A stretch of DNA of 64,000 bases, from the NCBI GenBank assembly GCA_034003985.1, contig JAVEXP010000001.1, positions 155,347 through 219,346 on the forward strand. The letters run 5' to 3'. Position numbers and translations under genes: made by a program. Of this stretch, positions 1 through 64,000 are shown one piece after another. Each line of letters starts with the position of its first letter. Within the stretch, counting starts at the first letter, position 1. Under the pieces are notes generated by a model. That model saw only the letters and a program-made list of their open reading frames with translations. It was not told the DNA's origin and ran no database searches. This stretch comes from Patescibacteria group bacterium. Lineage in GTDB: Bacteria; Patescibacteriota; Patescibacteriia; Buchananbacterales; UBA6539.

Positions 1-68
1 TGAGCTGGCGCAGCAGTTGGGATAAATTTAAGCCAGTTAATTATAAATCATAACCGGAGATCAACTAT

Positions 69-194
69 ATGGAATGTGAACAATGCGGTTTGCCGCTAGA
101 CGAGCAGACCAGCTGTCTTTGTGAAATGATAATCTGCTATCATTGTTGCAGTTGTGAATCTGGTTGTCGCTGCGGCTGTCACGAGCGATCATAA
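69..194 (+). CDS. Small cysteine-rich protein (41 aa, 13 Cys): MECEQCGLPLDEQTSCLCEMIICYHCCSCESGCRCGCHERS. Metallothionein-like or metal-binding peptide. Not in the supplied ORF track because it is under 60 aa.
   Basis: I read the ORF manually. ATG at 69 is preceded by GGAG at 54-57. The stop TAA is at 192-194. A hairpin plus T-run follows at about 218-258. Confidence 0.4.
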   Translation: MECEQCGLPLDEQTSCLCEMIICYHCCSCESGCRCGCHERS

Positions 195-217
195 CTTATC
201 AGTTATCGGTGTAAAAA

Positions 218-258
218 CCCAGCCTTTATAAGGCTGGGTTTAGGTTTAGCTTGTCTTT
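218..258 (+). terminator. Intrinsic terminator: hairpin aaacccagcc/ggctgggttt followed by a T-rich run.
   Basis: Perfect inverted repeat cccagcc-tttataa-ggctggg, then tttaggtttagcttgtcttttttt. Confidence 0.45.
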
Positions 259-285
259 TTTTGGCAGAGTGATAAACTACAGATA

Positions 286-848
286 ACTGGTTTTTGACTT
301 TGACTCAAGTAACAAAGCGAGCGACAAGGTGCCTTTGCGAAGGCAGGGAAGAACGGTCGCGATGTGGCGGTCAGAAGTCAGCCAGCTTGTTAGCCGGCAA
401 CAGTGTTTAAGCGCAAGCTTAACCAATCAGAGTCAGCCGGTTGGCATGGCAAAACGAAGCGCAATTAGGAGAACGAACCATGAAAACCTTCGGCGCCGCG
501 GCAAACACCCGCGGCACCCCAACCAACACGGAGGCCGCGATCAATTAGGGCGGCGAGAAGAATATAGGCTAAGTAGACGGCTAGGTCTAACGCTCGCAAG
601 GTGCTGATCCCACCAATGGCCGTTAAGCGTTGCCTGCCCTCCCAGGTGACCAGTTCCTTTTTCATTCCTCAAACGGCGTTAAGCCAGCGCCGCAGTGTTG
701 TCGGCCCGGTGGCTGACAGCAAAGTAGGTAACCACGCAAGGGTATCCCGATTCCGGGTGGGGATACTTAAGACAGTCAGGCCCGGGCTAGCCTGACATTT
801 TTCCCGGCTGAGAGCCTCTTCCCCTCTCAGTTTTTTTTATCCCCAGGA
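286..848 (+). ncRNA. GC-rich structured RNA candidate of about 500-560 nt, unclassified. I considered RNase P RNA and tmRNA but could not confirm either. No credible ORF. It ends in a strong intrinsic terminator.
   Basis: GC is about 55-60% in a roughly 40% GC genome. Only Arg-rich, nonsense-like ORFs overlap it (329-607, 465-665, 601-795). There are many local hairpins, for example gtatccc...gggatac at 742-768 and gtcaggc...gcctgac at 775-797. Putative promoter: TTGTCT at 252-257 and TAAACT at 274-279. Terminator at 808-838. Confidence 0.4.
808..838 (+). terminator. Intrinsic terminator: ctgagag-cctcttccc-ctctcag followed by T8.
   Basis: Perfect 7-bp stem with a 9-nt loop, followed by tttttttt. 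Confidence 0.65.
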
Positions 849-855
849 AGAGGGC

Positions 856-884
856 TTGACACCATAATGGTTTAGTATTAATAT
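856..884 (+). promoter_or_regulatory. Sigma70-like promoter for the TrpR-like gene: TTGACA, 17-nt spacer, TAATAT.
   Basis: ttgaca at 856-861 and taatat at 879-884. An AT-rich leader follows. Confidence 0.5.
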
Positions 885-909
885 ATTAATATAGTAATAC
901 ATTAATACA

Positions 910-1212
910 ATGAAGAAAGTCAACCAAGTCAAAAATCAATGGCAAACCAAGGAAACGGCCCAGTTATTTAAGGCCATCGCCAAAATTGGCACTACTCGTC
1001 AGGCCGAGCAATTTATTCGTGACCTGTGTACCTTGGACGAAATTTATGAAATGGCCAGACGCTGGCAGGCAGTCAGAATGATTAATCAAGGCAAGTCCTA
1101 CCGAGAAATCGCCGCCAAGACCGGGTTAAGCACCACCACCGTTACCCGGGTAGCTTACTGGCTAAATTACGGCGAGGGTGGTTATCGGGCCATTTTGAAG
1201 AAAACAAAATAA
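910..1212 (+). CDS. TrpR-like protein of the YerC/YecD family, a small helix-turn-helix regulator-like protein.
   Basis: 100 aa. The C-terminal block ...SYREIAAKTGLSTTTVTRVAYWLNYGEGGY... is typical of the TrpR/YerC family. A terminator hairpin follows at 1305-1328. Confidence 0.7.
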   Translation: MKKVNQVKNQWQTKETAQLFKAIAKIGTTRQAEQFIRDLCTLDEIYEMARRWQAVRMINQGKSYREIAAKTGLSTTTVTRVAYWLNYGEGGYRAILKKTK

Positions 1213-1304
1213 TTATGAGGAATCAGATACAAACCACTAATCATCAGCAAATTACCTGGCCAGAGTCGAGGTGATTTGACATTGTTTAATTCAATTTCAG
1301 CTTA

Positions 1305-1328
1305 CCCCGCCTCTGGCGGGATTTTTTG
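1305..1328 (+). terminator. Intrinsic terminator: ccccgcc-tctg-gcggg followed by a T-run.
   Basis: Short GC stem followed by attttttg. Confidence 0.5.
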
Positions 1329-1362
1329 TGGATCTTTTCACTAACCAATGGAGGGCACAAAG

Positions 1363-1722
1363 ATGCCAAAGTATCGATTGGATGAAGACTGGCAGGTTGA
1401 TTTCGGCAAGCTTGGCGGATTGGTGGCGGTAGTCATTCAGGATTGGCGGACCAATCAGGTGCTGCAGCAGGCTTTCATGAATCAGGAAAGCTTTCGGCGC
1501 ACTCTTGCTACCGGTGAGATCTGGCTGTGGTCGCGCTCCCGCCAGAAACTGTGGCACAAGGGCGAAACTAGCGGCAATGTTATGCTCGTCAAGGAGCTTT
1601 GGCTGGATTGCGATGGGGATTGCGTTTTGGCCAAAGTTAAAGTGCTGGGCAATGCCTTGGCCTGCCACGAAGATCGTCGGTCTTGTTTCGCCCGGCGCTT
1701 GAAAAAGCAAACCGGCAAGTAA
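1363..1722 (+). CDS. hisI: Phosphoribosyl-AMP cyclohydrolase (HisI), monofunctional.
   Basis: The motifs GLVAVVIQD, WSRSRQKLWHKGETSGN, DCDGD and ACHEDRRSCF match the HisI family. GGAGGG sits 6 nt upstream of the ATG at 1363. The track's longer start is at 1348. Confidence 0.85.
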   Translation: MPKYRLDEDWQVDFGKLGGLVAVVIQDWRTNQVLQQAFMNQESFRRTLATGEIWLWSRSRQKLWHKGETSGNVMLVKELWLDCDGDCVLAKVKVLGNALACHEDRRSCFARRLKKQTGK

Positions 1723-1845
1723 CTGAGTGCTAGTCACAGCAATTCAATCAGAGCGAGAAGGCTATTGGCTTGACCGACCGTTATCGAGCGTGTTAACTTT
1801 GGTTGAGGCAAAACTTCAACGCGGTGATCCGAAGAGGAGTAAGAT

Positions 1846-2751
1846 ATGAAAGCCAAAGGATGCAGATTGATCGTCCCGGACGGTTCCTTAATGGACACCG
1901 TTCATCAGTTGTTGGCCGAAGCGGATTGCCCGGTTAGTTATCCCAGCAGCCGGGCTTATCGCGGAATCATTGCCAATCACCGGCTTTTCCCGCCGCCTTT
2001 TCATCTGGTTCACCGGATGCGGCCGTGGGATTCACCGTTGGTGGTAGCCGCGCAACGAGCGGAATTGGCGTTTACCGGCCAAGATTTGATTATCGAAGCC
2101 GGTTGCCAGGATCAGGTGGTGGTCCTGGACAAGTATCCGCTTTCGCGGGGTGGCGTTGGTTTTACCAAGTTGGTGTTGGCAGTGACAAGCGATTCTTTGA
2201 TCAAATCGGTGACAGATCTTGGTCCACAACACCAGGTGGCTACCGAATACCCCAACTACGCGCGGCAGTGGCTGGCGGCCAAGGGTGTTAATCCTCGGAT
2301 TGTCTGCTGCCACGGTTCGTTGGAAGCTTTTGCCGACTTCGCCGACGCGATTTTTGAGAATACCGAAACCGGGACTTCGTTGAAAGTCGGCGGGTGGCGG
2401 ATCATTGAAGATCTACCCAAGTCGCAGACTTGCTTGATTACTTATTCGCAAGCCTTGGAAGATGAAGTTCAGAATGCCATCATCCAGGAATTTCGGATAT
2501 TGCTGAATGCGGTCATGGCGGCGCGTGGCCGAGTGATGATCAAGTGCAATGTCAGACCCGAGAACTGCACCAGCATCGCGGCGCTGTTGCCTTCGGCCGG
2601 CAGGCCAACAATGTCACCGTTGTTCGGTAATGACGGCTTTGCCTTGGAGGCAGTTGTGATGCAGTCGGATGTCGAAAGCCTGCTGCCGGCGCTGAAAAAA
2701 GCCGGTGCGACGGCGATTGTAGTCCATAATATCGACAAATTCTTGCCCTAA
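1846..2751 (+). CDS. hisG: ATP phosphoribosyltransferase, long form, with the C-terminal regulatory domain (HisG).
   Basis: ADAIFENTETGTSLKVGGWRIIED...TCLI matches the HisG catalytic motif ADAIxDLVSTGxTLxxNGL. The C-terminal ALLPSAGRPTMSPL...KKAGATAIVV matches the HisG regulatory domain. RBS GAGGAG upstream. Confidence 0.85.
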   Translation: MKAKGCRLIVPDGSLMDTVHQLLAEADCPVSYPSSRAYRGIIANHRLFPPPFHLVHRMRPWDSPLVVAAQRAELAFTGQDLIIEAGCQDQVVVLDKYPLSRGGVGFTKLVLAVTSDSLIKSVTDLGPQHQVATEYPNYARQWLAAKGVNPRIVCCHGSLEAFADFADAIFENTETGTSLKVGGWRIIEDLPKSQTCLITYSQALEDEVQNAIIQEFRILLNAVMAARGRVMIKCNVRPENCTSIAALLPSAGRPTMSPLFGNDGFALEAVVMQSDVESLLPALKKAGATAIVVHNIDKFLP

Positions 2752-2794
2752 GCGGCCCAATTGGCCGAGTGGGCAGAAACGACTGTTGGACGAA

Positions 2795-2830
2795 GCGGAA
2801 ACCTACTTTACGGGTTTCCGTCTTTTTTTA
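2795..2830 (+). terminator. Intrinsic terminator: cggaaacc-tactttac-gggtttccg followed by T8.
   Basis: Stem-loop followed by tctttttttat. Confidence 0.6.
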
Positions 2831-2849
2831 TTCATGCTATAAAAAGATC

Positions 2850-3302
2850 ATGAATTTAAATGACAATTACCGTCAAAGTAACCGCATTACTTCAGTTAAA
2901 GTTGAGGTTGGCGACTTGGCAATCAAATTAACGAATGATTTGCTGGCTTGTGTTGAGACTAATCAGCGCCAAAATTTGGGAGAACAATTATTGGATGAGC
3001 TTTGTGACAGCGCCAAAATCGATATTGTCAAACTGAAAATATCAGACACCAGGCAATATCATAAACGGCGCGGCCGCCGGATTGTTTTCAAGCAATATGG
3101 CTATTATCGCGATAAATACATTTATATTCAAAACCGGACCCCGGCGCGCGGCCAGCTAGTGGCGCCGAAAACTTTTTTGGACACCCTGTTGCACGAATGG
3201 TTGCATCATTATGATACTTACGCCTTGGGACTTAATTCCATTCATACTAAGGGATTTTATGAGCGGTTGAAAGATCTTAGAAATCGTTTGAGGGTTACCT
3301 GA
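2850..3302 (+). CDS. Hypothetical protein with an HExxH motif (LLHEWLHHYD), possibly a zinc-dependent hydrolase.
   Basis: The track ORF 2769-3302 overlaps the upstream terminator, so I chose the internal ATG at 2850. AT-rich host-like composition. Confidence 0.45.
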   Translation: MNLNDNYRQSNRITSVKVEVGDLAIKLTNDLLACVETNQRQNLGEQLLDELCDSAKIDIVKLKISDTRQYHKRRGRRIVFKQYGYYRDKYIYIQNRTPARGQLVAPKTFLDTLLHEWLHHYDTYALGLNSIHTKGFYERLKDLRNRLRVT

Positions 3303-3337
3303 TATTATTGCTAAAGATATTTTGAAGATTCAATGTT

Positions 3338-4351
3338 TTGTGGTATAATTCAAAAGAAATGACCACTAAAAAATTGCATCAATTCATTGAATATCTGAGT
3401 CAGCAAAATTTGGTTTGGGCGCCTCAGAAACAAAATGGCCAGCTGGTCATTTCTCAAGTCAGCAGTCCTGAAGAGGTCGTTTTAACTAATGAGTTGCCAT
3501 TGCATTCGTTTAAAAAAATATTGGTGCCGCCGCAGGAGGCGCTTTTTAGTTATCAAAGAGGCAGAATCAAGGCTAAAATCGAGTCTCCTTATCAGGTGAT
3601 TTTTGGTTTAACCGTGCCGGATTTGAAGGCCGTAATATATTTGGATCAGGTGTTTGCCAAGGATCCTTACTATCAGGCTCGGCGCAAAAAAACTTTAATC
3701 GTCGGTCATAGCTTGGTGCCGGAAGCGGATTATCAATTTTTCATTGAGAAGTTCAGTGAAGATATTTTAGAGCATTTGAAGTTTGATATTTTTTTGGCCA
3801 TTCAGAAAAACCAGAAAAATTTTATCGTTTATACCGGATCAGAAGACGGTCAGCGGATTTTGGATGATTTTGGCTATAAATTATACGAACACATTGAATA
3901 TGTCGGGCCAATCAAAGAAGAGGGTCCCGACAAACAGATGCTGGAGATTAGAAGAAAGTTTTATGATAATCCGAAAATTTGGCAGGATTTGGCCCAGCGC
4001 TGTATTGAGTGCGGAAAGTGCAGTCTGGTTTGCCCGACTTGTTTTTGTCATGACCTTATTGACCAACCGGAGCTGGGTGAGGGTAACGGCACCAGAAATC
4101 GGCAATGGACCGCTTGCTTTTACGCTAATTTTTCCGCCGTGGCCGGTCGTGAATTGGGTAGCGGCAAGCCAAAATTTTTAAATAATACGGAGCAACGGAT
4201 CAGGTTTTGGTATGAACATAAATTTGTCAGGTCGGTTGACGAATTTGGCATTTCTGGCTGTGTCGGCTGCGGGCGCTGTACCAAAGTCTGTCCGGTGGCA
4301 ATTGACATTAAAAAAACTTTACAAAAAATTTTAAAAGGTGAAATTGAATGA
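3338..4351 (+). CDS. [NiFe] hydrogenase group-3b-like beta subunit (sulfhydrogenase HydB-like), a 4Fe-4S dicluster protein.
   Basis: Two ferredoxin-type Cys motifs (CIECGKCSLVCPTC and CVGCGRCTKVCP). The stop overlaps the start of the gamma subunit (ATGA). Confidence 0.7.
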   Translation: MWYNSKEMTTKKLHQFIEYLSQQNLVWAPQKQNGQLVISQVSSPEEVVLTNELPLHSFKKILVPPQEALFSYQRGRIKAKIESPYQVIFGLTVPDLKAVIYLDQVFAKDPYYQARRKKTLIVGHSLVPEADYQFFIEKFSEDILEHLKFDIFLAIQKNQKNFIVYTGSEDGQRILDDFGYKLYEHIEYVGPIKEEGPDKQMLEIRRKFYDNPKIWQDLAQRCIECGKCSLVCPTCFCHDLIDQPELGEGNGTRNRQWTACFYANFSAVAGRELGSGKPKFLNNTEQRIRFWYEHKFVRSVDEFGISGCVGCGRCTKVCPVAIDIKKTLQKILKGEIE

Positions 4352-5166
4352 TTAATCCGTATTTGCCAAAATTTGTTAAGATTAAGGCAATCCGAACGGA
4401 AACTTCCGACACCAAACTTTTTACTTTTGAGTTTGTTGACGCCAAAGATCGTCGTAATTTTTCTTTTGAACACGGTCAATTTATGATGGCTGGTATGCTT
4501 GGTGAGGGCGAAGCGGCTTTTGATATTTGTTCTTCCCGGGCGGATTTACAAAAATTTGATTTGGCGATTCGCCAAGTCGGGAGATTGACTGCCAAATTGC
4601 ATCAGCTGAAAGTTGGAGATCAAATAACAATCCGTGGGCCGTTTGGCAATGGTTTGCCTTTAAATAACTTCAAGAATCGCGATTTATTATTAATTGGCGG
4701 CGGCTGTGGTTTTATCACCATGAGATCGTTTGCTTTGGATTACTTAGCGGGAAAATTGGATATTGGTAAATTGAATATATTTTACGGTTGCGCCAATGAA
4801 GAACGCTTGCTTTTTAAAAAAGAATATAAAAGCTGGCGCAAAAAGGTTGGCTTGGAAATCGCCTTGGACAAGCCGTCAAAAAATTGGCAAGGTAAAATGG
4901 GGACAATTACTTCTTTGTTTAATTCCAGCCAAGATTTTACTGGTGCCGTGGCATTGATGGTTGGACCGCCGGCGATGTATAAATTTGTAATTGAAGAATT
5001 GCAGGACAGAGGTATTAAAGACGAGGACATTTATTTGTCATTGGAGCGCCGAATGTATTGTGGTATTGGAGTCTGTCAGCACTGCGCCATTGGCCCGTAC
5101 TATGTTTGTAAAGACGGCCCGGTTTTTTCTTGGGCGCAGCTGCGGGGAATTCCTAACGCCATTTAG
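4348..5166 (+). CDS. Hydrogenase gamma subunit: a PyrK-like FAD/NAD(P)-binding oxidoreductase with a C-terminal 2Fe-2S site (sulfhydrogenase HydG-like).
   Basis: FNR-like fold motifs (GDQITIRGPFG and LIGGGCG). C-terminal C-x4-C-x2-C...C cluster motif (CGIGVCQHCAIGPYYVC). Confidence 0.75.
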   Translation: MINPYLPKFVKIKAIRTETSDTKLFTFEFVDAKDRRNFSFEHGQFMMAGMLGEGEAAFDICSSRADLQKFDLAIRQVGRLTAKLHQLKVGDQITIRGPFGNGLPLNNFKNRDLLLIGGGCGFITMRSFALDYLAGKLDIGKLNIFYGCANEERLLFKKEYKSWRKKVGLEIALDKPSKNWQGKMGTITSLFNSSQDFTGAVALMVGPPAMYKFVIEELQDRGIKDEDIYLSLERRMYCGIGVCQHCAIGPYYVCKDGPVFSWAQLRGIPNAI

Positions 5167-5169
5167 CCT

Positions 5170-5694
5170 ATGGTGGTTTCAACAAAACAGCCAAAAAAAG
5201 TAAAAGTCAACGATAAAATGCAACAGGGATATGTTTATGAATTAACCGTCAGTGAAGGTAAAAATTTTCATCCGGAATTTAAGCCGGAATTAACGCCTAA
5301 ACAGATGCTGGAATTGGGAGTATTTGGCGGTAAATATTTGAATGATTGCCAAAAAGAATTTCCCAAATCCTGGTTTAAGCGGGCGAAACTGGCCAAACGC
5401 CATAAAAATCTTTCCTTGAATTATTTTAAAGTTGATGCGTCATTGCCGTTGAAGGAGTGGCAGCGTAAAGGCTGGATTTATAAAGACGATCCCCGCGGGT
5501 GGTTTCAATGGTATTGCCGTTATTATCTGGGCAGAAGATTGGATCAAGAAGATTGGCGGCAAATTAAGCGCTGGAAAGCAATTAGGCGCCATATCGGGGC
5601 GATTAAGAATAATTGTTTTCAAGGCGATTTAAACTGTCGGGCGCGCCAACGCCAGGCATTATTGCACTGGGCGTATGACAGCCGAAGGATATAA
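5170..5694 (+). CDS. Conserved hypothetical basic protein with Trp/Arg-rich motifs (GWFQWYCRYYLGRR, RWKAIRRH).
   Basis: 174 aa ORF, tightly packed within the hydrogenase gene array. No recognisable catalytic motif. Confidence 0.45.
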   Translation: MVVSTKQPKKVKVNDKMQQGYVYELTVSEGKNFHPEFKPELTPKQMLELGVFGGKYLNDCQKEFPKSWFKRAKLAKRHKNLSLNYFKVDASLPLKEWQRKGWIYKDDPRGWFQWYCRYYLGRRLDQEDWRQIKRWKAIRRHIGAIKNNCFQGDLNCRARQRQALLHWAYDSRRI

Positions 5695-5710
5695 ATAATC
5701 AGTTATAATA

Positions 5711-6103
5711 ATGAAACCTAAAATATTTATCATTTTCATTATGCCGGTTCTGACTTTGATTTTGGTTGGTTGCAGTTTTAAAGAAGAATACGCCATGCAA
5801 TATACAATTGTTGACCAGGCTGGTATTGAAACTAAAGTAACAGCGACTGATGATGGCGTTAAATTGGAGATTCCTTTTGCTGATTTTACTTGCGATATTA
5901 AAAGCGTTAAGGCAACGCTTGAAAGAAATGAAAGTATTTTTTCGGTTTTTATCCAGGGTAATGAAACCCCAGCGCGCTGTAGCCAAAAATTTAGCGCCGA
6001 TATTAATGGGGTTTCGCCCGGAAGTTATCAACTTAAAGTTTATTATCAGCGAGGGGAAGAAAAGCAAGTAGTTTTAGTTGAAGATTTTCAGGTAACCCAA
6101 TAA
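5711..6103 (+). CDS. Hypothetical lipoprotein.
   Basis: N-terminal signal peptide with a lipobox (LILVGC). Confidence 0.5.
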   Translation: MKPKIFIIFIMPVLTLILVGCSFKEEYAMQYTIVDQAGIETKVTATDDGVKLEIPFADFTCDIKSVKATLERNESIFSVFIQGNETPARCSQKFSADINGVSPGSYQLKVYYQRGEEKQVVLVEDFQVTQ

Positions 6104-6108
6104 TTAAA

Positions 6109-6312
6109 ATGTGCCTAACAGTACCGCTAGAGGTCACTAAAATCAAAAAACAGACAGCGGAATTGGCTGACGGGCGAGTGGTTAATATCAGTTTGGTCAA
6201 AGATGTTGAGGTTGGTGATTGGATTTTGGTTAATGCTAATTTGGCACTAGCCAAAATCACCGTGGAGGAAGCCAGGGAAATTATTGAGTTGTTAGCAATT
6301 AATAAAAAGTAA
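6109..6312 (+). CDS. hypC: Hydrogenase maturation factor HypC.
   Basis: 67 aa starting MCL, the essential Cys2. MCLTVPLEV...VGDWILVNANLAL...EEA matches HypC/HupF. Confidence 0.85.
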   Translation: MCLTVPLEVTKIKKQTAELADGRVVNISLVKDVEVGDWILVNANLALAKITVEEAREIIELLAINKK

Positions 6313-6315
6313 AAT

Positions 6316-7269
6316 ATGGAAACTAAAACAAAATTATTTAATTTTGAGCGACAGCGGATTGGAATAATATTGGTATTGCTAACCGCCTTAATTTCCGGTG
6401 TGGCTAATTTTTTCAATAAATTTGCCATGCAAATTCTAGCCAAAGATGCTTTTCAATATACTGCTTTGAAAAATATAGTAGTGGCCTTGGGTTTGAGTTT
6501 AATTTTATTGTCACCATTGGTGTTGGGGAAATTAAAAAAAATTCAAAAAACTGACTGGCTTAAATTAATCATCATTGGCTTAATTGGCGGCGGTATTCCG
6601 TTTTTGTTGTTTTTTAAAGGTTTGAGCTTAACCAGCGCGGTCAGCGCCAGTTTTATACACAAAACTTTATTTGCGTGGGTTGCTATTTTAGCCTGGCCAG
6701 TCTTGAAAGAAAAAATAGGTAAATGGCAATTTCTGGCTTTGGGGCTGCTGCTGATTGGCAATTTTGTTTTTTTGGATTTTCGAAATTTGCGCTGGGGAGT
6801 CGCTGAAACCATGATTTTAATTGCCACCATTATGTGGGCGATGGAAACAATCGTTGTTAAGGCTACTTTAGCAAAAGTCGAACCAATAGTGGCGGCCTGG
6901 GCGAGGATGTTTTTTGGCTCAATATTTTTGTTTGGCTGGTTAATAATGACTAATAATGTCACTGGTTTGGGACAATTAGATTTAGACCAATTAAGCTGGC
7001 TAGTGGGCGTAGGCGTGTTGCTGTTGGGCTATGTAATTACTTGGTATAGCGGATTGAAACGATTATCCGCCCTAACAACCGCCAGTATTTTGGTTTTAGC
7101 TTCACCAATTACGACATTATTAAATTCAATATTTGTCAGTCATAGTTTCTCGGTTCAGAATTTTTGGAGCAGTTTGATTATTGCCTTCGGTGTTTCGGGC
7201 TTCATCGCCTTGGGATTTAAACAAAACAGTAAATCCAGTTATCAAATATTAGAAAACAGTAAATCGTGA
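6316..7269 (+). CDS. EamA/DMT-superfamily membrane transporter.
   Basis: About 10 predicted transmembrane helices, with the two-repeat architecture typical of EamA. Confidence 0.6.
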   Translation: METKTKLFNFERQRIGIILVLLTALISGVANFFNKFAMQILAKDAFQYTALKNIVVALGLSLILLSPLVLGKLKKIQKTDWLKLIIIGLIGGGIPFLLFFKGLSLTSAVSASFIHKTLFAWVAILAWPVLKEKIGKWQFLALGLLLIGNFVFLDFRNLRWGVAETMILIATIMWAMETIVVKATLAKVEPIVAAWARMFFGSIFLFGWLIMTNNVTGLGQLDLDQLSWLVGVGVLLLGYVITWYSGLKRLSALTTASILVLASPITTLLNSIFVSHSFSVQNFWSSLIIAFGVSGFIALGFKQNSKSSYQILENSKS

Positions 7270-8081
7270 TGTTGTTAAACGACCAAAAATTGGCCGGGGC
7301 TTTACTGGCGGCGCGCTATGCCTTTATGCCTAACCGTTTGAAATATTGCGGACCGGATAATAATGCGGAATTGTTTGGTTATCTTGCCAATCAAACCGCT
7401 GATTTGGGTTTAAAGGAGATGCTCCAGGAATTTCAAACAATGTTTCCTTATTTAAAGTTGATTGCCGAAGCAAACCATATTGCCGATCCGTTCAACTATC
7501 GGGTGGTTGAAGCTTATTGGATTGGTAATGAACTATTGGAGAAAGTCAGGATACAAAATTTTTATCGTTATCTGGTTGATGGCCAGCAATTGAAGAAAAA
7601 GTTTAAATTAAGTTCTTTGGAAAAACTTTTTGGCAAGATTCCTTTGGGCGCCAAGCCGCACCACAGTTTTCATGTTTTAAATGTTCCGAAGCGAACCGGG
7701 TATTATCCGGTTGAACATACTTTAAAAACCATCAACGCTTGTATTATCACGCCGGCGAAAATCAAGCGCTTGAATCTTGAATCATGTTCGGCTGAAGGTC
7801 GGGTTAAAAAAATCAAAGAGCAACGAAATATTTTAAAAAAGATTATGGTTGAAGCCAGGCCATTGGTGGCTGAGGGTAATTGCCTGGAAATCGGTGAAGC
7901 CAGGGAGCAGGAAGTTTTTGTTGAATCTAATAATCAGGCCTTGGTCAAAGGATTTAAAGTTGGTGATGATGTGGCATTGCATTGGAATTGGGTTTGTGAT
8001 TTATTGACGCCAAGCCAGGCTGAAAATTTGTTGAAGTGGAATAATTATAATTTAAAATTGCTTAATCTGAATTATGCCTAA
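7266..8081 (+). CDS. Hypothetical protein, translationally coupled to the hydrogenase small subunit. Possibly a hydrogenase accessory protein.
   Basis: 271 aa. Its start overlaps the EamA stop and its end overlaps the start of the delta subunit. No known motif recognised. Confidence 0.45.
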   Translation: MMLLNDQKLAGALLAARYAFMPNRLKYCGPDNNAELFGYLANQTADLGLKEMLQEFQTMFPYLKLIAEANHIADPFNYRVVEAYWIGNELLEKVRIQNFYRYLVDGQQLKKKFKLSSLEKLFGKIPLGAKPHHSFHVLNVPKRTGYYPVEHTLKTINACIITPAKIKRLNLESCSAEGRVKKIKEQRNILKKIMVEARPLVAEGNCLEIGEAREQEVFVESNNQALVKGFKVGDDVALHWNWVCDLLTPSQAENLLKWNNYNLKLLNLNYA

Positions 8082-8898
8082 AAAAATTAAAAAACCAAGG
8101 GTGGCAATCGTTGGACTAACTTGTTGCGAGGGCTGTGAATTTGCAATTTTGGATTTGGGTCAGAGGTTTTTGGAACTAGCCAAGTATGTTGAGTTAGTCG
8201 AGTTTCGGATGATAAAAGACGATCCGCCAAAACCCGGACCTTATGATATCTGTTTTGTGGAAGGTTCGGCAGTAACCAAAAAGAATGTTGAGATTTTAAA
8301 AGAACTGCGGCGGGTGTCCAAAAAGCTGATTGTGCTAGGCAACTGCGCTCATACCGGCGGAATTCATCGGATGAAGAATTGGATTGGACGAGTTCAGGCA
8401 TTGGGGCAAGTATACGATAAGCCCCGGGGGATTGATAACCCGCCGATTGTACCGATTGCCGAAATTGTCAAAGTGGATTTTACCATCCCGGCTTGTCCGA
8501 TTAACGCCGAAGAATTTTTAATTATTGTAAAACAATTGTTGGCCGGGCGGGAGCCGTTTATTCCCCAAAATCCGGTTTGTTTCGAATGCCAGATTAACGG
8601 TTATGAGTGTTTGCTACAGCAAGGCGAACTTTGTTGCGGGCCAATCACTTTGGGCGGTTGCCAGGCTGTTTGTCTAAAAAGCAAACAGCCATGCTGGGGT
8701 TGCCGAGGTTTACTTGAAGAACCGGATGTTGATAAGTTTGTCCGTAATTGTTTTTTGACCGGTCATACTATTGAAGAAATTGAAAAAGTTTTGGAGGTGT
8801 TTGGAGTTAAAGATGACTGGATTGATCAGGCCAAACAAGAATGGCAATCGCTTCAAAAATCAAAAGCCTTAATTAAGATAACCGGGAAAGAAAAATAA
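8074..8898 (+). CDS. [NiFe] hydrogenase small subunit, group 3 (delta/HydD-like).
   Basis: Proximal FeS cluster motif VAIVGLTCCEGCEF, GNCAHTGG, and further C-rich motifs (CFECQINGYEC and CQAVC). Confidence 0.8.
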   Translation: MPKKIKKPRVAIVGLTCCEGCEFAILDLGQRFLELAKYVELVEFRMIKDDPPKPGPYDICFVEGSAVTKKNVEILKELRRVSKKLIVLGNCAHTGGIHRMKNWIGRVQALGQVYDKPRGIDNPPIVPIAEIVKVDFTIPACPINAEEFLIIVKQLLAGREPFIPQNPVCFECQINGYECLLQQGELCCGPITLGGCQAVCLKSKQPCWGCRGLLEEPDVDKFVRNCFLTGHTIEEIEKVLEVFGVKDDWIDQAKQEWQSLQKSKALIKITGKEK

Positions 8899-8906
8899 TT
8901 AAAATT

Positions 8907-9512
8907 ATGGAATGTTCAAAATGTAAAACTAACAATGATGACAAATCAAAGGTTTGTCGAATTTGCGGCGCTGATTTAACGATGGTGCCGGCCGCAATTG
9001 ATTTCAAGGCGGGAACTGAATCAAGCTCGGCGGCGGAAAAATATCAAGGGTTGGGTGGGTGGCTAATACTGGTAGGGCTAGGTTTAATTAGCGCTCCCTT
9101 AATGATTGGCTGGGCGTTGTATCAAGATTTTTTGCCGCTGGTTTTGGAGTCCCAGGTCTGGCAGACTTTAACTTCTCCAGGCAGTCTGATTTACAGTTCA
9201 TTGTGGAAGCCAACCTTAATGATGGAGGTAACCGTTAACATTATATTTTTTGTTTGGACAATATATCTGCTGGTTTTATTTTTCAGGAAGAGCGCGCATT
9301 TTCCTAAATTGTATATAATTTTTTTGGCGGTGAATTTATTATTTTTAATGATCGACGATATTTTACTTTTTCAGATCAGGCGCCAATTACCGATTCTGGG
9401 TCAGACTGTTGGTGAACAAAAATTTAGTTCATTGTCAGCGGTTTTGCCAACAGTTATTTGGATACCATATATGCTGAATTCCAAAAGAGTAAAACAAACT
9501 TTTGTTAATTAA
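8907..9512 (+). CDS. Membrane protein with an N-terminal zinc ribbon (CxxC...CxxC) and 4-5 transmembrane helices.
   Basis: MECSKCKT...VCRICGADL followed by hydrophobic helices. Sits between the small and large hydrogenase subunit genes. Confidence 0.5.
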   Translation: MECSKCKTNNDDKSKVCRICGADLTMVPAAIDFKAGTESSSAAEKYQGLGGWLILVGLGLISAPLMIGWALYQDFLPLVLESQVWQTLTSPGSLIYSSLWKPTLMMEVTVNIIFFVWTIYLLVLFFRKSAHFPKLYIIFLAVNLLFLMIDDILLFQIRRQLPILGQTVGEQKFSSLSAVLPTVIWIPYMLNSKRVKQTFVN

Positions 9513-9518
9513 TCATTT

Positions 9519-10805
9519 ATGAAGATTAGAATTGATCATTTGGAAAAAATGGAGGGTCACCTGGATTTTGTCGGTGATATTTTGGCTGGTGATGTCGCCA
9601 GCGCCAAAATAAAAACGACGGAAGGAATCAGGCTGATTGAGAGTATTTTGGTTGGTCGCAAGTATTATGACGCGCCAATCATTACGGCCAGAATTTGCGG
9701 GATTTGTCCGGTAGTTCATTCGTTGAATATGATTAAGACAGTCGAAAATGCTTTTGGCATTAAACCCAGTCAGCAGACTATTAAATTGCGGAAACTAATG
9801 GAGTTCTCACAAGTCATTCACAGCCATGCTTTACATTTGTATTTTTTGTCGATGCCGGATTTTTACGGAGTAAGAGATGATATTGACTTTATTAAACAAA
9901 ATCCAACCCAAGCCTCGGCGGCTATCAAAATTAGGGAATTTGCTTTGAAGATTTTGGAGGTGGTAGCCGGTCGGGCTATTCATCCAATTGCCTGCGAAGT
10001 CGGCGGCTTTAAAATTTTGCCCAGCCAGGAACAACTTAAAGAATTGTTGAGGAATTATAAAGAAACAATGGTCGCCGCGATGGAATTGATGGTGTTTGCG
10101 GCCAGATTGCCCTTGCCGCAGTTTGAACGCCGGATGGAATTTGCCAGTTTGTATTCGCCGGATGAATATGCGATTTATGACGGTCGGATAAAATTTTTGG
10201 ACGGCAAGATTATTAAGTCCAGTAAGTATGCCAAGGTAATAGATGAATATCAGTTGCTGGCGTCAGCAGCGAAGCGAGCAAATTATCAAGGTAAAAGCTA
10301 TATGGTAGGCGCTTTGGCCAGGCTTAATATTAATCATGACAAGTTGAGCAAGGAAGCCGCCGCCGTAGTTAAAGATTTAAAATTGAAATTTCCAATTTAT
10401 AATACCTTTGCCAATGTTTTGGCCCAAGCGATTGAAGTGGTTCATGCTATGCAAGAAGCCGGTAATTTACTGAGTGATTTGGCCGATAATTTGAAATTTG
10501 AAGAAAGCCGGGGCCATAATTTGGCTTTGATTGCCGATGCTAATCCCCAAGGTAGAGTTACGGTTGGCTATTCGGTAATGGAAGCGCCGCGGGGGATATT
10601 ATATGACATGGTAGAAATAAATGCCGATGGAGTAATCACTAGATCGGATATCATTACGCCGACCGTTCAATATTTAAACAATATCGAGGAGGATTTAAAA
10701 GTTTATTTGCCCAATTTAAAACAGTTATCAGACCGCCAGCGGCGGCAAAAAATTAAGACTTTAATCAGAGCTTACGATCCTTGTATTTCGTGTGCTACCC
10801 ATTAA
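9519..10805 (+). CDS. [NiFe] hydrogenase large subunit, group 3. It ends exactly at the DPCxxCxxH motif with no C-terminal extension.
   Basis: N-terminal L1 motif RICGICPVVHSL. C-terminal L2 motif DPCISCATH is immediately followed by a stop. Confidence 0.9.
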   Translation: MKIRIDHLEKMEGHLDFVGDILAGDVASAKIKTTEGIRLIESILVGRKYYDAPIITARICGICPVVHSLNMIKTVENAFGIKPSQQTIKLRKLMEFSQVIHSHALHLYFLSMPDFYGVRDDIDFIKQNPTQASAAIKIREFALKILEVVAGRAIHPIACEVGGFKILPSQEQLKELLRNYKETMVAAMELMVFAARLPLPQFERRMEFASLYSPDEYAIYDGRIKFLDGKIIKSSKYAKVIDEYQLLASAAKRANYQGKSYMVGALARLNINHDKLSKEAAAVVKDLKLKFPIYNTFANVLAQAIEVVHAMQEAGNLLSDLADNLKFEESRGHNLALIADANPQGRVTVGYSVMEAPRGILYDMVEINADGVITRSDIITPTVQYLNNIEEDLKVYLPNLKQLSDRQRRQKIKTLIRAYDPCISCATH

Positions 10806-12039
10806 TATGATTGATAATCTATTCTTTTTGATTATTTTAATTCTAGTTTCCGCTTTTTTCTCCGCTTCGGAAATCGCGATTTTTTCTTTGTCGCAAGCTA
10901 AAATAAAATCCTTAGAGAAAAAGAAAGTCCGTAACGCCAAGCAACTGGCGGCTTTGCGCGCTAAACCTCAGCGGTTATTAATTAATATTTTGATTGGCAA
11001 TAATTTGGTTAATATCGGTGCCTCGTCGATGGCGGCCGTGATCGCCTGGCAAATTTTTGGCAATATCGGTCCGGCGATTGCCACTGCTGTTTTAACGATT
11101 TTAATTTTGGTTTTTGGTGAAATTGGTCCCAAGACTTTGGCTTCGGCCAATGCCGAAAGGTTTTCTTTGGCAATCGCGCCGATTTTAACTTTGATTGATA
11201 TTATTTTTCGCCCGGTTTCCATTTGGTTTGAGTTTTTTAACAAACTGGCAATTAAATATCTGGCCGGCGGCCGGGCTCGACCGTCAATGACCGAAGAGGA
11301 ATTGACTGCTTTGGCCGAAATCGGCGCGGAAGAAGGAGTGGTTGAACCAAAAGAAAAAGAAATGATTAAACGGATTTTGGAATTCAATGATATTAATGCT
11401 GAGGATGTAATGAGGGTTAGGAGTGATATTTTTGCCTTGCCTCAGAATTTAACACTGAGACAGGCTTTGTCTGAAATTAATGAAGCTCATTATTCCCGCG
11501 TGCCAATTTTTGAGAGAACTATCGACAATATTACGGGGGTGATTTACCTGCCAGACATTCTTCGAGAATTGACCGCCGGTAATGATGATTTGCCAATTTT
11601 GAAGATTTCTCGCAAACCTTATTTTATTCCATTACAAAGGAAAATCGATGACATTTTTAAGGATTTTCAGCGCCGCCACAATCATATTGCAATCGTTCTG
11701 GACGGCCAGGGCAATACCGCCGGACTGGTGACTTTGGAGGATTTGTTAGAAGAGATTGTCGGGGAAATTATGGATGAGTCTGATGTGGACGAATCATTGA
11801 TAAAGCGAATTGACAAGAAAGCAATTTTGGTTGATGCTCAAACAGAAATTAGAAATATTAATAATTTTTTCAATATCAATATCCCCGGCCAGCCTCATGA
11901 CTTTGTGGCCGAAGCTTTTCTGGAAAAATTTGGACGAATTCCCAAACCGGGGGACGAGGCTTTGTTTGAAAATTTTAAAATGGTAATTGAAAAAGCGACT
12001 AAGAAAAAAATTGAAAAGATAAGAATAATTAAATTTTAA
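10792..12039 (+). CDS. HlyC/CorC (CNNM) family transporter-associated protein: DUF21 membrane domain, CBS pair and CorC_HlyC domain.
   Basis: 4-TM N-terminus with a conserved GExxPK motif, CBS domains, and a C-terminal transporter-associated domain. Confidence 0.8.
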   Translation: MLPINMIDNLFFLIILILVSAFFSASEIAIFSLSQAKIKSLEKKKVRNAKQLAALRAKPQRLLINILIGNNLVNIGASSMAAVIAWQIFGNIGPAIATAVLTILILVFGEIGPKTLASANAERFSLAIAPILTLIDIIFRPVSIWFEFFNKLAIKYLAGGRARPSMTEEELTALAEIGAEEGVVEPKEKEMIKRILEFNDINAEDVMRVRSDIFALPQNLTLRQALSEINEAHYSRVPIFERTIDNITGVIYLPDILRELTAGNDDLPILKISRKPYFIPLQRKIDDIFKDFQRRHNHIAIVLDGQGNTAGLVTLEDLLEEIVGEIMDESDVDESLIKRIDKKAILVDAQTEIRNINNFFNINIPGQPHDFVAEAFLEKFGRIPKPGDEALFENFKMVIEKATKKKIEKIRIIKF

Positions 12040-12040
12040 T

Positions 12041-12301
12041 ATGCACGATTTGCACGCGGCTGATCAAATTCTAAAATTGGTTTTAGCTCAAGCCAATGAT
12101 CACGGATTATTGAGGGTGAAAAGTATTGTTGTTGAACTTGGCAGTATGATTGAACATGGTGAAGAGATAAATCCGGACAATCTAACTTTTAATCTTAAAT
12201 TGTTGGCCAAAAATACCCCAGCCGAAGCCATGGCAGTAACAATCAACAAAGTTCAAGGGGGTAATTGGAAGCTGGTGGAAATTGAAGGAGACAATAATTG
12301 A
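12041..12301 (+). CDS. hypA: HypA-like hydrogenase nickel-insertion protein, truncated. The N-terminal Ni-binding domain (MHD...) is present but the C-terminal CxxC/CxxC zinc finger is absent.
   Basis: MHDLHAADQILKLVLAQANDHGLLRVKSIVVELGSMIEHGEEINPDNLTFNLKLLAKNTPAEAMAVTI aligns with the HypA N-terminal domain. The protein is 86 aa with no cysteines. Confidence 0.6.
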   Translation: MHDLHAADQILKLVLAQANDHGLLRVKSIVVELGSMIEHGEEINPDNLTFNLKLLAKNTPAEAMAVTINKVQGGNWKLVEIEGDNN

Positions 12302-13305
12302 TAATTAAGATGGAAGAAGAGAAAATAGAACAACCAGATCAAACCGCTGATTTGTCTAACCAGTCCGACTATTGGGATGATTATACCAGGCAAATGCGAT
12401 CTCATAATATTGGGGTGGTTGAAAGAGATGGTGGTTTTTATGTTGATACGCCCGAAGGTGAGGCGGCAGTCAGGCTGCCCGTCAGTCATGAGGCAATGCT
12501 GGATCAGGCCGAACGGGTCGGTCAAAGGGAGAGTTTAGTTAAAGCCCGTTTGACTAGCGAACAAGCTCCGCTGGCAGCTTGGGTTCAGGAAGGACGAAAG
12601 CAGATGGAACAAAATCAGTCGGCTTTTGCTGAGGCAAAAAACGCCGAGGATATTATGAGGGAATTAACCAGGCAAGGTAATTTATTGGTAGCTGAAAATA
12701 TTGTCGGTAAACTTAGGGGTTTTCCTGATCAGGCGAAAAGGTTTGTGATCCCGTCGAATGTTATTTCCGAAGTTGCTTCGGCTTTTGAGAAGTTGGGATA
12801 TTATGTTAAGAGGGTGTCGGGCAAAGGCATTTTTGTCCAAGGCGATTTTGCCGCTTACGCGTTTTTAAACGCTGACAAAGTTGAACAAGGAAATTTAGCA
12901 GAAGAAATGATTGATGATGATGGTGACGATGCGGGTGATGGGTCGTCGGGGCGGGACGGAAAGAAAGGAAAACCAACACAAGCGATGAAAGGAAAGTTGG
13001 GACCGAAATCATTTGGGCAGGGAGGTAAAGTTGGTGGTTTGGCAAAAGGTACTGGTAAACATGCCAACGGCCCAGTATCTTTAAGGAAACCGGGGGAGGC
13101 TGATGTTAATATTGGAAATGAGCCATTGGTAATTACCGAAACGGTGGTACCGATGACGGCGCTGTCTTCGCAGCCAAATATTACTTCCCATACCAAAACG
13201 GCAACGAGTCCAGAAGTCGCCGCTTCTCAACCAAGTGTGTCAAGTGGCACTAATTCGGCCGGCGGCGGAATGCCAACTGTCACTCCCGGTCCGGGCGCGG
13301 GCTAA
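12298..13305 (+). CDS. Hypothetical protein with an acidic patch (DDDGDDAGDG) and a Gly/Lys-rich, low-complexity C-terminal half.
   Basis: 335 aa ORF with no recognisable domain. Confidence 0.4.
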   Translation: MIIKMEEEKIEQPDQTADLSNQSDYWDDYTRQMRSHNIGVVERDGGFYVDTPEGEAAVRLPVSHEAMLDQAERVGQRESLVKARLTSEQAPLAAWVQEGRKQMEQNQSAFAEAKNAEDIMRELTRQGNLLVAENIVGKLRGFPDQAKRFVIPSNVISEVASAFEKLGYYVKRVSGKGIFVQGDFAAYAFLNADKVEQGNLAEEMIDDDGDDAGDGSSGRDGKKGKPTQAMKGKLGPKSFGQGGKVGGLAKGTGKHANGPVSLRKPGEADVNIGNEPLVITETVVPMTALSSQPNITSHTKTATSPEVAASQPSVSSGTNSAGGGMPTVTPGPGAG

Positions 13306-13355
13306 AAATATTATTAGTGCAGCAGGATCAATAATATGTTATAATAAAATTTGTT

Positions 13356-14585
13356 ATGAATCTAAAATCAATCAAATCGGTTAAAAATTTGAAAGGCAAA
13401 ACCGTAATGTTGAGGGTGGCTTACGATGTCCCATTGAAGAAACAAGGCAAGGGCTGGGCGGTGGCCGATGATCGTCGAATTGCCGAAACTTTGCCAACTA
13501 TTAAATATTTGCTGCAGCAACATTGCAAGATTGTAATTTTATCTTGGCTGAAGCGGCCTGGTGGTGAAGTGGTTGATAAATATCGCCTGGATCCGGTGGC
13601 TAAAAATCTTGGGATATTATTAAAGAAACCGGTTAAAAAGTTGGATGACTGCGTTGGTCCGAAGGTTTATCAGGAAATCAAAAATTTGAAAAACGGCGAA
13701 ATTTTAATGTTGGAGAATGTTAGATTTTATCCCGAAGAAGAAGCGGCCAACAAGATGTTTGGGGCTTTGTTGGTTCATGGCATTGACCTGATTGTTTTTG
13801 ACGCTTTTGCCCAAGCTCATCGGATTCACTCTTCCACGACGGTGATTACCAAGCTATTGCCAACTTATTCCGGGTTTTTGTTGGAAAAAGAATTGAAAGC
13901 TTTGGGTCAAATTAATAAAAGCCCAAAACGGCCGTTGGTAGTAATTTTGGGCGGGGCAAAAATATCAGACAAGATCGATGTTTTGCAGGAGTTGTTGAAA
14001 ATAGCTGACAAAGTTTTAATCGGCGGCGGGATGGCCAATGTTTTTATGAAGGCTAGCGGGATAGCGGTTGGTTCATCTTTTTTGGAAGATATTTTTGTTG
14101 ACAAAGCCAAAAGAAAAAAAGTTAATACCATTAAATTGGCCAGAAAACTTTTGAAAAAATACCGGACGAAAATCGTTTTGCCTGTTGATTTCGTGGCGGC
14201 TAATAAAATTGACCAAAATGCCTTGGTCGAAGTCGTTGATTTAGAAGAGTGCCAACACATTAATTCCCGTTGGAAATTCTTGGATATTGGACCAAAATCA
14301 GTGGCTAACTTTATGGTAGAAATCAAAGCGGCCAAAACGATTTTTTGGAACGGCCCCATGGGTGTGTTTGAAATAGAAAAATTTGCATTTGGCACCAAAA
14401 AAATCGCCCAGGCTGTCGGTCGTAGCAAGGCCATTAGTGTGGTTGGCGGGGGGGATACAGAAGCGGTGATTGGTAAATACAAATTAGAAAAAAAAATCAG
14501 TCATGTTTCGACTGGCGGCGGAGCTAGTTTGGAATTTTTAAGCGGCCGAACTTTGCCGGCATTAAAAAATGTAATTAAAAAATAA
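13356..14585 (+). CDS. pgk: Phosphoglycerate kinase.
   Basis: LKGKTVMLRVAYDVPL at the N-terminus, GGGMANVF, and a Gly-rich C-terminal ATP-binding motif. Confidence 0.9.
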   Translation: MNLKSIKSVKNLKGKTVMLRVAYDVPLKKQGKGWAVADDRRIAETLPTIKYLLQQHCKIVILSWLKRPGGEVVDKYRLDPVAKNLGILLKKPVKKLDDCVGPKVYQEIKNLKNGEILMLENVRFYPEEEAANKMFGALLVHGIDLIVFDAFAQAHRIHSSTTVITKLLPTYSGFLLEKELKALGQINKSPKRPLVVILGGAKISDKIDVLQELLKIADKVLIGGGMANVFMKASGIAVGSSFLEDIFVDKAKRKKVNTIKLARKLLKKYRTKIVLPVDFVAANKIDQNALVEVVDLEECQHINSRWKFLDIGPKSVANFMVEIKAAKTIFWNGPMGVFEIEKFAFGTKKIAQAVGRSKAISVVGGGDTEAVIGKYKLEKKISHVSTGGGASLEFLSGRTLPALKNVIKK

Positions 14586-14595
14586 CAATAAAATT

Positions 14596-15384
14596 ATGGA
14601 AATGCCCATCACTAATGCTAAATCCAATCTCCCAAAACAAATTCTGTTGTTGTTGATAAGTATCCTGGTGGTAATGTTGGTAATAATGTTAGCAGTGATT
14701 ATCAGAAATCAATGGCGAGCATTCGACTATATTGGTCGCAGCGATGAAAGGATATACACCATCACCATCCAGGGTGAAGGAAAGGTAACAGCTATTCCCG
14801 ATATTGCTCAGGTTAGCTTAGGGGTTCAAGCTGAAAAAATAAAAGTTGAGGATGCTCAGCGGGAGAATACCCAAAAAATGAACGACATTATTGCCGCGCT
14901 TAAGGGTCTGAATGTTGAACAAAAGGATATTAAAACTACCAATTATAACATCAGTCCAAAATATGATTGGAATAATGGTACTAGGATCTTACGCGGGTAC
15001 ATTGTCAGTCAGAATGTTACGGTAAAAATCAGAGATTTAGATCGAATTGGCGATATTTTAGACAAAGCGGCCGATTTGGGAGCCAATCAAGTTGGGGGGT
15101 TGAATTTTACGATTGATGAGCCGGAAGTGTTGCGCCAGGAAGCCAGAGAAAAAGCTTTGGCCAGCGCCAAGGCCAAGGCTGAGAGCCTGGCCAAAGTTGC
15201 CGAAGTAAAATTGGGCAAATTAGTTTCCTTTAATGAAAGTGGCGATAATTATGATTATCCTTACTACTTGGAATCACAGGCCATGATGATGGATTCATTG
15301 AAAGTTGCCGAGGAGACTACGACAATTGAGCCCGGCAGTCAGGATATTACGGTTAATGTAACAGTCACTTACGAAGTATTATAA
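14596..15384 (+). CDS. SIMPL-domain (DUF541) protein with an N-terminal membrane anchor.
   Basis: SIMPL-family pattern (GxxQVGGLNF and the KAKA helix region). One N-terminal TM segment. Confidence 0.7.
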   Translation: MEMPITNAKSNLPKQILLLLISILVVMLVIMLAVIIRNQWRAFDYIGRSDERIYTITIQGEGKVTAIPDIAQVSLGVQAEKIKVEDAQRENTQKMNDIIAALKGLNVEQKDIKTTNYNISPKYDWNNGTRILRGYIVSQNVTVKIRDLDRIGDILDKAADLGANQVGGLNFTIDEPEVLRQEAREKALASAKAKAESLAKVAEVKLGKLVSFNESGDNYDYPYYLESQAMMMDSLKVAEETTTIEPGSQDITVNVTVTYEVL

Positions 15385-15394
15385 AATATAATTT

Positions 15395-16660
15395 ATGTCA
15401 AAATATAAAATTAAATCAGTTTCGGCTTTAGAGATTTTAGATTCCCGCGGTAATCCGACGGTTAGGGTCAAGATTACTCTTAATAATAGTATTGGCGCCA
15501 GCACATCGGTGCCATCCGGCGCATCAACAGGCATTCACGAAGCCTTGGAATTACGCGACGGCGACAAGGCTCGCTATGGGGGCAAGGGCGTAATCAAAGC
15601 AGTTGATAACATTAACAAAAAAATCGCGCCAAGGTTAATCGGCCAAGATCCGACCAGTCAACGGCAATTAGATGAGCTGATGATTAAGTTAGACGGTACT
15701 AAAAATAAATCGAAATTGGGAGCTAATGCCATCTTAGGAGCATCTTTGGCTTTAGCCCATGTTTCATCAGCAGCTTTGGGCAAGCCATTGTATCAATATT
15801 TGCGTCAGACTTTTCGTTTGCCCTACCGGACTTGGCAGCTGCCGATTCCGACTATGAATATTTTGAATGGCGGCGCTCATGCCGACTGGTCGCTTGATAT
15901 TCAGGAATTTATGATTGTGCCGCGGCAAAAAACTATGGCCCAGCGGATTCGCTGCGGCGCCGAGACATTTCATGAGTTGGCAAAGATTATTAAGTCAATG
16001 GGATATGAAACCCTTAAAGGTGATGAAGGAGGATACGCCCCAAAGCTCAAAGGCAACGAGCAGGCTTTTACGGTTATTATAAAAGCCATTGAAGCCGCCG
16101 GTTATCGGGCTGGTCGGGATGTGAGTTTGGCGATTGATGCCGCCGCTTCGGAATTTTATAATTCCCAAACAAAACTTTATGAGCTTAGGGCGGATCAAAA
16201 GAAAGTGATGGCACAGCAGCTGATTGATTTGGAAGAAAAGTGGCTGGCAAAGTATCCGATTATCTCAATTGAAGACGGTTTGGATCAGGATGATTGGGAA
16301 AATTGGGAAACACTGACCAAACGGATTGGCAAAAAAGTCAGCTTGGTGGGAGATGATTTGTTTGTTACTAATGTCGAGAGGTTAAAGGAAGGAATCGATC
16401 GGAAAGTTGGTAACGCGATTTTAATCAAGCTTAATCAGATTGGTACTCTTTCGGAGACAATTGATGCCATTGAATTGGCTCATCGGCATGGTTATAAAAC
16501 CTCAATATCTCACCGTTCCGGGGAAACTGGCGATACCACTATTGCCGATTTGGCCGTGGCTGTCAACTCGGAATTTATTAAAACCGGTTCATTGTCGAGA
16601 AGTGAAAGGGTGGAAAAATATAACCGCCTGCTCGAAATTGAACAAGAATTAAAAAAATAA
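15395..16660 (+). CDS. eno: Enolase.
   Basis: Enolase N-terminal signature (EILDSRGNPTV), SIEDGLDQDDWE and the LIKLNQIGTLSET signature. Confidence 0.95.
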   Translation: MSKYKIKSVSALEILDSRGNPTVRVKITLNNSIGASTSVPSGASTGIHEALELRDGDKARYGGKGVIKAVDNINKKIAPRLIGQDPTSQRQLDELMIKLDGTKNKSKLGANAILGASLALAHVSSAALGKPLYQYLRQTFRLPYRTWQLPIPTMNILNGGAHADWSLDIQEFMIVPRQKTMAQRIRCGAETFHELAKIIKSMGYETLKGDEGGYAPKLKGNEQAFTVIIKAIEAAGYRAGRDVSLAIDAAASEFYNSQTKLYELRADQKKVMAQQLIDLEEKWLAKYPIISIEDGLDQDDWENWETLTKRIGKKVSLVGDDLFVTNVERLKEGIDRKVGNAILIKLNQIGTLSETIDAIELAHRHGYKTSISHRSGETGDTTIADLAVAVNSEFIKTGSLSRSERVEKYNRLLEIEQELKK

Positions 16661-18241
16661 ATGCCTAATCATAAAAAAAATAATACCCATAAGCCGTTAG
16701 TATTTCTGATCCTTGACGGCTGGGGGATTGCTCCAAAGAGCCCGGCTAACGCCATTGAACTTGCCAAAAAACCAAATTTTGATTATTTGTGGAACAACTA
16801 TTCCCATACCAAACTTCAAGCATCGGGAAAATATGTCGGTTTACCCGATGATCAGCCTGGCAATTCCGAAGCCGGTCATATGAATATCGGCGCGGGGCGG
16901 GTGGTTGAACAGGATTCGGTGACGATTTCCAAGGCCATTAATACCGGAAAATTTTTTAAGAATCCGGCGTTTGAGGCCGCTTGTACTCATCTTCGGAAGA
17001 ATAAATCGAATTTGCATATTATGGGAATGCTTTCTGATGGTCAAAGCGCTCACAGCGACCCCGATCATTTATTGGCGCTGATTGCCTGGGCGCGAATGAA
17101 AAAAATCAGAAATGTTTATTTACATTTGTTTACTGACGGTCGTGATTCGCCGCCACATTCAGCACTGAAATCAGTCGAGGCCTTGATGCGACAGTTGAAA
17201 AATAAGGAGCAGGGCAGTCAGCGCAGCGGCGAGTGGATTGCCACAATCATGGGGCGATTTTACGCAATGGATCGGAAAAAGGCTTGGCCCCGGACGGAGC
17301 GGGCTTATCAGGCGATGGTTTTGGCCAGGGGCATTGGTGCCAAGAGTCCTCAGGCGGCAATTACCCAGTCTTATAATCGGGGCGAGACGGATGAATTTAT
17401 TCCGCCCTATGTCATGAAACGGGGAGGCAAACCAATCGCCAAAATCAAAGACGGCGACGCAATTTTATTTTTTAATTTACGGAGCGATCGGGCGCGCCAG
17501 TTAGCCAAACCGTTTGTCCAGCAAAATTTTACCGAAGACAATTCCAACAGCTTCAAGCGCCAGAAGGTTTTAAAAAATATTGTCTTTGTGGCCATGACCG
17601 ATTTCGGTCCTGATCTTGATTCGATTTTAACGGCTTTCCCATCTGATGATATCGTCGGCACTTTACCGATGGCATTAGCCGGCTATAAGCAGCTTTATAT
17701 TTCCGAAAAAGAAAAATACGCCCATGTAACTTATTTTATTAACGGCGGTTATCCTGATCCGGTGGCCGGTGAGAACAGAATATCAAAACCATCGCCGGAA
17801 GTGGCATCTTATGATCAAAAACCGGAAATGAGTGTTTATCAAGTGACTGCTGAAGTTTTGCGAGATTTGGATAAATATGATTTTATCGCCATTAATTTTG
17901 CCAATCCTGATATGGTTGGCCATACTGGGAACATTAAAGCGGCGATCAAAGCCGTTGAAGCCTGTGACAAGTGTTTGGGTAAAATAAAAGACAAAGTTCT
18001 ATCGCGTCGGGGGATATTGGTGATTACGGCTGATCACGGTAATGCCGATAAGATGCTGGACTTGGAAACCGCTGAAATGTATACTGAACATACTACCAAT
18101 CCGGTGCCTTTTATTATCGTTGAGCCAAAAAAAATTAGTCGGCGCTTGAAAAGAGGAAAATTGGGTGATATCGCGCCGACCATTTTAAAATTAATGAAAG
18201 TCAAAAAACCTAAACAAATGACTGGTAAACCTTTGTTTTAA
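16661..18241 (+). CDS. gpmI: 2,3-bisphosphoglycerate-independent phosphoglycerate mutase (iPGM), copy 1.
   Basis: LVFLILDGWGIAP, MGRFYAMDRKKAW, NFANPDMVGHTG and ITADHGNAD motifs. Confidence 0.9.
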   Translation: MPNHKKNNTHKPLVFLILDGWGIAPKSPANAIELAKKPNFDYLWNNYSHTKLQASGKYVGLPDDQPGNSEAGHMNIGAGRVVEQDSVTISKAINTGKFFKNPAFEAACTHLRKNKSNLHIMGMLSDGQSAHSDPDHLLALIAWARMKKIRNVYLHLFTDGRDSPPHSALKSVEALMRQLKNKEQGSQRSGEWIATIMGRFYAMDRKKAWPRTERAYQAMVLARGIGAKSPQAAITQSYNRGETDEFIPPYVMKRGGKPIAKIKDGDAILFFNLRSDRARQLAKPFVQQNFTEDNSNSFKRQKVLKNIVFVAMTDFGPDLDSILTAFPSDDIVGTLPMALAGYKQLYISEKEKYAHVTYFINGGYPDPVAGENRISKPSPEVASYDQKPEMSVYQVTAEVLRDLDKYDFIAINFANPDMVGHTGNIKAAIKAVEACDKCLGKIKDKVLSRRGILVITADHGNADKMLDLETAEMYTEHTTNPVPFIIVEPKKISRRLKRGKLGDIAPTILKLMKVKKPKQMTGKPLF

Positions 18242-18242
18242 T

Positions 18243-19829
18243 ATGGCTAATCAACAGATAAAACCGATAATGCTATTGATTCTCGACGGTTTTGGTGTTG
18301 CCCCGCCAAGTAATAGTAACGCGGTTTCTTTAGGTAAGAAACCGGTTTTGGATTATTTTATTGCCAATTATCCGACTTTGACATTGCAGGCATCGGGCGA
18401 AGCGGTTGGGTTGTCTTGGGGAGAAATGGGTAATTCGGAGGTCTGTCATCTTAATTTGGGTTCGGGGCAGATAATTTATCAGACTTTGCCGAAAATCAAC
18501 AAGTCAATTGAAGACGGGACGATCAAAAAAAATGATAAACTATTGAAAGCAATCGACCACGCCAAAAAAAATAAGTCAAAGCTTCATTTGATGGGGTTGG
18601 TGTCAAACGGCGGGGTACATTCTCATCATGATCATCTATATGCTTTATTGGAAATGTGCAAGGAACGGGGAGCCGGTGAAGTCTATATTCACGCTTTTTT
18701 GGACGGCCGCGACACGGCCAAAGACGGTGCCAAGGAATTTATCAAGTCGCTTCAAGCCAAGTTGACTGAAATGAAGTTTGGTCAAATTGCCAGCTTGAGC
18801 GGACGATATTATGCTATGGATCGCGATAATAATTGGGAGCGAGAAGAAAAAGCTTACCGGGCGATTGCTTTGGGGGATTCACCGGCCAAGTTTGATGATC
18901 CGGTCAAAGCGATTGAAACCTCATATGGTAATCAGGTGTTTGATGAGGAATTTATTCCGGCGGTGATTACCCGCGGCGGCAAGCCGGTGGCAACAGTCAA
19001 CGATAATGACGCGATGATATTTTTTAATTTTCGGGCTGATCGAGCCAGACAGTTGGCCGCGGTGTTTGCGGTTCCAGGATTTGATAAATTCGCCAAGCCG
19101 GCAGTCAAAAATTTTCAACTAACTACCTTTACTGAATACGAAAAGGATCTGCCGGTTGATGTAGCTTATCCCGATGAAGACATTCAGCTGCCACTGGCAA
19201 AACTTTTTTCGAATTTGAAACTAAAACAGCTCCATGCGGCCGAAACGGAAAAATACGCCCATGTTACTTTTTTCTTCAATGGTCGCAAAGAAGACCCGTT
19301 TGAAGGTGAGGATCGGATTTTGGTGCCGTCTCCGGCGGTTTCCAGTTATGATCAAAAACCGGAAATGAGCGTTAACGAATTAACGGCTAAGCTCCTTAAA
19401 GCAATTAAAACTAATCAGCATCATTTATATATTGTTAATTTTGCCAACCCGGATATGGTCGGACATACTGGCGTAATCCCCGCAGCTGTCAAGGCCGTTC
19501 AAGCCGTTGATAAAGCCATCGGCCAGCTTTGGGATGCTATGTCACAAGTCGGAGGAACGCTGATGATTACGGCCGACCACGGCAATTGCGACGAAATGAT
19601 TAATCTTCAAACGGGAGAAGTTTCCAAAGAACATAGCACTAACCCGGTGCCTTTTATTGTGGTTGGTGAACAATGGAAAGGCAAGAGCTTGGTTTCGGGG
19701 TTGGATAGTGCTAACGGTGATTTGAGTGTTTTGACGCCCTCGGGAATTTTGGCTGATATTTCGCCGACCATTCTAAAACTATTAGAGATTGACCAACCCT
19801 CGGACATGACCGGCAGTCCGCTGGTTTAA
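18243..19829 (+). CDS. gpmI: 2,3-bisphosphoglycerate-independent phosphoglycerate mutase (iPGM), copy 2. A tandem paralog.
   Basis: IMLLILDGFGVAP, SGRYYAMDRDNNW, NFANPDMVGHTG and ITADHGNCD motifs. Diverged from copy 1. Confidence 0.9.
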   Translation: MANQQIKPIMLLILDGFGVAPPSNSNAVSLGKKPVLDYFIANYPTLTLQASGEAVGLSWGEMGNSEVCHLNLGSGQIIYQTLPKINKSIEDGTIKKNDKLLKAIDHAKKNKSKLHLMGLVSNGGVHSHHDHLYALLEMCKERGAGEVYIHAFLDGRDTAKDGAKEFIKSLQAKLTEMKFGQIASLSGRYYAMDRDNNWEREEKAYRAIALGDSPAKFDDPVKAIETSYGNQVFDEEFIPAVITRGGKPVATVNDNDAMIFFNFRADRARQLAAVFAVPGFDKFAKPAVKNFQLTTFTEYEKDLPVDVAYPDEDIQLPLAKLFSNLKLKQLHAAETEKYAHVTFFFNGRKEDPFEGEDRILVPSPAVSSYDQKPEMSVNELTAKLLKAIKTNQHHLYIVNFANPDMVGHTGVIPAAVKAVQAVDKAIGQLWDAMSQVGGTLMITADHGNCDEMINLQTGEVSKEHSTNPVPFIVVGEQWKGKSLVSGLDSANGDLSVLTPSGILADISPTILKLLEIDQPSDMTGSPLV

Positions 19830-19924
19830 TTTTTTTATTTTATCAAGATTGACAAAAACCTCTTTTGGGGTTATTTTTTTAGTGGCGAAAAGACATTGGT
19901 TTATAACCATGGAGGGCTATTGCC

Positions 19925-20197
19925 ATGAACTTTGCAATCGGTGTTCACCTGCCTCCCCAAGCGATCGGGATTGATCCTGGTATCCGGACCAGATCCGGAT
20001 ATACGATTGGTCAGGAGGTTATAATCACCTCTGAGGCCTTCACTACCACTTGGAAGTTTGGCCATAATCTGGCCGGACGCAGCGGCCGGGTCGTGGGTTT
20101 TACTCGCGGTGGTGGGGTTGTCCTCGAAGTCGGTGGTGACGGTGAAACCATGATTACCCAGCGGGTCGAATTTCGGCCCAATAGTCGGTTCGCCTAG
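19925..20197 (+). CDS. GC-rich orphan small protein (90 aa, Gly-rich), hypothetical.
   Basis: GGAGGG RBS 9 nt upstream. Putative promoter TTGACA at 19847. Terminator hairpin plus T7 at 20229-20270. About 57% GC against about 40% in the flanks. A minus-strand ORF (19901-20212) overlaps but lacks these signals. Confidence 0.45.
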   Translation: MNFAIGVHLPPQAIGIDPGIRTRSGYTIGQEVIITSEAFTTTWKFGHNLAGRSGRVVGFTRGGGVVLEVGGDGETMITQRVEFRPNSRFA

Positions 20198-20228
20198 GAC
20201 CGGATGGGTCATCTTGATTACCCTTGAA

Positions 20229-20270
20229 TTTACAGTGTCGCTATCTTTGCCGACGGCGACACTATTTTTT
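20229..20270 (+). terminator. Intrinsic terminator: gtgtcgc...gcgacac followed by T7.
   Basis: Inverted repeat followed by tatttttttag. Confidence 0.5.
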
Positions 20271-20345
20271 TAGAAACAATAACTTGCCAAAAAGGCATTT
20301 TTTTGTTTAAATTAGATTGTGTTAGAATGTTGTAAACCCAACTAA

Positions 20346-21845
20346 TTGATTATGAAAGAAGAGATTAAATTTAGAATTCTGGAAATTATTCCAGGTTTTT
20401 TAGTATGGCTGACTTTGTTGGGGGTAGTGGCCTTGTCTTTCTTCCGGCCGCTGTGGGCCATTTATTTTATTATCGCGTTTGATTTGTATTGGTTGCTGCG
20501 AATCGGCTATATGCTGATTTATCTGCTTACTTCGTGGGCGAGATTTCGTTTTGATGCGAATATTGATTGGTTTGCCAAAGTTAAGGAGCTACCAAAAGAT
20601 TATCAGGAATATTATCATTTGATTTTTTTGCCGACCTATAAAGAGCCCTATCAGGTGGTCAAAAAGCCGTTTGACGCTTTAATCAATTCAAACTACAATC
20701 AGCGAAAATTTATCGTGGTTTTGGCCGGTGAAGAGCGCGACCAAGAAAATTTTTTGGCAATCGCGGGTAAGATCAAAGAAGAATTCGCCAGCCACTTTTT
20801 GGATTTATTAATTACCGTTCATCCTAAAGACATTCCAGGTGAACTGCCGGGCAAAGGTTCAAATACCAACTATGCGGGCCGGCAGGCCAAAGGGTTGATT
20901 GATCAAATGGGGTTGGATTACAGCAAAGTGATTGTTTCCAATTTTGATATTGATACCTGTGTTCATCCGCAATACTTTGCCTATCTGACTTATAAATATT
21001 TGACTCATCCCAGGCCGACTCGCGCCAGTTATCAGCCAATCGCGATTTACAATAACAATATCTGGCAATCCAACCCGATTGTTCGGGTAGTGGCCAGCTC
21101 AACCACTTTTTGGCTGTTCACCGATTTATCGCGGCCCGAAAGGCTATTTACCTTTTCTTCGCACAGTATGAGTTTTCAGGCGTTGGTTGATGTTGATTTT
21201 TGGGACAAGACAATTGTGACGGAAGATTCCAGAATTTTTTTACAATGTCTGGTTCGTTATGATGGTGACTATGAAACGGTGCCAATGTATATTCCGGTTT
21301 ATATGGATACGGTGGATATCGGCGATTTTCGCCGGAGTTTGGTTAATCAATATAAGCAAATGCGGCGTTGGGCTTGGGGGGTGGAACACTTTCCCTGGAT
21401 GGTTAAGCAGTTTTGGTTTAAGGACGGTCAGGGCAGAAAAGTGCCATTGGTGCGCAAGCTGAATTATTTATGGAATCAGACGGAAGGAGTATATTCCTGG
21501 GCGACAGCCCCATTGGTAATTTTTTTGACCGGTTATTTGCCATTGTGGCTGGCTTCAACCCAAGATCGATCAACCGCGCTTTTTCAGAATGCTCCCCATG
21601 TTTTGTCCTCGTTGATGAGGCTATCAATGGGCGGAATGATCGTGATTGCAATCTTGTATACCTTGATGTTACCCACCAAACCTAAAGGCTACGGTTTGAG
21701 TCATTATGTTGTGATGCTGTTGCAGTGGGTGATTGTCCCGGTAACTTTAATTATTTTTGGCTCGCTGCCGGCGGCTGACGCTCAAACCAGGTTGATGTTG
21801 GGCGGAAAATGGCGGCTGGGTTTTTGGGTAACCGAAAAGAAATAA
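20346..21845 (+). CDS. Membrane-embedded processive GT2 glycosyltransferase (cellulose/chitin-synthase-like, QxxRW motif).
   Basis: DxD-type motifs (SNFDIDT), QYKQMRRWAWG (Q-x-x-R-W), and multiple TM helices at both ends. Confidence 0.65.
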   Translation: MIMKEEIKFRILEIIPGFLVWLTLLGVVALSFFRPLWAIYFIIAFDLYWLLRIGYMLIYLLTSWARFRFDANIDWFAKVKELPKDYQEYYHLIFLPTYKEPYQVVKKPFDALINSNYNQRKFIVVLAGEERDQENFLAIAGKIKEEFASHFLDLLITVHPKDIPGELPGKGSNTNYAGRQAKGLIDQMGLDYSKVIVSNFDIDTCVHPQYFAYLTYKYLTHPRPTRASYQPIAIYNNNIWQSNPIVRVVASSTTFWLFTDLSRPERLFTFSSHSMSFQALVDVDFWDKTIVTEDSRIFLQCLVRYDGDYETVPMYIPVYMDTVDIGDFRRSLVNQYKQMRRWAWGVEHFPWMVKQFWFKDGQGRKVPLVRKLNYLWNQTEGVYSWATAPLVIFLTGYLPLWLASTQDRSTALFQNAPHVLSSLMRLSMGGMIVIAILYTLMLPTKPKGYGLSHYVVMLLQWVIVPVTLIIFGSLPAADAQTRLMLGGKWRLGFWVTEKK

Positions 21846-21853
21846 TTTTTATT

Positions 21854-22882
21854 ATGGCTAAAGTCTCAGTCCAAATTATCACCTGGAATTCAATGCGCTA
21901 TATTTTTGATTGTTTAGAATCATTGATGCGCCAGAATTTTCGGGATTTTTCGGTTATTATTATTGATAACGGTTCAGACGACGGAACAGTTGAATTTATC
22001 AGAAATAATTATCCAACAGTTTCGGTCTTACAAAATTTCAAGAATATCGGACTGTCTAAAGCCAATGATCAAGGGATTAAATTGGCCAAAGGAGAATATG
22101 TCTTGATAATGAATCCGGATGTCATTTTGGCGGCTAATTTCTTGCAGGATATCGTGAATTTTGCCGATCAACATCCGGAGGGAGGAGTATTCGGCTCCAA
22201 AGTTTTAAAGTTAAAAAGTGAGGCGATTGATCAAGGAGATCAAAATGGTCTGCGCGAATCAATCCGATCTAATATTATTGATTCGGCGGGGTTGGAAATT
22301 TTTAAAAGTCGGAAGGTCATTAACCGCGGTGAAGGCCAAAAAGATAATGGTCAATATGACCGGACTCAGGAAGTTTTTGGAATTTCCGGTGCTTGCGTGC
22401 TTTATCGCCGGAAAGCCCTAGAAGAGATTAAAATTCGGCAGGAATATTTTGATTATGATTTTTTTGCCTACAAAGAGGATATTGATATCTGCTGGCGGAT
22501 GCATTTGTATGGTTATGGCTGTTGGTATCACCCCCAGGCTGTTTGTTATCATTATCGGCGGCTGTCGGCGCCGGATGATAAAAATATCAGATCAATTGTC
22601 AAGTCGCGCAAAGAAGTTTCAAAAATGTTGCGGGCGCTGTCTTTTCGTAACCAACATTTGATGATTGTCAAAAATGACCAGTTCATAAATATTTTAATGG
22701 CCTGGCCATGGTTTTTATTTTGGGAATTGAAGATTATATTTTACGCTTTAATTTTTGAACCTTTCCAGTATCGGGAGATAGTAAAGTTTTTTAAACTATT
22801 GCCTTCAATGTTGCTGAAGCGCCGGACAATCATGGCTCATAAAGTAACTAAACCTAAAGAAATTAGAAAGTGGTTTATTTAA
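21854..22882 (+). CDS. GT2 family glycosyltransferase (rhamnosyl-/WbbL-like).
   Basis: ITWNSMRYI, IIIDNGSDDGT and a DxD region. Start taken at the internal ATG after the upstream gene's stop. Confidence 0.75.
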   Translation: MAKVSVQIITWNSMRYIFDCLESLMRQNFRDFSVIIIDNGSDDGTVEFIRNNYPTVSVLQNFKNIGLSKANDQGIKLAKGEYVLIMNPDVILAANFLQDIVNFADQHPEGGVFGSKVLKLKSEAIDQGDQNGLRESIRSNIIDSAGLEIFKSRKVINRGEGQKDNGQYDRTQEVFGISGACVLYRRKALEEIKIRQEYFDYDFFAYKEDIDICWRMHLYGYGCWYHPQAVCYHYRRLSAPDDKNIRSIVKSRKEVSKMLRALSFRNQHLMIVKNDQFINILMAWPWFLFWELKIIFYALIFEPFQYREIVKFFKLLPSMLLKRRTIMAHKVTKPKEIRKWFI

Positions 22883-22884
22883 CT

Positions 22885-23763
22885 ATGAAATTATCAATCA
22901 TTATTTTGAATTATAAGCAGCAAGGTTTGGTCAAGCAATGTCTTAAAGGGATAGTTACGGCTCAGCCGCAATTAGATTATGAGATAATTGTGGTTGATAA
23001 TAATTCAGAGGATGATACTTTGGCGATGGTTGTTTCATTGTTTGAACCAAAAGATGAAACTAAATCGCAGCTGGCTTTGCCAATTGTCGATAAATTAAAA
23101 ATTCCACCGATCAAGGCTATCCAATCAGGAATCAACGGCGGTTTTGCCGCCGGCAACAATTTAGGGATTGCTCAGGCGGCTGGTGAATACATTATGATTC
23201 TTAATCCCGATATTGCCATTTTGCCCGAATCATTGGAGCGCATGGTTGAATTTATGGATGCCCATAAAGATGTGGGAATGATTGGCCCGCGGTTGATTAA
23301 TCCGGATGGAACGGTTCAATATTCTTGTCGGCGGTTTCCCAATTTTATAACACCATTGTTGCGCCGAACATTTTTTGGCAAATTGCCAACCGGTAAAAAA
23401 TCAGTAGAATGGTATTTAATGAAAGACTTTGACCATTTGTCTAATCGCCAAGTCGATTGGTTATTTGGCGCTTGTCTGTTAGTCAGAAAGACTTTGATTA
23501 ACAGTATTGGCAAATTTGACGAGCGGTTCTTTATGTATTTCGAGGATCTTGACCTTTGCCGTCGGATTTGGCAAGTCGGAAGCAAAGTCGTTTATTTTTC
23601 GGAAGTTGAGTTGGTCCATTATCATCAAAGATTATCGGCTGAACGCAGTGGGGTACTTGGGATTTTTACTAAAGGCGGACGCGTTCATTTAATTTCTGGT
23701 GTTAAGTATTTTTTGAAATATTTTGGGATAAAATTGCCACCAACTAATGCTGGACAAATTTAG
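22885..23763 (+). CDS. GT2 family glycosyltransferase.
   Basis: IIILNYKQ, VVDNNSEDDT, ILNPDI and DLDLCRR motifs. Confidence 0.75.
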   Translation: MKLSIIILNYKQQGLVKQCLKGIVTAQPQLDYEIIVVDNNSEDDTLAMVVSLFEPKDETKSQLALPIVDKLKIPPIKAIQSGINGGFAAGNNLGIAQAAGEYIMILNPDIAILPESLERMVEFMDAHKDVGMIGPRLINPDGTVQYSCRRFPNFITPLLRRTFFGKLPTGKKSVEWYLMKDFDHLSNRQVDWLFGACLLVRKTLINSIGKFDERFFMYFEDLDLCRRIWQVGSKVVYFSEVELVHYHQRLSAERSGVLGIFTKGGRVHLISGVKYFLKYFGIKLPPTNAGQI

Positions 23764-23822
23764 TCAATTCTTCTAAGATAATATCACTCAAATTAGAATG
23801 AATTTAAGTAAAATTTACAATA

Positions 23823-24827
23823 ATGATTAAGAAAATCGGAATTGATTTGGGAACCATGAACTCTTTGGTCTATGTGCCAAAGAGGGGAATTGTAATTAAT
23901 GAACCATCGGTAGTGGCGGTGTCGATAGTTGATAAAAAAATTTTGGCAGTAGGAGTAGAAGCCAAAGAAATGTTGGGTCGAACTCCCGATACGATTATTG
24001 CGGTTCGGCCAATGCGCGACGGCGTAATTGCTGACTATAAGATAACCGCGGCAATGCTGCGCTATTTTGTAAATAAATCATTGGGTGGCGTTAGGTTGTT
24101 TAGGCCGGAAGTGATGGTGGCCGTGCCGGCCGGTATTACTTCGACTGAACGGCGGGCGGTGATTGACGCGACAATTGCGGCCGGCGCCAAAGCCGCTTAT
24201 ATTATCAAGGAACCAATCGTCGCGGCGATTGGCGCCGGTATTCCCATTGGTTCACCATCAGGACACATGATCATTGATATCGGCGGTGGAACTTCGGAAA
24301 TGGCGGTTATTTCGCTGGGTGGGATTGTGGCCTCAACCTCGGTGCGAGTAGGCGGCAACCGTTTTGACAGTGCGATTGCTGAATATATCAGACGGAAATA
24401 TAATTTGGCAATCGGCGAACGAACGGCCGAACGAATTAAGATTGACATTGGTTCGGCCATGTATATGGAAGAGCGTTTAACCAGCGAAGTCAGAGGGCGC
24501 GATGTTGTGACTGGCTTGCCGCGAACAATTAGTGTTAGTTCGGACGACATTACTGATGCCATCCAAGTTGAACTGGAAGGAATAATCCAAGCTGTTAAAG
24601 ATGTTTTACATAAAACCCCACCGGAGCTTTCAGCCGATGTGATTGACAAAGGCATTATTATGTCCGGCGGTTCAAGTTTGTTGCGCAATATTGATCAGTT
24701 GATTACTCAGGTTACCGGCGTACCGGCTTATATTGCTGATGAAGCTTTATTCTGCGTCGCCAAAGGCACGGGAATAGCTTTGGAAAATTTGGAGTCTTAC
24801 AAACGAAGCATTCTGGCAATCAAGTAG
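23823..24827 (+). CDS. mreB: MreB/Mbl-family actin-like protein, paralog 1.
   Basis: IGIDLGTMNSLVYV, DIGGGTSE and an actin-fold ATPase motif pattern. Confidence 0.85.
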   Translation: MIKKIGIDLGTMNSLVYVPKRGIVINEPSVVAVSIVDKKILAVGVEAKEMLGRTPDTIIAVRPMRDGVIADYKITAAMLRYFVNKSLGGVRLFRPEVMVAVPAGITSTERRAVIDATIAAGAKAAYIIKEPIVAAIGAGIPIGSPSGHMIIDIGGGTSEMAVISLGGIVASTSVRVGGNRFDSAIAEYIRRKYNLAIGERTAERIKIDIGSAMYMEERLTSEVRGRDVVTGLPRTISVSSDDITDAIQVELEGIIQAVKDVLHKTPPELSADVIDKGIIMSGGSSLLRNIDQLITQVTGVPAYIADEALFCVAKGTGIALENLESYKRSILAIK

Positions 24828-24860
24828 TTTTAGCTAAACTGCCCGGCAGGAGGGTAAGCG

Positions 24861-25037
24861 ATGGGTTCAAATGGCAGCATTTCTACCAATGAGCCATTGG
24901 CAGAGGCTCAGCAGCGAGACGGCTGTTATGCCGTCGGATTGGCCAGGGGCTTATCAGTGGCTGTTTTGATGCAAATTTGGAATGCCAAATCCGAAGATGA
25001 ACGGAGGGCAATATTGGCGAGGTATTCCAAAAGATAG
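24861..25037 (+). CDS. Small hypothetical protein (58 aa) in a GC-rich patch.
   Basis: I read the ORF manually. GGAGGG RBS lies 8 nt upstream of the ATG at 24861. A hairpin plus T-run follows. Not in the track because it is under 60 aa. Confidence 0.35.
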   Translation: MGSNGSISTNEPLAEAQQRDGCYAVGLARGLSVAVLMQIWNAKSEDERRAILARYSKR

Positions 25038-25197
25038 CCAGGAGACTGGCTGGCTCGTTTTGGTTTTTCCCCGCGGTTTTGGCTAAGGGGTCTTTTTTTT
25101 AAAAAAAATGGCGAGGGGCGGCTTGACGCCGATACTCACCTTATTGTCTCAAATCAGTCCAAATAAACCCGTGCTTGGAGTTTATTGTCGCTCCCGC

Positions 25198-25347
25198 CTA
25201 TCTCAGGGGCAAGTTAGCAATGGTCAATCCCATCATTCTGGCAATATCAGACAGATCAAATCCGTTTTCGGGGATTGGCGGTTCCGGCCTGCTGGGCGTG
25301 ACTGATGATGTCGACGGCAGCGGCTTTGGCAGTTGGGCGTTTAACAC
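25198..25347 (-). CDS. Small Pro-rich hypothetical protein (49 aa from a GTG start; the track's longer version begins at 25395).
   Basis: AGGAGG lies 8 nt upstream of GTG at 25347 on the minus strand. Convergent with the 24861 ORF across a T8A8 bidirectional terminator-like tract at 25094-25109. Confidence 0.3.
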   Translation of the reverse strand: MLNAQLPKPLPSTSSVTPSRPEPPIPENGFDLSDIARMMGLTIANLPLR

Positions 25348-25445
25348 AGTCAATTCCTCCTGATTGTTTTTGTTGATTGGTTTGAGTAAATCCACATTAG
25401 TTTAACTGAGGTGGATGAATATCATTATCAGTCAAGGTGATTTCT

Positions 25446-25473
25446 TTGTCAAGAGCGATAATTTTGTTATAAT
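25446..25473 (+). promoter_or_regulatory. Sigma70-like promoter: TTGTCA, 16-nt spacer, TATAAT. The -10 ends 6 nt before the ATG, so the mRNA may be leaderless.
   Basis: ttgtca at 25446-25451 and tataat at 25468-25473. Start codon at 25480. Confidence 0.45.
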
Positions 25474-25479
25474 TTATCT

Positions 25480-26478
25480 ATGAAAAAAATGTTAAAAAAA
25501 TTAAGCTTGGTGCTGGCAGTAACCGTCGTTTTAGCTGGTTTTTGGGCTTGGGCGTTTTCTTTAGATTTCACTCAACCTTCGCCGATTTTTGGGGTAACTT
25601 TCAGTAATAAATATGCCAGCAGCCTGGGACTTGATTGGCGCCAGTCTTATTTGGCCATTCTCGACGATCTGGCGGTAAGCCATTTACGGCTGGTTGCCTA
25701 TTGGGACGAGATTGAAGCTGCTGAAGACCATTTTGTTTTTGAGGATTTAGATTGGCAAATAAATCAAGCTACTGAACGCGGGCGAAAAATAATTTTGGTG
25801 GTCGGCCGCCGTTTACCCCGCTGGCCGGAATGCCATGATCCCAACTGGCTGTCAGACCTTTCGGAGTTGGCCATTCAGCAGCAGCAATTAGAATTTGTTC
25901 GCGAGACGGTAAATCGCTATAAAGATAATGCGGCAATTACCGCCTGGCAGGTAGAAAATGAGCCGCTTTTTAACTGGTTTGGCGAGTGTCCCAAAGCAAA
26001 CAAAAATTTTTTGAAGCAGGAAATAGATTTGGTTAAATCTTTGGATACTCGGCCGATTATTATTACCGACAGCGGTGAACTGAATCATTGGCAGGCAGCG
26101 GCGGGAATGGCCGATTGGCTTGGTATTACGATGTATCGGATTGTTTGGAATAAATATTTGGGATTTTGGGATTATTTTTTTGTACCCAGCGCTGCTTATC
26201 GCTGGAAAGCGGATTTGACCAAATATTGGCATCCTGGATTGGAAAAAATTATGGTCACGGAATTGCAAATGGAACCTTGGACGCTGGATAAAAATATGAC
26301 TGATTTGACCATTGAGCAGCAGCAAAGGTCATTTGATTTGCAAAGATTTAATAATAACATTGCTTATGTTAAATCCGCCGGGTTTGATGAAGTTTACCTG
26401 TGGGGAGCGGAATATTGGTATTGGCTTAAACAACAAAATCATCCGGAAATTTGGGATCAGGCCAAAACATTATGGTGA
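25480..26478 (+). CDS. Clan GH-A glycoside hydrolase (GH5-like), membrane-anchored or secreted.
   Basis: N-terminal hydrophobic segment. The acid/base motif WQVENEP and the nucleophile motif VTELQ are on the expected beta-strand positions. Confidence 0.6.
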   Translation: MKKMLKKLSLVLAVTVVLAGFWAWAFSLDFTQPSPIFGVTFSNKYASSLGLDWRQSYLAILDDLAVSHLRLVAYWDEIEAAEDHFVFEDLDWQINQATERGRKIILVVGRRLPRWPECHDPNWLSDLSELAIQQQQLEFVRETVNRYKDNAAITAWQVENEPLFNWFGECPKANKNFLKQEIDLVKSLDTRPIIITDSGELNHWQAAAGMADWLGITMYRIVWNKYLGFWDYFFVPSAAYRWKADLTKYWHPGLEKIMVTELQMEPWTLDKNMTDLTIEQQQRSFDLQRFNNNIAYVKSAGFDEVYLWGAEYWYWLKQQNHPEIWDQAKTLW

Positions 26479-26717
26479 TGATGATTTTTTTAAAAAATTA
26501 AGCTTAAATTTTTTCAGTCTCTGTTTGTTTTTAGCGATTGGATGTTTTCTAGCATGGCTAGAGGTGGCATGTATAGTAGATTCTAGCGGCTAATTTCAAC
26601 TTATTAAAAACCCATTTGACGCACTGCTTTGGGGCGGGGGTGATTGGGTTTATTTTTTTATCATTTTGTGGCATAATTTAAGCTTGTCAAAAATTGAAAT
26701 TATGCTAAAATATAACC

Positions 26718-27749
26718 ATGTCAAATCAGGGAGCGCAGCATTTTAGGTGGCCAGTAATCGGCCATTCTAATATTGTTGCTTACTTACAAAATAATATTAC
26801 TAATGACCAGGTCAGTCATGCCTATTTGTTTGTCGGTCCTGACCATACAGGTAAAAAAACAGTAGCTGATTATTTTGTCAATTCACTGATTTGTGCTGTT
26901 GGTAACAACGATCAAGCGGCAATCAGGCCGTGTGGCGAATGTCAGCATTGTCGTCAATTTAAAAACGGTATTCATCCTGATATTTTTAATGTTGATCGGG
27001 AGATTAACGACAAGACTGGCCGGTTGAAAAAGAATATTAGTATTGAACAAGTCAGGGAGCTTCAGGATCGCTTAAACCTCCATTCTTTTTTGAACTCTTA
27101 CAAGGTTGGCATAATTAACGCCGCTCAGACTTTGAGTTTGGAAGCGGCTAATTCTTTGTTAAAAACTTTAGAAGAGCCATCACCCCAGACCGTTATGATT
27201 ATCATTGTTAATCATTTGTCGCAATTGCCGCGAACGCTGGTTTCCCGTTGCCAAGTCATTAATTTTTTGCCGGTTGGCACCAAAGCGATTACGGATTATT
27301 TAATCAGTCAAAAGATTGATCGCAAACAAGCTAGAAATTTAGGTTCTTTGGCTTTTGGTCTGCCAGGTTTGGCGATTAATTATTATCATGACTCTCAGCA
27401 GTACGAACTGTTACGGGAGCGGTCTAGGGAATTGGTGGCAATTCTCGGTGCGAATTTGACCGCTAGGTTCAAGCTGGTTGGCGATTTGTTGACCGGATTG
27501 GAAGTCGATTCAATTCAATTATTGTTGAATAACTGGCTAAAGACATTGCGCGATGTGCTGTTGATTAAGTGTGGTGCTAATCATTTGATCAGTCAACCTT
27601 TCCTGGCGGGTGAATTAAGCCAAGTGGCAATTAATTACCAAACCGAAAAGATTATGGCGATGATTAAGGAAATTGAAGAAGCTAAAAAAATGTTGTCGGC
27701 CAATGTTAACAATAAATTAACTATTGAAAACCTAGTTTTAAATTTTTAA
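26718..27749 (+). CDS. holB: DNA polymerase III delta-prime subunit.
   Basis: AAA+ P-loop-like GPDHTGKKT and the Zn module CGECQHCRQFKNGIHPD. Confidence 0.8.
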   Translation: MSNQGAQHFRWPVIGHSNIVAYLQNNITNDQVSHAYLFVGPDHTGKKTVADYFVNSLICAVGNNDQAAIRPCGECQHCRQFKNGIHPDIFNVDREINDKTGRLKKNISIEQVRELQDRLNLHSFLNSYKVGIINAAQTLSLEAANSLLKTLEEPSPQTVMIIIVNHLSQLPRTLVSRCQVINFLPVGTKAITDYLISQKIDRKQARNLGSLAFGLPGLAINYYHDSQQYELLRERSRELVAILGANLTARFKLVGDLLTGLEVDSIQLLLNNWLKTLRDVLLIKCGANHLISQPFLAGELSQVAINYQTEKIMAMIKEIEEAKKMLSANVNNKLTIENLVLNF

Positions 27750-27760
27750 AAAATATTTTT

Positions 27761-28813
27761 ATGAAAAAAGTTTTATTTGCCGTTTTAATTTCAACCCTGC
27801 TGGTTTCCGGTTGTACCATCAAGTTTGGCAATTCCAATGCCACCGGCGTGGCCGGGGTGTTCAAATCTTTTGATAAAGGCGAAAATTGGACAGAAAAAAA
27901 TCTATTTTTGCACTCCGGCGGTGTCGGTAGTATTGCCGGAGTCAATGTCGTCAATCTGACTTTTGACCCTCAGGATAGCCGGGCGATTTATTTGGCTTCT
28001 AGCGATAGCGGTTTATTTTATAGTTATGATGCTACTGACAGCTGGTTGAAAGCTAATCAAATTGCAAACGGCAAAATTGAATCAGTGGCCGTTGATCCAA
28101 AAAATAAATGTGTTTTATATGTCAGTTTTGCTACTACGATTTTAAAGAGCAATGATTGCAGTCGCAGCTGGTCAGAAATTTATATTGATACCAGGGCGGA
28201 TAAGAATATCACGGCTTTGGTGGTTGATCATTATGACAACTTGATAGTCTATGCCGGTAATTCAGCCGGAGATATTTTAAAAAGCGTTGACGGTGGCGGT
28301 AACTGGCGGGTGATTCAGAGGTTTAACGATCAAATTACCAAGATTTTGATTGATTCTAACGATAGTCGGATTGTTTATGTTGCCACTAAATCAAAGGGAA
28401 TTTTTAAAACCATTAGTGCCGGTGCCGATTGGTTTGACATTAATGAAAGTTTAAAACCGTATTCCGGGGCCATGGAGTATAAACATTTGATTTTTGACAA
28501 AAGTCAAGCCGATTCATTACTGCTGGTCGCCAAGTATGGTTTGATAAAAACCGCGGACGGTGGTCAGACTTGGGAGCCAATTTCTTTAATTACTCCGCCG
28601 GCCACCACCGATATCTATGCCGTTGCGATGAATCCTCAGGATAACCGGGAAATATATTATGCTACCGCCACCACTTTCTACAAGACGGTGGACGGCGGTC
28701 AAAATTGGATCACTAAAAGATTGCCCAGTTCGGCCGTACCGACTTTTATGCAGGTTGATCCGCTCAACTCCAATGTCATTTATATGGGACTAGCCAATAT
28801 TAATAATCGTTAA
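27761..28813 (+). CDS. Lipoprotein with seven BNR/Asp-box repeats (beta-propeller, Ycf48-like).
   Basis: Lipobox LVSGC. Repeated SxDxGxxW motifs: SFDKGENW, SYDATDSW, SVDGGGNW, TADGGQTW, TVDGGQNW. Confidence 0.7.
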   Translation: MKKVLFAVLISTLLVSGCTIKFGNSNATGVAGVFKSFDKGENWTEKNLFLHSGGVGSIAGVNVVNLTFDPQDSRAIYLASSDSGLFYSYDATDSWLKANQIANGKIESVAVDPKNKCVLYVSFATTILKSNDCSRSWSEIYIDTRADKNITALVVDHYDNLIVYAGNSAGDILKSVDGGGNWRVIQRFNDQITKILIDSNDSRIVYVATKSKGIFKTISAGADWFDINESLKPYSGAMEYKHLIFDKSQADSLLLVAKYGLIKTADGGQTWEPISLITPPATTDIYAVAMNPQDNREIYYATATTFYKTVDGGQNWITKRLPSSAVPTFMQVDPLNSNVIYMGLANINNR

Positions 28814-28821
28814 ATAAATTT

Positions 28822-29370
28822 ATGGATTTAATTAGCTACAAGAAAGATTTTGATAAAGCGTTAGAACTGCTAAAAGATGATTTAGCGACTTTGCGGGTTG
28901 GTCGGGCTAATCCGATTATGGTCGAGAATATTTTAGTGGAGGCTTACGGTAGCAAGACGCCCTTAAAGCAGCTGGCTTCAATTGCTGTTCCGGAAGCCCG
29001 GACTATTTTAATTCAACCTTGGGATAAGGGGGTTAACAAAGATATTGAAAAAGCCATTATCGCAGCCGACATTGGCATTAATCCTGTTAATGAAGGAGCG
29101 CAAATTAGATTGAGTATTCCACCTTTAACCGAAGAGAGCCGCAGGGAGCTGACTAAGTCGGTTGGCGAAAAGATGGAAAAGACCAGAATTACCGTAAGGC
29201 AGTTGCGAGATAAAATTAAAGATGAAATTAATCAGCAAGAGAAAGCTAAAATGATAACCGAAGACGATAAATACAGCTTACAGAAAAAACTTGATGAAAT
29301 GGTTAAAGATTATAATGAGAAAATCAAAGGCATCGGTGACAAAAAAGAAGAAGAAATAATGACTATTTAA
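28822..29370 (+). CDS. frr: Ribosome recycling factor.
   Basis: RVGRANPIMVENILVEAYGSKTPLKQLA is the classic RRF signature. Confidence 0.9.
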   Translation: MDLISYKKDFDKALELLKDDLATLRVGRANPIMVENILVEAYGSKTPLKQLASIAVPEARTILIQPWDKGVNKDIEKAIIAADIGINPVNEGAQIRLSIPPLTEESRRELTKSVGEKMEKTRITVRQLRDKIKDEINQQEKAKMITEDDKYSLQKKLDEMVKDYNEKIKGIGDKKEEEIMTI

Positions 29371-29371
29371 T

Positions 29372-30538
29372 ATGCTATTAACCTTAGTATCATTTTTTGC
29401 CATTTTAGGCATTATTGTTTTGGTCCACGAACTGGGTCACTTTTTCGCGGCCCGACGAGGGGGAATAAAAGTTGATGAGTTCGGTCTAGGAATTCCGCCA
29501 AGAATTTTTGGATTTTTTAAAAATTCTGAAGGCCGGTGGCAAATGGTTGGAATGAAAGCCAAAGAGGCCAGTTCGACAATTTGGTCTTTGAATTGGATTC
29601 CACTTGGCGGGTTCGTAAAGATCAAAGGCGAGGAAGGCCAGAATTCGCAGGATGAGGACAGTTTTGCGCACAAAAGTGTTGGTCGAAGGATTTGGGTGGT
29701 TTCCGCCGGCGTGACGATGAATATAATTTTAGCGGTGATTTTACTGACCGTTGGTTTGATCATTGGATCGCCGCAAATCATTGATGAAAATATTCCAACA
29801 GTGGCCAGAATTTCCAATCAGGAATTCAGAATTATTGAAGTACTGGCTGATTCTCCGGCCCAGCAAGCCGGTTTGGCGGTGGCCGATACGGTGTTAAGTA
29901 TTGACGGCCAAACATTTAAGCAAATTTTCGAATTGCAGGATTATGTCAATAGTCGGGCTGACCAGTCGACGGTGCTGGAAATCAAACGCGATGAAGAAAC
30001 CCTTAATATTGAAGTGACTCCCAGGCTGTTAGCCGAGACCAATGATATCGATCTAGGAATTGGTTTGGTACAAACCGGGTTGGTTTCTTTTCCTTGGTAT
30101 GTAGCGCCGTTCTACGGGGTGGGGGAAACCGTTAAGATGGCTGGCGCAGTGGCGGTTGGTTTCTATTTGATGCTTGAAAATTTAATCGTGAATCAGCAAT
30201 TGATTGGCGAAGTTTATGGTCCGGTGGGAATCGCCAGTTTGGTGGGCGACGCTGCCAGATTGGGGATTTTATATTTGATTCAATTGACGGCTGCTTTATC
30301 GGTTATTATTGCGGTGATTAATTTTTTGCCTTTTCCAGCACTAGACGGCGGCCGAGTATTTTTCTTGATTATTGAAGGGATTAGAAAAAAACCGGTGAAT
30401 CAGAAGCTGGAAGCCACAATGCATAATATTGGTTTTGCTTTGTTGATGTTGTTGGTACTGATTGTTACCTATCATGATATCGTCAGAATTTCTGGCGGAT
30501 TCATGCAATGGGGGCAAAAAATTATCAATTTGTTTTAA
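29372..30538 (+). CDS. rseP: RIP metalloprotease RseP (site-2 protease) with a PDZ domain.
   Basis: HELGHFFAAR (HExxH in TM1), PDZ region, and a C-terminal LDGG motif. Confidence 0.85.
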   Translation: MLLTLVSFFAILGIIVLVHELGHFFAARRGGIKVDEFGLGIPPRIFGFFKNSEGRWQMVGMKAKEASSTIWSLNWIPLGGFVKIKGEEGQNSQDEDSFAHKSVGRRIWVVSAGVTMNIILAVILLTVGLIIGSPQIIDENIPTVARISNQEFRIIEVLADSPAQQAGLAVADTVLSIDGQTFKQIFELQDYVNSRADQSTVLEIKRDEETLNIEVTPRLLAETNDIDLGIGLVQTGLVSFPWYVAPFYGVGETVKMAGAVAVGFYLMLENLIVNQQLIGEVYGPVGIASLVGDAARLGILYLIQLTAALSVIIAVINFLPFPALDGGRVFFLIIEGIRKKPVNQKLEATMHNIGFALLMLLVLIVTYHDIVRISGGFMQWGQKIINLF

Positions 30539-30539
30539 G

Positions 30540-30911
30540 ATGAAAATCGGCGTACCATTTGATTTCAGGCAAAATTTTTCGATATTTATGCGTCGGGCCG
30601 GGTATGCCGAATTTAACGATCCCAATACCGGTCAGACTAGTTATGTCAGGAGATTGACTCGGGATTTCTATCCCAGGTTCCACGCTTATGTCCAACAGGA
30701 TCGGGATAATCAGTGGTTTGTTAATCTGCATTTGGATCAGAAAAAACCCAGCTATCAGGGAGCCCACGCTCACAATGCTGATTATGAAGGGACTCGGGTT
30801 GAGGCGGAAGCCGCCAGACTCGAAGGTTTGATTAAAAATCAACTTGACAATCAGAATCAAGTCAGCAGCCGTCAATCTAAAAAAAATTTTTGGCAGCAAT
30901 TATTTCATTAA
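30540..30911 (+). CDS. Hypothetical protein (123 aa).
   Basis: The ATG at 30540 sits 2 nt after the rseP stop. The track's longer ORF overlaps the rseP 3' end. Confidence 0.4.
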   Translation: MKIGVPFDFRQNFSIFMRRAGYAEFNDPNTGQTSYVRRLTRDFYPRFHAYVQQDRDNQWFVNLHLDQKKPSYQGAHAHNADYEGTRVEAEAARLEGLIKNQLDNQNQVSSRQSKKNFWQQLFH

Positions 30912-30914
30912 ATT

Positions 30915-32627
30915 ATGAGACAATCAAAATTATTTGGCCGGACAAACAAAGCCGTTAAAGATTACGCTTCCAAGAACGCGGAACTGTTAATCAAGGGTGG
31001 CTTTATTCAGCAGACAATGGCTGGTGTCTACAGTTTTTTGCCTTTGGGAAAAAGGGTGCTGGATAAAATCGAAAACATTATCAGGGAAGAAATGGACAAA
31101 ATCGGCCAAGAACTTTTGTTGCCGTCAATCGTTCCCAATGACTTGTGGGAGACAACCGGCCGATTGGAAAAAGTCAGCGTGCTTTTCAAGGCGGTGCCGG
31201 GAAACGCCGCATCTAAAAAAGTTAATGATGCTGAATATGTTTTGAATTCGACTCACGAAGAAGTCATAACGCCGATTGCCAAGTCTTTCAATTTTAGTTA
31301 CAAGGATTTACCTTTTGCCGTTTATCAGGTTCAGACCAAATTTCGTAACGAGGCCCGGCCTAAATCGGGATTATTGCGCGGCCGGGAATTTCGGATGAAG
31401 GATTTGTATAGTTTTCACCGTAATGAAGCCGAACTAAAAGAATACTACGAGCAGGCCAAAGCCGCCTATTTTAAAGTTTTTGAGCGTTTGGGGATTGGTC
31501 AGGACACTTATTTGGCCGCTGCGTCGGGCGGTGATTTTACCAAAGATTTTTCTCATGAATTCCAGACCAGGTGCGCCACCGGCGAGGATACCATTTTTTA
31601 TGACCAATCAATTAAGGTGGCCTACAATCGCGAAGTGGCACCGGCTCAGGCACCCGCATTAAAACAAGATCAGGACTTTAAGGAATGCCAGGATGTTGAA
31701 GGCCAGGGAATAATCGGGGTGGCTGAGTTGTCTGGGTTTTTAAACATCCCGGCCGAAAAAACCACTAAAACTTTGATTTATGAAACTGATCGGGGTGAAG
31801 TAATCGCCGCGGCGGTTAGGGGAGTGTATGATATTAATGAAGAAAAGTTAGCCAGGATCATCGGTGTTGAAAGTTTAGAACTGGCCAGCGAGGAGACGGT
31901 TAAAAAAGTTACCGGCGCCAAAGTCGGGTACGCCGGGCTGCTTAATTTAGATAAACAAGTTCGCCAGTTTGTCGACGAGTCTTTAAGAGATCAAGTCAAT
32001 TTCGAGATGGGTGCCAATCGGACAAATTATCATACCGTTAATGTCAACTGGGGACGCGATTTGCCCAAACCGGAAAAGTTCTATGATTTTAAAATCGCCC
32101 GGGAAGGCGATTTAAATCCGGAAACTGGCCAAGTCTATGAAGTCTTTAAAGCCAGTGAGGTTGGCAATATTTTTCCCTTGAATACCAAATTTTCCAGAGC
32201 GTTTAATTATTATTATACCGATGAAGCTGGTCAACAACAGATTGTTTATATGGGTAGCTATGGAATTGGTTCCAGTCGAGTAATGGGAGTATTGGTGGAA
32301 AAGTTTTTCGATAATAAGGGGATAATTTGGCCGGAGAGTGTTGCGCCCTATCAAATCCATTTGCTGCAGTTGGGTTTTGATCAATCAGTTGTCAAAGCGG
32401 CTGAAAAGGCGTATGATAAATTACTTGCCAATGGGGTGGAAGTTCTATTTGATGACCGGATTGAAGCCAGTGCCGGTGAAAAATTCGCTGATGCTGATTT
32501 AATCGGCATCCCTTATCGGTTGGTAATATCGGCAAAAACCAAAAATAAAATAGAAGTCAAAAAAAGAAACGAAGCCAAAACCCAATTGCTGAGTTTGGGG
32601 CAGGTCTTGAAACTTTTAACGAAGTAA
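30915..32627 (+). CDS. proS: Prolyl-tRNA synthetase.
   Basis: Class II aaRS motifs with a ProRS-specific N-terminus (GFIQQTMAGVYSFLPLG) and a C-terminal anticodon-binding domain. Confidence 0.9.
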   Translation: MRQSKLFGRTNKAVKDYASKNAELLIKGGFIQQTMAGVYSFLPLGKRVLDKIENIIREEMDKIGQELLLPSIVPNDLWETTGRLEKVSVLFKAVPGNAASKKVNDAEYVLNSTHEEVITPIAKSFNFSYKDLPFAVYQVQTKFRNEARPKSGLLRGREFRMKDLYSFHRNEAELKEYYEQAKAAYFKVFERLGIGQDTYLAAASGGDFTKDFSHEFQTRCATGEDTIFYDQSIKVAYNREVAPAQAPALKQDQDFKECQDVEGQGIIGVAELSGFLNIPAEKTTKTLIYETDRGEVIAAAVRGVYDINEEKLARIIGVESLELASEETVKKVTGAKVGYAGLLNLDKQVRQFVDESLRDQVNFEMGANRTNYHTVNVNWGRDLPKPEKFYDFKIAREGDLNPETGQVYEVFKASEVGNIFPLNTKFSRAFNYYYTDEAGQQQIVYMGSYGIGSSRVMGVLVEKFFDNKGIIWPESVAPYQIHLLQLGFDQSVVKAAEKAYDKLLANGVEVLFDDRIEASAGEKFADADLIGIPYRLVISAKTKNKIEVKKRNEAKTQLLSLGQVLKLLTK

Positions 32628-32725
32628 TTTTGACATCTTAGAAAGATAAAGGCCGGTGGGAGGTTAATCCAGATCCGGTCTTTGAACTTGTATTTTGAAT
32701 CTAGAATATATTAAGCCGTAAAAAA

Positions 32726-33784
32726 ATGTTTAATCGACTATTTAAAAAGTTTTCTCGAGATGTCGGTATTGATCTGGGGACTTCCAATACCCTGATTTAT
32801 GTTAAAGATCGAGGTATTGTGGTGAACGAATCATCAATCGTGGCGGTCAATAATCGTAACGATCAGATTTTGGCGGTCGGCGAAGAAGCTCAGAAAATGT
32901 TGGGCAAAACGCCGCCGCACATTACAATTTCCAAGCCGTTGGTGGACGGAATAATTTCGGATTTTGAGGTGACGGAAAAGATGCTTAAATATTTTATCGA
33001 CCGATTGTATAAAGAAAGTTTTGGTTTATCGCCCCGGCCGCGAGTGGTTATCGGAGTACCGTTGGATGTGACGGAGGTGGAAAAAAAGGCGGTGGAGGAT
33101 GTGGTTTTGTCGGCCGGTGCCCGTGATGTTTATTTGGTGGAAAATGTGATTGCTACGGCGATTGGCGCCAGACTGCCCATTCAGGATCCGTCAGGGAGTA
33201 TGGTCGTTGATTTGGGCGGTGGCATTACGGAGATTGCGGTCATTTCGCTTTCCGGAGTGGTAGCTTGGAAATCGTTGCGGATTGCCGGTAATAAGATGAA
33301 TCAGGATATTATGGGTTTTGCGCGAAGCGAATTTAATTTGTTGGTTGGGGAACGAGTAGCCGAGGAAATAAAAATTCAAGCCAGCCGTCTAGTTGACAGT
33401 CAAGAACCTCTTGAATTAAGAATGCGTGGTCGTGATTTGATGACCGGCCTGCCCAAAGAAGTAATTGTAACAACTTCCCAAATTAAGCAATCAATGCAGC
33501 GTTCGGTTTTGGGGATTATTGAAGGTATTAAGAGTACGCTGGAAATAACCCCGCCAGAATTGGTGGCCGATATTTACCAGCGCGGCATGATTTTAGCCGG
33601 CGGCGGAGCATTATTGAGCGGTTTGGACAAGATGATTGCCCAGGCCACTCGGATTCCGGTAAAAATAATCGAAGATTCTTTAACCTGTTCGGTTCGGGGC
33701 ATGGGTTTGATTTTGGAAGACGAGAATTTATTGCGGGAAGTGGCCATCCCTTCGTCCACTCAGGAAGAGAAGACTTCGCGTTAG
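32726..33784 (+). CDS. mreB: Rod shape-determining protein MreB, paralog 2, heading the mreBCD-mrdA cluster.
   Basis: VGIDLGTSNTLIYV, DLGGGITE and actin-fold motifs. Confidence 0.9.
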   Translation: MFNRLFKKFSRDVGIDLGTSNTLIYVKDRGIVVNESSIVAVNNRNDQILAVGEEAQKMLGKTPPHITISKPLVDGIISDFEVTEKMLKYFIDRLYKESFGLSPRPRVVIGVPLDVTEVEKKAVEDVVLSAGARDVYLVENVIATAIGARLPIQDPSGSMVVDLGGGITEIAVISLSGVVAWKSLRIAGNKMNQDIMGFARSEFNLLVGERVAEEIKIQASRLVDSQEPLELRMRGRDLMTGLPKEVIVTTSQIKQSMQRSVLGIIEGIKSTLEITPPELVADIYQRGMILAGGGALLSGLDKMIAQATRIPVKIIEDSLTCSVRGMGLILEDENLLREVAIPSSTQEEKTSR

Positions 33785-33795
33785 TTTAGTGTTTT

Positions 33796-34596
33796 ATGCT
33801 TAAAATTTTACGATCACTAAAACTTTCTTGGATATTGTTGGCAGTAGTAATTCTGCTGATTTTTTTGAAGGCCGTTGGAATTCTCTCGCCCCTTGAGGCA
33901 TTAATCACCAGAGTTCTTTCTCCCATTGAGCATTTCGTCTACGCCAGCGGGGTAAAGGTAAACGGGCTTTATTCAAGTTTTACCGGTAAAGATGTTTTGT
34001 TGTCCGAGAATAGCAACTTGAAAGATCAGCTGGCCGCGTTGACGGTCCAGAATGCTCAAATCCAGGTTGAGCTGGCGGAATTAAAGGAGGCTTTAATTCA
34101 ACACGATTTTTTGGATTCACGGGATTTGCGGGCGATTACTGTTAGGGTTGTTGGTAAAAATCCTCAGCCTGATTTTCAGTCAATCATTCTTGATCAGGGA
34201 GCGAAAGCTGGGATTAGAGTTGGTCAGCCGGTGATTGTCAAAGATGGAATGTTGGTGGGCAAGATTTTTAAAGTCAATGATTATACCTCGGAAGCCTTGC
34301 TGCTCAGTGATCCTAGAATTCGGGTGGCGGCGGAAATTCAGAATAATCTTAAAAGTCGGGGGGTTGTTGTCGGTGAACACGGTTTAAGCTTAAAAATGGA
34401 ATTGATTCCTCAAAACGAGATAATCGAGATTGATAATCTGGTGATTACTTCCGGGGTTGAGCCGACGATTCCTCGCGGTTTGGTCATCGGTCGGGTCGTC
34501 AGAATTGAGAGCCAGTCCAATGCGCTTTTCCATTCAGCTTTTGTGAAGCCGATAACCGACATTGAAAATTTATTGGTCGTGTCGGTGATTGAATAA
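33796..34596 (+). CDS. mreC: Rod shape-determining protein MreC.
   Basis: N-terminal TM segment, a coiled-coil (NLKDQLAALTVQNAQIQVELAELKEA), and a beta-rich C-terminal domain. Confidence 0.8.
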   Translation: MLKILRSLKLSWILLAVVILLIFLKAVGILSPLEALITRVLSPIEHFVYASGVKVNGLYSSFTGKDVLLSENSNLKDQLAALTVQNAQIQVELAELKEALIQHDFLDSRDLRAITVRVVGKNPQPDFQSIILDQGAKAGIRVGQPVIVKDGMLVGKIFKVNDYTSEALLLSDPRIRVAAEIQNNLKSRGVVVGEHGLSLKMELIPQNEIIEIDNLVITSGVEPTIPRGLVIGRVVRIESQSNALFHSAFVKPITDIENLLVVSVIE

Positions 34597-34604
34597 CCAG
34601 TTCG

Positions 34605-35147
34605 ATGAATAAAATCATATTAAACATTTTGATAATTATTCTGCTGGGCATTATCCAAGTCAGTTTTTTGACGACTTGGCCTTTTCCAGTCAACAGTTTT
34701 AATTTGATTTTGAGTTTGGTGGTTTTTTTGGTGGTGATTGTTAATTATCATCAGGCTTTATGGTTGGCGTTTGGCGCCGGTTTATTTTTGGAAATTTATA
34801 GTTCCTCGTTTTTCGGGGTGATTGTAATCAGTTTGCTGATACTGGCAATGGCGGTTAATTTTTTATTTAACAATTTTTTTACCAATCGTTCTTCATATTC
34901 CTTGATAATTTTGGGGATTTTGGGCACCTTGATTTACAATTTATTGACGACGGCGATGGATTTTTTGGTTAATCTTTTTCGGGGCGAAGATCTGCTGTGG
35001 TATTATAATATTTGGCCCAAGCTTTTTTGGCAGCCGATTTTTAACGCCATAATTTTACTGGTAATTTTTTATGTTTATTATTTATCGACTGATCGCCTGA
35101 CTACCAGTCTGTTTTTTAGTTCCAATAGCTATGAGAAACGGTCTTAA
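34605..35147 (+). CDS. mreD: Rod shape-determining protein MreD-like membrane protein.
   Basis: Small polytopic membrane protein placed between mreC and the PBP2 gene. Confidence 0.55.
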   Translation: MNKIILNILIIILLGIIQVSFLTTWPFPVNSFNLILSLVVFLVVIVNYHQALWLAFGAGLFLEIYSSSFFGVIVISLLILAMAVNFLFNNFFTNRSSYSLIILGILGTLIYNLLTTAMDFLVNLFRGEDLLWYYNIWPKLFWQPIFNAIILLVIFYVYYLSTDRLTTSLFFSSNSYEKRS

Positions 35148-37083
35148 TTCTAATCCTTTTGGCTTGGCCGCCAACCGAAAATTTGACGGTTATTTTTTGA
35201 ATGACCGGCAAAAAGGCAAATGGTTTGAAGTTGATTTGTTAAACGAGAAGGGTTCGGGTGTAAATAAAAAAGTCAGAGATTCGTTTGTTAGTGACCGAAT
35301 AATCAATTTTTGGATGATAGTTTTGATCGGGGGGTTGTTAATTTTGGGCGGTCGAACGGCTTATATGCAGGTGATCCAAGGTGACCATTTTCGGGCGGTG
35401 GCCGAAGGCAACAGAATCCGAATCAGGGACATTAAAGCCAGCCGGGGCGTGATTTATGATCGCTATCAAAATTTGTTGCTGGAAAATGTTTCCAGCTTTT
35501 CGCTGGCGATTGTTCCGGTTGATTTGCCAAATGATGAGATTGAACTGACGACACTACTTGATCGTCTTTCTCAGATTACCGGTAAATCGGTTGAAGAAAT
35601 CAACGACTTGTTGGCCGGACAATCTGATTATTCATATCAACCGGTGATTTTAGCTGAAAATTTGAACCATGATCAAGCGACAATGGTTGAAATTATTTCC
35701 AGTGAATTTCCGGCCGTGATTTTGCGTTCCGCTAGTTTCCGGCATTATTTGACCACTCCCACCCTGCCTAGCTTATCGCACATTTTGGGTTATGTTGGTA
35801 AGATTGAGGAAAATAAAAAGGCTGATTATTTACAGCAGGGATATTTAATCGACGATTATGTTGGAAAGTCAGGTTTGGAGCTTTTTTACGAAAAAACTTT
35901 AAAAGGAATAAACGGCAAGGAGCAGGTTGAGGTTGATGCTTTCGGCGAGGCAAAAGAAATTTTAGCAAGACAAGAACCGTTGTCCGGTAATAATTTAGTT
36001 TTGACCATTGATTCGGAGTTGCAACGAGTGGCCGAAGAGAGTCTTAATAAAGTTTTGACCAGTCAGCATAAAGGCCGTGGTGCAGTAGTGATCATGAATC
36101 CCAATTCCGGAGAGATTCTCAGTTTGGTGAGCTTGCCTGGTTTTGACAATAATTTATTCAGTCAAGGGATCAGCCAAGAAAATTTCAGTAATTTGATTAA
36201 CGATGAAAATAAACCTTTATTTAACCGGGCGATCAGCGGCGAATATCCGTCCGGTTCAACTTTTAAATTAATTGTCGCGGCCGCTGCTTTGCAGGAAGGA
36301 TTGGTAAATCCCAATACGGGAGTAAACAGTAGTGGCGGAATTTCGGTTGGCAGCTGGTTTTTTCCAGACTGGAAAGCCGGCGGCCATGGTTGGAGTAATT
36401 TGTATAAAGCTTTAGCCGAGTCGGTTAATACTTACTTTTACTTGATTGGCGGCGGGTATAATGATTTTAAAGGTTTAGGTATAGACAAAATCAGGGCTTA
36501 TGCCGAAAAATTAGGTTTAAGCAAACCGTTGAATATTGATTTGCCAAATGAGGCGGCTGGTTTTTTGCCGTCGCCAGAGTGGAAGCAGGAAGCTAAAGGC
36601 GAGCGTTGGTATATTGGTGATACTTATAATTTCTCGATTGGTCAGGGCGATATTTTGGTTACCCCTTTGCAGGTTGCCAACTGGACAGCCTTTTTCGCCA
36701 ATGGCGGAGTGCTGTATAAGCCATATTTGGTCAAAGAGGTTTTGGACTCAAACAACAATGTCATTTCGGAAATTAAGCCAACAATCGTCAGTCAAGGTAT
36801 TGTCAGTGTGGAAAACATCAAGGCAGTTAATCGCGGTTTGCGTCAGGGTGTGACCGATGGCAGTTCGCGGGGATTGTCGAATTTGCCTATTAAAGTCGCG
36901 GCCAAGACGGGAACGGCCCAGTGGTCAAGCAAATATGAACCCCATGCCTGGCTGACGGCTTTTGCCCCTTATGATAATCCGCAAATTGTAGTGACGGTAT
37001 TGGTTGAGGAGGGCGAAGAGGGTAGTACGGTGGCGTTGCCGGTCGCCAGAGATATTTTGTTGTGGTGGTCGCAACATCGATAG
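35131..37083 (+). CDS. mrdA: Penicillin-binding protein 2, the elongasome transpeptidase.
   Basis: SxxK (SGSTFK), SxN and KTG (KTGTAQ) motifs, plus an N-terminal TM anchor. Confidence 0.85.
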   Translation: MRNGLNSNPFGLAANRKFDGYFLNDRQKGKWFEVDLLNEKGSGVNKKVRDSFVSDRIINFWMIVLIGGLLILGGRTAYMQVIQGDHFRAVAEGNRIRIRDIKASRGVIYDRYQNLLLENVSSFSLAIVPVDLPNDEIELTTLLDRLSQITGKSVEEINDLLAGQSDYSYQPVILAENLNHDQATMVEIISSEFPAVILRSASFRHYLTTPTLPSLSHILGYVGKIEENKKADYLQQGYLIDDYVGKSGLELFYEKTLKGINGKEQVEVDAFGEAKEILARQEPLSGNNLVLTIDSELQRVAEESLNKVLTSQHKGRGAVVIMNPNSGEILSLVSLPGFDNNLFSQGISQENFSNLINDENKPLFNRAISGEYPSGSTFKLIVAAAALQEGLVNPNTGVNSSGGISVGSWFFPDWKAGGHGWSNLYKALAESVNTYFYLIGGGYNDFKGLGIDKIRAYAEKLGLSKPLNIDLPNEAAGFLPSPEWKQEAKGERWYIGDTYNFSIGQGDILVTPLQVANWTAFFANGGVLYKPYLVKEVLDSNNNVISEIKPTIVSQGIVSVENIKAVNRGLRQGVTDGSSRGLSNLPIKVAAKTGTAQWSSKYEPHAWLTAFAPYDNPQIVVTVLVEEGEEGSTVALPVARDILLWWSQHR

Positions 37084-37121
37084 CATTTTATAATCATTAA
37101 TAATTTATAAAATTTTAATAT

Positions 37122-37505
37122 ATGAATCGGAAATCCAAAAATAAGCTATATTTGGTCGCGGCGGCCGTGACCATAATCATCATAATCGTTGGATCGACAA
37201 TCTACCAGCACCGGGCCGGTGATTTAGATGGTTTGGCCAGTTGTCTTGAAGCCAATGGCGCCAGAATGTATGGGGCATTCTGGTGCAGCGCTTGTAATGC
37301 CCAAAAAGAAATGTTTGGCCAGTCAGCCAGACTGTTGCCTTATGTCGAATGTTCAACTGCTGACGGTCAGACTATGACTTTTGCTTGTCAGGGTAAAAAT
37401 ATTTCCGCTTATCCGACTTGGGAATTTGCCGACGGCACCACTCAGGTAGGTGTAATGTCCCTTGGTGATTTAGCGGCCGAAACCGGTTGTCAAGAAGTTT
37501 TGTGA
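37122..37505 (+). CDS. Membrane-anchored thioredoxin-like protein with a CxxC motif (FWCSAC).
   Basis: N-terminal TM segment and a Trx-fold with WCSAC. Confidence 0.5.
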   Translation: MNRKSKNKLYLVAAAVTIIIIIVGSTIYQHRAGDLDGLASCLEANGARMYGAFWCSACNAQKEMFGQSARLLPYVECSTADGQTMTFACQGKNISAYPTWEFADGTTQVGVMSLGDLAAETGCQEVL

Positions 37506-37509
37506 CGAC

Positions 37510-38061
37510 ATGTTGAATTCGCAATTCAAGCTTCGGCCAAAGACATTAAGAAATTCCGTTCCCTTGGCTTCGACAATCAAAAACATCAAACGCCAGCCGA
37601 TTTATTTTATTTTGGATAATGTCTTGGATACCTATAATGTCGGCTCCATCTTCAGACTGGCTGATGCCGTTAGTGCCAGCCGAGTCTATCTTTGCGGCGA
37701 GACCGAGACTCCTCCCAATACCAAAATTAAAAAAGCTTCAATTAATACTTGGCAGTGGACAGATTGGCGTTATAAACCGGATGTTTTGGCGGCAATTGAT
37801 GAGCTGCGGCAAGAAATAAAAGGCATTAAAATAATATCGGTAGAACAAAACGAACAAAGTCAATTGTACCATCAGGCCAAGTATCCTTTGCCGTTAGCCT
37901 TGATCGTCGGTAATGAAACCAGGGGAGTGTCTGAGGTGGCAATTGCAAAATCAGACTTTTTGGTTGAACTGCCAATGTTTGGGGTTAATAGCAGTTTGAA
38001 TGTGATTGTTTCTTTGGCGGTCGTGGCTTATGAAGTATTGGAAAAAAATAAAATAAAATAA
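37510..38061 (+). CDS. SpoU/TrmH-family (SPOUT) RNA 2'-O-methyltransferase.
   Basis: LDNVLDTYNVGSIFRLADA and the C-terminal SLNVIVSLAV knot motif. Confidence 0.8.
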   Translation: MLNSQFKLRPKTLRNSVPLASTIKNIKRQPIYFILDNVLDTYNVGSIFRLADAVSASRVYLCGETETPPNTKIKKASINTWQWTDWRYKPDVLAAIDELRQEIKGIKIISVEQNEQSQLYHQAKYPLPLALIVGNETRGVSEVAIAKSDFLVELPMFGVNSSLNVIVSLAVVAYEVLEKNKIK

Positions 38062-38138
38062 TTTTGTTAAAAAAAGAGAGGCGGCAATTTTTGGTTGTCG
38101 CCCCAAGGAAAACATTGGGCACTCGGAGTGCCTTTTTT

Positions 38139-39371
38139 TCAGAAGTAGAGAGTGAAGCCGGCTGAAAATACATCGACTTCAGTCTCATACCGTCCTGGAG
38201 ACAGGTTGTTGAACGATTGTCCAATTTCCTGTTTGACCCAAGCATGGAGGTATGCTAGGTCAAATGACCAGTTATCCTGATGGTAACCCAGGCCTAGTCC
38301 GACGCAGAATCCCTGGCCGTCAGGGATCACCGGATTGGTGGTGTCGTTGGGTACGGCTGGGCCGAGCCAGCCAACCCCCATCCGACTAGTCAAATGCTCG
38401 TTGAGTTGGCGCTCTATCCCCAGATGAGCGCTGAAAGATTTGTCCCAGTCCAGGCGCTGACGGATGGTTGGCAGCTTTCCGAAATCGAAGTCGATTCGGT
38501 CAGTCTGGCTATAGTCAAACCAGTTGACATCGAAAGCCACCAAATATTCGTTGTTGGGCTGCCAGGCAAATCCCAAACCCAATCGTGCCGGAAAGGTGAC
38601 ATCGGCGTCGAAGCCGTCGCGCCCCAGATTCAGTCCTGCCAACGAGATGTCGGTGTGACCTTTGAGGGCAATTTTCATCCGTGAGGAATAGCTCAGGGCC
38701 AATGCCAGGCGTTCATCGGGTTGCCAACGAATACCCAGACGATAACCCCAACCAAATCCGTCGCCTTCAGTCACTAAATCGGTGAGATCCAGTCTGACGC
38801 CGCCAATCTGGTGCAGGGGTGTGTGGTAGAGCAATTGGCCATAGCCAAGGTCTAATCCCACCCCGATACTCAGAGTGTCGGTGAGTTCATAGCTGAATCC
38901 ACCGGTGAGGTTGACTACGGCCAGCAGACTTTGGCGGTAGTTAAGACCCGGGTAGCGGTTGTTCGGGTATTTGACGCCCAAGCCATAGGGAGCGTATATT
39001 CCCGCTCCCAGTACCAGCCTGTCGGACAGGCGGGTGGCACCGGCTACTAGCGGCATAGTGAATAGCTGATCTTCCGACTGTTCTTCGAATCCGCCCCAGC
39101 TATCCGGCAGACGGTATTCAAAGTCGGGTGAAATGAAGTCGCCCGAAATTTGCAGGAAAGAGCCATCAACCTGGCTTAATCCCGCAATGTTGTGGTACAG
39201 TGCCGAGCCGTCGGAAGCTACGGCATTGTGGGCACCAGACATGCCCAGAGCTCTGGGGGTAAGGCTGGCGCCGGGACGGATAACACCACCACCAAACGCC
39301 GTCTGACCACAAAGTACTACCACCGCTAAGCAAGCCGCCCACTTAATATTCATCAGGTTCCTCCTTATCAT
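38139..39371 (-). CDS. FadL/OmpP1/TodX-family outer-membrane beta-barrel, a hydrophobic-compound transport protein. GC-rich.
   Basis: Signal peptide. N-terminal hatch motif ...ASDGSALYHNIAGL matches the FadL NPA(G)L region. Alternating amphipathic strands. The C-terminus ends ...GFTLYF (terminal Phe). About 56% GC. Confidence 0.7.
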   Translation of the reverse strand: MIRRNLMNIKWAACLAVVVLCGQTAFGGGVIRPGASLTPRALGMSGAHNAVASDGSALYHNIAGLSQVDGSFLQISGDFISPDFEYRLPDSWGGFEEQSEDQLFTMPLVAGATRLSDRLVLGAGIYAPYGLGVKYPNNRYPGLNYRQSLLAVVNLTGGFSYELTDTLSIGVGLDLGYGQLLYHTPLHQIGGVRLDLTDLVTEGDGFGWGYRLGIRWQPDERLALALSYSSRMKIALKGHTDISLAGLNLGRDGFDADVTFPARLGLGFAWQPNNEYLVAFDVNWFDYSQTDRIDFDFGKLPTIRQRLDWDKSFSAHLGIERQLNEHLTSRMGVGWLGPAVPNDTTNPVIPDGQGFCVGLGLGYHQDNWSFDLAYLHAWVKQEIGQSFNNLSPGRYETEVDVFSAGFTLYF

Positions 39372-39552
39372 CTTGTGTGCTTAACACGGGTTTCTGTTTT
39401 TACGGCTTTTTAAATTACCACATTTAAGTAAAAAAGTCAATATTGTATATTTTATAATTGACTTTTTTGTTGTATTATGATATTAATAAGAGTTGTCCTT
39501 TTAATTGGGTATAAGTGAATCCAACCGTGCTAAACACGAAAGGGTTAGGGCT

Positions 39553-40530
39553 ATGAGTATGTCAACGATTTTGGCAGTACCTACGGTCGAGGTGGCAGTT
39601 GACCCGGAGATTCCGGATGTCACAATCACAATGGTCGAGCAGTGTCGGCCGATCTCCACCTACACCTACGAGAGGTTGCGTTGGCTCTATGTGCTGACAT
39701 TTCCTCTCTCGGTTGCCCTAACCTTGTGGGTTATGGGCAAGAAGTTTTTGTGTTTGGCATTGGGTCGTCCAATGCCAAGAATCAACACCATCTTTTTTGA
39801 TGGTTTGGGGGAGGAGTGCCGCCAGATCAAGATGGGCGAGGCCTCGTGGAAAGCCCTGCATGTCATCTATAACCATGTTTTTAAGTGGGGATGGCGGGTC
39901 GACACTTTCGTTGACAATTATTGGATCGGCATGGTCAATGCACAAGCGGTGCGTAACCGCTTCAAGTTGGTCAAGCAGGAGATCCGGCGGGCCATCATGT
40001 CGGTCTACGACGGAGCGGAAGTAAGAATTATGTCCCTGGCCTGCGGTTCGGCCCAAGCTATCATTGAAGTGATGGCCGAAATGAAACAGAAAGGGATCGT
40101 GGTTCGGGCAATGCTGGTCGACAAGGACCAGGACGCGCTTGACTATGCGATGCAACTTGCCAATGAGCATGGTTTGCAAGATCGTGTCAGCGTCGTTTGC
40201 GATACCGTCTCAAATGTCGAGTTCTTGGCAGCTGACTTTCGGCCTCAGATCATTGAGATGCTGGGGCTGCTGGACTACCTGCATCAGCTCAAAGCCATTG
40301 ATCTGGCTGCCAAGATCTATCGGTCGCTGCCCGACAAAGGCTGGTTTCTCACCTGTAACATTGCCCATAACTTCGAGATGTGGTTCCTGCGGTGGGTAAT
40401 TAACTGGCCGATGATCTATCGGACGCCTCGGCAGTTGGCGGAAGTGGTGCTCAAAGCCGGCTTTGCCGATTGTCGGCTGATTTACGAGCCCCATCGAGTC
40501 CACGGATTGGTAGTCACCCAGAAGGTGTAA
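39553..40530 (+). CDS. Membrane-associated class I SAM-dependent methyltransferase-like protein. GC-rich.
   Basis: Motif I LACGSAQ, acidic post-I LVDKD, motif II VVCDTV, and one predicted TM helix near the N-terminus. Start taken at the ATG at 39553 preceded by AAAGGG. Confidence 0.5.
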   Translation: MSMSTILAVPTVEVAVDPEIPDVTITMVEQCRPISTYTYERLRWLYVLTFPLSVALTLWVMGKKFLCLALGRPMPRINTIFFDGLGEECRQIKMGEASWKALHVIYNHVFKWGWRVDTFVDNYWIGMVNAQAVRNRFKLVKQEIRRAIMSVYDGAEVRIMSLACGSAQAIIEVMAEMKQKGIVVRAMLVDKDQDALDYAMQLANEHGLQDRVSVVCDTVSNVEFLAADFRPQIIEMLGLLDYLHQLKAIDLAAKIYRSLPDKGWFLTCNIAHNFEMWFLRWVINWPMIYRTPRQLAEVVLKAGFADCRLIYEPHRVHGLVVTQKV

Positions 40531-40602
40531 ACCTTCAAGAACGGTGGCTTGGGCCTGGGAAAAATGCTATACTGAAAGCAGTTTTCCCAGGTTCTATTTT
40601 TT

Positions 40603-42807
40603 ATGGCGTTAATATTTCCTTACGCTCTATCGGCCTTAATTAATGCACTAACCAGTTTGATACTCGGGACTTTTGTTGTTGTTAAAAATTTTCGAAATAA
40701 AGTTAATCTAACTTTTGGCTTGTTTGCCTTTAGTGTAGCTTTCTGGAGCATCGGCTATTATTTATGGCAGATGTCGGGAACAAGTGAAATAGCCTTATTT
40801 TGGTGTAGGGTTTTAATGGCCGGGGCAATATTTATTCCAATTTTTTATTTTCATTTTGTATTGGCATTGATTGGTCTGTTGGAAAAAAAACGCTTGGTCC
40901 TGGTTGTTGGCTATGTTATTTTTATTTCTTTTTTCTTTTTGAATTTTACTTCGTTTTTTGTTAATCGAGTTGAGCCAAGATTATATTTTAAATTTTGGCC
41001 ACTTCCTGGTCCTGCTTATCACGGATTTTTGATTTTATGGTTTTTGTATGTTGCTTATTCAACTTATTTGTTGTATCAGAAGTATAAGAATTCTTCCGGC
41101 ACTATAAGGCAACAAATAAAGTATGTTTTTTTGGGAATGGTCATTGGTTTTGCTGGCGGCTCAACTAATTATTTGCTGTGGTATGGTATACCAATCCCAC
41201 CAGTAGCAAATATTTTAGTTTCGGTTTATGTTGGTTCAATTGCTTATGCAATTGCCAAATATCGCCTAATGGATATTAGATTTTTTGCTCGCAAGGCATT
41301 CATTTATTTTGGAATGGCACTTTTTACTTATTTAATGTTTTATTTTGTTGCTTGGCTATATCTAGCTTTCGCTGATGGGATATTTACTTCGACATCCTAT
41401 TTGACAGGGTTAATAATTGCTCCGTTTTTTGTATTTTTCTTTTATTTAGTTAACCATTTTTTAAAGTTGGTGGCTAATAAATATTTTTTTGCCAGTCTTT
41501 ATAATTATCAAGAAACAATCAATAAATTAACTCGGGAGCTTAATTATTATACTGATTTGAATAAAATTATTGATTCAATTGTCGAGACGATCAAAAATAC
41601 CATGCAGTTGGATCGCGCCGGTGTTTTGTTGATTAATCAAAATGTTAAACCAGTTCATTATCAAATTGCCAAAGTCATCGGTTTTAATGAGCATAACGGC
41701 ATTAGCTTGGTTCAGGATAATTTTTTGACCAGATATTTGGAAAGCAGCCAGAAACCACTGGTTAGAGAGGAGCTGGCTTTGTTGGCAAACAATGCCACCA
41801 GGCAGAAAGACAAAGAAAGCTTTGAACAGTTGGCCGAACACATGAAGCGCATTGAAGCCTCGCTTTGTTTGCCGCTGACCAGCAATACCAAACTGATTGG
41901 TATAATTGTTTTAGGGTCAAAAGCCTCGCGTGATGCCTATACTAATGAAGATTTAGAGCTTTTGAGCACTCTTTCATTGCAGGCGGCTATCGCGATTGAT
42001 AATGCCAGACTTTATCAGGAGGTACAGAATTTCAACAAGAATTTACAGCAGAAAGTTGATATCCAAACTCAAGAAATAACTAAGAAAAATCAGTATCTTC
42101 AGGAATTGCTTAAAATGAAAAACGAATTTTTAAACATCGCTTCCCATCAGCTCAAAACGCCGATTTCCATTACGCGCGGGTACTTGTCAATGATTCTGGA
42201 CGGTACTATCAAAGAACAAGCCAAACAGCAGGACGCGCTGGAAAAGGCGATGGGCGGAATTAACCGGCTTAATGAAACAGTCAAGAATTTTTTGGATGCC
42301 TCCGATTTGGAGGGGAAAGAGATGGAGCTGGAAATCGCCAAAACTGATATTTTGAAATTGATCGAAGATTTAATTGCCGCCAAGAAAATTCTGGCCGAAA
42401 ATAAAGGTTTAGTTTTGGAATTCATTAAACCTAAAGAAAAGATTCCAAGTTTTAATTTGGACGGCTCAAGGTTAACTGAAGCCATTTCCAATCTGATAGA
42501 TAATGCGATATTTTATACTAACGAGGGCAAGGTTTGTGTTAGTCTTAATGTTAGCAATAATGAAATAATCATCTCGATTCAGGATACCGGCATTGGTATC
42601 TCCCCCTCAGAACAGAAAAATTTATTTAATAAATTTCGCCGCGGCAAGCGGGCAATTTTGGCTAAGCCTGACGGTTCGGGGTTGGGACTGTATATTTGTA
42701 AAAAAATTGTTGAGCTACATAAAGGCAAAATAGTCTTAGAGAGTGCCGTTGGGCAAGGAACCAAGTTTATAATTCAACTTCCGACAAATTTGAAAGCGCT
42801 AAAATAA
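40603..42807 (+). CDS. Sensor histidine kinase with a 7TM N-terminal domain, GAF, HisKA and HATPase_c.
   Basis: Multiple TM helices in the N-terminal 290 aa, H-box IASHQLKTPIS, and N/G1/G2 boxes (DNAIFYT, QDTGIGI, GSGLGL). Confidence 0.85.
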   Translation: MALIFPYALSALINALTSLILGTFVVVKNFRNKVNLTFGLFAFSVAFWSIGYYLWQMSGTSEIALFWCRVLMAGAIFIPIFYFHFVLALIGLLEKKRLVLVVGYVIFISFFFLNFTSFFVNRVEPRLYFKFWPLPGPAYHGFLILWFLYVAYSTYLLYQKYKNSSGTIRQQIKYVFLGMVIGFAGGSTNYLLWYGIPIPPVANILVSVYVGSIAYAIAKYRLMDIRFFARKAFIYFGMALFTYLMFYFVAWLYLAFADGIFTSTSYLTGLIIAPFFVFFFYLVNHFLKLVANKYFFASLYNYQETINKLTRELNYYTDLNKIIDSIVETIKNTMQLDRAGVLLINQNVKPVHYQIAKVIGFNEHNGISLVQDNFLTRYLESSQKPLVREELALLANNATRQKDKESFEQLAEHMKRIEASLCLPLTSNTKLIGIIVLGSKASRDAYTNEDLELLSTLSLQAAIAIDNARLYQEVQNFNKNLQQKVDIQTQEITKKNQYLQELLKMKNEFLNIASHQLKTPISITRGYLSMILDGTIKEQAKQQDALEKAMGGINRLNETVKNFLDASDLEGKEMELEIAKTDILKLIEDLIAAKKILAENKGLVLEFIKPKEKIPSFNLDGSRLTEAISNLIDNAIFYTNEGKVCVSLNVSNNEIIISIQDTGIGISPSEQKNLFNKFRRGKRAILAKPDGSGLGLYICKKIVELHKGKIVLESAVGQGTKFIIQLPTNLKALK

Positions 42808-42811
42808 ATAT

Positions 42812-43219
42812 ATGGCTAACCAAAAAAAAGTTTTATTTATTGAAGACGAACCGGGGTTGATTGATATTTATCATTTGACTTTTGATGCTCATGGTTATCA
42901 ATTTTTTTCGACAGCCGATATTGAAGAGGGTATGATCATCGCCAAAACCCAGCAACCGGACATTATTCTTTTGGATATTATTTTGCCGGAAAAGAGCGGT
43001 GATTCGGTTAATATCTCGGCCAAACAAGGGCTGGTATTTTTAAGCCGAGCAAAAAGCGACAAACAAATTAAGGATATTCCGGTTGTGGTTTTTACCAACC
43101 TTAACTCTTCGGCTGATCGCCAAAAAGCCAAGGAACTGGGAGCGGTGGACTATCTGGTTAAGGCGGACAACTTGCCTGATGAAGTGTTTAAAAAGGTAGA
43201 TAAATTCTTGAATCAGTAA
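42812..43219 (+). CDS. Single-domain response regulator (REC only).
   Basis: VLFIEDE, phospho-acceptor Asp in ILLDIILP, and a conserved Lys region. Confidence 0.8.
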   Translation: MANQKKVLFIEDEPGLIDIYHLTFDAHGYQFFSTADIEEGMIIAKTQQPDIILLDIILPEKSGDSVNISAKQGLVFLSRAKSDKQIKDIPVVVFTNLNSSADRQKAKELGAVDYLVKADNLPDEVFKKVDKFLNQ

Positions 43220-43255
43220 GGATTTGGACTTTGTGGATAACATAATTATTGAGAC

Positions 43256-43284
43256 TTGACAGTAGTTTGGTTTCAGCATACAAT
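43256..43284 (+). promoter_or_regulatory. Sigma70-like promoter for greA: TTGACA, 17-nt spacer, TACAAT.
   Basis: ttgaca at 43256-43261 and tacaat at 43279-43284. Confidence 0.55.
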
Positions 43285-43305
43285 AAGTTCTAATAATATT
43301 AATTC

Positions 43306-43328
43306 ATACAGTTGTGGCTGTATTTTTT
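43306..43328 (+). terminator. Leader hairpin plus T-run between the greA promoter and its RBS. A GraL-like attenuator or short-RNA terminator.
   Basis: atacag-ttgtgg-ctgtat followed by tttttat, about 15-38 nt downstream of the predicted transcription start. Confidence 0.4.
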
Positions 43329-43349
43329 ATATAAATTTAAGGAGCAATC

Positions 43350-43808
43350 ATGGGAACAAACTATATTACCAAAGAGGGACTTGAAAAGTTAAAAGAAGAA
43401 CTTGAATATTTAAAAAAGACCAAAATGCCCGAAGTAGTTGAGCGAATTTCCCGCGCCAAGGAGCTTGGTGATTTGTCGGAAAACGCCGAATATCATGACG
43501 CCAAAGACGAACAGGGCTTTATCGCTGGGCGGATTGCCGAATTGGAAAATTTGGTTATCAAATCATTAGTGATTGAAGAAAGTGGCAGTAAAGAGGTGGT
43601 CAGCATTGGTTCGACAATTAAGGTAAAATGCGATAATCATAGTTTTACTTATACGATCGTCGGATCAAATGAAGCTAATCCGGCTCATGGCCTGATTTCA
43701 AACGAATCGCCAATCGGTCGAGCTTTTTTGGGAAGAAAGAAGGGCGACAAAGTCACAGTCAAGGTTCCAAGGGGTGAAATGGAATGCCATATTTTGGAAA
43801 TTGGCTAG
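43350..43808 (+). CDS. greA: Transcription elongation factor GreA.
   Basis: GreA coiled-coil N-terminus with the acidic tip DLSENAEYHDAKDEQ, plus an FKBP-like C-terminal domain. Confidence 0.9.
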   Translation: MGTNYITKEGLEKLKEELEYLKKTKMPEVVERISRAKELGDLSENAEYHDAKDEQGFIAGRIAELENLVIKSLVIEESGSKEVVSIGSTIKVKCDNHSFTYTIVGSNEANPAHGLISNESPIGRAFLGRKKGDKVTVKVPRGEMECHILEIG

Positions 43809-43830
43809 AATCAAAATTAAAAACCAACCA

Positions 43831-43863
43831 ATTACCCCGTGAAAATCGGGGTAATTTTATTTT
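43831..43863 (+). terminator. greA terminator: attaccccg-tgaaaat-cggggtaat followed by a T-run.
   Basis: Perfect 9-bp stem followed by tttatttt. Confidence 0.65.
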
Positions 43864-43890
43864 GACTAAAATCGTTTTTTTTAGTAAAAT
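43862..43890 (+). promoter_or_regulatory. Sigma70-like promoter for lysS: TTGACT, 17-nt spacer, TAAAAT.
   Basis: ttgact at 43862-43867 and taaaat at 43885-43890. Confidence 0.5.
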
Positions 43891-43915
43891 TATTCTATAA
43901 AATTTTATAACTTTT

Positions 43916-45394
43916 ATGACTAATACCCTAAATGACGAGTATCAGACTCGTCTTAATAAACTCAAAAATCTTAGGGAGCGAGGGATAAATCCTTATCCTG
44001 AACGGTTTGAAAAACTTCAGTCAATTGCTGAAGTTTTACAGTATAAAATCGGTAGAAAGGTAAAGACGGCCGGTCGAATTGTGACGGTTAGGATAATGGG
44101 TAAGATTGCCTTTTGCCATCTTCAGGATTGGTCCGGTCGAATGCAGATTGTTTTAAAGGAAGATGAAGTCGGTAAAGATGGTTTGAAAGAGTTTAGTAAG
44201 ATTTTTGATCCCGGTGATTTTATCGGTGTCGAGGGGGAAGTATTCAAAACTCAAAAAGGAGAGCTGTCGATTTTAGTGAAAAAATATAAATTATTGAGTA
44301 AGACTTTGCGACCTCTGCCGGAGAAATGGCACGGTTTAAAGGATCAGGAATTGAAATATCGTCAACGCTACCTCGATTTAATTTCCAATCATGAAACATT
44401 AGAGCGGTTTAAACTGCGAAGCAGGCTGATTAGGTCTTTGCGCGAATTTTATTGGTCAAATGGTTTTATGGAAGTTGAGACGCCAATTTTGACCAATACT
44501 GCTTCGGGCGCTTTAGCTAAACCGTTTAAAACCCATTATAATGCCTTGGATATCGATGTTTATTTAAGGATTGCGCCGGAAACTTATTTAAAGGAGTGTG
44601 TGGTCGGTGGAATTGAAAAAGTTTTTGAGGTCGGTCGGGCTTTCCGGAATGAAGGGATGGATCCGTCTCACTTACAAGATTTTACCATGGCGGAACACTA
44701 TGTAGCCTATTGGAATTTTGAAGACAATATGAAATTTACCGAGGAACTTTTTGCCTATTTATTGGATAAACTGTTTGGAACTCTGAAATTGGAGATAAAA
44801 GATCGTCAGGGGCAATTGCACCAAGTTGACTTCAAGCCACCATGGCCGCGAGTCAGTTTTGCTCAATTGATTAAAAAGGATTGCGGCATTGATATTGATA
44901 AATTTGATTCGGCATTAAGCTTGCGAAAAGAAGTTAAAAATAAAAAAATTATTATCGAAGACATTGACCGCTTGGGTCGGGGCAATTTGATCGACGCTTT
45001 GTATAAGGCGGTTTCGCGGGACAAGCTGATTAAACCGACTTTTTTAATTAATCATCCACTTGATCTTTCACCGTTGGCCAGGAGAAACGATGACAACCCG
45101 CAGATTGTTGATCGTTTTCAGTTGATTGTTAACGGTTGGGAAATTGTTAACGCTTATTCGGAACTGGTTGACCCAGTTGATCAAGCTCAACGATTTGAAG
45201 CTCAAAACGAGGCTAAGGCCAAAGGTGATGCCGAGGCTCACGGCAAAGATGACGAATATGTCAGGGCTTTGGAGCATGGGGCGCCGCCGATTTCAGGCTG
45301 GGGCATGGGAATTGACCGCATTGTTACTTTATTAACTAAACAAGATAATTTAAGAGACGTGGTTCTGTTTCCATTACTGCGTCCGGAAAAATAA
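43916..45394 (+). CDS. lysS: Lysyl-tRNA synthetase, class II.
   Basis: OB-fold anticodon-binding N-terminus and class II motifs (FMEVETP, GRAFRNEG, GMGIDR). Confidence 0.9.
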   Translation: MTNTLNDEYQTRLNKLKNLRERGINPYPERFEKLQSIAEVLQYKIGRKVKTAGRIVTVRIMGKIAFCHLQDWSGRMQIVLKEDEVGKDGLKEFSKIFDPGDFIGVEGEVFKTQKGELSILVKKYKLLSKTLRPLPEKWHGLKDQELKYRQRYLDLISNHETLERFKLRSRLIRSLREFYWSNGFMEVETPILTNTASGALAKPFKTHYNALDIDVYLRIAPETYLKECVVGGIEKVFEVGRAFRNEGMDPSHLQDFTMAEHYVAYWNFEDNMKFTEELFAYLLDKLFGTLKLEIKDRQGQLHQVDFKPPWPRVSFAQLIKKDCGIDIDKFDSALSLRKEVKNKKIIIEDIDRLGRGNLIDALYKAVSRDKLIKPTFLINHPLDLSPLARRNDDNPQIVDRFQLIVNGWEIVNAYSELVDPVDQAQRFEAQNEAKAKGDAEAHGKDDEYVRALEHGAPPISGWGMGIDRIVTLLTKQDNLRDVVLFPLLRPEK

Positions 45395-45398
45395 AAAT

Positions 45399-45809
45399 AT
45401 GTTAGGAGTCGGTGAAATTATTTCCCGTTTATTATTAGTAACTGTTTTGGCCGGGCTGTTGGGTTTGGAGCGTGAATTCAAGGATAAACCGGCCGGTTTT
45501 CGAACCAATGTCATGGTTGGGCTCGGTTCGGCTTTGACAATGATTGTGTCTTTAATGTTTGAAATTGATTCGGCCAGAATTGCCGCGGGAGTAATAACCG
45601 GCATTGGTTTTATCGGCGGCGGCTTGATTATTCACGGTAAGAGCGAAGTCCACGGTATTACTACGGCCGCGACAATTTGGGTTGTGTCGGCAATCGGTTT
45701 GGCGGTCGGTGCCGGTTATTTTTTGCCGGCCGGCGTAGTTACCGCCATTGCCTTGTTTGTTCTCTACTTTTTCAGTGATGACCGGATGCATAAAATTTTT
45801 GGAGTTTAA
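45399..45809 (+). CDS. MgtC/SapB-family membrane protein.
   Basis: LLGLEREFKDKPAGFRTN is the MgtC signature. 4-5 TM helices. Confidence 0.75.
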   Translation: MLGVGEIISRLLLVTVLAGLLGLEREFKDKPAGFRTNVMVGLGSALTMIVSLMFEIDSARIAAGVITGIGFIGGGLIIHGKSEVHGITTAATIWVVSAIGLAVGAGYFLPAGVVTAIALFVLYFFSDDRMHKIFGV

Positions 45810-45814
45810 ATTAT

Positions 45815-46381
45815 ATGGACCGCGCCGAAGCTTATGAATTACTGAAACAGCACATGAAGGATCCGGCTAATCTTAACCATAGCCGGGAGTCCGAAGTCAT
45901 TATGCGCGCATTGGCCAGAAAATTCGGCGGCGATCAAGAATATTGGGGCAATCTCGGCCTGCTTCATGATATTGATTGGGAATATGGCGAACAGCAGCAT
46001 TGTCGGAAGTGCTGGAAAATCTTAGCAGCGGCTGGTTTTGACGATGAATTCATTGAGACGATCGTCTCGCACGGGTACGGTTTTGCCGAGCTGGGTCAGG
46101 ATTTTGCGGCTAAGCAAAGACAGGGTGATTTACAACATTTGTTGGCTGCCGCCGAGACCATCACTGGTCTAATTTACGCCTCAGCCCTGGTTAGGCCGGA
46201 TAAGAAATTGGAATCAGTCGAGGCAAGATCAATCAAGAAAAAGATGAAGGACAAATCCTTTGCCGCCAAAGTTGATCGGGAGGTAATTAAAGAATGCGAG
46301 CAGGCCGGCATTATGCTGGATGATTTCATTGAATTGAGTTTGAAAGCGGTAAAAGAAATTGCTGCCGAGATCGGAGTTTAA
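45815..46381 (+). CDS. HD-domain phosphohydrolase.
   Basis: An H...HD motif (LLHDID) in an all-helical protein. Confidence 0.6.
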   Translation: MDRAEAYELLKQHMKDPANLNHSRESEVIMRALARKFGGDQEYWGNLGLLHDIDWEYGEQQHCRKCWKILAAAGFDDEFIETIVSHGYGFAELGQDFAAKQRQGDLQHLLAAAETITGLIYASALVRPDKKLESVEARSIKKKMKDKSFAAKVDREVIKECEQAGIMLDDFIELSLKAVKEIAAEIGV

Positions 46382-46382
46382 T

Positions 46383-46817
46383 ATGACTGTGGCGTCAAAA
46401 GTAAAACCACAAAGAGTGATGGTATTTGGCACTTTTGACGGCTTGCATCAAGGTCATTTGAATTTATTCAAACAAGCCAGAAAATATGGCGACTATTTGA
46501 TTGTGGTGGTGGCGCGTGATATCAATGTTTTAAAGATTAAAGGTCATAGGCCAGAAAAATCCGAGCGGCAAAGATTAAAGGATGTGTCGGATGTTAAATT
46601 AGTTTCGTTGGCGGTTTTGGGAAATATTAAGGATCCCTATGCCGTAATTCGGCGCTATCGGCCTTCAGCCATTGGCTTGGGTTATGATCAGGACAGCTTT
46701 ACTAAAAATTTAAAAGAAAATTTTTTGGCTATTAAAATTTATCGTTTAAAACCTTATCGGGCCAATATTTATAAATCATCAAAATTAAGAAATCAAAGGT
46801 ATGTTAGACATCAATAA
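46383..46817 (+). CDS. Cytidylyltransferase-like nucleotidyltransferase (FAD synthase RibL or FMN adenylyltransferase-like).
   Basis: FGTFDGLHQGH is the (H/T)xGH nucleotidyltransferase motif. Start taken at MTVASK just after the upstream gene's stop. Confidence 0.6.
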   Translation: MTVASKVKPQRVMVFGTFDGLHQGHLNLFKQARKYGDYLIVVVARDINVLKIKGHRPEKSERQRLKDVSDVKLVSLAVLGNIKDPYAVIRRYRPSAIGLGYDQDSFTKNLKENFLAIKIYRLKPYRANIYKSSKLRNQRYVRHQ

Positions 46818-48051
46818 AATTCGTGAAGATCAGGAGGGAATCCGAGCCGCGTTGCTTAAAAGAATGGACCCGGAAAAATTGGACCTGGATTCAATTTTAA
46901 AGATTGACGACCAGCGGCGCAAATTATTGCAGGAAGTCGAAATCTTGAAGGCTGAACGCAATAAATATTCCAAAACCAAACCAGACCAGGAAACAATCGT
47001 TAAAATGAAGAAAGTCGGAGAGCAGATTAAAGAGTTTGATGAGCAAGTCAAAGCTACTGAAAATAATTTGCGAGAAAAATTGGCGGAATTGCCTAATATT
47101 CCGGCTGAAGATGTTTTGCCGGGCGGCAAAGAAAACAATAAAGTAATCAAGGTGGTTGGCCAGAAACCGGAGTTTGATTTTGAACCCAAGGATCATTACG
47201 AATTGGCCACCAGTCTAGGAATCATTGATTACGAGCGGGCGGCCAAAATGTCAGGAACGGGGTTTTGGGTGTATCGCGGCGACGGGGCGATTTTGGAGTG
47301 GGCGTTGCTTAGTTATTTTTTGGAATTTCACCGAGGCAATCATTATATTTTTATGATTCCACCGTTTTTGCTGACCGAACAATCAGCTTATACCTCCGGA
47401 CATTTGCCAAAATTTCGCGATGATTTGTTTTGGACCCAAGATCAAACTTGCCTTAATGCCACTAGTGAAATGATGCTTGGCAATTATCATCGTGACGAAA
47501 TTTTGGACGCCGAAGAATTGCCAATCAAATATGCGGCTTACTCAGCTTGTTTTCGACGGGAAGCCGGCAGTTACCGCAAAGAAGAGCGGGGGATGATCAG
47601 GGGTCATCAATTCAATAAAATTGAGATGTTCCATTACACCAAGCCGGAACAATCTTGGGACTCGTTTGACGAGTTGGTTAGTAATGCCGAAAAATTGGTG
47701 GAAGGCTTGGGGTTGCATTTTCAGACTGTTCAATTGGCCGCTGGCGATGCCAGTGCGGCAATGGCCAAAACCATGGATGTGGAAGTCTGGATTCCCAGCA
47801 TGAATATCTACAAAGAAGTCAGCAGTGTGTCCAATGCTTTGGATTACCAGGCGCGGCGCGGCAATGTCAGATTTAAAGATAAAGAGAGCGGTAAAAATGA
47901 ATTTGTTCACACCTTGAATGCTTCGGGGTTGGCAACCAGCCGTTTATTCCCGGCGATTTTGGAACAATTTCAAAATGCTGACGGCAGTGTTAGTATCCCT
48001 AAAGCCTTGCAGAAGTATACCGGTTTTAAGAAAATTGAGCCTAAAAAATAG
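46801..48051 (+). CDS. serS: Seryl-tRNA synthetase.
   Basis: N-terminal coiled-coil arm and class II core motifs (FRREAGS, GLATSR). Confidence 0.9.
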   Translation: MLDINKIREDQEGIRAALLKRMDPEKLDLDSILKIDDQRRKLLQEVEILKAERNKYSKTKPDQETIVKMKKVGEQIKEFDEQVKATENNLREKLAELPNIPAEDVLPGGKENNKVIKVVGQKPEFDFEPKDHYELATSLGIIDYERAAKMSGTGFWVYRGDGAILEWALLSYFLEFHRGNHYIFMIPPFLLTEQSAYTSGHLPKFRDDLFWTQDQTCLNATSEMMLGNYHRDEILDAEELPIKYAAYSACFRREAGSYRKEERGMIRGHQFNKIEMFHYTKPEQSWDSFDELVSNAEKLVEGLGLHFQTVQLAAGDASAAMAKTMDVEVWIPSMNIYKEVSSVSNALDYQARRGNVRFKDKESGKNEFVHTLNASGLATSRLFPAILEQFQNADGSVSIPKALQKYTGFKKIEPKK

Positions 48052-48062
48052 CTTAATTAAAA

Positions 48063-49181
48063 ATGTATAATTCCTGGGTGGAAATTTCCCGGTCGGCGAT
48101 TATCCATAATTTAGCGCAGTATCAGCGGTTAGTTGGTTCGGAAGTAGCGGTAATGCCAATAGTAAAAAGCAATGCTTATGGCCATGGTATGGCGGAAATC
48201 GCCAGGCTGGTAGCGCCGCGGGTTAAGTGGTTGGGAGTTGTCAGTTTGGGTGAAGCTTTGGAATTAAGAAGGCTGGGAATCAAACGGAGGATTTTTGTTT
48301 TAAGCTATGTTTCCCAACAGTATTTATCAGCAGGAATCAAACAGAGAATTGATTTGCCTATTTATGATTTGGAATCGGCTAAATTAATCAATGCTGTTGC
48401 CGGCAGACTTAAGATTAAGGCGCGCCTTCACATCAAAGTGGATACCGGTGCAACCAGGGTTGGAATTTTGACATCGCAAGTTGGCGGTTTTGTCCAACAG
48501 CTCACCACCCTGCCAAATTTAAAGATGGAGGGAATTTACAGTCATTTTGCGGCCAGCGAAGAAAATCAGAAATATACCGGACTCCAGCTTAAAAGATTTC
48601 AGCAAGTCTTAGCTGATTTAAAGATAGAAATTCCGACAAGGCATTTTGCTTGTTCAGCCGCAATTTTGGTTGAACCGAAAGCTCATTTTAATCTGATTAG
48701 ACTGGGTTTGGGATTGTATGGTTTGTGGCCATCTGAGCTGGTTAGAAATTTAGCCCAAAAGAAATATCCTGGGTTTGAGTTAAAGCCAGCCTTAACTTGG
48801 AAGACTACAATTATTCAAGTTAAAACTATTTCGGCCAAAACTAAGATTGGTTATGGTTGCAGTTATACCGCCAAGACCAAAATGAAAATTGCTGTCATTG
48901 CGGTTGGCTATTGGGAAGGCTATGATAGACATTTGAGTAATAAAACGGAAGTCTTAGTTGGTAATAAGCGTTGTCCGTTGGTTGGTCGAATTTGCATGAA
49001 TATTTCGATGATTGATGTAAGTAAAGTTAGAGATGTTAAGGTTGGCCAGGAGGTGGTGTTGCTGGGTAAACAAGGGAGAGAGGAAATAACAGCGGAAGAA
49101 TTAGCTGGAAGAATTGGTACGATTAATTATGAGCTGGTGACCAGGATTAACCCAATACTGGAACGCCGATATTTAGATTAA
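48063..49181 (+). CDS. alr: Alanine racemase.
   Basis: PLP-Lys motif VMPIVKSNAYGHG and a C-terminal beta domain. Confidence 0.9.
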   Translation: MYNSWVEISRSAIIHNLAQYQRLVGSEVAVMPIVKSNAYGHGMAEIARLVAPRVKWLGVVSLGEALELRRLGIKRRIFVLSYVSQQYLSAGIKQRIDLPIYDLESAKLINAVAGRLKIKARLHIKVDTGATRVGILTSQVGGFVQQLTTLPNLKMEGIYSHFAASEENQKYTGLQLKRFQQVLADLKIEIPTRHFACSAAILVEPKAHFNLIRLGLGLYGLWPSELVRNLAQKKYPGFELKPALTWKTTIIQVKTISAKTKIGYGCSYTAKTKMKIAVIAVGYWEGYDRHLSNKTEVLVGNKRCPLVGRICMNISMIDVSKVRDVKVGQEVVLLGKQGREEITAEELAGRIGTINYELVTRINPILERRYLD

Positions 49182-49184
49182 AAA

Positions 49185-49385
49185 AGACCCCACCAAACCG
49201 AGCCATTCCCTCTCCATGGTGGAGTAGGAACAGCAAGGTGGTCTGGTGGGGCTGGGGAAGGTTATCGGTAGCTGTTCCAGGGAGGTCCGGTACGCCGACC
49301 GGGATCCTGAGTGCTTGTAGGTGCTGCGCACCAATCCGCTGCGTTTTGGAACTCTCAGGCTTTTCCTCGTTCTACCGATGACAAA
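49185..49385 (-). ncRNA. GC-rich small RNA candidate of about 200 nt with its own promoter and intrinsic terminator. Unclassified; 6S-like size and architecture.
   Basis: Minus-strand promoter TTGACT (complement of 49414-49419), 18-nt spacer, TAAGAT (complement of 49390-49395). Minus-strand terminal helix ccccaccagacc...ggtttggtgggg followed by tcttttt ending at about 49181. About 58% GC. The 5' segment AUCGGUAG pairs with the 3'-proximal CUACCGAU. The only ORF is a low-complexity 81-aa reading frame. Confidence 0.45.
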
Positions 49386-49432
49386 AACAATCTTAGAAGA
49401 TTTATTAGGATAAGTCAATAAATTATTAAAAA

Positions 49433-50578
49433 ATGTCTAAAATTAGCAGAAAAATTAAGGTCGGAGTGATTTTTGGCGGCCGGAGCGGAGAACACGAGGT
49501 CTCAATTGTTTCAGCTCAATCGGTGATGAAAGAATTAGCCAAGAAGGGCTATGACATTATGCCTATTGGTATTACCAAAGAAGGTAAATGGGTAGCTGGC
49601 GCCGAGGCAGTTAGATTTCTTAAGGACGGCATCAAGCGCTTACCTTTTAAATCTGTATTATTGCCCGATCCAACCCAAAAAGGCTTGGTAAAAATCGGAG
49701 AGCGGGGGATAGTTAATGTTAAATCAAATCAACCTGGCCGATTAGATGTGATATTCCCTTTGATCCATGGCAGCTATGGCGAAGATGGTAAACTCCAGGG
49801 TTTGTTGGAAATGGCTGATTTGCCTTATGTCGGTGCTGGTGTTTTGGGTTCGGCGTTGGGAATGGATAAGGTAGTTCAAAAACAGTTGACTGATCGGGCG
49901 GGGATTCGCAGTGTTGAATATGATTGGGTTATGAATAAAGACTGGCAAAAAAATCGTGAACAGACATTGAAACGGCTGATGAAAAAATTAAGATATCCAA
50001 TTTTTACCAAACCGGCCAACTCAGGATCCAGCGTCGGCATCAATAAATGTCATAATCAACGGGAGCTAATCAATGGGATCAACGAGGCGCTAAAGTATGA
50101 TCACAAAGTGATTATTGAGCAGGGCATTGAAGATATCAGGGAAATTGAAGTGGCGGTGTTGGGCAACGATGACCCTAAGGCGTCGGTTCCGGGGGAAATC
50201 GTGGCCTCCAATGAATTTTATGATTATGACGCCAAATATATTGATGGCAAGTCTCAGGCAATTATTCCCGCCAAATTGCCAAAATCGGTAGTTGCTAAAA
50301 TCCAAAGATTGGCAGTCTCGGCTTTCAGGGCTTTAAATTTATCCGGAATGGCTAGGGTTGATTTCATGGTCAGGAAGAAAGATGGCCGGGTTTATCTGAA
50401 CGAAGTCAATACAATTCCGGGATTTACTTCAATTTCTATGTACCCGAAATTATGGGAGGCCTCCGGTTTGAATTACACCGATTTACTTGATCAGCTGATA
50501 AAACTGGCAATGGCAAAGCATCAAGAAAAAAATGAACTGCTGACCAGTTATCAACCCAAAGATGATTGGTATAAATAG
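49433..50578 (+). CDS. ddl: D-alanine--D-alanine ligase.
   Basis: KVGVIFGGRSGEHEVSIVSA and ATP-grasp motifs. Confidence 0.9.
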   Translation: MSKISRKIKVGVIFGGRSGEHEVSIVSAQSVMKELAKKGYDIMPIGITKEGKWVAGAEAVRFLKDGIKRLPFKSVLLPDPTQKGLVKIGERGIVNVKSNQPGRLDVIFPLIHGSYGEDGKLQGLLEMADLPYVGAGVLGSALGMDKVVQKQLTDRAGIRSVEYDWVMNKDWQKNREQTLKRLMKKLRYPIFTKPANSGSSVGINKCHNQRELINGINEALKYDHKVIIEQGIEDIREIEVAVLGNDDPKASVPGEIVASNEFYDYDAKYIDGKSQAIIPAKLPKSVVAKIQRLAVSAFRALNLSGMARVDFMVRKKDGRVYLNEVNTIPGFTSISMYPKLWEASGLNYTDLLDQLIKLAMAKHQEKNELLTSYQPKDDWYK

Positions 50579-50580
50579 TT

Positions 50581-51447
50581 ATGAAAGCTAAAAAAGATTA
50601 TCATCGTAAGGATTTTAATAATCCCTTTTTTCCCAAGAAATCAAAAATCAGCGCCGGGCGCAAGGCAAAAATTTTAGTCGGCCTGGTTTTAGGTTTGATT
50701 TTAATTGCAGTTTATTTGTTTAATCGGTTGCCGGCCTTGCAAATAACTAATATTGAAATCGCGGGCAATGATTACGCCTCTACTGAGGAAATCAAAGCCT
50801 TGGTTGATGATCAAATGAATCATCGTCGGTGGTTATTTTTTAATCAGCATAACATTTTATTTTTTAGTAAGTCGCAATTACGCCAAAAACTCGATAGTTA
50901 TTATTTGCTGGAGAGAATAAAGATTAAAAAAAGATATTTCAGCGGTTTGGATATTGAGATAACCGAACGACCGTCGGGACTGGTTTGGTCGAGCGATAAC
51001 AAATATTATTATTTGGATTTGAGCGGAAAAGTCTTGCGAGAGATCCAGCCTGATAATGTGGTAATTGTGGAAGGGCAGGGAACTACTAATCTTGTCAGAA
51101 ATCAGGCTGAAAGTGTTAAATATCCATTAGTAACTGATTTAAGCAATAGCGAGGTGTTTATTAATCAACAGGCCGCTAGCGAAAAACTAATCCGTTTTGT
51201 GTTGGGTTTTAGTGATTTGATAACACGGTCCGGTGATTTTGTGGTTTCTCATTATGAAATTTTTAAGTCGAATACCAGAGAAATTGAAATGGTCACGAAA
51301 GCCGGCTGGCGGGTCAAATTAAATATTGAAGAAACCCCCGAATCGCAGGCGGAATTATTGCTCGCAGTTTTGCAACAGCGGGTTAAGGATCGAAATAATT
51401 TAGAATACATTGATTTGCGTTTTGGGGACAAAATATTTTGGAAATAA
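50581..51447 (+). CDS. ftsQ: Cell division protein FtsQ/DivIB (POTRA domain).
   Basis: Single TM anchor, then a POTRA-like region (ITNIEIAGNDYASTEEI) and a beta domain. Lies immediately downstream of ddl. Confidence 0.65.
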   Translation: MKAKKDYHRKDFNNPFFPKKSKISAGRKAKILVGLVLGLILIAVYLFNRLPALQITNIEIAGNDYASTEEIKALVDDQMNHRRWLFFNQHNILFFSKSQLRQKLDSYYLLERIKIKKRYFSGLDIEITERPSGLVWSSDNKYYYLDLSGKVLREIQPDNVVIVEGQGTTNLVRNQAESVKYPLVTDLSNSEVFINQQAASEKLIRFVLGFSDLITRSGDFVVSHYEIFKSNTREIEMVTKAGWRVKLNIEETPESQAELLLAVLQQRVKDRNNLEYIDLRFGDKIFWK

Positions 51448-51453
51448 AATTCT

Positions 51454-52317
51454 ATGCCTAGGAGTTTATTAATTACCAAAGCTGATGGTAATAAAGAGGT
51501 TTTTTCGGTTGATAAATTGAAAAAATCAATGTTTCGTTCCGGTGTTAGCGAGCCGGTTATTAACCAAACCATCAGCCAAATAAAGAAAAAGATTAAGCCC
51601 GGGGTCAGTACTTCTCGGATATATCGCTTGGCTTTTAACAATTTGAAATCAGCTAATAAAGTTTACGCCGCCAAATACAGTTTAAAAAAAGCGGTGATGG
51701 ATCTTGGTCCCGACGGTTTTCCATTTGAAAAATATTTCGCCGCCCTATTGAAAGATCAGGGTTATTTGACTTTTACTAATGTGGTTGTTAAAGGCAAGTG
51801 TATTACTCATGAAGTAGATATTATTGCCGAGAAGCCCCAGAAAAATATTCACGCGATTATTGAGGCTAAATTTCATTCTCGCAGCGGCGGTAAAACCGCC
51901 AGCAAGGATGCTTTATATACCCATGCTCGATTTTTGGATATTAAAGAATTTTGGAATCGACAAAAAATTTTAGGCGCTAAACCCAGTACTGGTCAGCTTG
52001 AAAGTTGGTTAGTAACTAATACTAAAATTACGGCGGAAGCTAGACAGTACTGCTTGTGTTCCGGAATCAAAGTCGTAGGTTGGGATTATTCATCAATTGG
52101 TGATAATTTGGAGCAGATGATTCATCACAAGGGATTGTATCCGATAACGGTTTTAACCAGTCTTAATAATGAATCTAAACGCAAACTGCTTGGTCATGGG
52201 GTGGTATTATGTAAGGATCTATTGGATGATAAAAATTCCAAATTATTAAAGCGACTATATTTAAAAAAAGGGCAGTTAAATAGATTACTTGATGAAGTTA
52301 AACTATTACTACGCTGA
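51454..52317 (+). CDS. ATP-cone domain fused to a PD-(D/E)xK (restriction-endonuclease-fold) domain protein.
   Basis: N-terminal ATP-cone-like region (ITKADGNKEVFSVDKLKKSMFRSG). Nuclease-fold motif HEVDIIAE...IIEAKFH (D...E-x-K). Confidence 0.5.
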   Translation: MPRSLLITKADGNKEVFSVDKLKKSMFRSGVSEPVINQTISQIKKKIKPGVSTSRIYRLAFNNLKSANKVYAAKYSLKKAVMDLGPDGFPFEKYFAALLKDQGYLTFTNVVVKGKCITHEVDIIAEKPQKNIHAIIEAKFHSRSGGKTASKDALYTHARFLDIKEFWNRQKILGAKPSTGQLESWLVTNTKITAEARQYCLCSGIKVVGWDYSSIGDNLEQMIHHKGLYPITVLTSLNNESKRKLLGHGVVLCKDLLDDKNSKLLKRLYLKKGQLNRLLDEVKLLLR

Positions 52318-52723
52318 ATCTGCTCAGTATTAAATAAGAGTTATGTGTCGTAAAATATTATAGAAACATTTGGCAGGGCAGGGAAGAGGAGATTGAATGA
52401 TTAAGATAATTGATTGATATAATTTTTTATTTTGATGATATTTGATAGATCTATCAAATATTTTTTTAATTTAATTATCTAGTTGGATGTCCATCATTGT
52501 CCAAAAGAAATTTATTTTTAATATTTTTAGATTGAATATTTAATTCCACGGAATTTTGTTTCTTTTTAGAGCCATTGGAGTAACTTGATTGGCTCTTTGC
52601 TGCTATTTGTGGATAAGTTATTAAATATGTAGTGTCGTATAAGATATATTGTGCGACACTACATATTTAATAAAACAGCCTTAAATAATAATTAAAATTC
52701 ATCCCCTCGCTCAACGGCGAGTT

Positions 52724-52752
52724 GACAACCTGGGTAATAAGATATAAAGTTT
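52724..52752 (+). promoter_or_regulatory. Candidate sigma70-like promoter (TTGACA ... TATAAA or TAAAGT) driving the small-peptide transcript.
   Basis: ttgaca at 52724-52729, with -10 candidates 15-17 nt downstream. Confidence 0.35.
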
Positions 52753-52836
52753 ATTGTCGGGAACATTAAAAATATTTTGTCCTTCCCTATTTGACGGTTA
52801 TTCTTGAAGATTGCCAGCAGATACGGGAGGGCAAAA

Positions 52837-52878
52837 ATGCATATCTTGCAGTTGCCAGGCCTGGTCGACCTGTGCTAA
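52837..52878 (+). CDS. 13-codon upstream ORF (MHILQLPGLVDLC) with a near-perfect Shine-Dalgarno site.
   Basis: GGGAGGG lies 6 nt upstream of the ATG at 52837. The stop TAA is at 52876-52878. Confidence 0.3.
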   Translation: MHILQLPGLVDLC

Positions 52879-52897
52879 ATGCCACTCCTATTAATTC

Positions 52898-53074
52898 ATG
52901 AGCTTTAGGCTTATGTACCACGCAATCAAAACCGGAGTGACATTAGCCGTCGGCTTAGCCGTACTGCAGATGTTCCTCCCTGATGTGGGATCCAAGTTAG
53001 TTGAGTTAATCACTACGGTGATTGACATTATGCTGGTTACCATCAACCAAGCGTCGACTAACTTACCCTCATAG
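52898..53074 (+). CDS. Small hydrophobic peptide (58 aa, two predicted TM segments): MSFRLMYHAIKTGVTLAVGLAVLQMFLPDVGSKLVELITTVIDIMLVTINQASTNLPS.
   Basis: I read the ORF manually; it is under 60 aa. It lies 20 nt after the 13-codon uORF. It is followed by the terminator hairpin ggccctagg...cctgggcc plus a T-rich run at about 53075-53115. Confidence 0.35.
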   Translation: MSFRLMYHAIKTGVTLAVGLAVLQMFLPDVGSKLVELITTVIDIMLVTINQASTNLPS

Positions 53075-53132
53075 ACGACATAAGGCCCTAGGATACTCTC
53101 CTGGGCCTTTTCCTTTGTCTTTGAATATTAGT

Positions 53133-53792
53133 TTAGCTATTTATTTTTCGATAGCTTAAATAAGAGTAGATCATAATCAGTGTTACTCCGCTGATGATTG
53201 AGACAATAAATATCCGCCAATAAATTTGGTTTGGTAAAAACGCTCCTAGAATAGTTATTAACCCCATGGCCACAAATATCTTTCCGCCGAATCGGTGAGT
53301 TTGATTCCAAACCTTTTCATTGGACAATGTCCAAGGAGTTCTGATCCCGATAAACCAATTAGGTTTTATTTTTGATAGGTAATTTCCAATGATCAAAAAT
53401 AGTACCCCGATTGATAACGGTACTACTATATTGATCGGGATTTGATAACCAAGGCCGACTAAGCCAATATAAAAATAGATCAAAGCAAAATAGCCGATTA
53501 TAATAGCCTTAAAAACATGGTAGGTTTTTTGAAATTGTGAATAGCGTTCAGCTTTGGGGTCAATTAAAGGAATAATTAAGAATGTTAAATACGAAACAAT
53601 CATTATCGCCGGGATCATGAAAGCGCCAACCATTTTATTGGAATAACTGTCAATTTCTCCTTGATAATTCCAGTGCATTGGCACTTGTTCTGGAAAATGG
53701 GTATAGAAATAAAAACTACCAACTATAACCAGGATAATTGTTAGCAGCGGGATTAATTCAGTGGTTGGACTGAGGTTGACTGGATTTTTCAT
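53133..53792 (-). CDS. SdpI/YhfL-family (DUF1648) membrane protein, a putative toxin-immunity and signalling protein.
   Basis: 6-TM protein with the conserved extracytoplasmic motif PMHWNYQGEID and the C-terminal arrangement typical of SdpI-like proteins. Its start overlaps the stop of the ArsR-family gene. Confidence 0.7.
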   Translation of the reverse strand: MKNPVNLSPTTELIPLLTIILVIVGSFYFYTHFPEQVPMHWNYQGEIDSYSNKMVGAFMIPAIMIVSYLTFLIIPLIDPKAERYSQFQKTYHVFKAIIIGYFALIYFYIGLVGLGYQIPINIVVPLSIGVLFLIIGNYLSKIKPNWFIGIRTPWTLSNEKVWNQTHRFGGKIFVAMGLITILGAFLPNQIYWRIFIVSIISGVTLIMIYSYLSYRKINS

Positions 53793-54058
53793 ATTTTTTT
53801 ATTGAAAAAATTATATAACTCTTTAGCGACTTCCTCAAAGATGCTTAAATTTAAAGAGTAGATCAGTTGTTGCCCTCGTCGGCGGTAGCTGATTAAACCG
53901 GCATTTTTTAAGATAGTTAGATGATGAGATAATGACGGCAAGGTTATATCGAAGTTTATCGCCATTTCATTAACCGACAGCTCTTTCCTTTTAAGCAAGG
54001 TAAGGATTTTTCTCCTGGTCGGATCGGCTAAAGCGGCGAAAGTTTTGTTTAAGCTCAT
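53789..54058 (-). CDS. ArsR-family transcriptional repressor (SdpR-like).
   Basis: The wHTH signature ALADPTRRKILTLL...SLSHHLTIL...GLI. Start taken at the ATG at 54058, because the track's longer start would run into the palindrome. Confidence 0.8.
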   Translation of the reverse strand: MSLNKTFAALADPTRRKILTLLKRKELSVNEMAINFDITLPSLSHHLTILKNAGLISYRRRGQQLIYSLNLSIFEEVAKELYNFFNKKI

Positions 54059-54095
54059 AGCAATTATCCCTTCCCCTAATGTTTGACAGCTAAGC

Positions 54096-54139
54096 AAGTT
54101 ATTATTTAGATAGTTAGATAACTATCTAAATAATAACTT
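54096..54139. promoter_or_regulatory. Perfect 44-bp palindrome (21-bp arms around a 2-nt centre): AAGTTATTATTTAGATAGTTA-GA-TAACTATCTAAATAATAACTT. A candidate operator for the ArsR/SdpR-like repressor.
   Basis: I checked it base by base: positions i and 45-i are complementary for all 21 pairs. It lies 38 nt upstream of the repressor start codon. Confidence 0.65.
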
Positions 54140-54172
54140 AAAAGAAAGTGGTGGTCAAATTTTTATCCACTG

Positions 54173-54574
54173 CTATAAATCGTTCCAGTAAAGTATTTTT
54201 AGGTAAGTAATGCTTAAAAAAAGGATACAGGCTTGCAAAACATCAGTTAAATTAGGATTTTGGCCAAAGAAGAAAGGCGTGATTATTGTTAAAACCGGGG
54301 CTAGATACATCAATAGATCGTGTTTAATCTGCTGTTTCCAGGTAAGTCGGGCAGAAATGTAGAATTGGTTGTTAGCTTCAAAATGTTTGATTTTTTTTCG
54401 GTCACGGGTATGAACTAAAATACCAAGAGTGATAAAAACTAAAGCTGGAACCAATGACACGATTGTTTCGGTCAGTGATCTTATTTTGTAAAGATAACTA
54501 AAGTAAATATATCCAACTACCACGACGATCGACCAGGTTACTACCAAAGATATTTTTGGGAACTGGCTATTCAT
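54173..54574 (-). CDS. Hypothetical small membrane protein (4 TM).
   Basis: 133 aa ORF with hydrophobic helices. Confidence 0.45.
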   Translation of the reverse strand: MNSQFPKISLVVTWSIVVVVGYIYFSYLYKIRSLTETIVSLVPALVFITLGILVHTRDRKKIKHFEANNQFYISARLTWKQQIKHDLLMYLAPVLTIITPFFFGQNPNLTDVLQACILFLSITYLKILYWNDL

Positions 54575-54577
54575 ATG

Positions 54578-55822
54578 TTAAGGCAGGTACTCTAAGGGAT
54601 TGACTGGTATGCCGCCTAATCTGACCTCGAAATGAAGATGCGGGCCGGTGCTCAAATTACCGGAACCGGGTGTTCCAGGCATGCCGCCACTTAGAGCGAT
54701 GGCTTGACCCTTGGTGACATATTGATCCTCCTTTACCAACGGTTTGGAAACATGTCCATAGACAGTTGAAATGTCGTTATTGTGGATTAGCATGATATAA
54801 GCATAACTGGAATCGCCGGCAAATTTAACTCTGGCAACATAGCCTGATTCCGCGGCGGTGAGGGTTGTCCCCTGGTAGGCCCTGATATCAATTGCCGGAT
54901 GTTCAAAAATATAACGGAAAGGATAATCGGGATCGTGAAAGTAAGCCGATATTCCCCGACTGTGATCAAGCGGCCAGGCTAACCTGGCATCGCCGAAGTC
55001 TTTAAATCTTTCGGCTAATTCGCGTTGTTCCAGTTCAGCTCTGATTGTTTTTTCGATGCTGGATATTTCAGAGTTAGCTTGCTGTTGCTCAAGCTGAAGC
55101 TGATACTGGTAATTTTGGTATTGTTTTTGAGTTAGTCGGGCTTGAACCAACAGCATTCCTTGGGCGGTATTTCTTTCTTCCAGCTCCGATCGCTGGCTTT
55201 GGAGCTGGTCTTTAAGTTCGTTTTCCAGCTTTATTTTTCCTTCCAGGTCATTTTTTTCCTTTTCAAAATTTATCTTTTCATTTTTTAGACCGCTTAGGGC
55301 ATTTTTTAAATCATTGTGGATTTCTTCTGTGTATTTAATTTGATCAAAAAAATCAGAAAAAGAGTCATGATTGAGGACAATCTCAAGCGGACTGATTTGA
55401 TCATTTCGATGTATTAGCCTTAAATATTCTGATATTTTTGCTTTTTGATCCTTGATTCTATTTTCCAATACCTTGATTTCCAGATTAGCCGCCTGAATTG
55501 CCAGTTGGTTTTCTTCAATTCTGATATTGGTGCTTTCAATATCCAAATTAATTTTGGCAATTTGGTTATCAATAATCGAAATTTGGTTTTGCAGTCCCCT
55601 AGCCTCTTGCTGTTTAATTTTAATTTGTTCGGCATAAGCATCGATTTCTTTTTGCAAAACATCAATTTCTCGGCGTTTTTGTTCAATTTGTTGATTGAGG
55701 ATCGTGACATCTTCTTCGGCCTTGGTTGGTAAAATAAAAAAATTGGTCAACAATAAACTAACCAATAGCAGCTGGCTTAGCCGATAATATTTTTTGTATT
55801 TTTGTTTTTTATTTTGGTACAT
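54578..55822 (-). CDS. M23-family peptidoglycan DD-metalloendopeptidase with a long N-terminal coiled coil (EnvC-like).
   Basis: Heptad-rich region of about 250 aa, then an M23 LytM domain (HxxxD ... HLHFE). Confidence 0.8.
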   Translation of the reverse strand: MYQNKKQKYKKYYRLSQLLLVSLLLTNFFILPTKAEEDVTILNQQIEQKRREIDVLQKEIDAYAEQIKIKQQEARGLQNQISIIDNQIAKINLDIESTNIRIEENQLAIQAANLEIKVLENRIKDQKAKISEYLRLIHRNDQISPLEIVLNHDSFSDFFDQIKYTEEIHNDLKNALSGLKNEKINFEKEKNDLEGKIKLENELKDQLQSQRSELEERNTAQGMLLVQARLTQKQYQNYQYQLQLEQQQANSEISSIEKTIRAELEQRELAERFKDFGDARLAWPLDHSRGISAYFHDPDYPFRYIFEHPAIDIRAYQGTTLTAAESGYVARVKFAGDSSYAYIMLIHNNDISTVYGHVSKPLVKEDQYVTKGQAIALSGGMPGTPGSGNLSTGPHLHFEVRLGGIPVNPLEYLP

Positions 55823-55898
55823 GCTGAATTAATTATAATCAGAAATTTTTCCTAAAGCAATTGTTTTGAATCGTTAAAATCCATGTTTTAAATCGGCT

Positions 55899-57362
55899 TT
55901 AGCCTAAGTTGTTGCCAAGATCTTTAGCTTGGAGTTTTTCGATGGCCATTTCAATTCGATTTAGGCTTTCAGTTTTTCCCAGAATGGCGGCGACCTCAAA
56001 ATTTCCTGGACTGGCTTGGCGTCCAGTCAGGGCGACGCGCATCGGCCAAAGCATATCTCCTATGCTGTAATTATTATCTTTGATGAAGAGAGTAATGATT
56101 TTTTCCAGTGTCTCGGTTTGCCAGTCGTTGGCCGGTATTTTTTCCAGCTCAATTTTAATCAATTCCAAATTTTTCAAAGTTGCTTGGCCGGTCGATTTTT
56201 TCCAAACTAAAAGCTTGGTTTCATAATCCGGTAGCTGGAAAAAAAAGCCAGTGGCCTCAACAATCTCATTAAGGCGTTTTATCCGTTGTTGCTCGGAAGC
56301 GATAACTTTTTCAAGGTTGATTTCTTTATTTTTAACATTAATGCCGGCCTGGGAAAAATAAGGCTCACAAAGTTTTGCCAGTTGGTGTGGCGACTTGCTC
56401 CTTAAGTAGTGGCCATTGAGCCAGTCTAGTTTTTGGACATTGAATATCGCTCCTGACTTATTTATTTTATCAATCGCAAAAGTTTTTATCATTTCTTCAA
56501 GATTGAATATTTCTTGGTCGGTTCCGGGATTCCACCCCAAAAGCAGAACAAAATTAAGCAAGGCTTCCGGTAAATATCCCTTGGCTAAGTAATCTTCAAC
56601 CGCCACATCGCCTTGCCGCTTGGAAAGTTTCGTCCGGTCGGAGTTGAGCAATAACGGCAGGTGAGCAAAATTTGGTTTATCCCAGTTGAAAGCTTTGTAT
56701 AGCAATAAATGTTTGGGAGTTGACGGCAGCCACTCCTCTCCTCTGATAACATCAGTCACTTCCATATCGTGATCATCAATGACGGAAGCCAAATGATAAG
56801 TTGGAAAACCGTCTGATTTTAAAATGATCGGGTCATCCAGGAGTTTGTTGTCAAAAGTTACTTTTCCTCGAACCAGGTCAATAAATTCGGTTTGACCAGT
56901 TTTTGGCATTTTAAATCGGATGACATATTCTTGATTGTTAGTTATTTTTTCTTCAATTTCAGCTGGTGTTAAATTTCGGCAATGGCCGTCGTACATTGGT
57001 GGTAGACCTTTTTGGGTTTGAAGTTGGCGTAAATTATCTAAACGATCCTTGGAGCAGAAACAATAATAAGCTTGTGAAGCTTCAACTAATTTTTTAGCGC
57101 CAGTTTGATATTTTTCCAAGCGTTCGGATTGGAAAACAACTTTTTTATTATCGCGGTTAAGGCCAAATTTTTCCAAGGTCGTAATCAGGCTTTCGGCGGC
57201 CCCCTCAACTTTTCTGGTTTGATCGGTATCTTCAATTCTTAACAAAAAATTACCCCCGTGGTGACGGGCAAAAAGATAGCTGTATAAAGCCGTTCTTAAA
57301 CCGCCGACATGCAAAAAACCGGTGGGGCTGGGAGCAAAACGAGTGGTGATTTTTTTAGCCAT
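55899..57362 (-). CDS. gltX: Glutamyl-tRNA synthetase.
   Basis: RFAPSPTGFLHVGGLRTALY (HIGH region) and KLSKR (KMSKS-type). Confidence 0.9.
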   Translation of the reverse strand: MAKKITTRFAPSPTGFLHVGGLRTALYSYLFARHHGGNFLLRIEDTDQTRKVEGAAESLITTLEKFGLNRDNKKVVFQSERLEKYQTGAKKLVEASQAYYCFCSKDRLDNLRQLQTQKGLPPMYDGHCRNLTPAEIEEKITNNQEYVIRFKMPKTGQTEFIDLVRGKVTFDNKLLDDPIILKSDGFPTYHLASVIDDHDMEVTDVIRGEEWLPSTPKHLLLYKAFNWDKPNFAHLPLLLNSDRTKLSKRQGDVAVEDYLAKGYLPEALLNFVLLLGWNPGTDQEIFNLEEMIKTFAIDKINKSGAIFNVQKLDWLNGHYLRSKSPHQLAKLCEPYFSQAGINVKNKEINLEKVIASEQQRIKRLNEIVEATGFFFQLPDYETKLLVWKKSTGQATLKNLELIKIELEKIPANDWQTETLEKIITLFIKDNNYSIGDMLWPMRVALTGRQASPGNFEVAAILGKTESLNRIEMAIEKLQAKDLGNNLG

Positions 57363-57418
57363 AAATAATAAATTAGAGGTGAAAACCTCTGTTTAATTTT
57401 ACTATTTTTAATTAACTT

Positions 57419-57447
57419 TGACAAATAGGATGGAATCGACTAAAATA
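57419..57447 (+). promoter_or_regulatory. Consensus-like sigma70 promoter: TTGACA, 17-nt spacer, TAAAAT.
   Basis: ttgaca-aataggatggaatcgac-taaaat upstream of an AAGGAGG RBS. Confidence 0.5.
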
Positions 57448-57469
57448 AGATTTTTAAGGAGGTTTTGCC

Positions 57470-57799
57470 ATGACGATTGAACATTGGGAAATCGGCCCAA
57501 CGGCCGAAGAGGCTTGGCAGCGAGCGCTGTCTAACGGCAAAGATTGCACCTTCGTTGGTTGGACGGCCTTTGTGGCAATTATCAAGTGGTCTCAGGAGGG
57601 TCACGGTGAAGTGGTGATGGTGGAAAACGATCGGCCGGTTGAAGGCATGACTGCGTCTCAGGTAATTGAGTGGTGTCGCGATGGTCAAGTATTGCGTTTC
57701 CGGACCATTACCAAAATGGATAAACCATTTGATCATCCGTTGTGCCAACTGCTGAAAGTCGGCAAACCGGCTTTCAAGGGTGTTGCTCTCAGCGATTAG
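57470..57799 (+). CDS. GC-rich orphan hypothetical protein (109 aa).
   Basis: Strong RBS AAGGAGG. About 53% GC. The terminator-like ggggcaaccc plus T8 follows. Its 3' end overlaps the convergent tagA-like gene by about 10 nt. Confidence 0.45.
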   Translation: MTIEHWEIGPTAEEAWQRALSNGKDCTFVGWTAFVAIIKWSQEGHGEVVMVENDRPVEGMTASQVIEWCRDGQVLRFRTITKMDKPFDHPLCQLLKVGKPAFKGVALSD

Positions 57800-58547
57800 G
57801 GGCAACCCTTTTTTTTATTTGATCAATCAAGACCAACCAAGGGAAGATTACAGTAGCAGTAAAGATTCTTTTGTATCTTTGAGGTTGAAGAATTAAACGG
57901 AATAGCCATTCTAATCCGAGATTCCTTAAAATTTTTGGTGCTCGCAAAACATTGCCGGAGATGTAATCAAAGGCACCCCCAATCCCAACGGCGACTTTAA
58001 TATTTGGTAATTGATCAAGGTGATAGAAGATCCATTTTTCTTGTTTGATTTGGCCCAGGGCGACAAATAAAATGGCTGCCTGGGAATCATTAATGCGTTC
58101 AATGAGCTCATGGTCAATTTCTTTGGGGTCGGTAATATCTCCCCCGCTTTCGGCGCCGGCAACAATTAGATTGGGTAAATTTTCTTTTAACACTGTTGCA
58201 GTTTGAGCTGCAACAGTTTCGGCGGCGCCTAATAAATAAACTGAACAATTTTGTTGTTCAGCTAATTCACTGATTAACCAGACGAGGTCAACGCCGGTTA
58301 CTCGTTGCAACCGCTGGCCTAAGAGTTTGGCGATTTTAATCAATCCGACACCGTCGGCCACGGCGATATCGGCATAATTTAGGATTTCTTTAAATTCATG
58401 GTCTTGATTTGTGGCGACAATAAATTCCGGATTGGGAGTCACTAAATAATGCTGGTCATTTGAGTGCAAAAAATGGTTCACCTGTTCTAAAACTTCTTGC
58501 GGTGATAAATTATCGATTTGAACTCCCAATATATCAACCTTGTCCAT
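57789..58547 (-). CDS. WecB/TagA/CpsF-family glycosyltransferase (N-acetylmannosaminyltransferase-like).
   Basis: ILGVQIDNLS...VTPNPEFIV...ADGVGLI is the family signature. Confidence 0.8.
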   Translation of the reverse strand: MDKVDILGVQIDNLSPQEVLEQVNHFLHSNDQHYLVTPNPEFIVATNQDHEFKEILNYADIAVADGVGLIKIAKLLGQRLQRVTGVDLVWLISELAEQQNCSVYLLGAAETVAAQTATVLKENLPNLIVAGAESGGDITDPKEIDHELIERINDSQAAILFVALGQIKQEKWIFYHLDQLPNIKVAVGIGGAFDYISGNVLRAPKILRNLGLEWLFRLILQPQRYKRIFTATVIFPWLVLIDQIKKRVAPNR

Positions 58548-58559
58548 ACATTTAAATTA

Positions 58560-59123
58560 CTATTGAGATGGATTCAAAGTGAAACTTTTAATAATTTTAT
58601 ATTGCGATCCTTGGGGGTGAAGCTGGCTGTGCATCAATTCAATATGGTTGATTTTGAATTCTAGGTTTGGCGTTCTTAGATTTTGAGTCTTAAAGATTGT
58701 TTTGGTTTTGATCCGAGCCACAGTCAGATGCGGCTTCCATGGCCTGTCGTCCAGACTGATGCCGCTAGTCGTTAATTTTTTTCCGAGGGTTGCTTGTAAT
58801 TTCGTCAGTTCTGATCCAAATTTTTCTTTGACTTCAAGGATAATCGTAGTGGGATTTTTCAAATCAGGGAAAGCGTTAATTTTAGAAGTAATTAGCGACA
58901 TGGGACTATGCTGACGGCAAGTGGTCTTGATAATTTCTTCAATCAATTTAATTTCGCGTTCGTTGCGGTTGCCTAAAAAGTGTAAAGTCAGGTGTAAGCC
59001 GGCGGGTTTGACATAATGAATTGCCTGATGGGGGTTAATTTTTTTGGCTTGGGAAATAAAACCAGCTAGGATATTCTTCATTTCATCAGGTAAGCTGATG
59101 GCAATAAAAATTCGCTTGTCCAT
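58560..59123 (-). CDS. RNA 2',3'-cyclic phosphodiesterase (2H family, LigT/ThpR).
   Basis: Two H-x-T/S-x motifs (HLTLHF and HLTVAR). Start taken at MDKRIF to avoid overlapping the divergent radical-SAM gene. Confidence 0.75.
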   Translation of the reverse strand: MDKRIFIAISLPDEMKNILAGFISQAKKINPHQAIHYVKPAGLHLTLHFLGNRNEREIKLIEEIIKTTCRQHSPMSLITSKINAFPDLKNPTTIILEVKEKFGSELTKLQATLGKKLTTSGISLDDRPWKPHLTVARIKTKTIFKTQNLRTPNLEFKINHIELMHSQLHPQGSQYKIIKSFTLNPSQ

Positions 59124-59162
59124 AATTGAATTATAGCATTCAAAAATGGTATAATCAAGCCG

Positions 59163-60182
59163 ATGAAAGAAGCAAAACATTATCAAAAGTTGGCAAATAA
59201 TTTAGCGGCTTGTGGACTTTGCAATCATTTTTGCCGGATTGAAAACGGTCGGCGCGGGCTGTGCGGGGTGAGATTGAATTGTGATGGGGTGCTATATACT
59301 TTAGTGTATGATAAAGTCGTGGCGGCCAATATTGATCCGATTGAGAAAAAACCCTTGTATCATTTTTTACCAGGTTCCAAGACATTTTCAATCGCCACGG
59401 TTGGTTGTAATTTTCATTGTGACAACTGTCAGAATGCCGATATTTCCCAGCTACCCAAGGATTCCAATTGGTCGACGAAAGATTTACCCGGTTCTGCTTT
59501 GACACCGGCAGAAATTGTTGAATCAGCTTTGATGTCCGGCTGTCAAAGCATTGCTTATACTTATACCGAACCAACAATTTTTTTTGAGTTGGCCTTGGAT
59601 TGTATGAAATTGGCCAGGTCCAAGGGGCTGAAAAATGTTTGGGTTTCCAACGGGTATACCAGTACGCCAGCTTTAATACAAGCCAGAGATTATCTGGATG
59701 CTGTTAATGTCGATTTAAAATTTTTTAATCGTCAGAGCTATTTAAAAATTGCCGGGGCCAAGCTAGAACCGATTTTGGAAAATTTAAAGTGGTATAAGAC
59801 TAATGGCGTTTGGTTGGAAGTAACAACTCTAATTATCCCCTCCCTCAACGACAATCCGCAGGAGCTAAACAATATCGCCGAATTTATCAGCGGCGAATTA
59901 GGCCAAAATGTCCCTTGGCACATTTCAGTTTTTCATCCGGCTTTCAAATTATTGGATCATCCGGCCACTTCTCGTGATATAATTAATTTAGCTTGGGATA
60001 TTGGCCAGCAAGCCGGGTTGAATTATATTTATGTCGGAAACATTGAAGACCAAAATCGGAGCAACACTTATTGTCCGGGATGTAAAAGTTTGATCGTTCA
60101 GCGTACCGGGTATTTAGTTAAACGGTTTGACGAGGATGGCCAATGTCCAAAATGTCATGCGAAAATTGATTTGATATTATAA
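59163..60182 (+). CDS. AmmeMemoRadiSam-system radical SAM enzyme.
   Basis: N-terminal CxxC...C cluster (CGLCNHFCRI), the radical-SAM CNFHCDNCQN (CxxxCxxC) motif, and a C-terminal CPGC...CPKC. Confidence 0.8.
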   Translation: MKEAKHYQKLANNLAACGLCNHFCRIENGRRGLCGVRLNCDGVLYTLVYDKVVAANIDPIEKKPLYHFLPGSKTFSIATVGCNFHCDNCQNADISQLPKDSNWSTKDLPGSALTPAEIVESALMSGCQSIAYTYTEPTIFFELALDCMKLARSKGLKNVWVSNGYTSTPALIQARDYLDAVNVDLKFFNRQSYLKIAGAKLEPILENLKWYKTNGVWLEVTTLIIPSLNDNPQELNNIAEFISGELGQNVPWHISVFHPAFKLLDHPATSRDIINLAWDIGQQAGLNYIYVGNIEDQNRSNTYCPGCKSLIVQRTGYLVKRFDEDGQCPKCHAKIDLIL

Positions 60183-61520
60183 ATGAAAAAAATATTATAC
60201 CTGATTTTATTTTCTAGCTTGTTGGCCTTGCCCAATTACGCGCGGGCCGATTATTATTTTAATCCTCATTTTGTTATTACTGACGAAGAGATGACGGATT
60301 ATTTGTCCTTGTCATTGGCGCAAATCCAGCGGTTTTTGGAAGACAAAGGAAGTTATTTGGCCGAGTGGTCGGCGCCGGATTACAATGGCGTTACCAGGCC
60401 GGCGGCCGAAATCATTTGGCAGGCCGCCCAGGAGAGCCAAATTAGCCCCAAAGTACTCTTGACGACTTTGCAAAAAGAGCAAAGTTTAATCGGTGATAAA
60501 TCTCCCAGCCAAAATCAATTGGATAAAGCCATGGGCTACCGTTGCCCTGATGGCGGCTCTTGCAATGTTAAGTCTTTGGGATTTGGCAAGCAGGTTGACG
60601 GCGCGGCTTGGCAATTTCGTCAGTATTATAATACGCCAAATACCTGGACTTATCGGATTGGTGAAACCTATATCATCGACGGTTATTGGACGATGCCGGT
60701 TAATCAGGCAACGGCCAGTTTGTATAATTATACTCCTCATTATTCGGGCAATAAAAGATTTTGGGAATTGTGGCAAAAGTATTGGGGTAAAAATTATCCC
60801 GATGGGACATTGCTTAAAGCTGATGACAATCCTGGAGTTTGGTTGATTCAATACGGCACCAGAAGATTAATTAAATCTTGGGGAGTTTTGCTGTCACGAT
60901 TTGACCCTCGTAAAATTATCACCGTCAATAAGACTGATTTGGAAAAGTATGCGGTCGGTCCTGATATCAAGTTTCATAATTATTCATTATTGCGAGTTGA
61001 TAAAAATGATATCTATCTGTTGGTTAATGATGAGTTGCGCCAGATTGTGTCTTTGGATATTTTTAGGAATATCGGTTTTAATCCCGAGGAAATTGAAGAT
61101 GTTGCTTCGGCTGATTTAGCTGGTTATCAGTATGGCGCGGATATTACGGCTCAAACAGCTTATCCAACCGGAGCCTTATTGCAAGATCAAAATACTGGCG
61201 GCGTTTATTTTGTGGAAAACGGTGTCAAATATCCGATCTATTCCAAGGAAATTATGGCTGCTAATTTTCCTGATCGGGTATTGACTGCTGTTGCTCCAGA
61301 GGTGTTAGAAGGCTACCAAACTGGCGTGCCAGTAAAATTCAAGGATGGCGAATTAGTGATGGCCGATGGTGATTCAAAAGTTTTCGTAATTTCCGGCGGT
61401 TACCGTCGCTGGATTAAAACCCAGGCCGGATTTGAAAAATTAGGCTATAAGTGGGATAATATAATTGTGACTTCGGCCAAAGCAATAGCCATTCATTCCT
61501 TGGGCGAAGATATTGACTAA
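60183..61520 (+). CDS. Secreted hypothetical protein with four tandem repeats of about 55 aa.
   Basis: Signal peptide. Repeats centred on VWLIQYGTRRLIKS, IYLLVNDELRQIVS, VYFVENGVKYPIYS and VFVISGGYRRWIKT. Confidence 0.45.
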   Translation: MKKILYLILFSSLLALPNYARADYYFNPHFVITDEEMTDYLSLSLAQIQRFLEDKGSYLAEWSAPDYNGVTRPAAEIIWQAAQESQISPKVLLTTLQKEQSLIGDKSPSQNQLDKAMGYRCPDGGSCNVKSLGFGKQVDGAAWQFRQYYNTPNTWTYRIGETYIIDGYWTMPVNQATASLYNYTPHYSGNKRFWELWQKYWGKNYPDGTLLKADDNPGVWLIQYGTRRLIKSWGVLLSRFDPRKIITVNKTDLEKYAVGPDIKFHNYSLLRVDKNDIYLLVNDELRQIVSLDIFRNIGFNPEEIEDVASADLAGYQYGADITAQTAYPTGALLQDQNTGGVYFVENGVKYPIYSKEIMAANFPDRVLTAVAPEVLEGYQTGVPVKFKDGELVMADGDSKVFVISGGYRRWIKTQAGFEKLGYKWDNIIVTSAKAIAIHSLGEDID

Positions 61521-62331
61521 AATTGGGCCAAATATGCCAATTGTTTTTTCAGCGATTACGCCGCATCCGCCGATTTTGATTCCCGAAATCGGCAAAGACA
61601 ATTTAGAAAAGATCAAAAAAACTCAGGAAGCAATGAAAACTTTGGAGCAGAATCTTTATGTTGCCAAGCCCGAAAGTATTGTGATCATTTCGCCTCATGG
61701 TCAGGTTTTTGATGATTCTTTTGCCATCAATCTGAATGCCGACTACGCCGCTAATTTTAAGGAGTTTGGCGATTTTAGTTTGGAGCTTAAATTCAAAAGC
61801 GATTATATGTCAATTCAGGAAATCAGAGCAGCTGATGAGAGCCATAAAGAAGCGCCCATTGTTTTAACCAGCGAGCAAGAGATTGATTATGCTTTCTCCG
61901 TACCGCTTTATTATTTAACCCAGCATTTGAAAAATATTCCCATCATTCCCATTACTTATTCGACTTTGGACAATCAGCAGCATTTTGAGTTCGGTCAGTT
62001 TTTGTACCGTCAGCTGGCTAAGATTAATAAGCGGTTTGCAGTGATTGCCTCGGCTGATTTATCACATAAACTTACTCAAGATGCGCCTGGCGGATACTCT
62101 CCTCAGGCTCAAGAATTTGATGAGCAGGTTGTAACTTTGGTAAAGCAAAAAAAATTCGCCGAGTTTTTGAAAATTGATCCGAATTTGGTTGCTCAAGCCG
62201 GTGAAACCGACTTGCGGGCGCTGATTGTTTTAGCCGGGCTGCTTCAGGCTTTGAATGTCAAATCGGAAGTGCTATCTTACGAAGGGCCTTTTGGGGTTGG
62301 CTATCTGGTGGCCAGCTTTCAAATGGTTTAA
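61513..62331 (+). CDS. LigB-fold (class III extradiol dioxygenase / Memo-like) protein, a candidate AmmeMemoRadiSam system protein B.
   Basis: ISPHGQVF and SADLSHKL His-containing motifs are typical of the LigB/Memo fold. It lies 1.3 kb from the system's radical SAM gene. Confidence 0.5.
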   Translation: MTKIGPNMPIVFSAITPHPPILIPEIGKDNLEKIKKTQEAMKTLEQNLYVAKPESIVIISPHGQVFDDSFAINLNADYAANFKEFGDFSLELKFKSDYMSIQEIRAADESHKEAPIVLTSEQEIDYAFSVPLYYLTQHLKNIPIIPITYSTLDNQQHFEFGQFLYRQLAKINKRFAVIASADLSHKLTQDAPGGYSPQAQEFDEQVVTLVKQKKFAEFLKIDPNLVAQAGETDLRALIVLAGLLQALNVKSEVLSYEGPFGVGYLVASFQMV

Positions 62332-62356
62332 CCAGTTTGATCTAGCCATATTTTTT

Positions 62357-62650
62357 TCACCCTTGAGGGGGTGATTTTTTGTTGGAAATAGAATTTTCAA
62401 TCAGTTTGAAAAAATATTTCCATTTTTCGCCGGTTTGGCACAGTTCTTTGGTGTCATTTATTGCCTTTTGAATAATGGCGGGAGAGTTTTTTTTGCATAC
62501 TAAAAAGACGGAGTTTCTTTTAGAACCCGGAACGGCCAGTTCATCAATGATTTTTAAAGCCAAATCCTGCCAGGGGTAAGCCGGCGGTTTAATGATTTTT
62601 TTGGCATTAATAATGTCGCTGAATTTTTGAGGACCTTGGTCAGCTGGCAT
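62357..62650 (-). CDS. Hypothetical protein (97 aa).
   Basis: ORF only. AT-rich composition. Confidence 0.35.
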   Translation of the reverse strand: MPADQGPQKFSDIINAKKIIKPPAYPWQDLALKIIDELAVPGSKRNSVFLVCKKNSPAIIQKAINDTKELCQTGEKWKYFFKLIENSISNKKSPPQG

Positions 62651-62681
62651 AGTATTGATATTATACCAAATTTAATCAGAT

Positions 62682-62715
62682 TAAAAAAAATCGGCCGAAA
62701 GCGAACTTCCGGCCT
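62682..62715 (-). terminator. Intrinsic terminator of the small-membrane-protein operon: ggccggaagttcgctttcggccg followed by T8 on the minus strand.
   Basis: On the plus strand it reads aaaaaaaatcggccgaaagcgaacttccggcc. Confidence 0.55.
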
Positions 62716-62746
62716 AAGATTGCGGGATAGTATAGTGGGTCCGAGA

Positions 62747-62941
62747 TTAGTTCTCGGGATCTATCTCGATTATGGCTTGAATCAAGAGTGGCAATCCCCA
62801 AAACAGGAGGATTAGCCTTTCTTTCAGGGTCAGGCCGGCACTCATGGCCAGAGAGATATTGGCGCCGAAGTAAACCACTGCTGCAAAACCTACAACAATG
62901 GCTACCATGATCAGTAACGAGTAGACGACTATCATTGTCAT
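62747..62941 (-). CDS. Tiny membrane protein (64 aa, 2 TM), gene 4 of a GC-rich four-gene operon.
   Basis: AAGGAGG RBS. A 4-nt ATGA overlap with the upstream gene. Confidence 0.5.
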   Translation of the reverse strand: MTMIVVYSLLIMVAIVVGFAAVVYFGANISLAMSAGLTLKERLILLFWGLPLLIQAIIEIDPEN

Positions 62942-63174
62942 GGTTTTTGGTCCTCCTTTTGTTCGTTCGGATCAGGTTTTGCTGGGGTTAGAATCAAAGC
63001 CGCCAATTCAATCAGCACCAGGCTGATTTGGGAGAAAGGCAGCGAAACAATGTCGACCAACTGATCTATTGCCGACTTTCGTCGACAATGATTTCGCCGA
63101 CTTTCGAGGTGGATTCCCACCCCAATCCAGACCAGCCCGGCGAGCGCCAAGGCAGCTAACTTTGCTTCGTTCAT
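62938..63174 (-). CDS. Tiny membrane protein (78 aa, 2 TM), gene 3. Weak resemblance to MnhF/MrpF-like subunits.
   Basis: AAGGAG RBS. A 3-nt gap to the upstream gene. Confidence 0.5.
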   Translation of the reverse strand: MNEAKLAALALAGLVWIGVGIHLESRRNHCRRKSAIDQLVDIVSLPFSQISLVLIELAALILTPAKPDPNEQKEDQKP

Positions 63175-63177
63175 CGG

Positions 63178-63369
63178 TTACTCCTTGGGTTCAGTTTTGC
63201 TGAGCAGAATGGCCAGATACAACAGCAGGTAGTTAACCGGCTCCTCGTGAATTTGCCTCAGGTAAGCCCGCCAGCCGGTTTGACTGCCAAAGTGGCCGGT
63301 TAAGACAACGCCAGTTGCCAGATATAACCCGTAGATTATCCCGGCGCCAATCAGAATGTCAGTAGCCAT
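63178..63369 (-). CDS. Tiny membrane protein (63 aa, 2 TM), gene 2.
   Basis: AAGGAG RBS. Confidence 0.5.
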   Translation of the reverse strand: MATDILIGAGIIYGLYLATGVVLTGHFGSQTGWRAYLRQIHEEPVNYLLLYLAILLSKTEPKE

Positions 63370-63383
63370 GGTGGTCTTCTCCT

Positions 63384-63503
63384 TTAGGCGATATCGCCTT
63401 CACAAGGGATGCCGATGAACCATCGAAACAGCCGATACACTGAGACTGAGATTACAAATCCCAGTACGAGCGTTATTATCACGCCAGAAAGCAGTCGTTG
63501 CAT
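63384..63503 (-). CDS. Tiny membrane protein (39 aa, 1 TM), gene 1. Not in the track.
   Basis: I read the ORF manually: MQRLLSGVIITLVLGFVISVSVYRLFRWFIGIPCEGDIA. AAGGAGGGG RBS. Confidence 0.4.
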   Translation of the reverse strand: MQRLLSGVIITLVLGFVISVSVYRLFRWFIGIPCEGDIA

Positions 63504-63717
63504 GGGTTACCCCTCCTTGTCAAGTTGTTAACATTCCCGTAATTAATTAATTTTAATGGCAAGTTGCTATTTAAGTCAAGTTATCCCCAAAACCGATAGG
63601 TTTGACAGAAATATTAATCGGTTATATAATTAATTCTTCCCAATGGAATATTCCCCTAGCTTTTGGCAGGGGTTTTCGTTTTTTCTTAAAACTAACATAA
63701 TAAAATAAAAACCAACT

Positions 63718-63855
63718 ATGCCTAAAGTTTTTGATTCCCCAATCGAAGAATTAAAGTTTTATTTAACCATGCAGATTCAGGCTTATCATGAAGAGGATTT
63801 CAAACTTTACGACAGGTTGGAAAGCAAAATTTTGGAAATTGAAAAAAAATTATGA
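63718..63855 (+). CDS. Small hypothetical protein (45 aa) upstream of def.
   Basis: I read the ORF manually. No strong SD. Confidence 0.25.
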   Translation: MPKVFDSPIEELKFYLTMQIQAYHEEDFKLYDRLESKILEIEKKL

Positions 63856-63890
63856 AAAATTGTTGATTTGTGTTATAATAATTTAAAATT

Positions 63891-64000
63891 ATGACAAAAG
63901 TTTATCCCCTAACGCTTTATCCCGACAAGATCTTGCGTCAATCCAATCGGACAATAAAATTAGAGGAGCTGCCGACCAAGGAGTTTGCGCAGCTACTTTT
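63891..64000 (+). CDS. def: Peptide deformylase, N-terminal fragment. It continues beyond the window.
   Basis: MTKVYPLTLYPDKILRQSNRTIKLEEL...EFAQL matches the PDF N-terminus. Confidence 0.65.
   Translation, partial: MTKVYPLTLYPDKILRQSNRTIKLEELPTKEFAQLL

Follow-up and report, generated by a model that had tools for sequence, protein, structure and literature searches.

What is encoded on the minus strand of the space that separates alr from ddl in the uncultivated bacterium Candidatus Buchananbacteria (Patescibacteria)? We examined this site within a 64,000-nt stretch of DNA (GCA_034003985.1, contig JAVEXP010000001.1, positions 155,347-219,346 of the forward strand), which we call the window and from which all coordinates are taken. 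The site is flanked by two co-directional genes, alr and then ddl, and the candidate gene lies on the opposite strand. Our best explanation, to which we give about an even chance, is that the site carries a lineage-specific, independently transcribed and structured non-coding RNA of ~200 nt (hereafter the sRNA), present as an accessory cassette in a variable alr-ddl site. A previous sequence-only reading had also described a non-coding minus-strand gene convergent with alr, and we retain that part of it; its comparison of the RNA with 6S RNA did not hold up.

A sequence scan predicted a minus-strand promoter near the sigma-70 consensus, TTGACT-17-TAAGAT, with the two hexamers reported earlier but a spacer of 17 nt rather than 18. 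The consensus alone is not significant, as a 1-kb promoter scan returned 2 consensus sites against 2.1 expected. Perfect TTGAC[AT]-N16-18-TAnnnT sites are nonetheless intergenic in 10 of 15 cases, where intergenic DNA makes up ~6% of the window. In L081, the closest relative with the sRNA (Alr 88% identical), the counterpart promoter reads TTAACT at -35 and TAAAAT at -10 with the spacing unchanged, and TTGACA-N17-TAnnnT is found at the matching position and orientation in the cassettes of nine other distinct relatives. We placed the probable 5′ end at G49382, 8 nt past the -10 hexamer, and the probable 3′ end within the U-tract at 49180-49185. The resulting transcript of ~202 nt has a GC content of 0.57-0.58 compared with a window mean of 0.42, in line with the GC-rich body of about 200 nt described before. 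Its overlap with coding sequence is limited to the alr stop codon, and it ends 51 nt before the ddl start. The transcript would close with a hairpin on a basal stem of 13 pairs, 11 of them Watson-Crick and 2 G-U, followed by C-UUUUUU, so that fold and sequence both bear out the terminal helix and U-tract of the earlier description. A simple terminator scan passed over this hairpin because its stem has internal loops, and the terminator call comes from the fold and from direct reading. The features of the locus are collected in the table.

Table. Features of the alr-ddl site, in window coordinates; promoter, transcript and structural elements are predicted
Feature	Position	Strand	Remarks
alr (alanine racemase)	48063..49181	+	Pfam Ala_racemase_N E 1e-58, Ala_racemase_C E 3e-45; convergent with the sRNA gene
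C + U6 tract	49180..49186	-	Overlaps alr stop codon TAA (49179-49181)
Predicted sRNA transcript, ~202 nt	49181..49382	-	Both ends inferred
Extended terminator hairpin (13-bp basal stem and inner stem-loop)	49187..49252	-	From the fold
Single-stranded linker AACCUUCCCCA, joins 5′ domain to hairpin	49253..49263	-	Invariant in L081
5′ domain, three-way junction closed by P1	49264..49379	-	MFE, centroid and two-sequence consensus folds
Candidate pseudoknot strand GUUCCA	49347..49352	-	Complement UGGAAC at 49274-49279
-10 hexamer TAAGAT	49390..49395	-	17-nt spacer to -35
-35 hexamer TTGACT	49413..49418	-	14 nt from ddl ATG (opposite strand)
ddl (D-Ala-D-Ala ligase)	49433..50578	+	Pfam Dala_Dala_lig_N and Dala_Dala_lig_C; divergent from the sRNA promoter

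The predicted minimum free energy (MFE) of the sRNA is -82.8 kcal/mol, compared with -64.5 +/- 4.7 kcal/mol in 200 dinucleotide shuffles (z = -3.9), none of which was as stable. The plus strand folds less well, with a z of -1.6 and 7 of 200 shuffles equally stable. We assign the RNA to the minus strand because of these z-scores, the position of the U-tract, and four G-U pairs in the predicted fold that become A-C mismatches when read on the plus strand. The fold begins with an 8-bp helix, P1, in which AUCGGUAG (49379-49372) pairs with CUACCGAU (49271-49264) in the MFE, centroid and two-sequence consensus structures. P1 closes a 116-nt 5′ domain built as a three-way junction from a short GAGG/CCUC-type helix, a long arm (49359-49306) capped by a GGUGC-GCA-GCACC hairpin, and a CCGGU-CGGCGU-ACCGG hairpin (49302-49287). 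The pairing of AUCGGUAG with CUACCGAU had been recognized before; CUACCGAU was then placed close to the 3′ end, where in fact 80 nt more lie 3′ of it. The long imperfect, rod-like helix proposed for the RNA is replaced by the three-way-junction domain, a C-rich linker and a separate hairpin. Nucleotides 1-30 pair with nucleotides 100-125, and their summed probability of pairing anywhere in the last 60 nt is 0.0035. In the linker, CUUCCCCA has an unpaired probability above 0.7. Two stretches of six complementary bases in the 5′ domain, GUUCCA and UGGAAC, could form a duplex of -6.3 kcal/mol and are both invariant in L081, and we note a pseudoknot between them as a speculative addition to the model.

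The terminator hairpin is nearly palindromic and also forms on the plus strand, where the same DNA could act as a structured intercistronic or leader element of an alr-ddl mRNA, or could contribute a 47-codon ORF (49238-49381) that partners the antisense RNA much as in a type I toxin-antitoxin system. That ORF is open in both the window and L081, starts with GTG in the former and ATG in the latter, and is preceded by an AGGA or AGGGA motif ~9 nt upstream of its start. Its differences from L081 comprise 3 nonsynonymous and 1 synonymous change, with dS as low as dN; synonymous sites are thus equally constrained, which points to selection at the level of RNA. The GTG-to-ATG change is equally well explained as one side of a compensatory change from C-G to U-A. 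The 47-residue peptide does not make a hydrophobic helix, which argues against a type I toxin, and no Rfam cis-regulatory family matched. Together with the weak plus-strand fold, where A-C mismatches arise from the G-U pairs and the one-sided changes alike, these observations make a plus-strand feature quite improbable. On the minus strand, an 81-codon frame carries an in-frame TGA in L081 and shows 8 nonsynonymous changes against 1 synonymous. A search of 5.8 billion sequences for proteins homologous to this spurious ORF, which would reveal mis-called ORFs over homologous RNA genes, returned none, and the sRNA region has no Pfam match. Protein-level constraint is found in no reading frame, as expected from the original statement that no ORF here is credible.

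Does the sRNA belong to a known family? No family had been matched at the outset, and covariance-model searches agree with this: at the gathering score, no 6S, SRP, RNase P or other Rfam 15 family had a match in the whole 64-kb window, and a search of the 400-nt region 49100-49500 at E<=10 gave just two chance miRNA matches. Rfam searches of 26 related loci, every long alr-ddl gap among them, returned only chance miRNA-type matches, and ARAGORN found neither tmRNA nor tRNA in either the window or 13 related loci, which rejects tmRNA. The likeness to 6S RNA (RF00013 and related models) consists of the length of ~200 nt, a gene that stands alone behind its own promoter, and a GC content that is high relative to the genome. 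The sRNA differs in having no 5′-3′ closing stem, central bubble or apical stem, it matches no covariance model, and it is missing beyond the closest relative. SRP RNA, excluded in the earlier reading as well, is rejected because the fold has no domain IV-type helix (GNRA tetraloop, conserved loops) and no Rfam SRP match appears at E<=10. For RNase P RNA, the sRNA's GAGGAAAAGCC (GAGGAAA motif) loosely recalls what we take to be the CR-I motif, GAGGAAAGUCC, and served as a lead only; no complementary GGCUUU strand precedes the P1 3′ strand, so there is no P4 partner, and again no Rfam model matched. The size and the GC enrichment, both typical of housekeeping RNAs in AT-rich genomes, would suit a highly diverged 6S RNA, SRP RNA, RNase P RNA or tmRNA. 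This reading is effectively refuted by the family searches, by the missing end-to-end stem, central bubble and P4 partner, and by the absence of the sRNA at <=73% Ddl identity, which is unlike a housekeeping RNA; we leave it the smallest chance of all.

Other known systems offer partial parallels. Gram-positive stand-alone sRNAs with unpaired C-rich motifs, such as the Rsa RNAs of S. aureus with their UCCC motif, share with the sRNA a sigma-70 promoter, stable stem-loops that include a predicted intrinsic terminator, a lineage-restricted distribution and a conserved unpaired C-rich stretch, here CUUCCCCA. They have no sequence or model similarity to it, and most genes in the window lack the Shine-Dalgarno (SD) sequences that such motifs usually target. 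An anti-SD mimic is weakened by that same scarcity of SD motifs, and the complement of the C-rich linker was not enriched in a target search of the 64-kb window. The succession of a folded 5′ domain, a short linker and a terminator hairpin, with read-through antisense to alr, also resembles a terminator-type riboswitch or a riboswitch-controlled antisense RNA; the sRNA differs from these in having no downstream gene on the minus strand and no Rfam aptamer match. We rejected a riboswitch or antiterminator, since the sole alternative pairing is 6 bp (UUGGUG/CACCAG) against a hairpin of approximately -44 kcal/mol, and this pairing is weaker still in L081. A search of the literature found no such RNAs described for Patescibacteria.

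If the sRNA is functional, its sequence should change more slowly than neutral sites. Our comparison set for selection was a single orthologue, that of L081, and thus two distinct sRNA sequences in all. An independent Logan assembly, L112, carries an sRNA sequence identical to that of the window, and the sequence is thus not an assembly artefact. The window and L081 sRNAs differ by 11 substitutions and 1 indel in 200 nt (5.5% divergence), and the 5′ domain plus linker by 3.1%, compared with 31% at fourfold-degenerate sites of alr, ddl and serS and 23% in the sRNA promoter region. Both values lie significantly below that of the fourfold sites (Fisher p = 1e-13 for the RNA, 1e-12 for the domain with its linker). 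The body evolves ~6 times slower than neutral sites while the promoter is near-neutral, and the low-divergence stretch begins at the predicted transcript start and stops at the terminator. We conclude from these rates that, measured against neutral sites, purifying selection acts on the sRNA. In principle, low divergence could also follow from a recent transfer of the cassette; this is weakened because the adjoining promoter has diverged at a near-neutral rate.

The 12 sRNA changes comprise 5 in paired columns, where pairing is kept, and 7 at unpaired positions. Four substitutions fall in the 5′ domain, all at predicted unpaired positions of the long arm. The terminator hairpin has seven, two unpaired and five in paired columns, and all of the latter keep pairing through one double change (C-G to U-A) and three one-sided changes by way of G-U. 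The 5′ domain helices never vary, so covariation lends the 5′ fold no support, and overall covariation is not significant, with 243 of 500 shuffles reaching the observed score in a test that two distinct sequences leave statistically powerless. Taken with the U-tract, the G-U pairs and the fold z-scores, the selection on the body supports the minus-strand promoter-to-terminator RNA gene, convergent with alr, that the sequence-only reading had put forward.

The distribution of the sRNA is narrow. By BLAST, nhmmer and covariance model on the fetched loci, it was found only in L081 and L112 and is absent from 35 other related loci. Searches with nhmmer and blastn found no match in 80 Ddl-anchored genome loci, and a covariance model built from the window and L081 sequences, run over 37 sources (268 kb), recovered nothing beyond its two input sequences and the palindromic hairpin within them. 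Searches with the Ddl and Alr proteins for closer relatives gave only L081 and the identical L112, the next being at <=73% identity. Relatives whose Alr or Ddl is <=73% identical keep alr and ddl and lack the sRNA. Loss of the sequence where the flanking genes are kept had been named beforehand as grounds for abandoning the gene; such loss occurs beyond the closest relative and speaks against a conserved housekeeping RNA. On this distribution, the sRNA is dispensable at the clade level.

Among relatives, the alr-ddl gap itself measures anywhere from -16 to 1101 nt: alr either abuts or overlaps ddl, or unrelated cassettes of 250-1100 nt lie between them. Most of these have a high GC content and are preceded by the same consensus promoter, which faces outward, and many of the bodies are strongly folded. 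Across distant relatives, the element that is kept is the promoter beside the ddl ATG and not the transcribed body. A second site, serS-alr, behaves alike, with a kept consensus promoter and a GC-rich body that differs completely between lineages. An SD-like motif with a short ORF of 5-63 codons is present in 10 of 15 cassette transcripts; the window sRNA has only GAGGAAAAG as an SD-like motif, with no start codon. The SD-like AAGGAGG is mildly enriched (7 of 15 cassettes, shuffle maximum 6) and absent from the window sRNA, and a search for motifs shared among the cassettes gave no other. Variable intergenic islets with sRNA or small-ORF genes between core genes are a general bacterial phenomenon, and the alr-ddl site shares their conserved flanks, their lineage-dependent content and units that each have their own predicted promoter and terminator. 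It differs in that the outward promoter keeps a fixed position by the ddl start as the bodies are replaced, and in that no integrase, transposase or repeats were found in the loci examined.

This turnover raises the possibility that the sRNA is a remnant, either decaying or selfish: GC-rich DNA of foreign origin, or what was once a small-ORF cassette, caught behind a resident promoter in a recombination hotspot and serving no cell function. The range of gap lengths, the mutually unrelated GC-rich bodies, their patchy presence and the SD-led short ORFs of other cassettes, of which the window keeps only GAGGAAAAG, would all fit such an origin. A remnant is hard to reconcile with strong purifying selection that begins and ends where the transcript does, or with a fold far more stable than shuffles and substitutions that preserve it, and we found no similarity to the sRNA in phage and plasmid collections (blastn) or in viral contigs (two 19-mers). 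We regard a remnant as improbable, though less so than a plus-strand feature.

The position of the gene suggests another role, in cis. No plus-strand terminator was found between alr and ddl, where the hairpin lacks a U-tract on the plus strand, and the scan detected no sigma-70-like plus-strand promoter upstream of ddl. Because the two genes are co-directional with neither element between them, transcription of the sRNA would collide with any read-through from alr to ddl, and the sRNA would be fully complementary to it. The convergent promoter and RNA could thus form an antisense or transcriptional-interference device that uncouples or throttles ddl, and downstream ftsQ, from alr read-through, acting through colliding RNA polymerases and through a 200-bp duplex, open to cleavage by RNase III, with the intercistronic stretch of alr-ddl mRNA. 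The abutting or overlapping alr and ddl genes of relatives without a cassette suggest an operon, and across distant relatives what is kept is the outward promoter by the ddl ATG rather than the body, in favour of such a device. Complementarity in cis is automatic and survives any mutation, and for this reason the constraint on the body speaks against a purely cis-antisense RNA. Interference also leaves unexplained the slower evolution of the body compared with neutral sites and with its own promoter, as well as the pairing-preserving changes in the hairpin, it does not need GC enrichment or a multi-branched fold, and the RNA touches only the alr stop codon and ends short of ddl. We consider such a device unlikely as the main function, somewhat less so than a remnant; an antisense effect on alr-to-ddl read-through is likely a secondary or side effect.

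Under the independently transcribed sRNA that we prefer, the working parts would be the invariant three-way-junction helices of the 5′ domain and the invariant C-rich single-stranded linker, which may bind a protein or a second RNA in trans. The main tasks of the 3′ hairpin would be to end transcription and to stabilize the sRNA. A broader possibility, to which we give about the same modest weight as to interference, is that the window sRNA is one allele of an undescribed accessory system of Buchananbacteria, in which fixed sites between serS, alr and ddl keep their outward-facing promoter and the RNAs behind it, unrelated to one another, GC-rich, strongly folded, 200-1100 nt long and in some cases furnished with SD-led mini-ORFs, are exchanged from one lineage to the next. 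If so, turnover of this kind in streamlined genomes would suggest functions under diversifying pressure, such as host or phage interaction, carried by RNAs of entirely new classes.

The wider pattern at alr-ddl and serS-alr may therefore outweigh the single RNA in importance. Should the cassette bodies prove non-functional, the sRNA would be an ordinary orphan of narrow distribution; should they be functional, this uncultivated phylum would gain a new type of variable locus as well as several new classes of RNA. Regulatory RNAs have hardly been described from the very small genomes of Patescibacteria, and the sRNA between alr and ddl provides a concrete, testable candidate.

The window derives from Candidatus Buchananbacteria (Patescibacteria), and its best Ddl and Alr relatives are in Buchananbacteria or Patescibacteria MAGs. 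Its 251-nt alr-ddl spacer holds a predicted minus-strand transcript of ~202 nt (49382-49181), with a body GC of 0.57-0.58 compared with 0.42 for the window. The sequence-only reading, which had placed an sRNA gene here, was largely right: the −35, the −10, the GC-rich body and the hairpin with its U-tract are all present, and the TTGACT/TAAGAT promoter stands, with a spacer that we counted as 17 nt rather than 18 nt.

Features of the window and of related loci (coordinates without a handle are window positions; L numbers are related loci)
Feature	Position	Strand	Remark
alanine racemase (alr) ORF	48063-49181	+	very strong Pfam match
D-Ala-D-Ala ligase (ddl) ORF	49433-50578	+	very strong Pfam match; ftsQ next downstream
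sRNA −35, TTGACT	49418-49413	-	17 nt before −10
sRNA −10, TAAGAT	49395-49390	-	followed by GC-rich body
long hairpin, then C-UUUUUU	3′ end of sRNA gene	-	U-tract overlaps alr stop codon
hisG	1846-2751
Trp-repressor-like gene	910-1212
ORF	329-607	+	no Pfam match
ORF	1297-1737	-	no Pfam match
alr-ddl inserts (300-1100 nt)	L003:3702-4000; L082:1389-2489; L085:2882-3727		minus-strand TTGACA-N17-TAnnnT promoter by ddl start
alr-ddl inserts	L088:1522-2272 (= L110:1756-2500); L094:1826-2366		minus-strand TTGACA-N17-TAnnnT promoter
alr-ddl inserts	L097:3107-3417; L099:4129-4658; L100:4114-5008		minus-strand TTGACA-N17-TAnnnT promoter
serS-alr antisense-oriented cassettes	L107:992-1361; L083:2582-3000; L085:1331-1732		promoter, body, terminator

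A single contig, L081 (GCA_030154545.1; 88% identity in Alr and 93% in partial Ddl), has this gene at the corresponding position. L112, a Logan assembly made independently, matches the window exactly, which rules out an assembly artefact. Between the window and L081, the 200-nt transcribed part carries 11 substitutions (5.5%) and one U-tract indel and the 5′ domain plus linker 4 changes in 127 nt (3.1%), compared with differences at 34%, 41% and 20% of fourfold-degenerate sites in alr, ddl and serS, respectively (108/347 overall); divergence is 23% across the 52 nt that comprise the promoter and the DNA upstream of it. By Fisher test, divergence was significantly below that of the neutral sites in the whole RNA (p = 1 × 10−13), the 5′ domain plus linker (p = 1 × 10−12) and the hairpin (p = 5 × 10−4), but not in the promoter region (p = 0.26), indicating that the constrained zone coincides with the predicted transcript. 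We rank a non-functional remnant below a primary effect on ddl.

Using 200 dinucleotide-preserving shuffles, we found that the 205-nt minus-strand RNA folds at −82.8 kcal/mol vs −64.5 ± 4.7 (z = −3.9; 0/200 as good), and that the plus strand gives z = −1.6, with 7 shuffles equally stable. In the predicted fold, pairing of AUCGGUAG with CUACCGAU closes a 116-nt 5′ domain built around a three-way junction. Next come the 11-nt linker AACCUUCCCCA, in which CUUCCCCA has an unpaired probability >0.7, and, directly before the U-tract, an independent hairpin of 66 nt whose basal stem has 13 bp. The rod-like fold proposed earlier was not borne out, as the first 30 and last 60 nt have a summed pairing probability of 0.0035. 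Four G-U pairs would be A-C mismatches if read from the plus strand, which together with the U-tract fixes the RNA strand as minus. None of the five changes at predicted paired positions disrupts its pair: one pair went from C-G to U-A by a double change, and three changed on one side via G-U. The remaining 7 changes lie in unpaired columns, and the 5′ domain helices show zero variation. The pair-preserving changes back the fold weakly, the structure being derived from the same two sequences, and the two-sequence covariation score was equalled in 243/500 shuffles.

An 81-codon minus-strand frame extends across promoter and putative terminator and has no Pfam match or protein homologue; its L081 counterpart has acquired an in-frame TGA, and nonsynonymous changes outnumber synonymous ones 8 to 1. 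A 47-codon plus-strand frame is open in L081 too, with a GTG to ATG start and 3 nonsynonymous to 1 synonymous change; its synonymous sites are equally constrained, which suggests selection at the level of nucleotide sequence, and the start change is half of the compensatory C-G to U-A pair. We rank a plus-strand element or peptide below the remnant.

Least likely among the alternatives is a diverged housekeeping RNA. No Rfam 15 family matched the 64-kb window at gathering score; at E ≤ 10 the sole matches in 49100-49500 were two chance hits to miRNAs, both within the hairpin, and ARAGORN found no tRNA or tmRNA. For each of 6S, SRP, RNase P and tmRNA, at least one testable defining feature is lacking, which upholds the earlier exclusion of SRP; the suggested resemblance to 6S RNA was wrong. 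The RNA is outside every described family.

These data show that the minus strand carries a self-contained gene whose product is a non-coding RNA, stably folded and under purifying selection. We found no plus-strand terminator after alr and no sigma-70-like plus-strand promoter before ddl, so ddl is probably affected too, by transcription converging from the sRNA gene and by pairing of its RNA with read-through mRNA over 200 bp; as the primary function, this effect ranks second. The complementarity of a cis-antisense RNA survives any mutation, yet sequence constraint here is strong and extends to the C-rich linker and to the unpaired strands of the junction, which argues that the folded RNA itself is functional. 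Most plausibly, the folded RNA would act in trans, with a protein or another RNA as its binding partner. The hairpin evolves faster and in a pair-preserving way, as would suit a terminator and stabiliser.

BLAST, nhmmer and a covariance model from the two copies did not find the RNA in 35 other related loci, although the flanking genes persist beyond L081; among the loci compared it is limited to L081 and the identical L112, and is accessory at clade level. The alr-ddl junction varies strongly: alr abuts or lies near ddl (gap −16 to 49 nt) in L001/L093, L002/L095, L005, L046, L076, L087, L101, L102/L103 and L107, and the gap is 284-1101 nt in L003, L008/L096, L082, L085, L088/L110, L091/L092, L094, L097, L099, L100 and L105. 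A minus-strand TTGAC(A/T)-N17-18-TAnnnT promoter occurs in 11 distinct long gaps, counting the window and L081 (TTAACT), at ≤ ~30 nt from the ddl start in all except L100, and most of these gaps have a hairpin and T-run at or near the alr end; L008 and L105 have ORFs instead and no promoter of this type. The cassette bodies are mostly GC-rich and many are well folded (L082, L085 and L088, z −2 to −6, mononucleotide shuffles); they match no Rfam family and are mutually unrelated except in the promoter-proximal 40-60 nt. L082 carries two units in tandem. Cassettes of this kind also occur in the serS-alr gap of L107, L083 and L085, and L108 and L109 lack alr, with serS directly followed by ddl, so the entire serS-alr-ddl stretch is variable.

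Of 15 cassette transcripts, 10 (L003, L085, L088, L089, L091, L097, L099, L100, L083 and L085 (serS-alr)) open with an SD-like motif of the AAGGAGG/GGAGGG type, then ATG and an ORF of 5-63 codons; the window RNA start has no such motif and ORF. The L091 ORF encodes a 63-residue arginine-rich product. CATGGAGGGC recurs in L088, L099 and at window 19849, where a plus-strand TTGACA-17-TATTTT promoter is followed by ACCATGGAGGGC, ATG and an ORF of ~90 codons (GC 0.55) that has no Pfam match; the 103-codon ORF read from the minus strand of this region (region 19830-20345, ORF 19901-20212) is probably just its shadow. Most operon-internal genes of the window lack an SD motif, and the TATAAT-like hexamers that precede several ATG codons by 5-9 nt (e.g. 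25480, 59163, 62650, 5711) suggest that this genome has mRNAs with a very short leader or none.

Elsewhere in the window, a 652-nt gap (24828-25479) holds an SD-led plus-strand ORF of ~60 codons (GGAGGGTAAGCGATG) ending near 25080-25110 at a hairpin with T8 and A8 flanks that resembles a terminator working in both directions; past it, another GC-rich stretch may be transcribed from the minus strand. At 38139-40530, a FadL/TodX-family outer-membrane transporter gene (minus strand, Pfam E 7 × 10−44, GC 0.55) adjoins a methyltransferase gene (GC 0.52), against 42% GC for the contig; this stretch looks horizontally acquired and is surprising in this phylum. The left end (300-2750, GC 0.50-0.56), which holds hisG, the Trp-repressor-like gene and, on mixed strands, the two ORFs that lack Pfam matches, may likewise have been acquired or be non-coding. 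An 815-nt AT-rich gap (52318-53132, GC 0.36) at a plus-to-minus switch in gene orientation contains a plus-strand TTGACA-17-TAAAGT site at 52722.

In L086 and L088 (Alr 75% identical), the 3′ part of the cassette body is still recognisably common, so bodies can persist over that distance. The slowly evolving window RNA would be expected to remain recognisable at ~70% identity, and that it is missing there suggests that it was replaced and did not simply diverge. We conclude that the gene specifies an orphan sRNA that is new and narrow in distribution; in general kind it is a stand-alone bacterial sRNA.

Follow-up and report, generated by a model that had tools for sequence, protein, structure and literature searches.

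A small membrane-protein gene with a conserved folded leader RNA, and a separate dif-like palindrome, in one region of a Patescibacteria genome

Comparison of the 815-nt region at 52318-53132 with related loci resolves it into two conserved elements, which appear to be unrelated to each other, plus filler: one is a small gene unit with a structured leader RNA, and the other is a palindromic site upstream of it. Positions refer to the window, that is, the whole stretch of 64,000 nucleotides that was analyzed, and the comparison set consisted of the window and 14 related loci (15 distinct loci). The joint explanation that we favor, and consider probable, is a small-protein gene gated by its leader together with a dif-like site. 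A more ambitious joint reading, in which a new class of leader RNA gates a new 53-aa membrane protein and the palindrome is an off-terminus Xer site used by at least 80 tailed phages, is put forward tentatively, since taken as a whole we find it rather doubtful.

The original prediction had described these 815 nt as free of annotated genes, but NCBI lists the product of the 53-aa open reading frame (ORF) as hypothetical protein RB292_01010, and only 52318-52912 is noncoding. The individual sequence features that it listed are all present, although some of the coordinates shifted slightly (Table 1), and the left half is AT-rich as described (GC 22-27%). Its grouping of the left half into a single palindrome field did not survive comparison: neither the 24-bp palindrome nor most of the AT-rich DNA is conserved, the interior of the region being unconserved even among close relatives, and what is conserved in that half is the inverted repeat. 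Judged against the relatives, the AT-rich DNA that separates the two sites is lineage-specific filler, as are the 24-bp palindrome, the short upstream ORF (uORF) and the DnaA box. Known RNA genes (RNase P, tmRNA, 6S, riboswitch) were sought in the region with Rfam and ARAGORN, and none was found.

Table 1. Features of the region, in window coordinates
Feature	Position	Strand	Remarks
Half-site 1, TGTGTCGTAAAATAT	52344..52358	+	Resembles one arm of the full site; just past the stop codon of the upstream gene
Purine-rich tract, GGCAGGGCAGGGAAGAGGAG	52372..52392	+	Follows half-site 1; similar tracts in relatives
Perfect 24-bp palindrome, ATATTTGATAGATCTATCAAATAT	52438..52461	.	Lineage-specific
DnaA-box sequence, TGTGGATAA	52608..52616	+	Single box
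Full site 2, GT-GTCGTATAA-GATATA-TTGTGCGAC-AC	52632..52659	.	dif-like quasi-palindrome
Sigma-70-type promoter, TTGACA-17-TAAAGT	52722..52750	+	Consensus scan
Leader hairpin P1 + P2	52776..52835	+	RNAalifold on MAFFT alignment
P1 pairing	52776-52786 with 52825-52835	+	GGGAGGG is the 3' strand of P1
P2 pairing	52791-52798 with 52813-52820	+	
13-codon uORF	52837..52878	+	Incidental
Leader hairpins P3 + P4	52838..52872	+	P3 at 52838-52850; P4 stem 52856-52859 with 52869-52872
Long-range helix P5	52883..52939	+	CACUCC 52883-52888 with GGAGUG 52934-52939
Gene for 53-aa two-helix membrane protein	52913..53074	+	Profile search, codon positions, AlphaFold
Intrinsic terminator, GC-rich hairpin + T-run	53082..53117	+	Equivalent in relatives

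The right half had been proposed to be a self-contained unit of promoter, leader, peptide gene and terminator, and this proposal is borne out, the same arrangement recurring in 15 of the 15 distinct loci. The TTGACA promoter, earlier placed at 52724, has its -35 hexamer at 52722-52727, which a 17-nt spacer separates from TAAAGT; we infer a transcription start near 52757. A strict promoter scan (-35 TTGACA, or TTGACT in L008, with a 16-18-nt spacer and TAnnnT) was positive in 11 of the 15 loci, with the promoter 23-42 nt upstream of leader hairpin P1 in ten of them and 98 nt upstream in L024. The terminator expected after the peptide ORF was also found, and one was visible in all eight of the checked loci that reach past the stop codon (window included): an equivalent hairpin and T-run lies 3' of the ORF in L002, L006, L009, L021, L022 and L023, and a looser one in L008. 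These conserved flanking motifs suggest that 52722-53117 is a stand-alone gene forming an autonomous unit, whose canonical promoter would produce a transcript of ~360 nt ending at the intrinsic terminator.

The ORF for a 58-aa peptide with two transmembrane segments that had been predicted at 52898-53074 is present, but its conserved reading is a 53-aa protein from the ATG at 52913. This shorter ORF is conserved in 15 of 15 distinct loci, one exception in detail being L004, which has an in-frame TAA within it. A profile search (E-values up to 0.001) gathered a family of 42 clusters at 90% identity, or 15 representatives at 50% identity, with lengths of 51-57 aa; all 42 clusters come from Patescibacteria or Parcubacteria, and all are labelled hypothetical. 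Conservation of the peptide frame in relatives had been suggested as a check on the prediction, and coding selection is evident from the differences at codon positions 1:2:3 (for example 9:2:20, 9:3:20 and 10:6:25; 640:379:896 summed over pairs). By this signature the 53-aa ORF is a real, conserved gene. Its product had no match in Pfam or NCBIfam, and a fold search with the AlphaFold model against the PDB returned none; the model (pLDDT 88) places helices at residues 2-21 and 23-49, and the predicted architecture is a membrane helix at the N-terminus, joined through an LP(D/E) turn to a second helix that is amphipathic. The gene sits near the cell-division genes ftsQ and pcsB. The genes between ftsQ and the peptide gene differ from genome to genome; the ATP-cone/Mrr-like protein encoded by the variable gene upstream has no detectable similarity to the 182-aa protein of L005 or the 187-aa protein of L025.

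Ahead of this gene lies a folded leader of ~155 nt, conserved in 15 of 15 distinct loci and, on the strength of its compensatory changes, a conserved structured RNA. The alignment on which covariation was measured had been built without structural information. P1 and P2 form a long hairpin at the 5' end with 21 pairs in all, 10 of which show compensatory double changes, with 93.5% of cells paired. Leader pairing held in 91.5% of cells, compared with 33-54% when the partners were slid, and double changes occurred at 13 pairs, compared with 4-7 in the slid controls; the covariation score was 0.392, against 0.223 ± 0.021 in shuffles, none of 500 reaching the observed value. Hairpins P3 and P4 were assigned by eye in the window, whose own lowest-energy fold differs; the lowest-energy fold of this segment is two separate hairpins in 9 of 12 relatives, and P3, a variable hairpin, is absent from L006 and L010. 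The loop of P4 contains an invariant GUC, with stem sequences that vary between loci. With a covariance model of the leader, a single copy was recovered from each of the 15 distinct loci, and the rest of the 64-kb window contained none. Searches of the window against Rfam (4227 families) gave nothing at gathering thresholds, and extending the search of the region to E-values of 10 brought only spurious microRNA-like hairpin matches; a pattern drawn from the leaders of close relatives had 10 matches in unrelated taxa in a scan of a genome collection, about the number given by a rough estimate of chance.

The leader also has a long-range helix, P5, which pairs a C-rich leader segment with codons 8-9 of the gene (about codons 7-10 in relatives), so that the start codon at 52913 lies inside a closed domain. 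Double changes are seen at three of its six pairs, its partners covary between loci (UAGCCCC/GGGGCUA in L010, UUAAGCCCUC/GGGGGUUUAA in L021 and UUAAGCC/GGCUUAA in L025), and the lowest-energy fold of the transcript includes it (z score -8.4). P5 may hold translation off until it is opened, both the gating and its trigger being proposals from the fold; candidate openers are a protein or ligand, processing of the RNA, and a new pairing between the G-rich strand of P1 and the C-rich strand of P5, an alternative that is possible in every sequence, both strands being compositionally biased. An open start region would matter because translation here starts mostly without Shine-Dalgarno (SD) pairing, SD sequences preceding only about 8% of window genes with a median SD duplex energy of -0.4 kcal/mol. 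The candidate alternative to such gating is a passive leader that is always folded. The uORF with a perfect SD that had been noted in the leader exists, but it is confined to the lineage of the window (its ATG is absent from L001, L002, L004-L006, L008-L010 and L021-L023), and the supposed SD is the 3' strand of P1. This leader has features of riboswitches and of cis-regulatory leaders that bind proteins, such as the Rfam classes found ahead of small membrane transporters: it is a conserved multi-helix, covarying fold of the 5' UTR in which the expression platform overlaps the start codon. Unlike them, it has no Rfam family, occurs once per locus with no regulon, has a ligand and alternative fold that are only putative, and precedes a gene for a 53-aa protein without a family match.

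The second conserved element is the inverted repeat of the left half. It had been described with 13-bp arms at about 52626-52667; the repeat exists but is longer, with 21 pairs over 52618-52673. Within this local palindrome lies the full site of 28 bp, which has 9-bp arms around a 6-bp center, and the conserved 24-bp core is at 52634-52657 (core pattern GTCGYWTAA-N6-TTGTGCGAC). The core is kept in eight distinct host loci (window, L001, L002, L006, L009, L022, L023 and L026), and the flanks cannot be aligned. One arm is invariant, the other arm is variable, and the 6-bp center differs between loci. The full site is unique within the 64-kb window, and other host loci have at most one each, except that L002 has a second, variant copy. 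Such a site is most likely bound by a dimeric DNA-binding protein. The preferred reading of its sequence is a core site for an Xer-type tyrosine recombinase, serving as a host/phage attachment site or a resolution site.

Several observations at the host loci bear on the Xer-type reading. The site has the layout of dif-type sites, namely inverted arms, a center in the range of 6-8 bp and similarity to known dif. In L004, L005, L021 and L025, Xer-family genes lie in the stretch from ftsQ to the peptide gene; in L021 a diverged site is found 18 nt upstream of xer, and most of the host loci with xer here (L004, L005 and L025) are without an intact site. We liken L021 to the XerS/difSL precedent, where xerS adjoins difSL (PMC5357621). 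The half-site motif TGYGTCGYAAAATAT also occurs 3' of the upstream gene in L004, L006, L022, L023 and L026, against a background for the half-site 10-mer of about 1 per 32 kb in the window; extra half-sites are a feature in common with FRT. Compared with Xer/dif systems more broadly (XerS/difSL, XerH/difH, IMEX, and P1 loxP near pac), the site shares inverted arms of 9-11 bp with a 6-bp center, the greater conservation of one arm, an arm and center near the XerC half of E. coli dif, the direct adjacency of xer in one relative, and, as in Xer-exploiting elements, presence on mobile genomes that lack their own recombinase. It differs in that GC skew does not switch at the host copy and no xer lies within 64 kb (no tyrosine recombinase at all was found in the window), and in that the phage copies are on tailed phages upstream of terL, with no recombination products seen.

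These phage copies are numerous: at least 80 tailed-phage contigs carry the site, each of them a single time, in either orientation and nearly always upstream of terL. Matches among viral contigs numbered 35 for the core pattern, with 38 plus a further 7 for symmetric variants, compared with 1 for a reversed control. Of the 36 phage loci with a TerL homologue, 35 had the site 137-3704 nt ahead of terL, a position that would also fit a packaging signal or a late-operon control site. Phage L060, found in the sample that also yielded host locus L006, carries a copy identical to the window site over 28 of 28 nt. We take GGTGCGCATAA-TGTATA-TTATGTTAAAT to be the dif of E. coli; the copy in phage L056, GTCGCATAA-TGTATA-TTGTGCGAC, has CGCATAA-TGTATA-TT in common with it. 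The same string, GGTGCGCATAA-TGTATA-TTATGTTAAAT, appears in PMC3025954. A tyrosine recombinase was near the site in just 3 of 80 phage loci; in phage L048 an integrase gene adjoins the site. The phage contigs were searched for host genes beside the site, which would be a sign of an integrated prophage, and none was found; nor was a recombination junction observed.

The palindrome might instead be the binding site of a dimeric host transcription factor or DNA-bending factor and have no part in recombination, with the phages using it at the terminase or late operon (for packaging initiation or late control) and the host using it upstream of the small-protein gene; we consider this somewhat unlikely. 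It would account for there being exactly one site per phage locus, upstream of terL in 35 of 36 and sometimes within 50-270 nt, for the near absence of recombinase genes beside phage sites, for the frequency of symmetric versions that would suit a homodimer, and for a host locus that is not a terminus; the half-sites also resemble what we take to be NrdR-box half-sites, CACAA and TTGTG. It is harder to reconcile with a distance from site to host promoter that runs from 72 to 148 nt, with terminator-like hairpins in between in L022 and L023, or with the combination of fixed arms (one invariant) and free center that is typical of tyrosine-recombinase core sites. Xer-like genes at the same host locus in four relatives, one of which has a site 18 nt ahead of xer, the integration-hot-spot-like variability of the flanking gene content, and the integrase gene beside the site in phage L048 likewise favor the Xer-type reading. 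A LexA box was also considered, but L025 has lexA and dinB nearby and no full site. Function as RNA, with the repeat forming a terminator or processing signal for the operon upstream or belonging to a long non-coding RNA that fills the AT-rich region, we regard as very improbable. In its favor, the G-U wobbles of the plus-strand stem would be C-A mismatches in the opposite strand, the AT-rich region has a more stable fold than its shuffles (z score -5.8) and terminator-like hairpins occur 3' of the site in L022 and L023. Against it, a mid-stem U-U mismatch goes uncompensated in 4 of 7 relatives and one arm never varies, the interior is unconserved even in close relatives, Rfam has no match, and phage DNA carries the motif in both orientations. 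A long non-coding RNA closed by the purine-rich tract after half-site 1 and a C-rich tract after site 2 was rejected, the cognate pairing being no better than shuffled or non-cognate ones (z -0.01 to -1.0). A role of the AT-rich half as a landmark of replication, be it oriC or a terminus dif, strikes us as more remote still. Low GC with a perfect DnaA-box 9-mer, the switch of gene orientation from plus to minus at the locus, the dif-like core layout and the convergence of GGGCAGGG motifs on opposite strands toward the site all suggested it. Those motifs, however, number only four and track the coding strand, the minus-strand block is merely 6 kb before plus-strand genes resume, GC skew is positive on both sides of the site, and skew at fourfold sites depends on gene strand and not on the side of the site: coding-strand values were +0.010 ± 0.018 (left) and -0.072 ± 0.069 (right) for plus-strand genes, and -0.188 (left gene) and -0.284 ± 0.053 (right genes) for minus-strand genes. 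KOPS-like polarity from GGGNAGGG motifs was set aside on the same grounds (four only, following the gene strand). A chromosomal dif lies at the terminus, where compositional skew changes sign (PMC1914069, PMC3025954); replication direction does not change at this locus, and the site is therefore not a canonical dif. An oriC was rejected for having a single DnaA box, at chance frequency, and no sign change in skew. The perfect DnaA-box 9-mer of the original prediction does exist, though at 52608-52616 and not 52601-52609, and it marks no origin: with up to one mismatch allowed there are 16 matches in the window against 17 expected, and a box 14-15 nt upstream of the full site was seen only in the window, L001 and L026. 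The 24-bp palindrome is likewise real and perfect, and beyond chance (neither 2000 shuffles of the region nor 60 of the window reached a 12-nt arm), but it is not conserved, being absent from L001, L006, L022, L023 and L026. It was tried as a second ArsR/SdpR-like operator and rejected: the half-sites are similar, but the spacing is off by 8 bp and the relatives have no such palindrome.

For the gene unit, the alternative to weigh against the leader-gated small-protein gene is a peptide toxin locus, either a type I toxin-antitoxin system or an SdpC-like toxin with SdpI as immunity protein and an ArsR/SdpR-like regulator, which we judge improbable. The convergent neighbor had been called sdpI-like, correctly (SdpI family, Pfam 2.7e-21), and an ArsR gene was confirmed beside it in the window; in the window, L006, L009, L022 and L023 the peptide gene converges on sdpI and arsR, an order that presumably mirrors sdpC, sdpI and sdpR of B. 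subtilis, and an ABC-2 transporter is nearby in L008. The product is a small, hydrophobic, two-helix peptide, and the leader around its start codon is highly structured and encloses that codon in a manner that we take to be comparable to the hok or tisB mRNAs. The toxin or bacteriocin-like role offered in the original prediction nonetheless found no support. The peptide is not cationic (net charge about -1) and has neither a signal peptide nor a double-glycine leader; it matches no toxin family, and there are no sdpAB-like genes. There is one gene copy per locus examined, with synteny kept in most loci across members 36-55% identical, instead of the patchy and often multi-copy distribution of type I toxin-antitoxin systems, and the gene is retained without adjacent sdpI or arsR in L004, L024, L025 and L026. 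A consensus scan (weak evidence) found no promoter-like site on the minus strand within 52760-53110. Type I toxin mRNAs with leaders that sequester the start (hok, tisB, dinQ, zorO) are similar in having a hydrophobic product of up to 60 aa, a 100-150-nt leader with a long-range helix burying the start, and their own promoter and terminator; the present unit differs in that no antisense RNA was detected, in its one syntenic copy per locus across a wide lineage, and in a leader with several conserved hairpins, an invariant GUC in P4 and an almost invariant P1. Such conserved hairpins and invariant loop bases seem more like a ligand- or protein-binding leader. With the B. subtilis sdpC/sdpI/sdpR module the locus shares a convergent peptide gene, an SdpI-family protein, an ArsR-family repressor and a conserved palindromic operator upstream of arsR; it differs in that the peptide has no similarity to SdpC, no signal peptide and no SdpAB maturation genes, and in that its gene persists in relatives without sdpI and arsR.

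The locus illustrates how cues from a single sequence can mislead: the uORF with a perfect SD and the DnaA box were both incidental, and the conserved parts came to light only when relatives were compared. Most Patescibacteria remain uncultured, and the list of their known regulatory RNAs and small proteins is short; this locus offers a clearly covarying leader, missing from Rfam, that is linked to a conserved small membrane protein among genes of cell division and the cell wall. The 24-bp site common to host chromosomes and tailed-phage contigs links phages to hosts. Use of host Xer by phages is, to our knowledge, so far known mainly for filamentous phages. If the palindrome is a recombination site, it would reveal integration or circularization without an integrase of the phage's own, and tailed phages, presumably of Patescibacteria, would be borrowing the host Xer machinery to integrate or circularize.

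The region is a composite, with a genuine gene and its structured leader occupying the right half. When we read the sequence from 51800 to 53700 and listed its ORFs, every feature named in the original prediction was present, though at slightly shifted positions (see table), as for the DnaA-box 9-mer. The compositional split also held, with 22–27% GC in the left half and 43–48% in the right, as did the perfect palindrome, the promoter and the terminator, while the inverted repeat was longer than described. The region had been taken as free of annotated genes; NCBI carries the 53-aa product as a hypothetical protein of a metagenome-assembled Patescibacteria genome. The 58-aa ORF exists, but its conserved start is a later ATG, giving 53 aa; the 13-codon uORF exists too, but its ATG is restricted to this lineage, and the GGGAGGG read as its perfect SD forms the 3′ side of leader helix P1. 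We consider the uORF with its SD, the DnaA box and the 24-bp palindrome to be incidental or lineage-specific.

Coordinates of features in the window and in related host and phage loci
Feature	Position	Detail
ATP-cone/Mrr-like protein gene	51454-52317	287 aa; upstream neighbour of the region
Half-site	52344-52358	TGYGTCGYAAAATAT, immediately past the upstream gene
Palindrome	52438-52461	24 bp, perfect
DnaA-box 9-mer	52608-52616	TGTGGATAA
Inverted repeat	52618-52673	21 pairs
dif-like site	52632-52659	inverted-repeat core
Promoter	52722	TTGACA, 17-nt spacer, TAAAGT
uORF	52837-52878	13 codons
58-aa ORF	52898-53074	
53-aa ORF	52913-53074	conserved ATG
Terminator	~53082-53117	
Minus-strand block	53133-59186	6 kb
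Palindrome upstream of ArsR/SdpR-like gene	54097-54140	44 bp, near-perfect
GTGGATAA-like motif	54163-54171	5 nt upstream of putative arsR -35 hexamer
GGGCAGGG octamers	13015, 51073, 52376 (+), 54068 (-)	
ATP-cone/Mrr-like protein gene, host locus L026	7919-8821	
Putative integrated element, host locus L024	10193-14395	
Peptide ORF, host locus L004	1955-2113	in-frame TAA
Full site and half-sites, phage L032	7552-7700	IMGVR_UViG_3300037067_006566

We collected relatives with protein searches, contig look-ups and a single metagenome scan; 14 host loci proved distinct (L001, L002, L004-L006, L008-L010 and L021-L026), L003 being a copy of the window and L007 of L006. Peptides of the 14 loci range from 87% down to ~36% identity to that of the window. 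The usual order is alr, ddl, ftsQ, a long spacer and the peptide gene, on which sdpI, arsR, a small membrane protein gene, a pcsB-like M23 peptidase gene and gltX converge; the predicted convergent gene is indeed of the SdpI family, with the ArsR-family gene next after. In the window these convergent genes and others form a minus-strand block amid a stretch that is otherwise plus-strand. What lies between ftsQ and the peptide gene differs from locus to locus: no gene (L006, L022, L023), the ATP-cone/Mrr-like gene (window, L026), or a Xer-family tyrosine recombinase gene (L004, L005, L021, L025) with XerC/XerD profile matches of 1e-57 to 1e-63, below equivalog cut-offs. The ATP-cone/Mrr-like protein has an AF1548-like C-terminal domain in addition to its ATP-cone domain and Mrr-like nuclease fold. 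In two distant genomes its gene immediately precedes the half-site; the protein could bind DNA. In L024 the peptide gene adjoins an EamA fragment, a large serine recombinase gene and cI/LexA-like repressor genes, in what looks like an integrated element directly downstream.

The protein family comprises 42 sequence clusters of 51–57 aa, every one labelled hypothetical, and the window's protein had no match in Pfam, NCBIfam or a PDB fold search; its AlphaFold model has helices at residues 2–21 and 23–49 (pLDDT 88). Differences between close relatives at codon positions 1:2:3 (9:2:20, 9:3:20 and 10:6:25) show that the frame is under coding selection. In L004 a two-base change puts TAA in place of a conserved Glu codon, with the remainder of the gene and its leader intact; a pseudogene, an assembly error and read-through are each possible. 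A strict scan (TTGACA, or TTGACT in L008, spacer of 16–18 nt, TAnnnT) found the promoter motif in 11 of 15 loci, in 10 of them 23–42 nt upstream of the first helix, and a hairpin with T-run follows the ORF in the loci checked for a terminator.

Alignment of 12 leaders (MAFFT) gave an RNAalifold consensus in which P1 and P2 form a hairpin of 21 pairs and P5 is a long-range helix of six. Predicted partners were paired in 91.5% of cells, vs. 33–54% with slid partners, and 13 pairs showed double changes (vs. 4–7); the covariation score of 0.392 was reached by none of 500 shuffles (0.223 ± 0.021). The segment between P1 and P5 forms two separate hairpins in nine of the 12 sequences: P3 is missing in two loci, and P4 differs in stem sequence between loci around an invariant GUC loop. 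For the window, P3 and P4 were assigned by eye, and its own lowest-energy fold differs; the whole-transcript fold has a z score of -8.4. In P5 of the window a C-rich leader segment pairs with codons 8–9, so the start codon would lie inside a closed domain. The P5 strands covary between loci (leader/ORF: CACUCC/GGAGUG in the window, UAGCCCC/GGGGCUA in L010, UUAAGCCCUC/GGGGGUUUAA in L021, UUAAGCC/GGCUUAA in L025). A covariance model, i.e., a sequence-plus-structure profile, found one leader in each of 15 distinct loci, and no second copy elsewhere in the window; neither a tRNA gene nor, at gathering thresholds, any Rfam family turned up in the whole 64-kb window. A recognisable SD precedes only ~8% of the window's start codons, most upstream regions being AT-rich without one. 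Given such scant SD use, it is plausible that structure over the start codon would hold translation off; we infer both this hold and its relief.

Could the unit encode a peptide toxin or bacteriocin, as had been proposed? Its resemblance to type I toxin mRNAs is real, but confined to mRNA architecture. Net charge on the peptide is about -1; it lacks a leader peptide and matches no toxin family. No antisense promoter-like site was found, each locus examined has one gene copy, syntenic in most, and the gene persists without sdpI and arsR in four loci. We regard a toxin locus as improbable.

Only two pieces of the left half are conserved, the half-site and the inverted-repeat core, GYGTCGYWTAA-N6-TTGTGCGAC. 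Of the elements put forward for a test of conservation, the peptide frame and this core were kept in relatives, but the 24-bp palindrome, though statistically non-random, was missing from all of them. The core occurs in the window, L001, L002, L006, L009, L022, L023 and L026 between unalignable flanks, with an invariant right arm, a variable left arm and a centre of GATATA or GGTATA in most host loci (TCTTTA in L026). An uncompensated U-U mismatch lies mid-stem in four of seven relatives, which favours a site in DNA over a hairpin in RNA. Similar half-sites lie 3′ of the peptide gene in L006, L009 and L021. The DnaA-box sequence occurs in the window at chance level; it keeps a fixed spacing of 14–15 nt to the dif-like site, on the upstream side, in three loci only (window, L001, L026). 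A GTGGATAA-like, DnaA-box-like motif with the same 9-mer also lies 5 nt ahead of the putative arsR -35 hexamer in several genomes, among them the window, L023 and L006. The palindrome upstream of the ArsR/SdpR-like gene probably serves as operator for that repressor, since its core, TATTTAGATA-N10-TATCTAAATA, is conserved in L007, L022 and L023. The 24-bp palindrome is similar to its half-site, but differs in spacing.

Scans of the viral collection found the site on 35 contigs, vs. one for a reversed control pattern, and symmetric arm variants on 38 and seven more. The sampled contigs had matches to terminase, portal and adaptor proteins, which mark them as tailed phages. Every locus has a single site, whose centre differs between contigs. 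It lies 137–3704 nt upstream of terL in 35 of the 36 phage loci with a TerL homologue, TerL being the only gene family to recur beside it; a tyrosine recombinase is nearby in only three of 80 loci. The site of phage L060 matches that of the window in 28 of 28 nt; one sample yielded both this phage and host locus L006, which has the identical 24-mer. Within ~110 nt, phage L032 has a full site and then two GTCGCATAA half-sites in direct orientation, much as host loci have extra half-sites and FRT a third Flp-binding element.

By published criteria, a dif site resembles known sites, is unique in its genome and lies at a sign change of strand bias (PMC1914069; PMC3025954). Total GC skew was positive on both sides of the site, and fourfold-site skew tracked gene strand, not side: coding-strand values were +0.010 ± 0.018 (left) and -0.072 ± 0.069 (right) for plus-strand genes, and -0.188 (left, one gene) and -0.284 ± 0.053 (right) for minus-strand genes. 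The skew of ~-0.28 in the minus-strand block, with similar values (about -0.30 to -0.33) for the corresponding genes of L006, L022 and L023, is what one would expect of genes that have long been on the lagging strand. On the skew evidence the locus is no terminus, and we do not class the site as dif. On either side of the site, and oriented toward it, are GGGCAGGG octamers that fit the E. coli KOPS consensus, though they number only four and follow the coding strand too.

The layout of 9-bp inverted arms around a 6-bp centre is that of tyrosine-recombinase core sites, and the variant of phage L056, GTCGCATAA-TGTATA-TTGTGCGAC, closely resembles the XerC half of dif from E. coli. We tentatively read the site as a recombinase site, at somewhat less than an even chance, since one arm is invariant and the centre free, Xer-like genes occupy the same locus in four relatives, flanking genes vary, an integrase gene adjoins the site in phage L048, and one diverged site lies 18 nt upstream of xer in L021. 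The last resembles xerS, which adjoins difSL (PMC5357621). Binding of another dimeric protein, as a host-factor site or operator, seems less likely, but would suit the facts that the site keeps its place upstream of terL, that the phages have almost no recombinase genes, that the locus lies away from the terminus and that host loci with xer at this position lack an intact site. Phage P1 has loxP near pac, a precedent compatible with the facts on both sides.

The conserved structured leader, which lies outside Rfam, and the new small membrane protein are the part worth following up; the dif-like site common to host chromosomes and many tailed-phage contigs separately deserves follow-up.

Follow-up and report, generated by a model that had tools for sequence, protein, structure and literature searches.

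A probable autoregulated sdpR-sdpI operon with a predicted palindromic operator in a Patescibacteria genome

Background

The closest described counterpart of the locus analysed here is the sdpR-sdpI pair of Bacillus subtilis (Ellermeier et al 2006, as summarised in PMC2910880), in which an ArsR-type autorepressor of approximately 90 aa is encoded directly upstream of a six-TM protein of approximately 210 aa that combines a DUF1648 with an SdpI domain. A survey of the SdpI family (Povolotsky et al 2010, PMC2910880) already described the operon pairing of SdpI with SdpR, and reported that SdpI homologues frequently form the second gene of a two-gene operon, after a transcription factor and without toxin genes. 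Some of these orphan pairs, which occur in bacteria and archaea, use PadR or GntR regulators (PMC2910880), as opposed to the canonical SdpR and TTAGATA box of the present locus. SdpI is the only characterised member of its family (PMC11995493), and a literature search for SdpI in Patescibacteria found nothing. The repressor can also be compared with SmtB, CzrA and CadC, members of the same winged-helix dimer family that bind inverted-repeat operators (12-2-12 type sites) over their own promoters.

The window studied here is a 64,000-nucleotide stretch of DNA from a small-genome Patescibacteria MAG, a host very different from the sporulating Bacillus of the B. subtilis system. The sdpR-sdpI pair that it contains is an ordinary, already annotated member of a widespread two-gene module: the NCBI name of the exact membrane protein is 'SdpI family protein' and that of the repressor 'autorepressor SdpR family transcription factor'. 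Given these names and the pairing described in 2010, the module cannot be called undescribed, as the original prediction had suggested; its further proposal of a new toxin-immunity module also fails, and the locus itself, as a routine named pair, matters little. By comparison with related sequences, it is probably a self-contained, negatively autoregulated operon of the B. subtilis kind, acting as an orphan sensor/immunity cassette. What the comparison does yield is an operator and promoter architecture of the SdpR family that is precise enough to test.

The sdpR-sdpI gene pair

The features of the gene pair are as follows.
53133..53792, minus strand: sdpI-like gene; 219 aa, six TM segments, Pfam matches above the gathering cut-offs (DUF1648 at residues 18-65, SdpI domain at residues 141-210)
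53789..54058, minus strand: sdpR-like gene; 89-aa ArsR/SmtB-type winged-helix repressor
54068..54076, minus strand: Shine-Dalgarno sequence GGGGAAGGG of sdpR, 9 nt 5' of the ATG, read from the sequence

The predicted coupling of an ArsR-family repressor to a six-TM SdpI-family protein is borne out by both the gene structure and the family models. The sdpR-like ORF starts with the ATG at 54058 and its TGA stop ends at 53789, overlapping the ATG of sdpI in the sequence ATGA; sdpI has no Shine-Dalgarno sequence of its own and would be translated by coupling to sdpR. Sites equivalent to the sdpR Shine-Dalgarno, of the form GGGG(A)A, lie 5' of sdpR in the related loci L003-L005. A longer sdpR beginning at a TTG (54097) was rejected, as this codon is inside the palindrome described below and the N-termini of homologues give it no support.

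The Pfam search that had been proposed finds both expected domains in the membrane protein, DUF1648 (PF07853; 59.9 bits, cut-off 28.7) followed by SdpI (PF13630; 75.9 bits, cut-off 28.2), which is the domain order of the SdpI family, and HTH_5 in the repressor (51.7 bits, cut-off 22). The six hydrophobic segments are arranged as in the family, with motif 1 between TMS1 and 2 and motif 2 between TMS4 and 5, and the PMHWNYQGEID motif noted at the outset occupies residues 38-48. As in B. subtilis, the protein has the conserved HW..G motif on the external side and GIRTPWT in a loop: residues H40, W41, G45, N145, G149, T152, P153, W154 and T155 are invariant in alignment A1 and show conservation of at least 89% across 73 homologues. 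The protein is approximately 40% identical to homologues from the Bacillaceae (Bacillus, Priestia, Geobacillus), a set that does not include B. subtilis SdpI itself. The repressor's best-scoring NCBIfam model is that of the SdpR subfamily (NF033789 repress_SdpR), which it passes, as does the B. subtilis protein, here by a narrow 2 bits (102.3 bits, cut-off 100), and its gene has the position characteristic of the subfamily, immediately upstream of sdpI and in one operon with it. The recognition helix, PS[LI]SHHL, is conserved in relatives.

The association between the two genes was studied in 80 related loci from several phyla, of which the 48 linked to SdpR were used for the operator counts below. 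By tblastn, 56 of the 80 have an sdpR homologue directly upstream of sdpI in the same orientation, and sdpI has no other recurrent neighbour; no third gene recurs beside the pair in this set. SdpI relatives are encoded in at least 596 stretches of the species-genome collection.

In one alternative, the repressor would respond to a ligand as conventional ArsR/SmtB proteins do, a small molecule or ion releasing it from DNA, and the membrane protein would act in transport or resistance and sequester nothing. This is considered unlikely, although the repressor does have a bona fide ArsR/SmtB fold, matches a metalloregulator model (NF033788, 87.7 bits) and has metal sensors (SrnR, SmtB, CzrA) as its nearest solved structures, while the SdpI family offers a single characterised member for comparison. 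Furthermore, an adjacent SdpR makes no difference to how well the core SdpI motifs are conserved, which implies a role for them beyond SdpR binding. However, the usual metal site of the ArsR/SmtB family, a CXC motif in alpha-3, is missing, because the repressor has no cysteine and its only two histidines are both in the recognition helix; no obvious alpha-5 His/Asp/Glu site could be seen either, judging by eye from residue counts. In these respects it differs from SmtB, CzrA and CadC. The better score with the SdpR subfamily model, above its cut-off, also argues against this alternative. A PDB sequence search with SdpI gave no meaningful relative, including among solved transporters, and hence no structural inference was drawn for it. 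Finally, the strict co-inheritance of sdpR and sdpI across phyla fits a protein-protein partnership. Two SdpI residues present in the window protein, N137 and R167, are approximately 98% conserved in SdpR-linked homologues as against 21% and 50% respectively in unlinked ones, a signal confounded by phylogeny since many of the loci lacking SdpR are archaeal.

Under the favoured reading of an autoregulated operon, a sigma-70-type promoter would drive both genes, the first of which would encode the repressor, an ArsR/SmtB-type member of the SdpR subfamily that lacks cysteine and would act as a dimer. On the model of B. subtilis, the six-TM SdpI may sense an extracellular or membrane-borne cue and then hold SdpR at the membrane, so that the operon is derepressed and more protective SdpI is made. 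The inducer would thus be the partner membrane protein, not a metal ion as for SmtB, CzrA and CadC. This inactivation of SdpR by membrane sequestration, as well as a dual role of SdpI in toxin immunity and signal transduction, would be carried over from B. subtilis SdpI, the only protein for which that role is known. The cassette is most likely directed against a toxin from other cells, and not against the peptide encoded next to the operon.

The adjacent small ORF and its RNA leader

The neighbouring unit, convergent with sdpRI, comprises the following features.
52722-52750, plus strand: promoter-like sequence TTGACA-17-TAAAGT of the pep53 leader
52779..52912, plus strand: structured RNA leader of pep53; conserved, supported by covariation
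52913..53074, plus strand: small ORF pep53; 53 aa, one N-terminal TM-like segment, the protein conserved in relatives
53087..53105, plus strand: terminator-like hairpin and T-run between pep53 and sdpI

The small hydrophobic convergent ORF of the original prediction is present, but not with the 58 aa ascribed to it: that is the length of the longer version (52898-53074), whereas the start used in homologues and public gene calls is the ATG at 52913, giving 53 aa. The hairpin at 53087..53105 belongs to the pep53 unit and has no U-tract after it on the minus strand.

It is very improbable that pep53 is the toxin or ligand of a new three-part module with SdpR and SdpI as its dedicated sensor and immunity proteins. 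The arrangement does recall B. subtilis, where the sdpABC and sdpRI units are likewise adjacent and convergent (PMC2910880). pep53 encodes a small hydrophobic peptide that has a single TM-like segment, adjacency to sdpRI is also seen in L005 and L088 and near-adjacency in L003, L090 and L004, and an elaborate structured leader without a Shine-Dalgarno sequence suggests tightly limited translation. Nevertheless, the linkage that had been proposed breaks down in both directions. In L084 (in the order pep-mem133-M23), L086 (pep-IS200 transposase-M23) and L085, pep53 keeps its syntenic position (ftsQ / xer-or-Mrr / pep / ... / M23 / gltX) with no sdpRI there; conversely, sdpRI is found without pep53 in L004 and approximately 75 more distant loci.

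The two are also of very different abundance. Against the hundreds of stretches that encode SdpI relatives, the pep53 family has 10 matches at E ≤ 0.001 among 1.84 billion representatives, about nine of them approximately 53 aa long; a word-indexed protein search found three near-identical proteins, to which a full HMMER scan added approximately eight clusters. Further against the three-part reading, the peptide matches nothing in Pfam or NCBIfam and lacks the architecture of SdpC, whose precursor is a 203-aa protein with a signal peptide and subsequent processing. A three-part SdpC-SdpI-SdpR system requires both a linked sdpABC-like toxin operon and the co-inheritance of toxin with immunity, and pep53 and sdpRI show neither. 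Unlike in B. subtilis, the pair has no linked sdpABC or other toxin gene: maturation genes of the SdpA/SdpB type are absent near pep53, and no SdpA/B/C-like or bacteriocin-like genes were recognised within approximately 10 kb (B. subtilis SdpA/B/C not being among the queries), where the genes are of the housekeeping kind, namely ddl, ftsQ, an M23 peptidase, gltX, wecG and aminoacyl-tRNA synthetases. Nor did the window scan find an SdpR box at the pep53 promoter. Judged by sequence and synteny, pep53 belongs to a narrow family of Buchananbacteria type whose place is fixed by local gene order, and is not part of the sdpRI module.

In several respects pep53 resembles the mRNAs of type I toxins (hok, tisB, aapA), with a hydrophobic product of fewer than 60 aa, an extended, structured 5' leader and possibly a hairpin that buries the start codon. 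It differs from such loci in that no antisense RNA was identified, and from the mobile ones in being single-copy and syntenically fixed beside cell-division genes in several genera. A variant that can be given very little credence is that pep53 is a self-made membrane-active factor, translation of which is silenced by the leader, and that some strains gained sdpRI, with its own promoter and operator, next to it to serve for inducible sensing and immunity. If true, pep53 and sdpRI would be the two units of a minimal 'cannibalism' system in an ultra-small episymbiont, and strains with pep53 but no neighbouring sdpRI would have the cassette elsewhere or other protection.

The leader itself consists of a long hairpin (P1/P2), a variable P3, a P4 with a UAGUC loop, a CCACUCCU box and a weak hairpin that may occlude the AUG. 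An Rfam search of the whole window at gathering thresholds gave no relevant match, and relaxing this to E ≤ 1 to 5 for the small-ORF region and five related contigs produced only microRNA-like noise on an AT-rich hairpin. A reading of the element as encoding a leader peptide, from an ATG after GGGAGGG, was rejected because neither start nor frame is conserved in the A4/A6 rows. The pep53 leader, for which Rfam has no family, would repay follow-up more than the sdpRI pair.

The promoter and the palindromic operator

Upstream of sdpR lie the following features.
54096..54139, no strand: 44-bp palindrome with 21-nt arms and a 2-nt asymmetric centre; predicted extended SdpR-family operator
54106..54129, minus strand: predicted operator core, TTAGATA-GT-TATCTAA-C-TATCTAA in gene orientation
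54129-54123, 54120-54114 and 54112-54106, minus strand: operator half-sites, the conserved core
54130..54158, minus strand: sigma-70-type promoter TTGACC-17 nt-TATTAT, from a promoter scan

The palindrome had been described as perfect over 44 bp and 38 nt from the repressor start. Its 21-nt arms (54096-54116 and 54119-54139) are indeed 100% complementary; the central GA is not self-complementary, however, so the symmetry is 42/44, and the gap to the ATG measures 37 nt (54059-54095). Of 100 shuffles, 0 gave any arm match. Within it, the exact 7-2-7 box occupies 54114-54129 and the -10 hexamer (54135-54130) directly abuts the first half-site. As this hexamer is inside the palindrome, the sdpR transcript would start there too. 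The window scan found no further exact operator sites. An operator-like 15-mer inside sdpR (53909-53923, two mismatches) was rejected as an auxiliary site, since approximately 0.2 such matches are expected by chance and the DNA is not conserved in relatives.

No description of an SdpR operator was found in the searchable literature; the 'SdpR' reported from Nocardia is an unlinked ArsR protein. Comparison of the related loci, which do not include the B. subtilis sdpR promoter, reveals a shared architecture upstream of sdpR, TTGACA-N17-TAATAT followed by TTAGATA-NN-TATCTAA-N-TATCTAA. With up to two mismatches, the box is found upstream of sdpR in 37 of the 48 SdpR-linked loci, the other 11 having no recognisable box. 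TTAGATA-N2/N10-TATCTAA with at most one mismatch occurs within -150 to +60 of sdpR in 36 of the 48, whereas the flanking DNA, 279 kb of background in all, has two site starts, and when all 13 half-site gaps from 0 to 12 were tested, only 2 and 10 were observed. Three half-sites are present in 27-31 of the 37 box-bearing loci, and many loci carry the short 7-2-7 box only. A -10-like hexamer ends 0-2 nt 5' of the box in 24 of the 37, in 22 cases with a -35.

In the half-sites it is the sequence that is conserved, without covariation, which is what protein-DNA recognition would lead one to expect. The palindrome is very probably the repressor's operator, as originally proposed, on the evidence of a core conserved in sequence, spacing and position right after the -10 across several phyla. 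The prediction that the repressor acts on its own promoter has strong comparative support from the abutting box and -10, the layout expected of an autorepressor. The likely operator, a 7-2-7 inverted repeat with a third half-site one base on, starts right after the -10 and spans the transcription start, so that the repressor, once bound, should keep RNA polymerase off. By the same comparison, the palindrome is a lineage-specific extension of the conserved promoter and operator, its symmetric flanks lengthening the site to 44 bp in this genome.

The possibility that it is instead an RNA hairpin, terminating or stabilising the mem133/M23 transcript, or a generic repeat can be practically dismissed, for although its minus-strand RNA folds into a 21-bp hairpin (z-score -4.45) and no separate terminator was found 3' of mem133, this hairpin has no following U-tract, relatives, many of them with the short box only, preserve half-site sequence and not pairing potential, the -10 hexamer within the palindrome would place the start of the sdpR transcript inside it, and no second copy of the arm exists in the 64 kb, even allowing three mismatches, as a dispersed repeat would have. 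Read-through from the upstream mem133 gene, which has no detected terminator before the sdpR promoter, may also contribute to sdpRI expression.

The predicted operator shares with ArsR/SmtB sites its AT-rich inverted repeat and 2-nt centre. Its extended half-sites, ATATTTAGATA-NN-TATCTAAATAT, are roughly of an 11-2-11 form overlapping the -10/+1 region, and the predicted autorepression follows the ArsR/SmtB pattern. The conserved third, directly repeated half-site distinguishes the SdpR-type operator from those of SmtB, CzrA and CadC. GC composition points to no recent acquisition, and a junction alignment against the sdpRI-less relative L084 has no clean insertion scars. The same promoter and operator architecture is common to Bacillota, Patescibacteria and proteobacterial MAGs, which suggests that the sdpRI pair travels as a complete plug-in cassette.

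The sdpR-sdpI pair is a two-gene module

The locus is a standard, already annotated member of the SdpR/SdpI family. The exact repressor sequence is named 'autorepressor SdpR family transcription factor' by NCBI (MDX9892982.1) and that of the membrane protein 'SdpI family protein', and the module can thus not be called undescribed, as the original prediction had it. Its assignment of both proteins was borne out by profile searches, in which all models scored above their cut-offs. In the 219-aa membrane protein, which has six hydrophobic segments, DUF1648 matches residues 18-65 (59.9 bits, cut-off 28.7) and SdpI residues 141-210 (75.9 bits, cut-off 28.2), and the predicted motif PMHWNYQGEID is found at residues 38-48. 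The 89-aa repressor matches Pfam HTH_5 (ArsR; 51.7 bits, cut-off 22) and, narrowly, the SdpR subfamily model NCBIfam NF033789 (102.3 bits, cut-off 100). Its closest solved relatives are SrnR, SmtB and CzrA; SdpI has no relative among solved structures. Classical ArsR sensors carry a CXC-type metal site; the repressor contains no cysteine and therefore no such site, and its sole histidines are the two in the conserved recognition helix PSLSHHL.

The genes are arranged as follows in the window, which comes from a Patescibacteria MAG.

54173-54574, minus: mem133, 133-aa four-TM hypothetical protein, 5' of sdpR, between sdpR and an M23 peptidase gene
54068-54076, minus: strong ribosome-binding site of sdpR, GGGGAAGGG, 9 nt from the ATG
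54058 (ATG) to 53789 (stop), minus: sdpR, 89-aa ORF
53792..53133, minus: sdpI, 219-aa ORF

The start of sdpR was placed at 54058 because the TTG at 54097, which would give a longer ORF, sits within the upstream palindrome and because homologues begin at the MSLNK-equivalent position. The TGA stop of sdpR and the ATG of sdpI share an ATGA overlap and sdpI has no Shine-Dalgarno sequence of its own, an arrangement consistent with translational coupling. Further upstream of mem133 lie the M23/PcsB-like peptidase gene and gltX, and past the convergent junction a small ORF (52898/52913-53074, plus), an ATP-cone/Mrr-like gene, ftsQ and ddl. NCBI lists the products of both the small ORF and mem133 as 'hypothetical'. 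No family could be assigned to mem133, which is kept with the M23 gene regardless of the presence of sdpRI (absent from L084, a related locus of another genome). In L004, another such locus, mem133 occurs in two copies.

A word-indexed search with the membrane protein recovered 1,609 relatives, of which the best 120 have at least 48% identity; every one of these with a named source is from Patescibacteria-type bacteria. Scanning genomes, one for each species, gave at least 596 stretches encoding such relatives, in bacteria and archaea, and the best 80 formed the comparison set. By tblastn, an SdpR homologue lies directly 5' on the same strand in 56 of these 80 loci, in many of them overlapping sdpI or within a few bases of it. 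When every adjoining ORF was clustered, SdpR was the sole recurrent neighbour (48/80), the next commonest clusters being found in at most 8 loci each; hence the module comprises just two genes. In line with this, SdpI homologues have been reported to lie often in operons behind SdpR homologues (Povolotsky et al. 2010, PMC2910880).

A conserved probable operator at sdpR promoters

54158..54130, minus: promoter-like TTGACC-17-TATTAT
54135-54130, minus: its -10 hexamer (gene orientation), within the palindrome
54119-54139 and 54096-54116: palindrome arms, 21 nt each
54129-54123, 54120-54114 and 54112-54106, minus: three operator half-sites (gene orientation)

The repeat search confirmed that the palindrome arms, separated by 2 nt, are 100% complementary. 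The central GA is not self-complementary, so that only 42 positions of the predicted perfect 44-bp palindrome are symmetric; it lies just upstream of the repressor, ending 37 rather than 38 nt from the sdpR ATG. It owes its length to the mutual inversion of the two outer half-sites and to their flanks, AAGTTATTAT and ATAATAACTT, which are also symmetric in this genome; in relatives these extensions are shorter or imperfect. As for a generic repeat, the arm sequence has no second copy in the 64 kb even at three mismatches, nor a match in any shuffle, and the only exact half-site boxes are those at the sdpR promoter.

The reading of the palindrome as a putative SdpR operator is well supported by comparison, since core, spacing and -10 juxtaposition all recur upstream of sdpR homologues. 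In locus after locus the best inverted repeat 5' of sdpR has the common core ATTTAGATA...TATCTAAAT, seen in Buchananbacteria, Falkowbacteria, other Patescibacteria, Bacillus, Priestia, Aneurinibacillus and proteobacterial MAGs. With up to one mismatch allowed, 36 of 48 loci have TTAGATA-N(0-12)-TATCTAA between -150 and +60 relative to the start of the sdpR ORF, against only 2 site starts in the remaining 279 kb of locus DNA. Only spacings of 2 and 10 occur among the 13 tested, the spacing-10 class being a 7-2-7 box followed one base on by a third half-site. The box-anchored consensus is TTGaca-N17-taaTAT, directly adjoined by TTAGATA-nT-TaTCTAA-A-TATCTAA. Allowing two mismatches, 37 of 48 loci have the box, and 27 of these 37 also have the third half-site with at most one mismatch (31 with at most two). 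In 24 of the 37, the box follows the end of a -10-like hexamer by 0-2 nt, and in 22 of these 24 a -35 is found at 16-18 nt. The searchable literature yielded no account of this box. A by-product of modest value is an operator and promoter consensus for the family as a whole.

On this sequence evidence, the SdpR-type protein would repress its own promoter through the overlapping site, with SdpI probably expressed in coupling with it. By analogy with B. subtilis alone, a signal might then lead SdpI to capture SdpR, causing derepression. SdpI residues N137 and R167, which flank the conserved GIRTPWT loop, are about 98% conserved with an adjacent sdpR and 21% and 50% without one, in a comparison confounded by phylogeny; the core SdpI motifs are conserved to the same degree with and without sdpR. 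Within that confounding, the pattern is compatible with a physical SdpR-SdpI partnership and makes the two residues candidate SdpR contacts. The main rival, a conventional ligand-released ArsR protein controlling a membrane resistance protein, is considered unlikely.

The palindrome region would fold as RNA, yet an RNA hairpin is argued against by the conservation in relatives of the sequence itself, beyond mere pairing potential, and by the lack of a following U-tract; protein-DNA recognition is favoured on both grounds.

Within sdpR, the recognition-helix codons (HHLTILK) at 53909-53923 (minus), CATCTAACTATCTTA, match the operator double half-site at 13 of 15 positions. This is probably coincidence: relatives do not share it at the DNA level, and chance alone would give about 0.2 such matches.

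The small ORF pep53 is a separate unit

52913-53074, plus: pep53, conserved 53-aa gene, 43-87% identity in relatives

The convergent peptide unit is a real conserved gene, though not of the predicted 58 aa: homologues begin at the second ATG (52913), giving 53 aa. The family is narrow, with three clusters in a word search and 10 matches at E≤0.001 among 1.84 billion representatives, about nine of them proteins of around 53 aa, and there is no Pfam or NCBIfam match. Its position is syntenic: ftsQ / (xer recombinase or ATP-cone-Mrr) / pep53 / ... / (mem133) / M23 / gltX.

Content between pep53 and the M23 gene
Window, L005/L088: sdpI-sdpR
L003: roughly 1 kb of other sequence followed by sdpI-sdpR
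L090: pyrophosphatase fragment, then sdpI-sdpR
L084: mem133 only, sdpRI absent
L086: IS200-type transposase, sdpRI absent
L085: unrelated 204-aa convergent gene, no sdpI; short contig ends before M23

Conversely, L004 has sdpRI and lacks pep53, which is in none of about 75 more distant sdpI loci. As each regularly occurs without the other, they do not form a toxin-immunity module. No SdpR box lies near the pep53 promoter, and no SdpA/B/C-like or bacteriocin-type genes were found within about 10 kb. The proposed toxin link between pep53 and SdpRI is therefore not supported.

A structured RNA leader precedes pep53

Between pep53 and a promoter-like site identified by promoter scan lies a conserved element, about 135 nt long.

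52722-52750, plus: pep53 promoter-like site
Part 1: long hairpin UUGUCCUUCCC...GGGAGGGCAA with inner helix
Part 2: variable hairpin
Part 3: hairpin with invariant UAGUC loop core
Part 4: CCACUCCU box
Part 5: weaker hairpin burying the pep53 AUG, CAUGAGCU/GGCUUAUG

Leader coordinates
Window: 52722-52912 (plus)
L084: 1825-1960
L085: 181-336
L086: 2140-2297
L087: 988-1138
L088: 3858-4006
L089: 489-643
L090: 328-475
L003: 5007-4831 (minus)
L004: 5055-4912 (minus)

A covariance model trained on nine sequences also recovered the L004 leader from outside the training set (64 bits), where it precedes a different ORF of 41 aa. In the model-based alignment 94.5% of cells are paired, against 33-53% with slid partners, and double compensatory changes are seen at 15 of the 24 pairs, compared with 3-7 after sliding; neither value was matched in 500 shuffles. 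The AUG-occluding helix is only 76% paired, with little covariation; the pep53 start codon may be buried in this predicted hairpin, which is weakly supported across relatives. In most genomes pep53 lacks a Shine-Dalgarno sequence; the sdpR genes there have strong ones. The leader, which matches no Rfam family, could act in translational control or in the manner of a riboswitch, and constitutes a second by-product of modest value, an unclassified structured RNA adjoining sdpRI.

Other features of the neighbourhood

Two further features lie in a very AT-rich, gene-free stretch of 580 bp that separates the ATP-cone/Mrr gene from the promoter of the small ORF.

52441-52458: perfect 18-bp palindrome, TTTGATAGATCTATCAAA
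52616-52677: long hairpin, 20-nt arms (TTATTAAATATGTAGTGTCG ... CGACACTACATATTTAATAA), 16-nt loop

The palindrome is similar to the SdpR half-site, yet distinct and differently spaced. The hairpin gave the only Rfam matches, which were spurious and microRNA-like; a terminator is one possible role for it, a further protein-binding site another.

Gene content varies between close relatives in the pep53-to-M23 interval (window 52318-53132, compared with L003, L004, L084, L086 and L090), a hotspot occupied by sdpRI, a mem133 duplication, an IS200-type transposase, a pyrophosphatase fragment or inserts of high GC content. In several relatives it is adjoined by a xer-type recombinase gene, which takes the place of the ATP-cone/Mrr gene (51454-52317, plus). 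The ATP-cone/Mrr protein combines, unusually, an ATP-cone with the core of an Mrr-type restriction endonuclease and a C-terminal domain resembling AF1548. At 59163-62331 (plus), a radical-SAM protein, a 445-aa protein with no Pfam match and a LigB/Memo-like protein are encoded in series, an arrangement that resembles an AmmeMemoRadiSam-type cluster.
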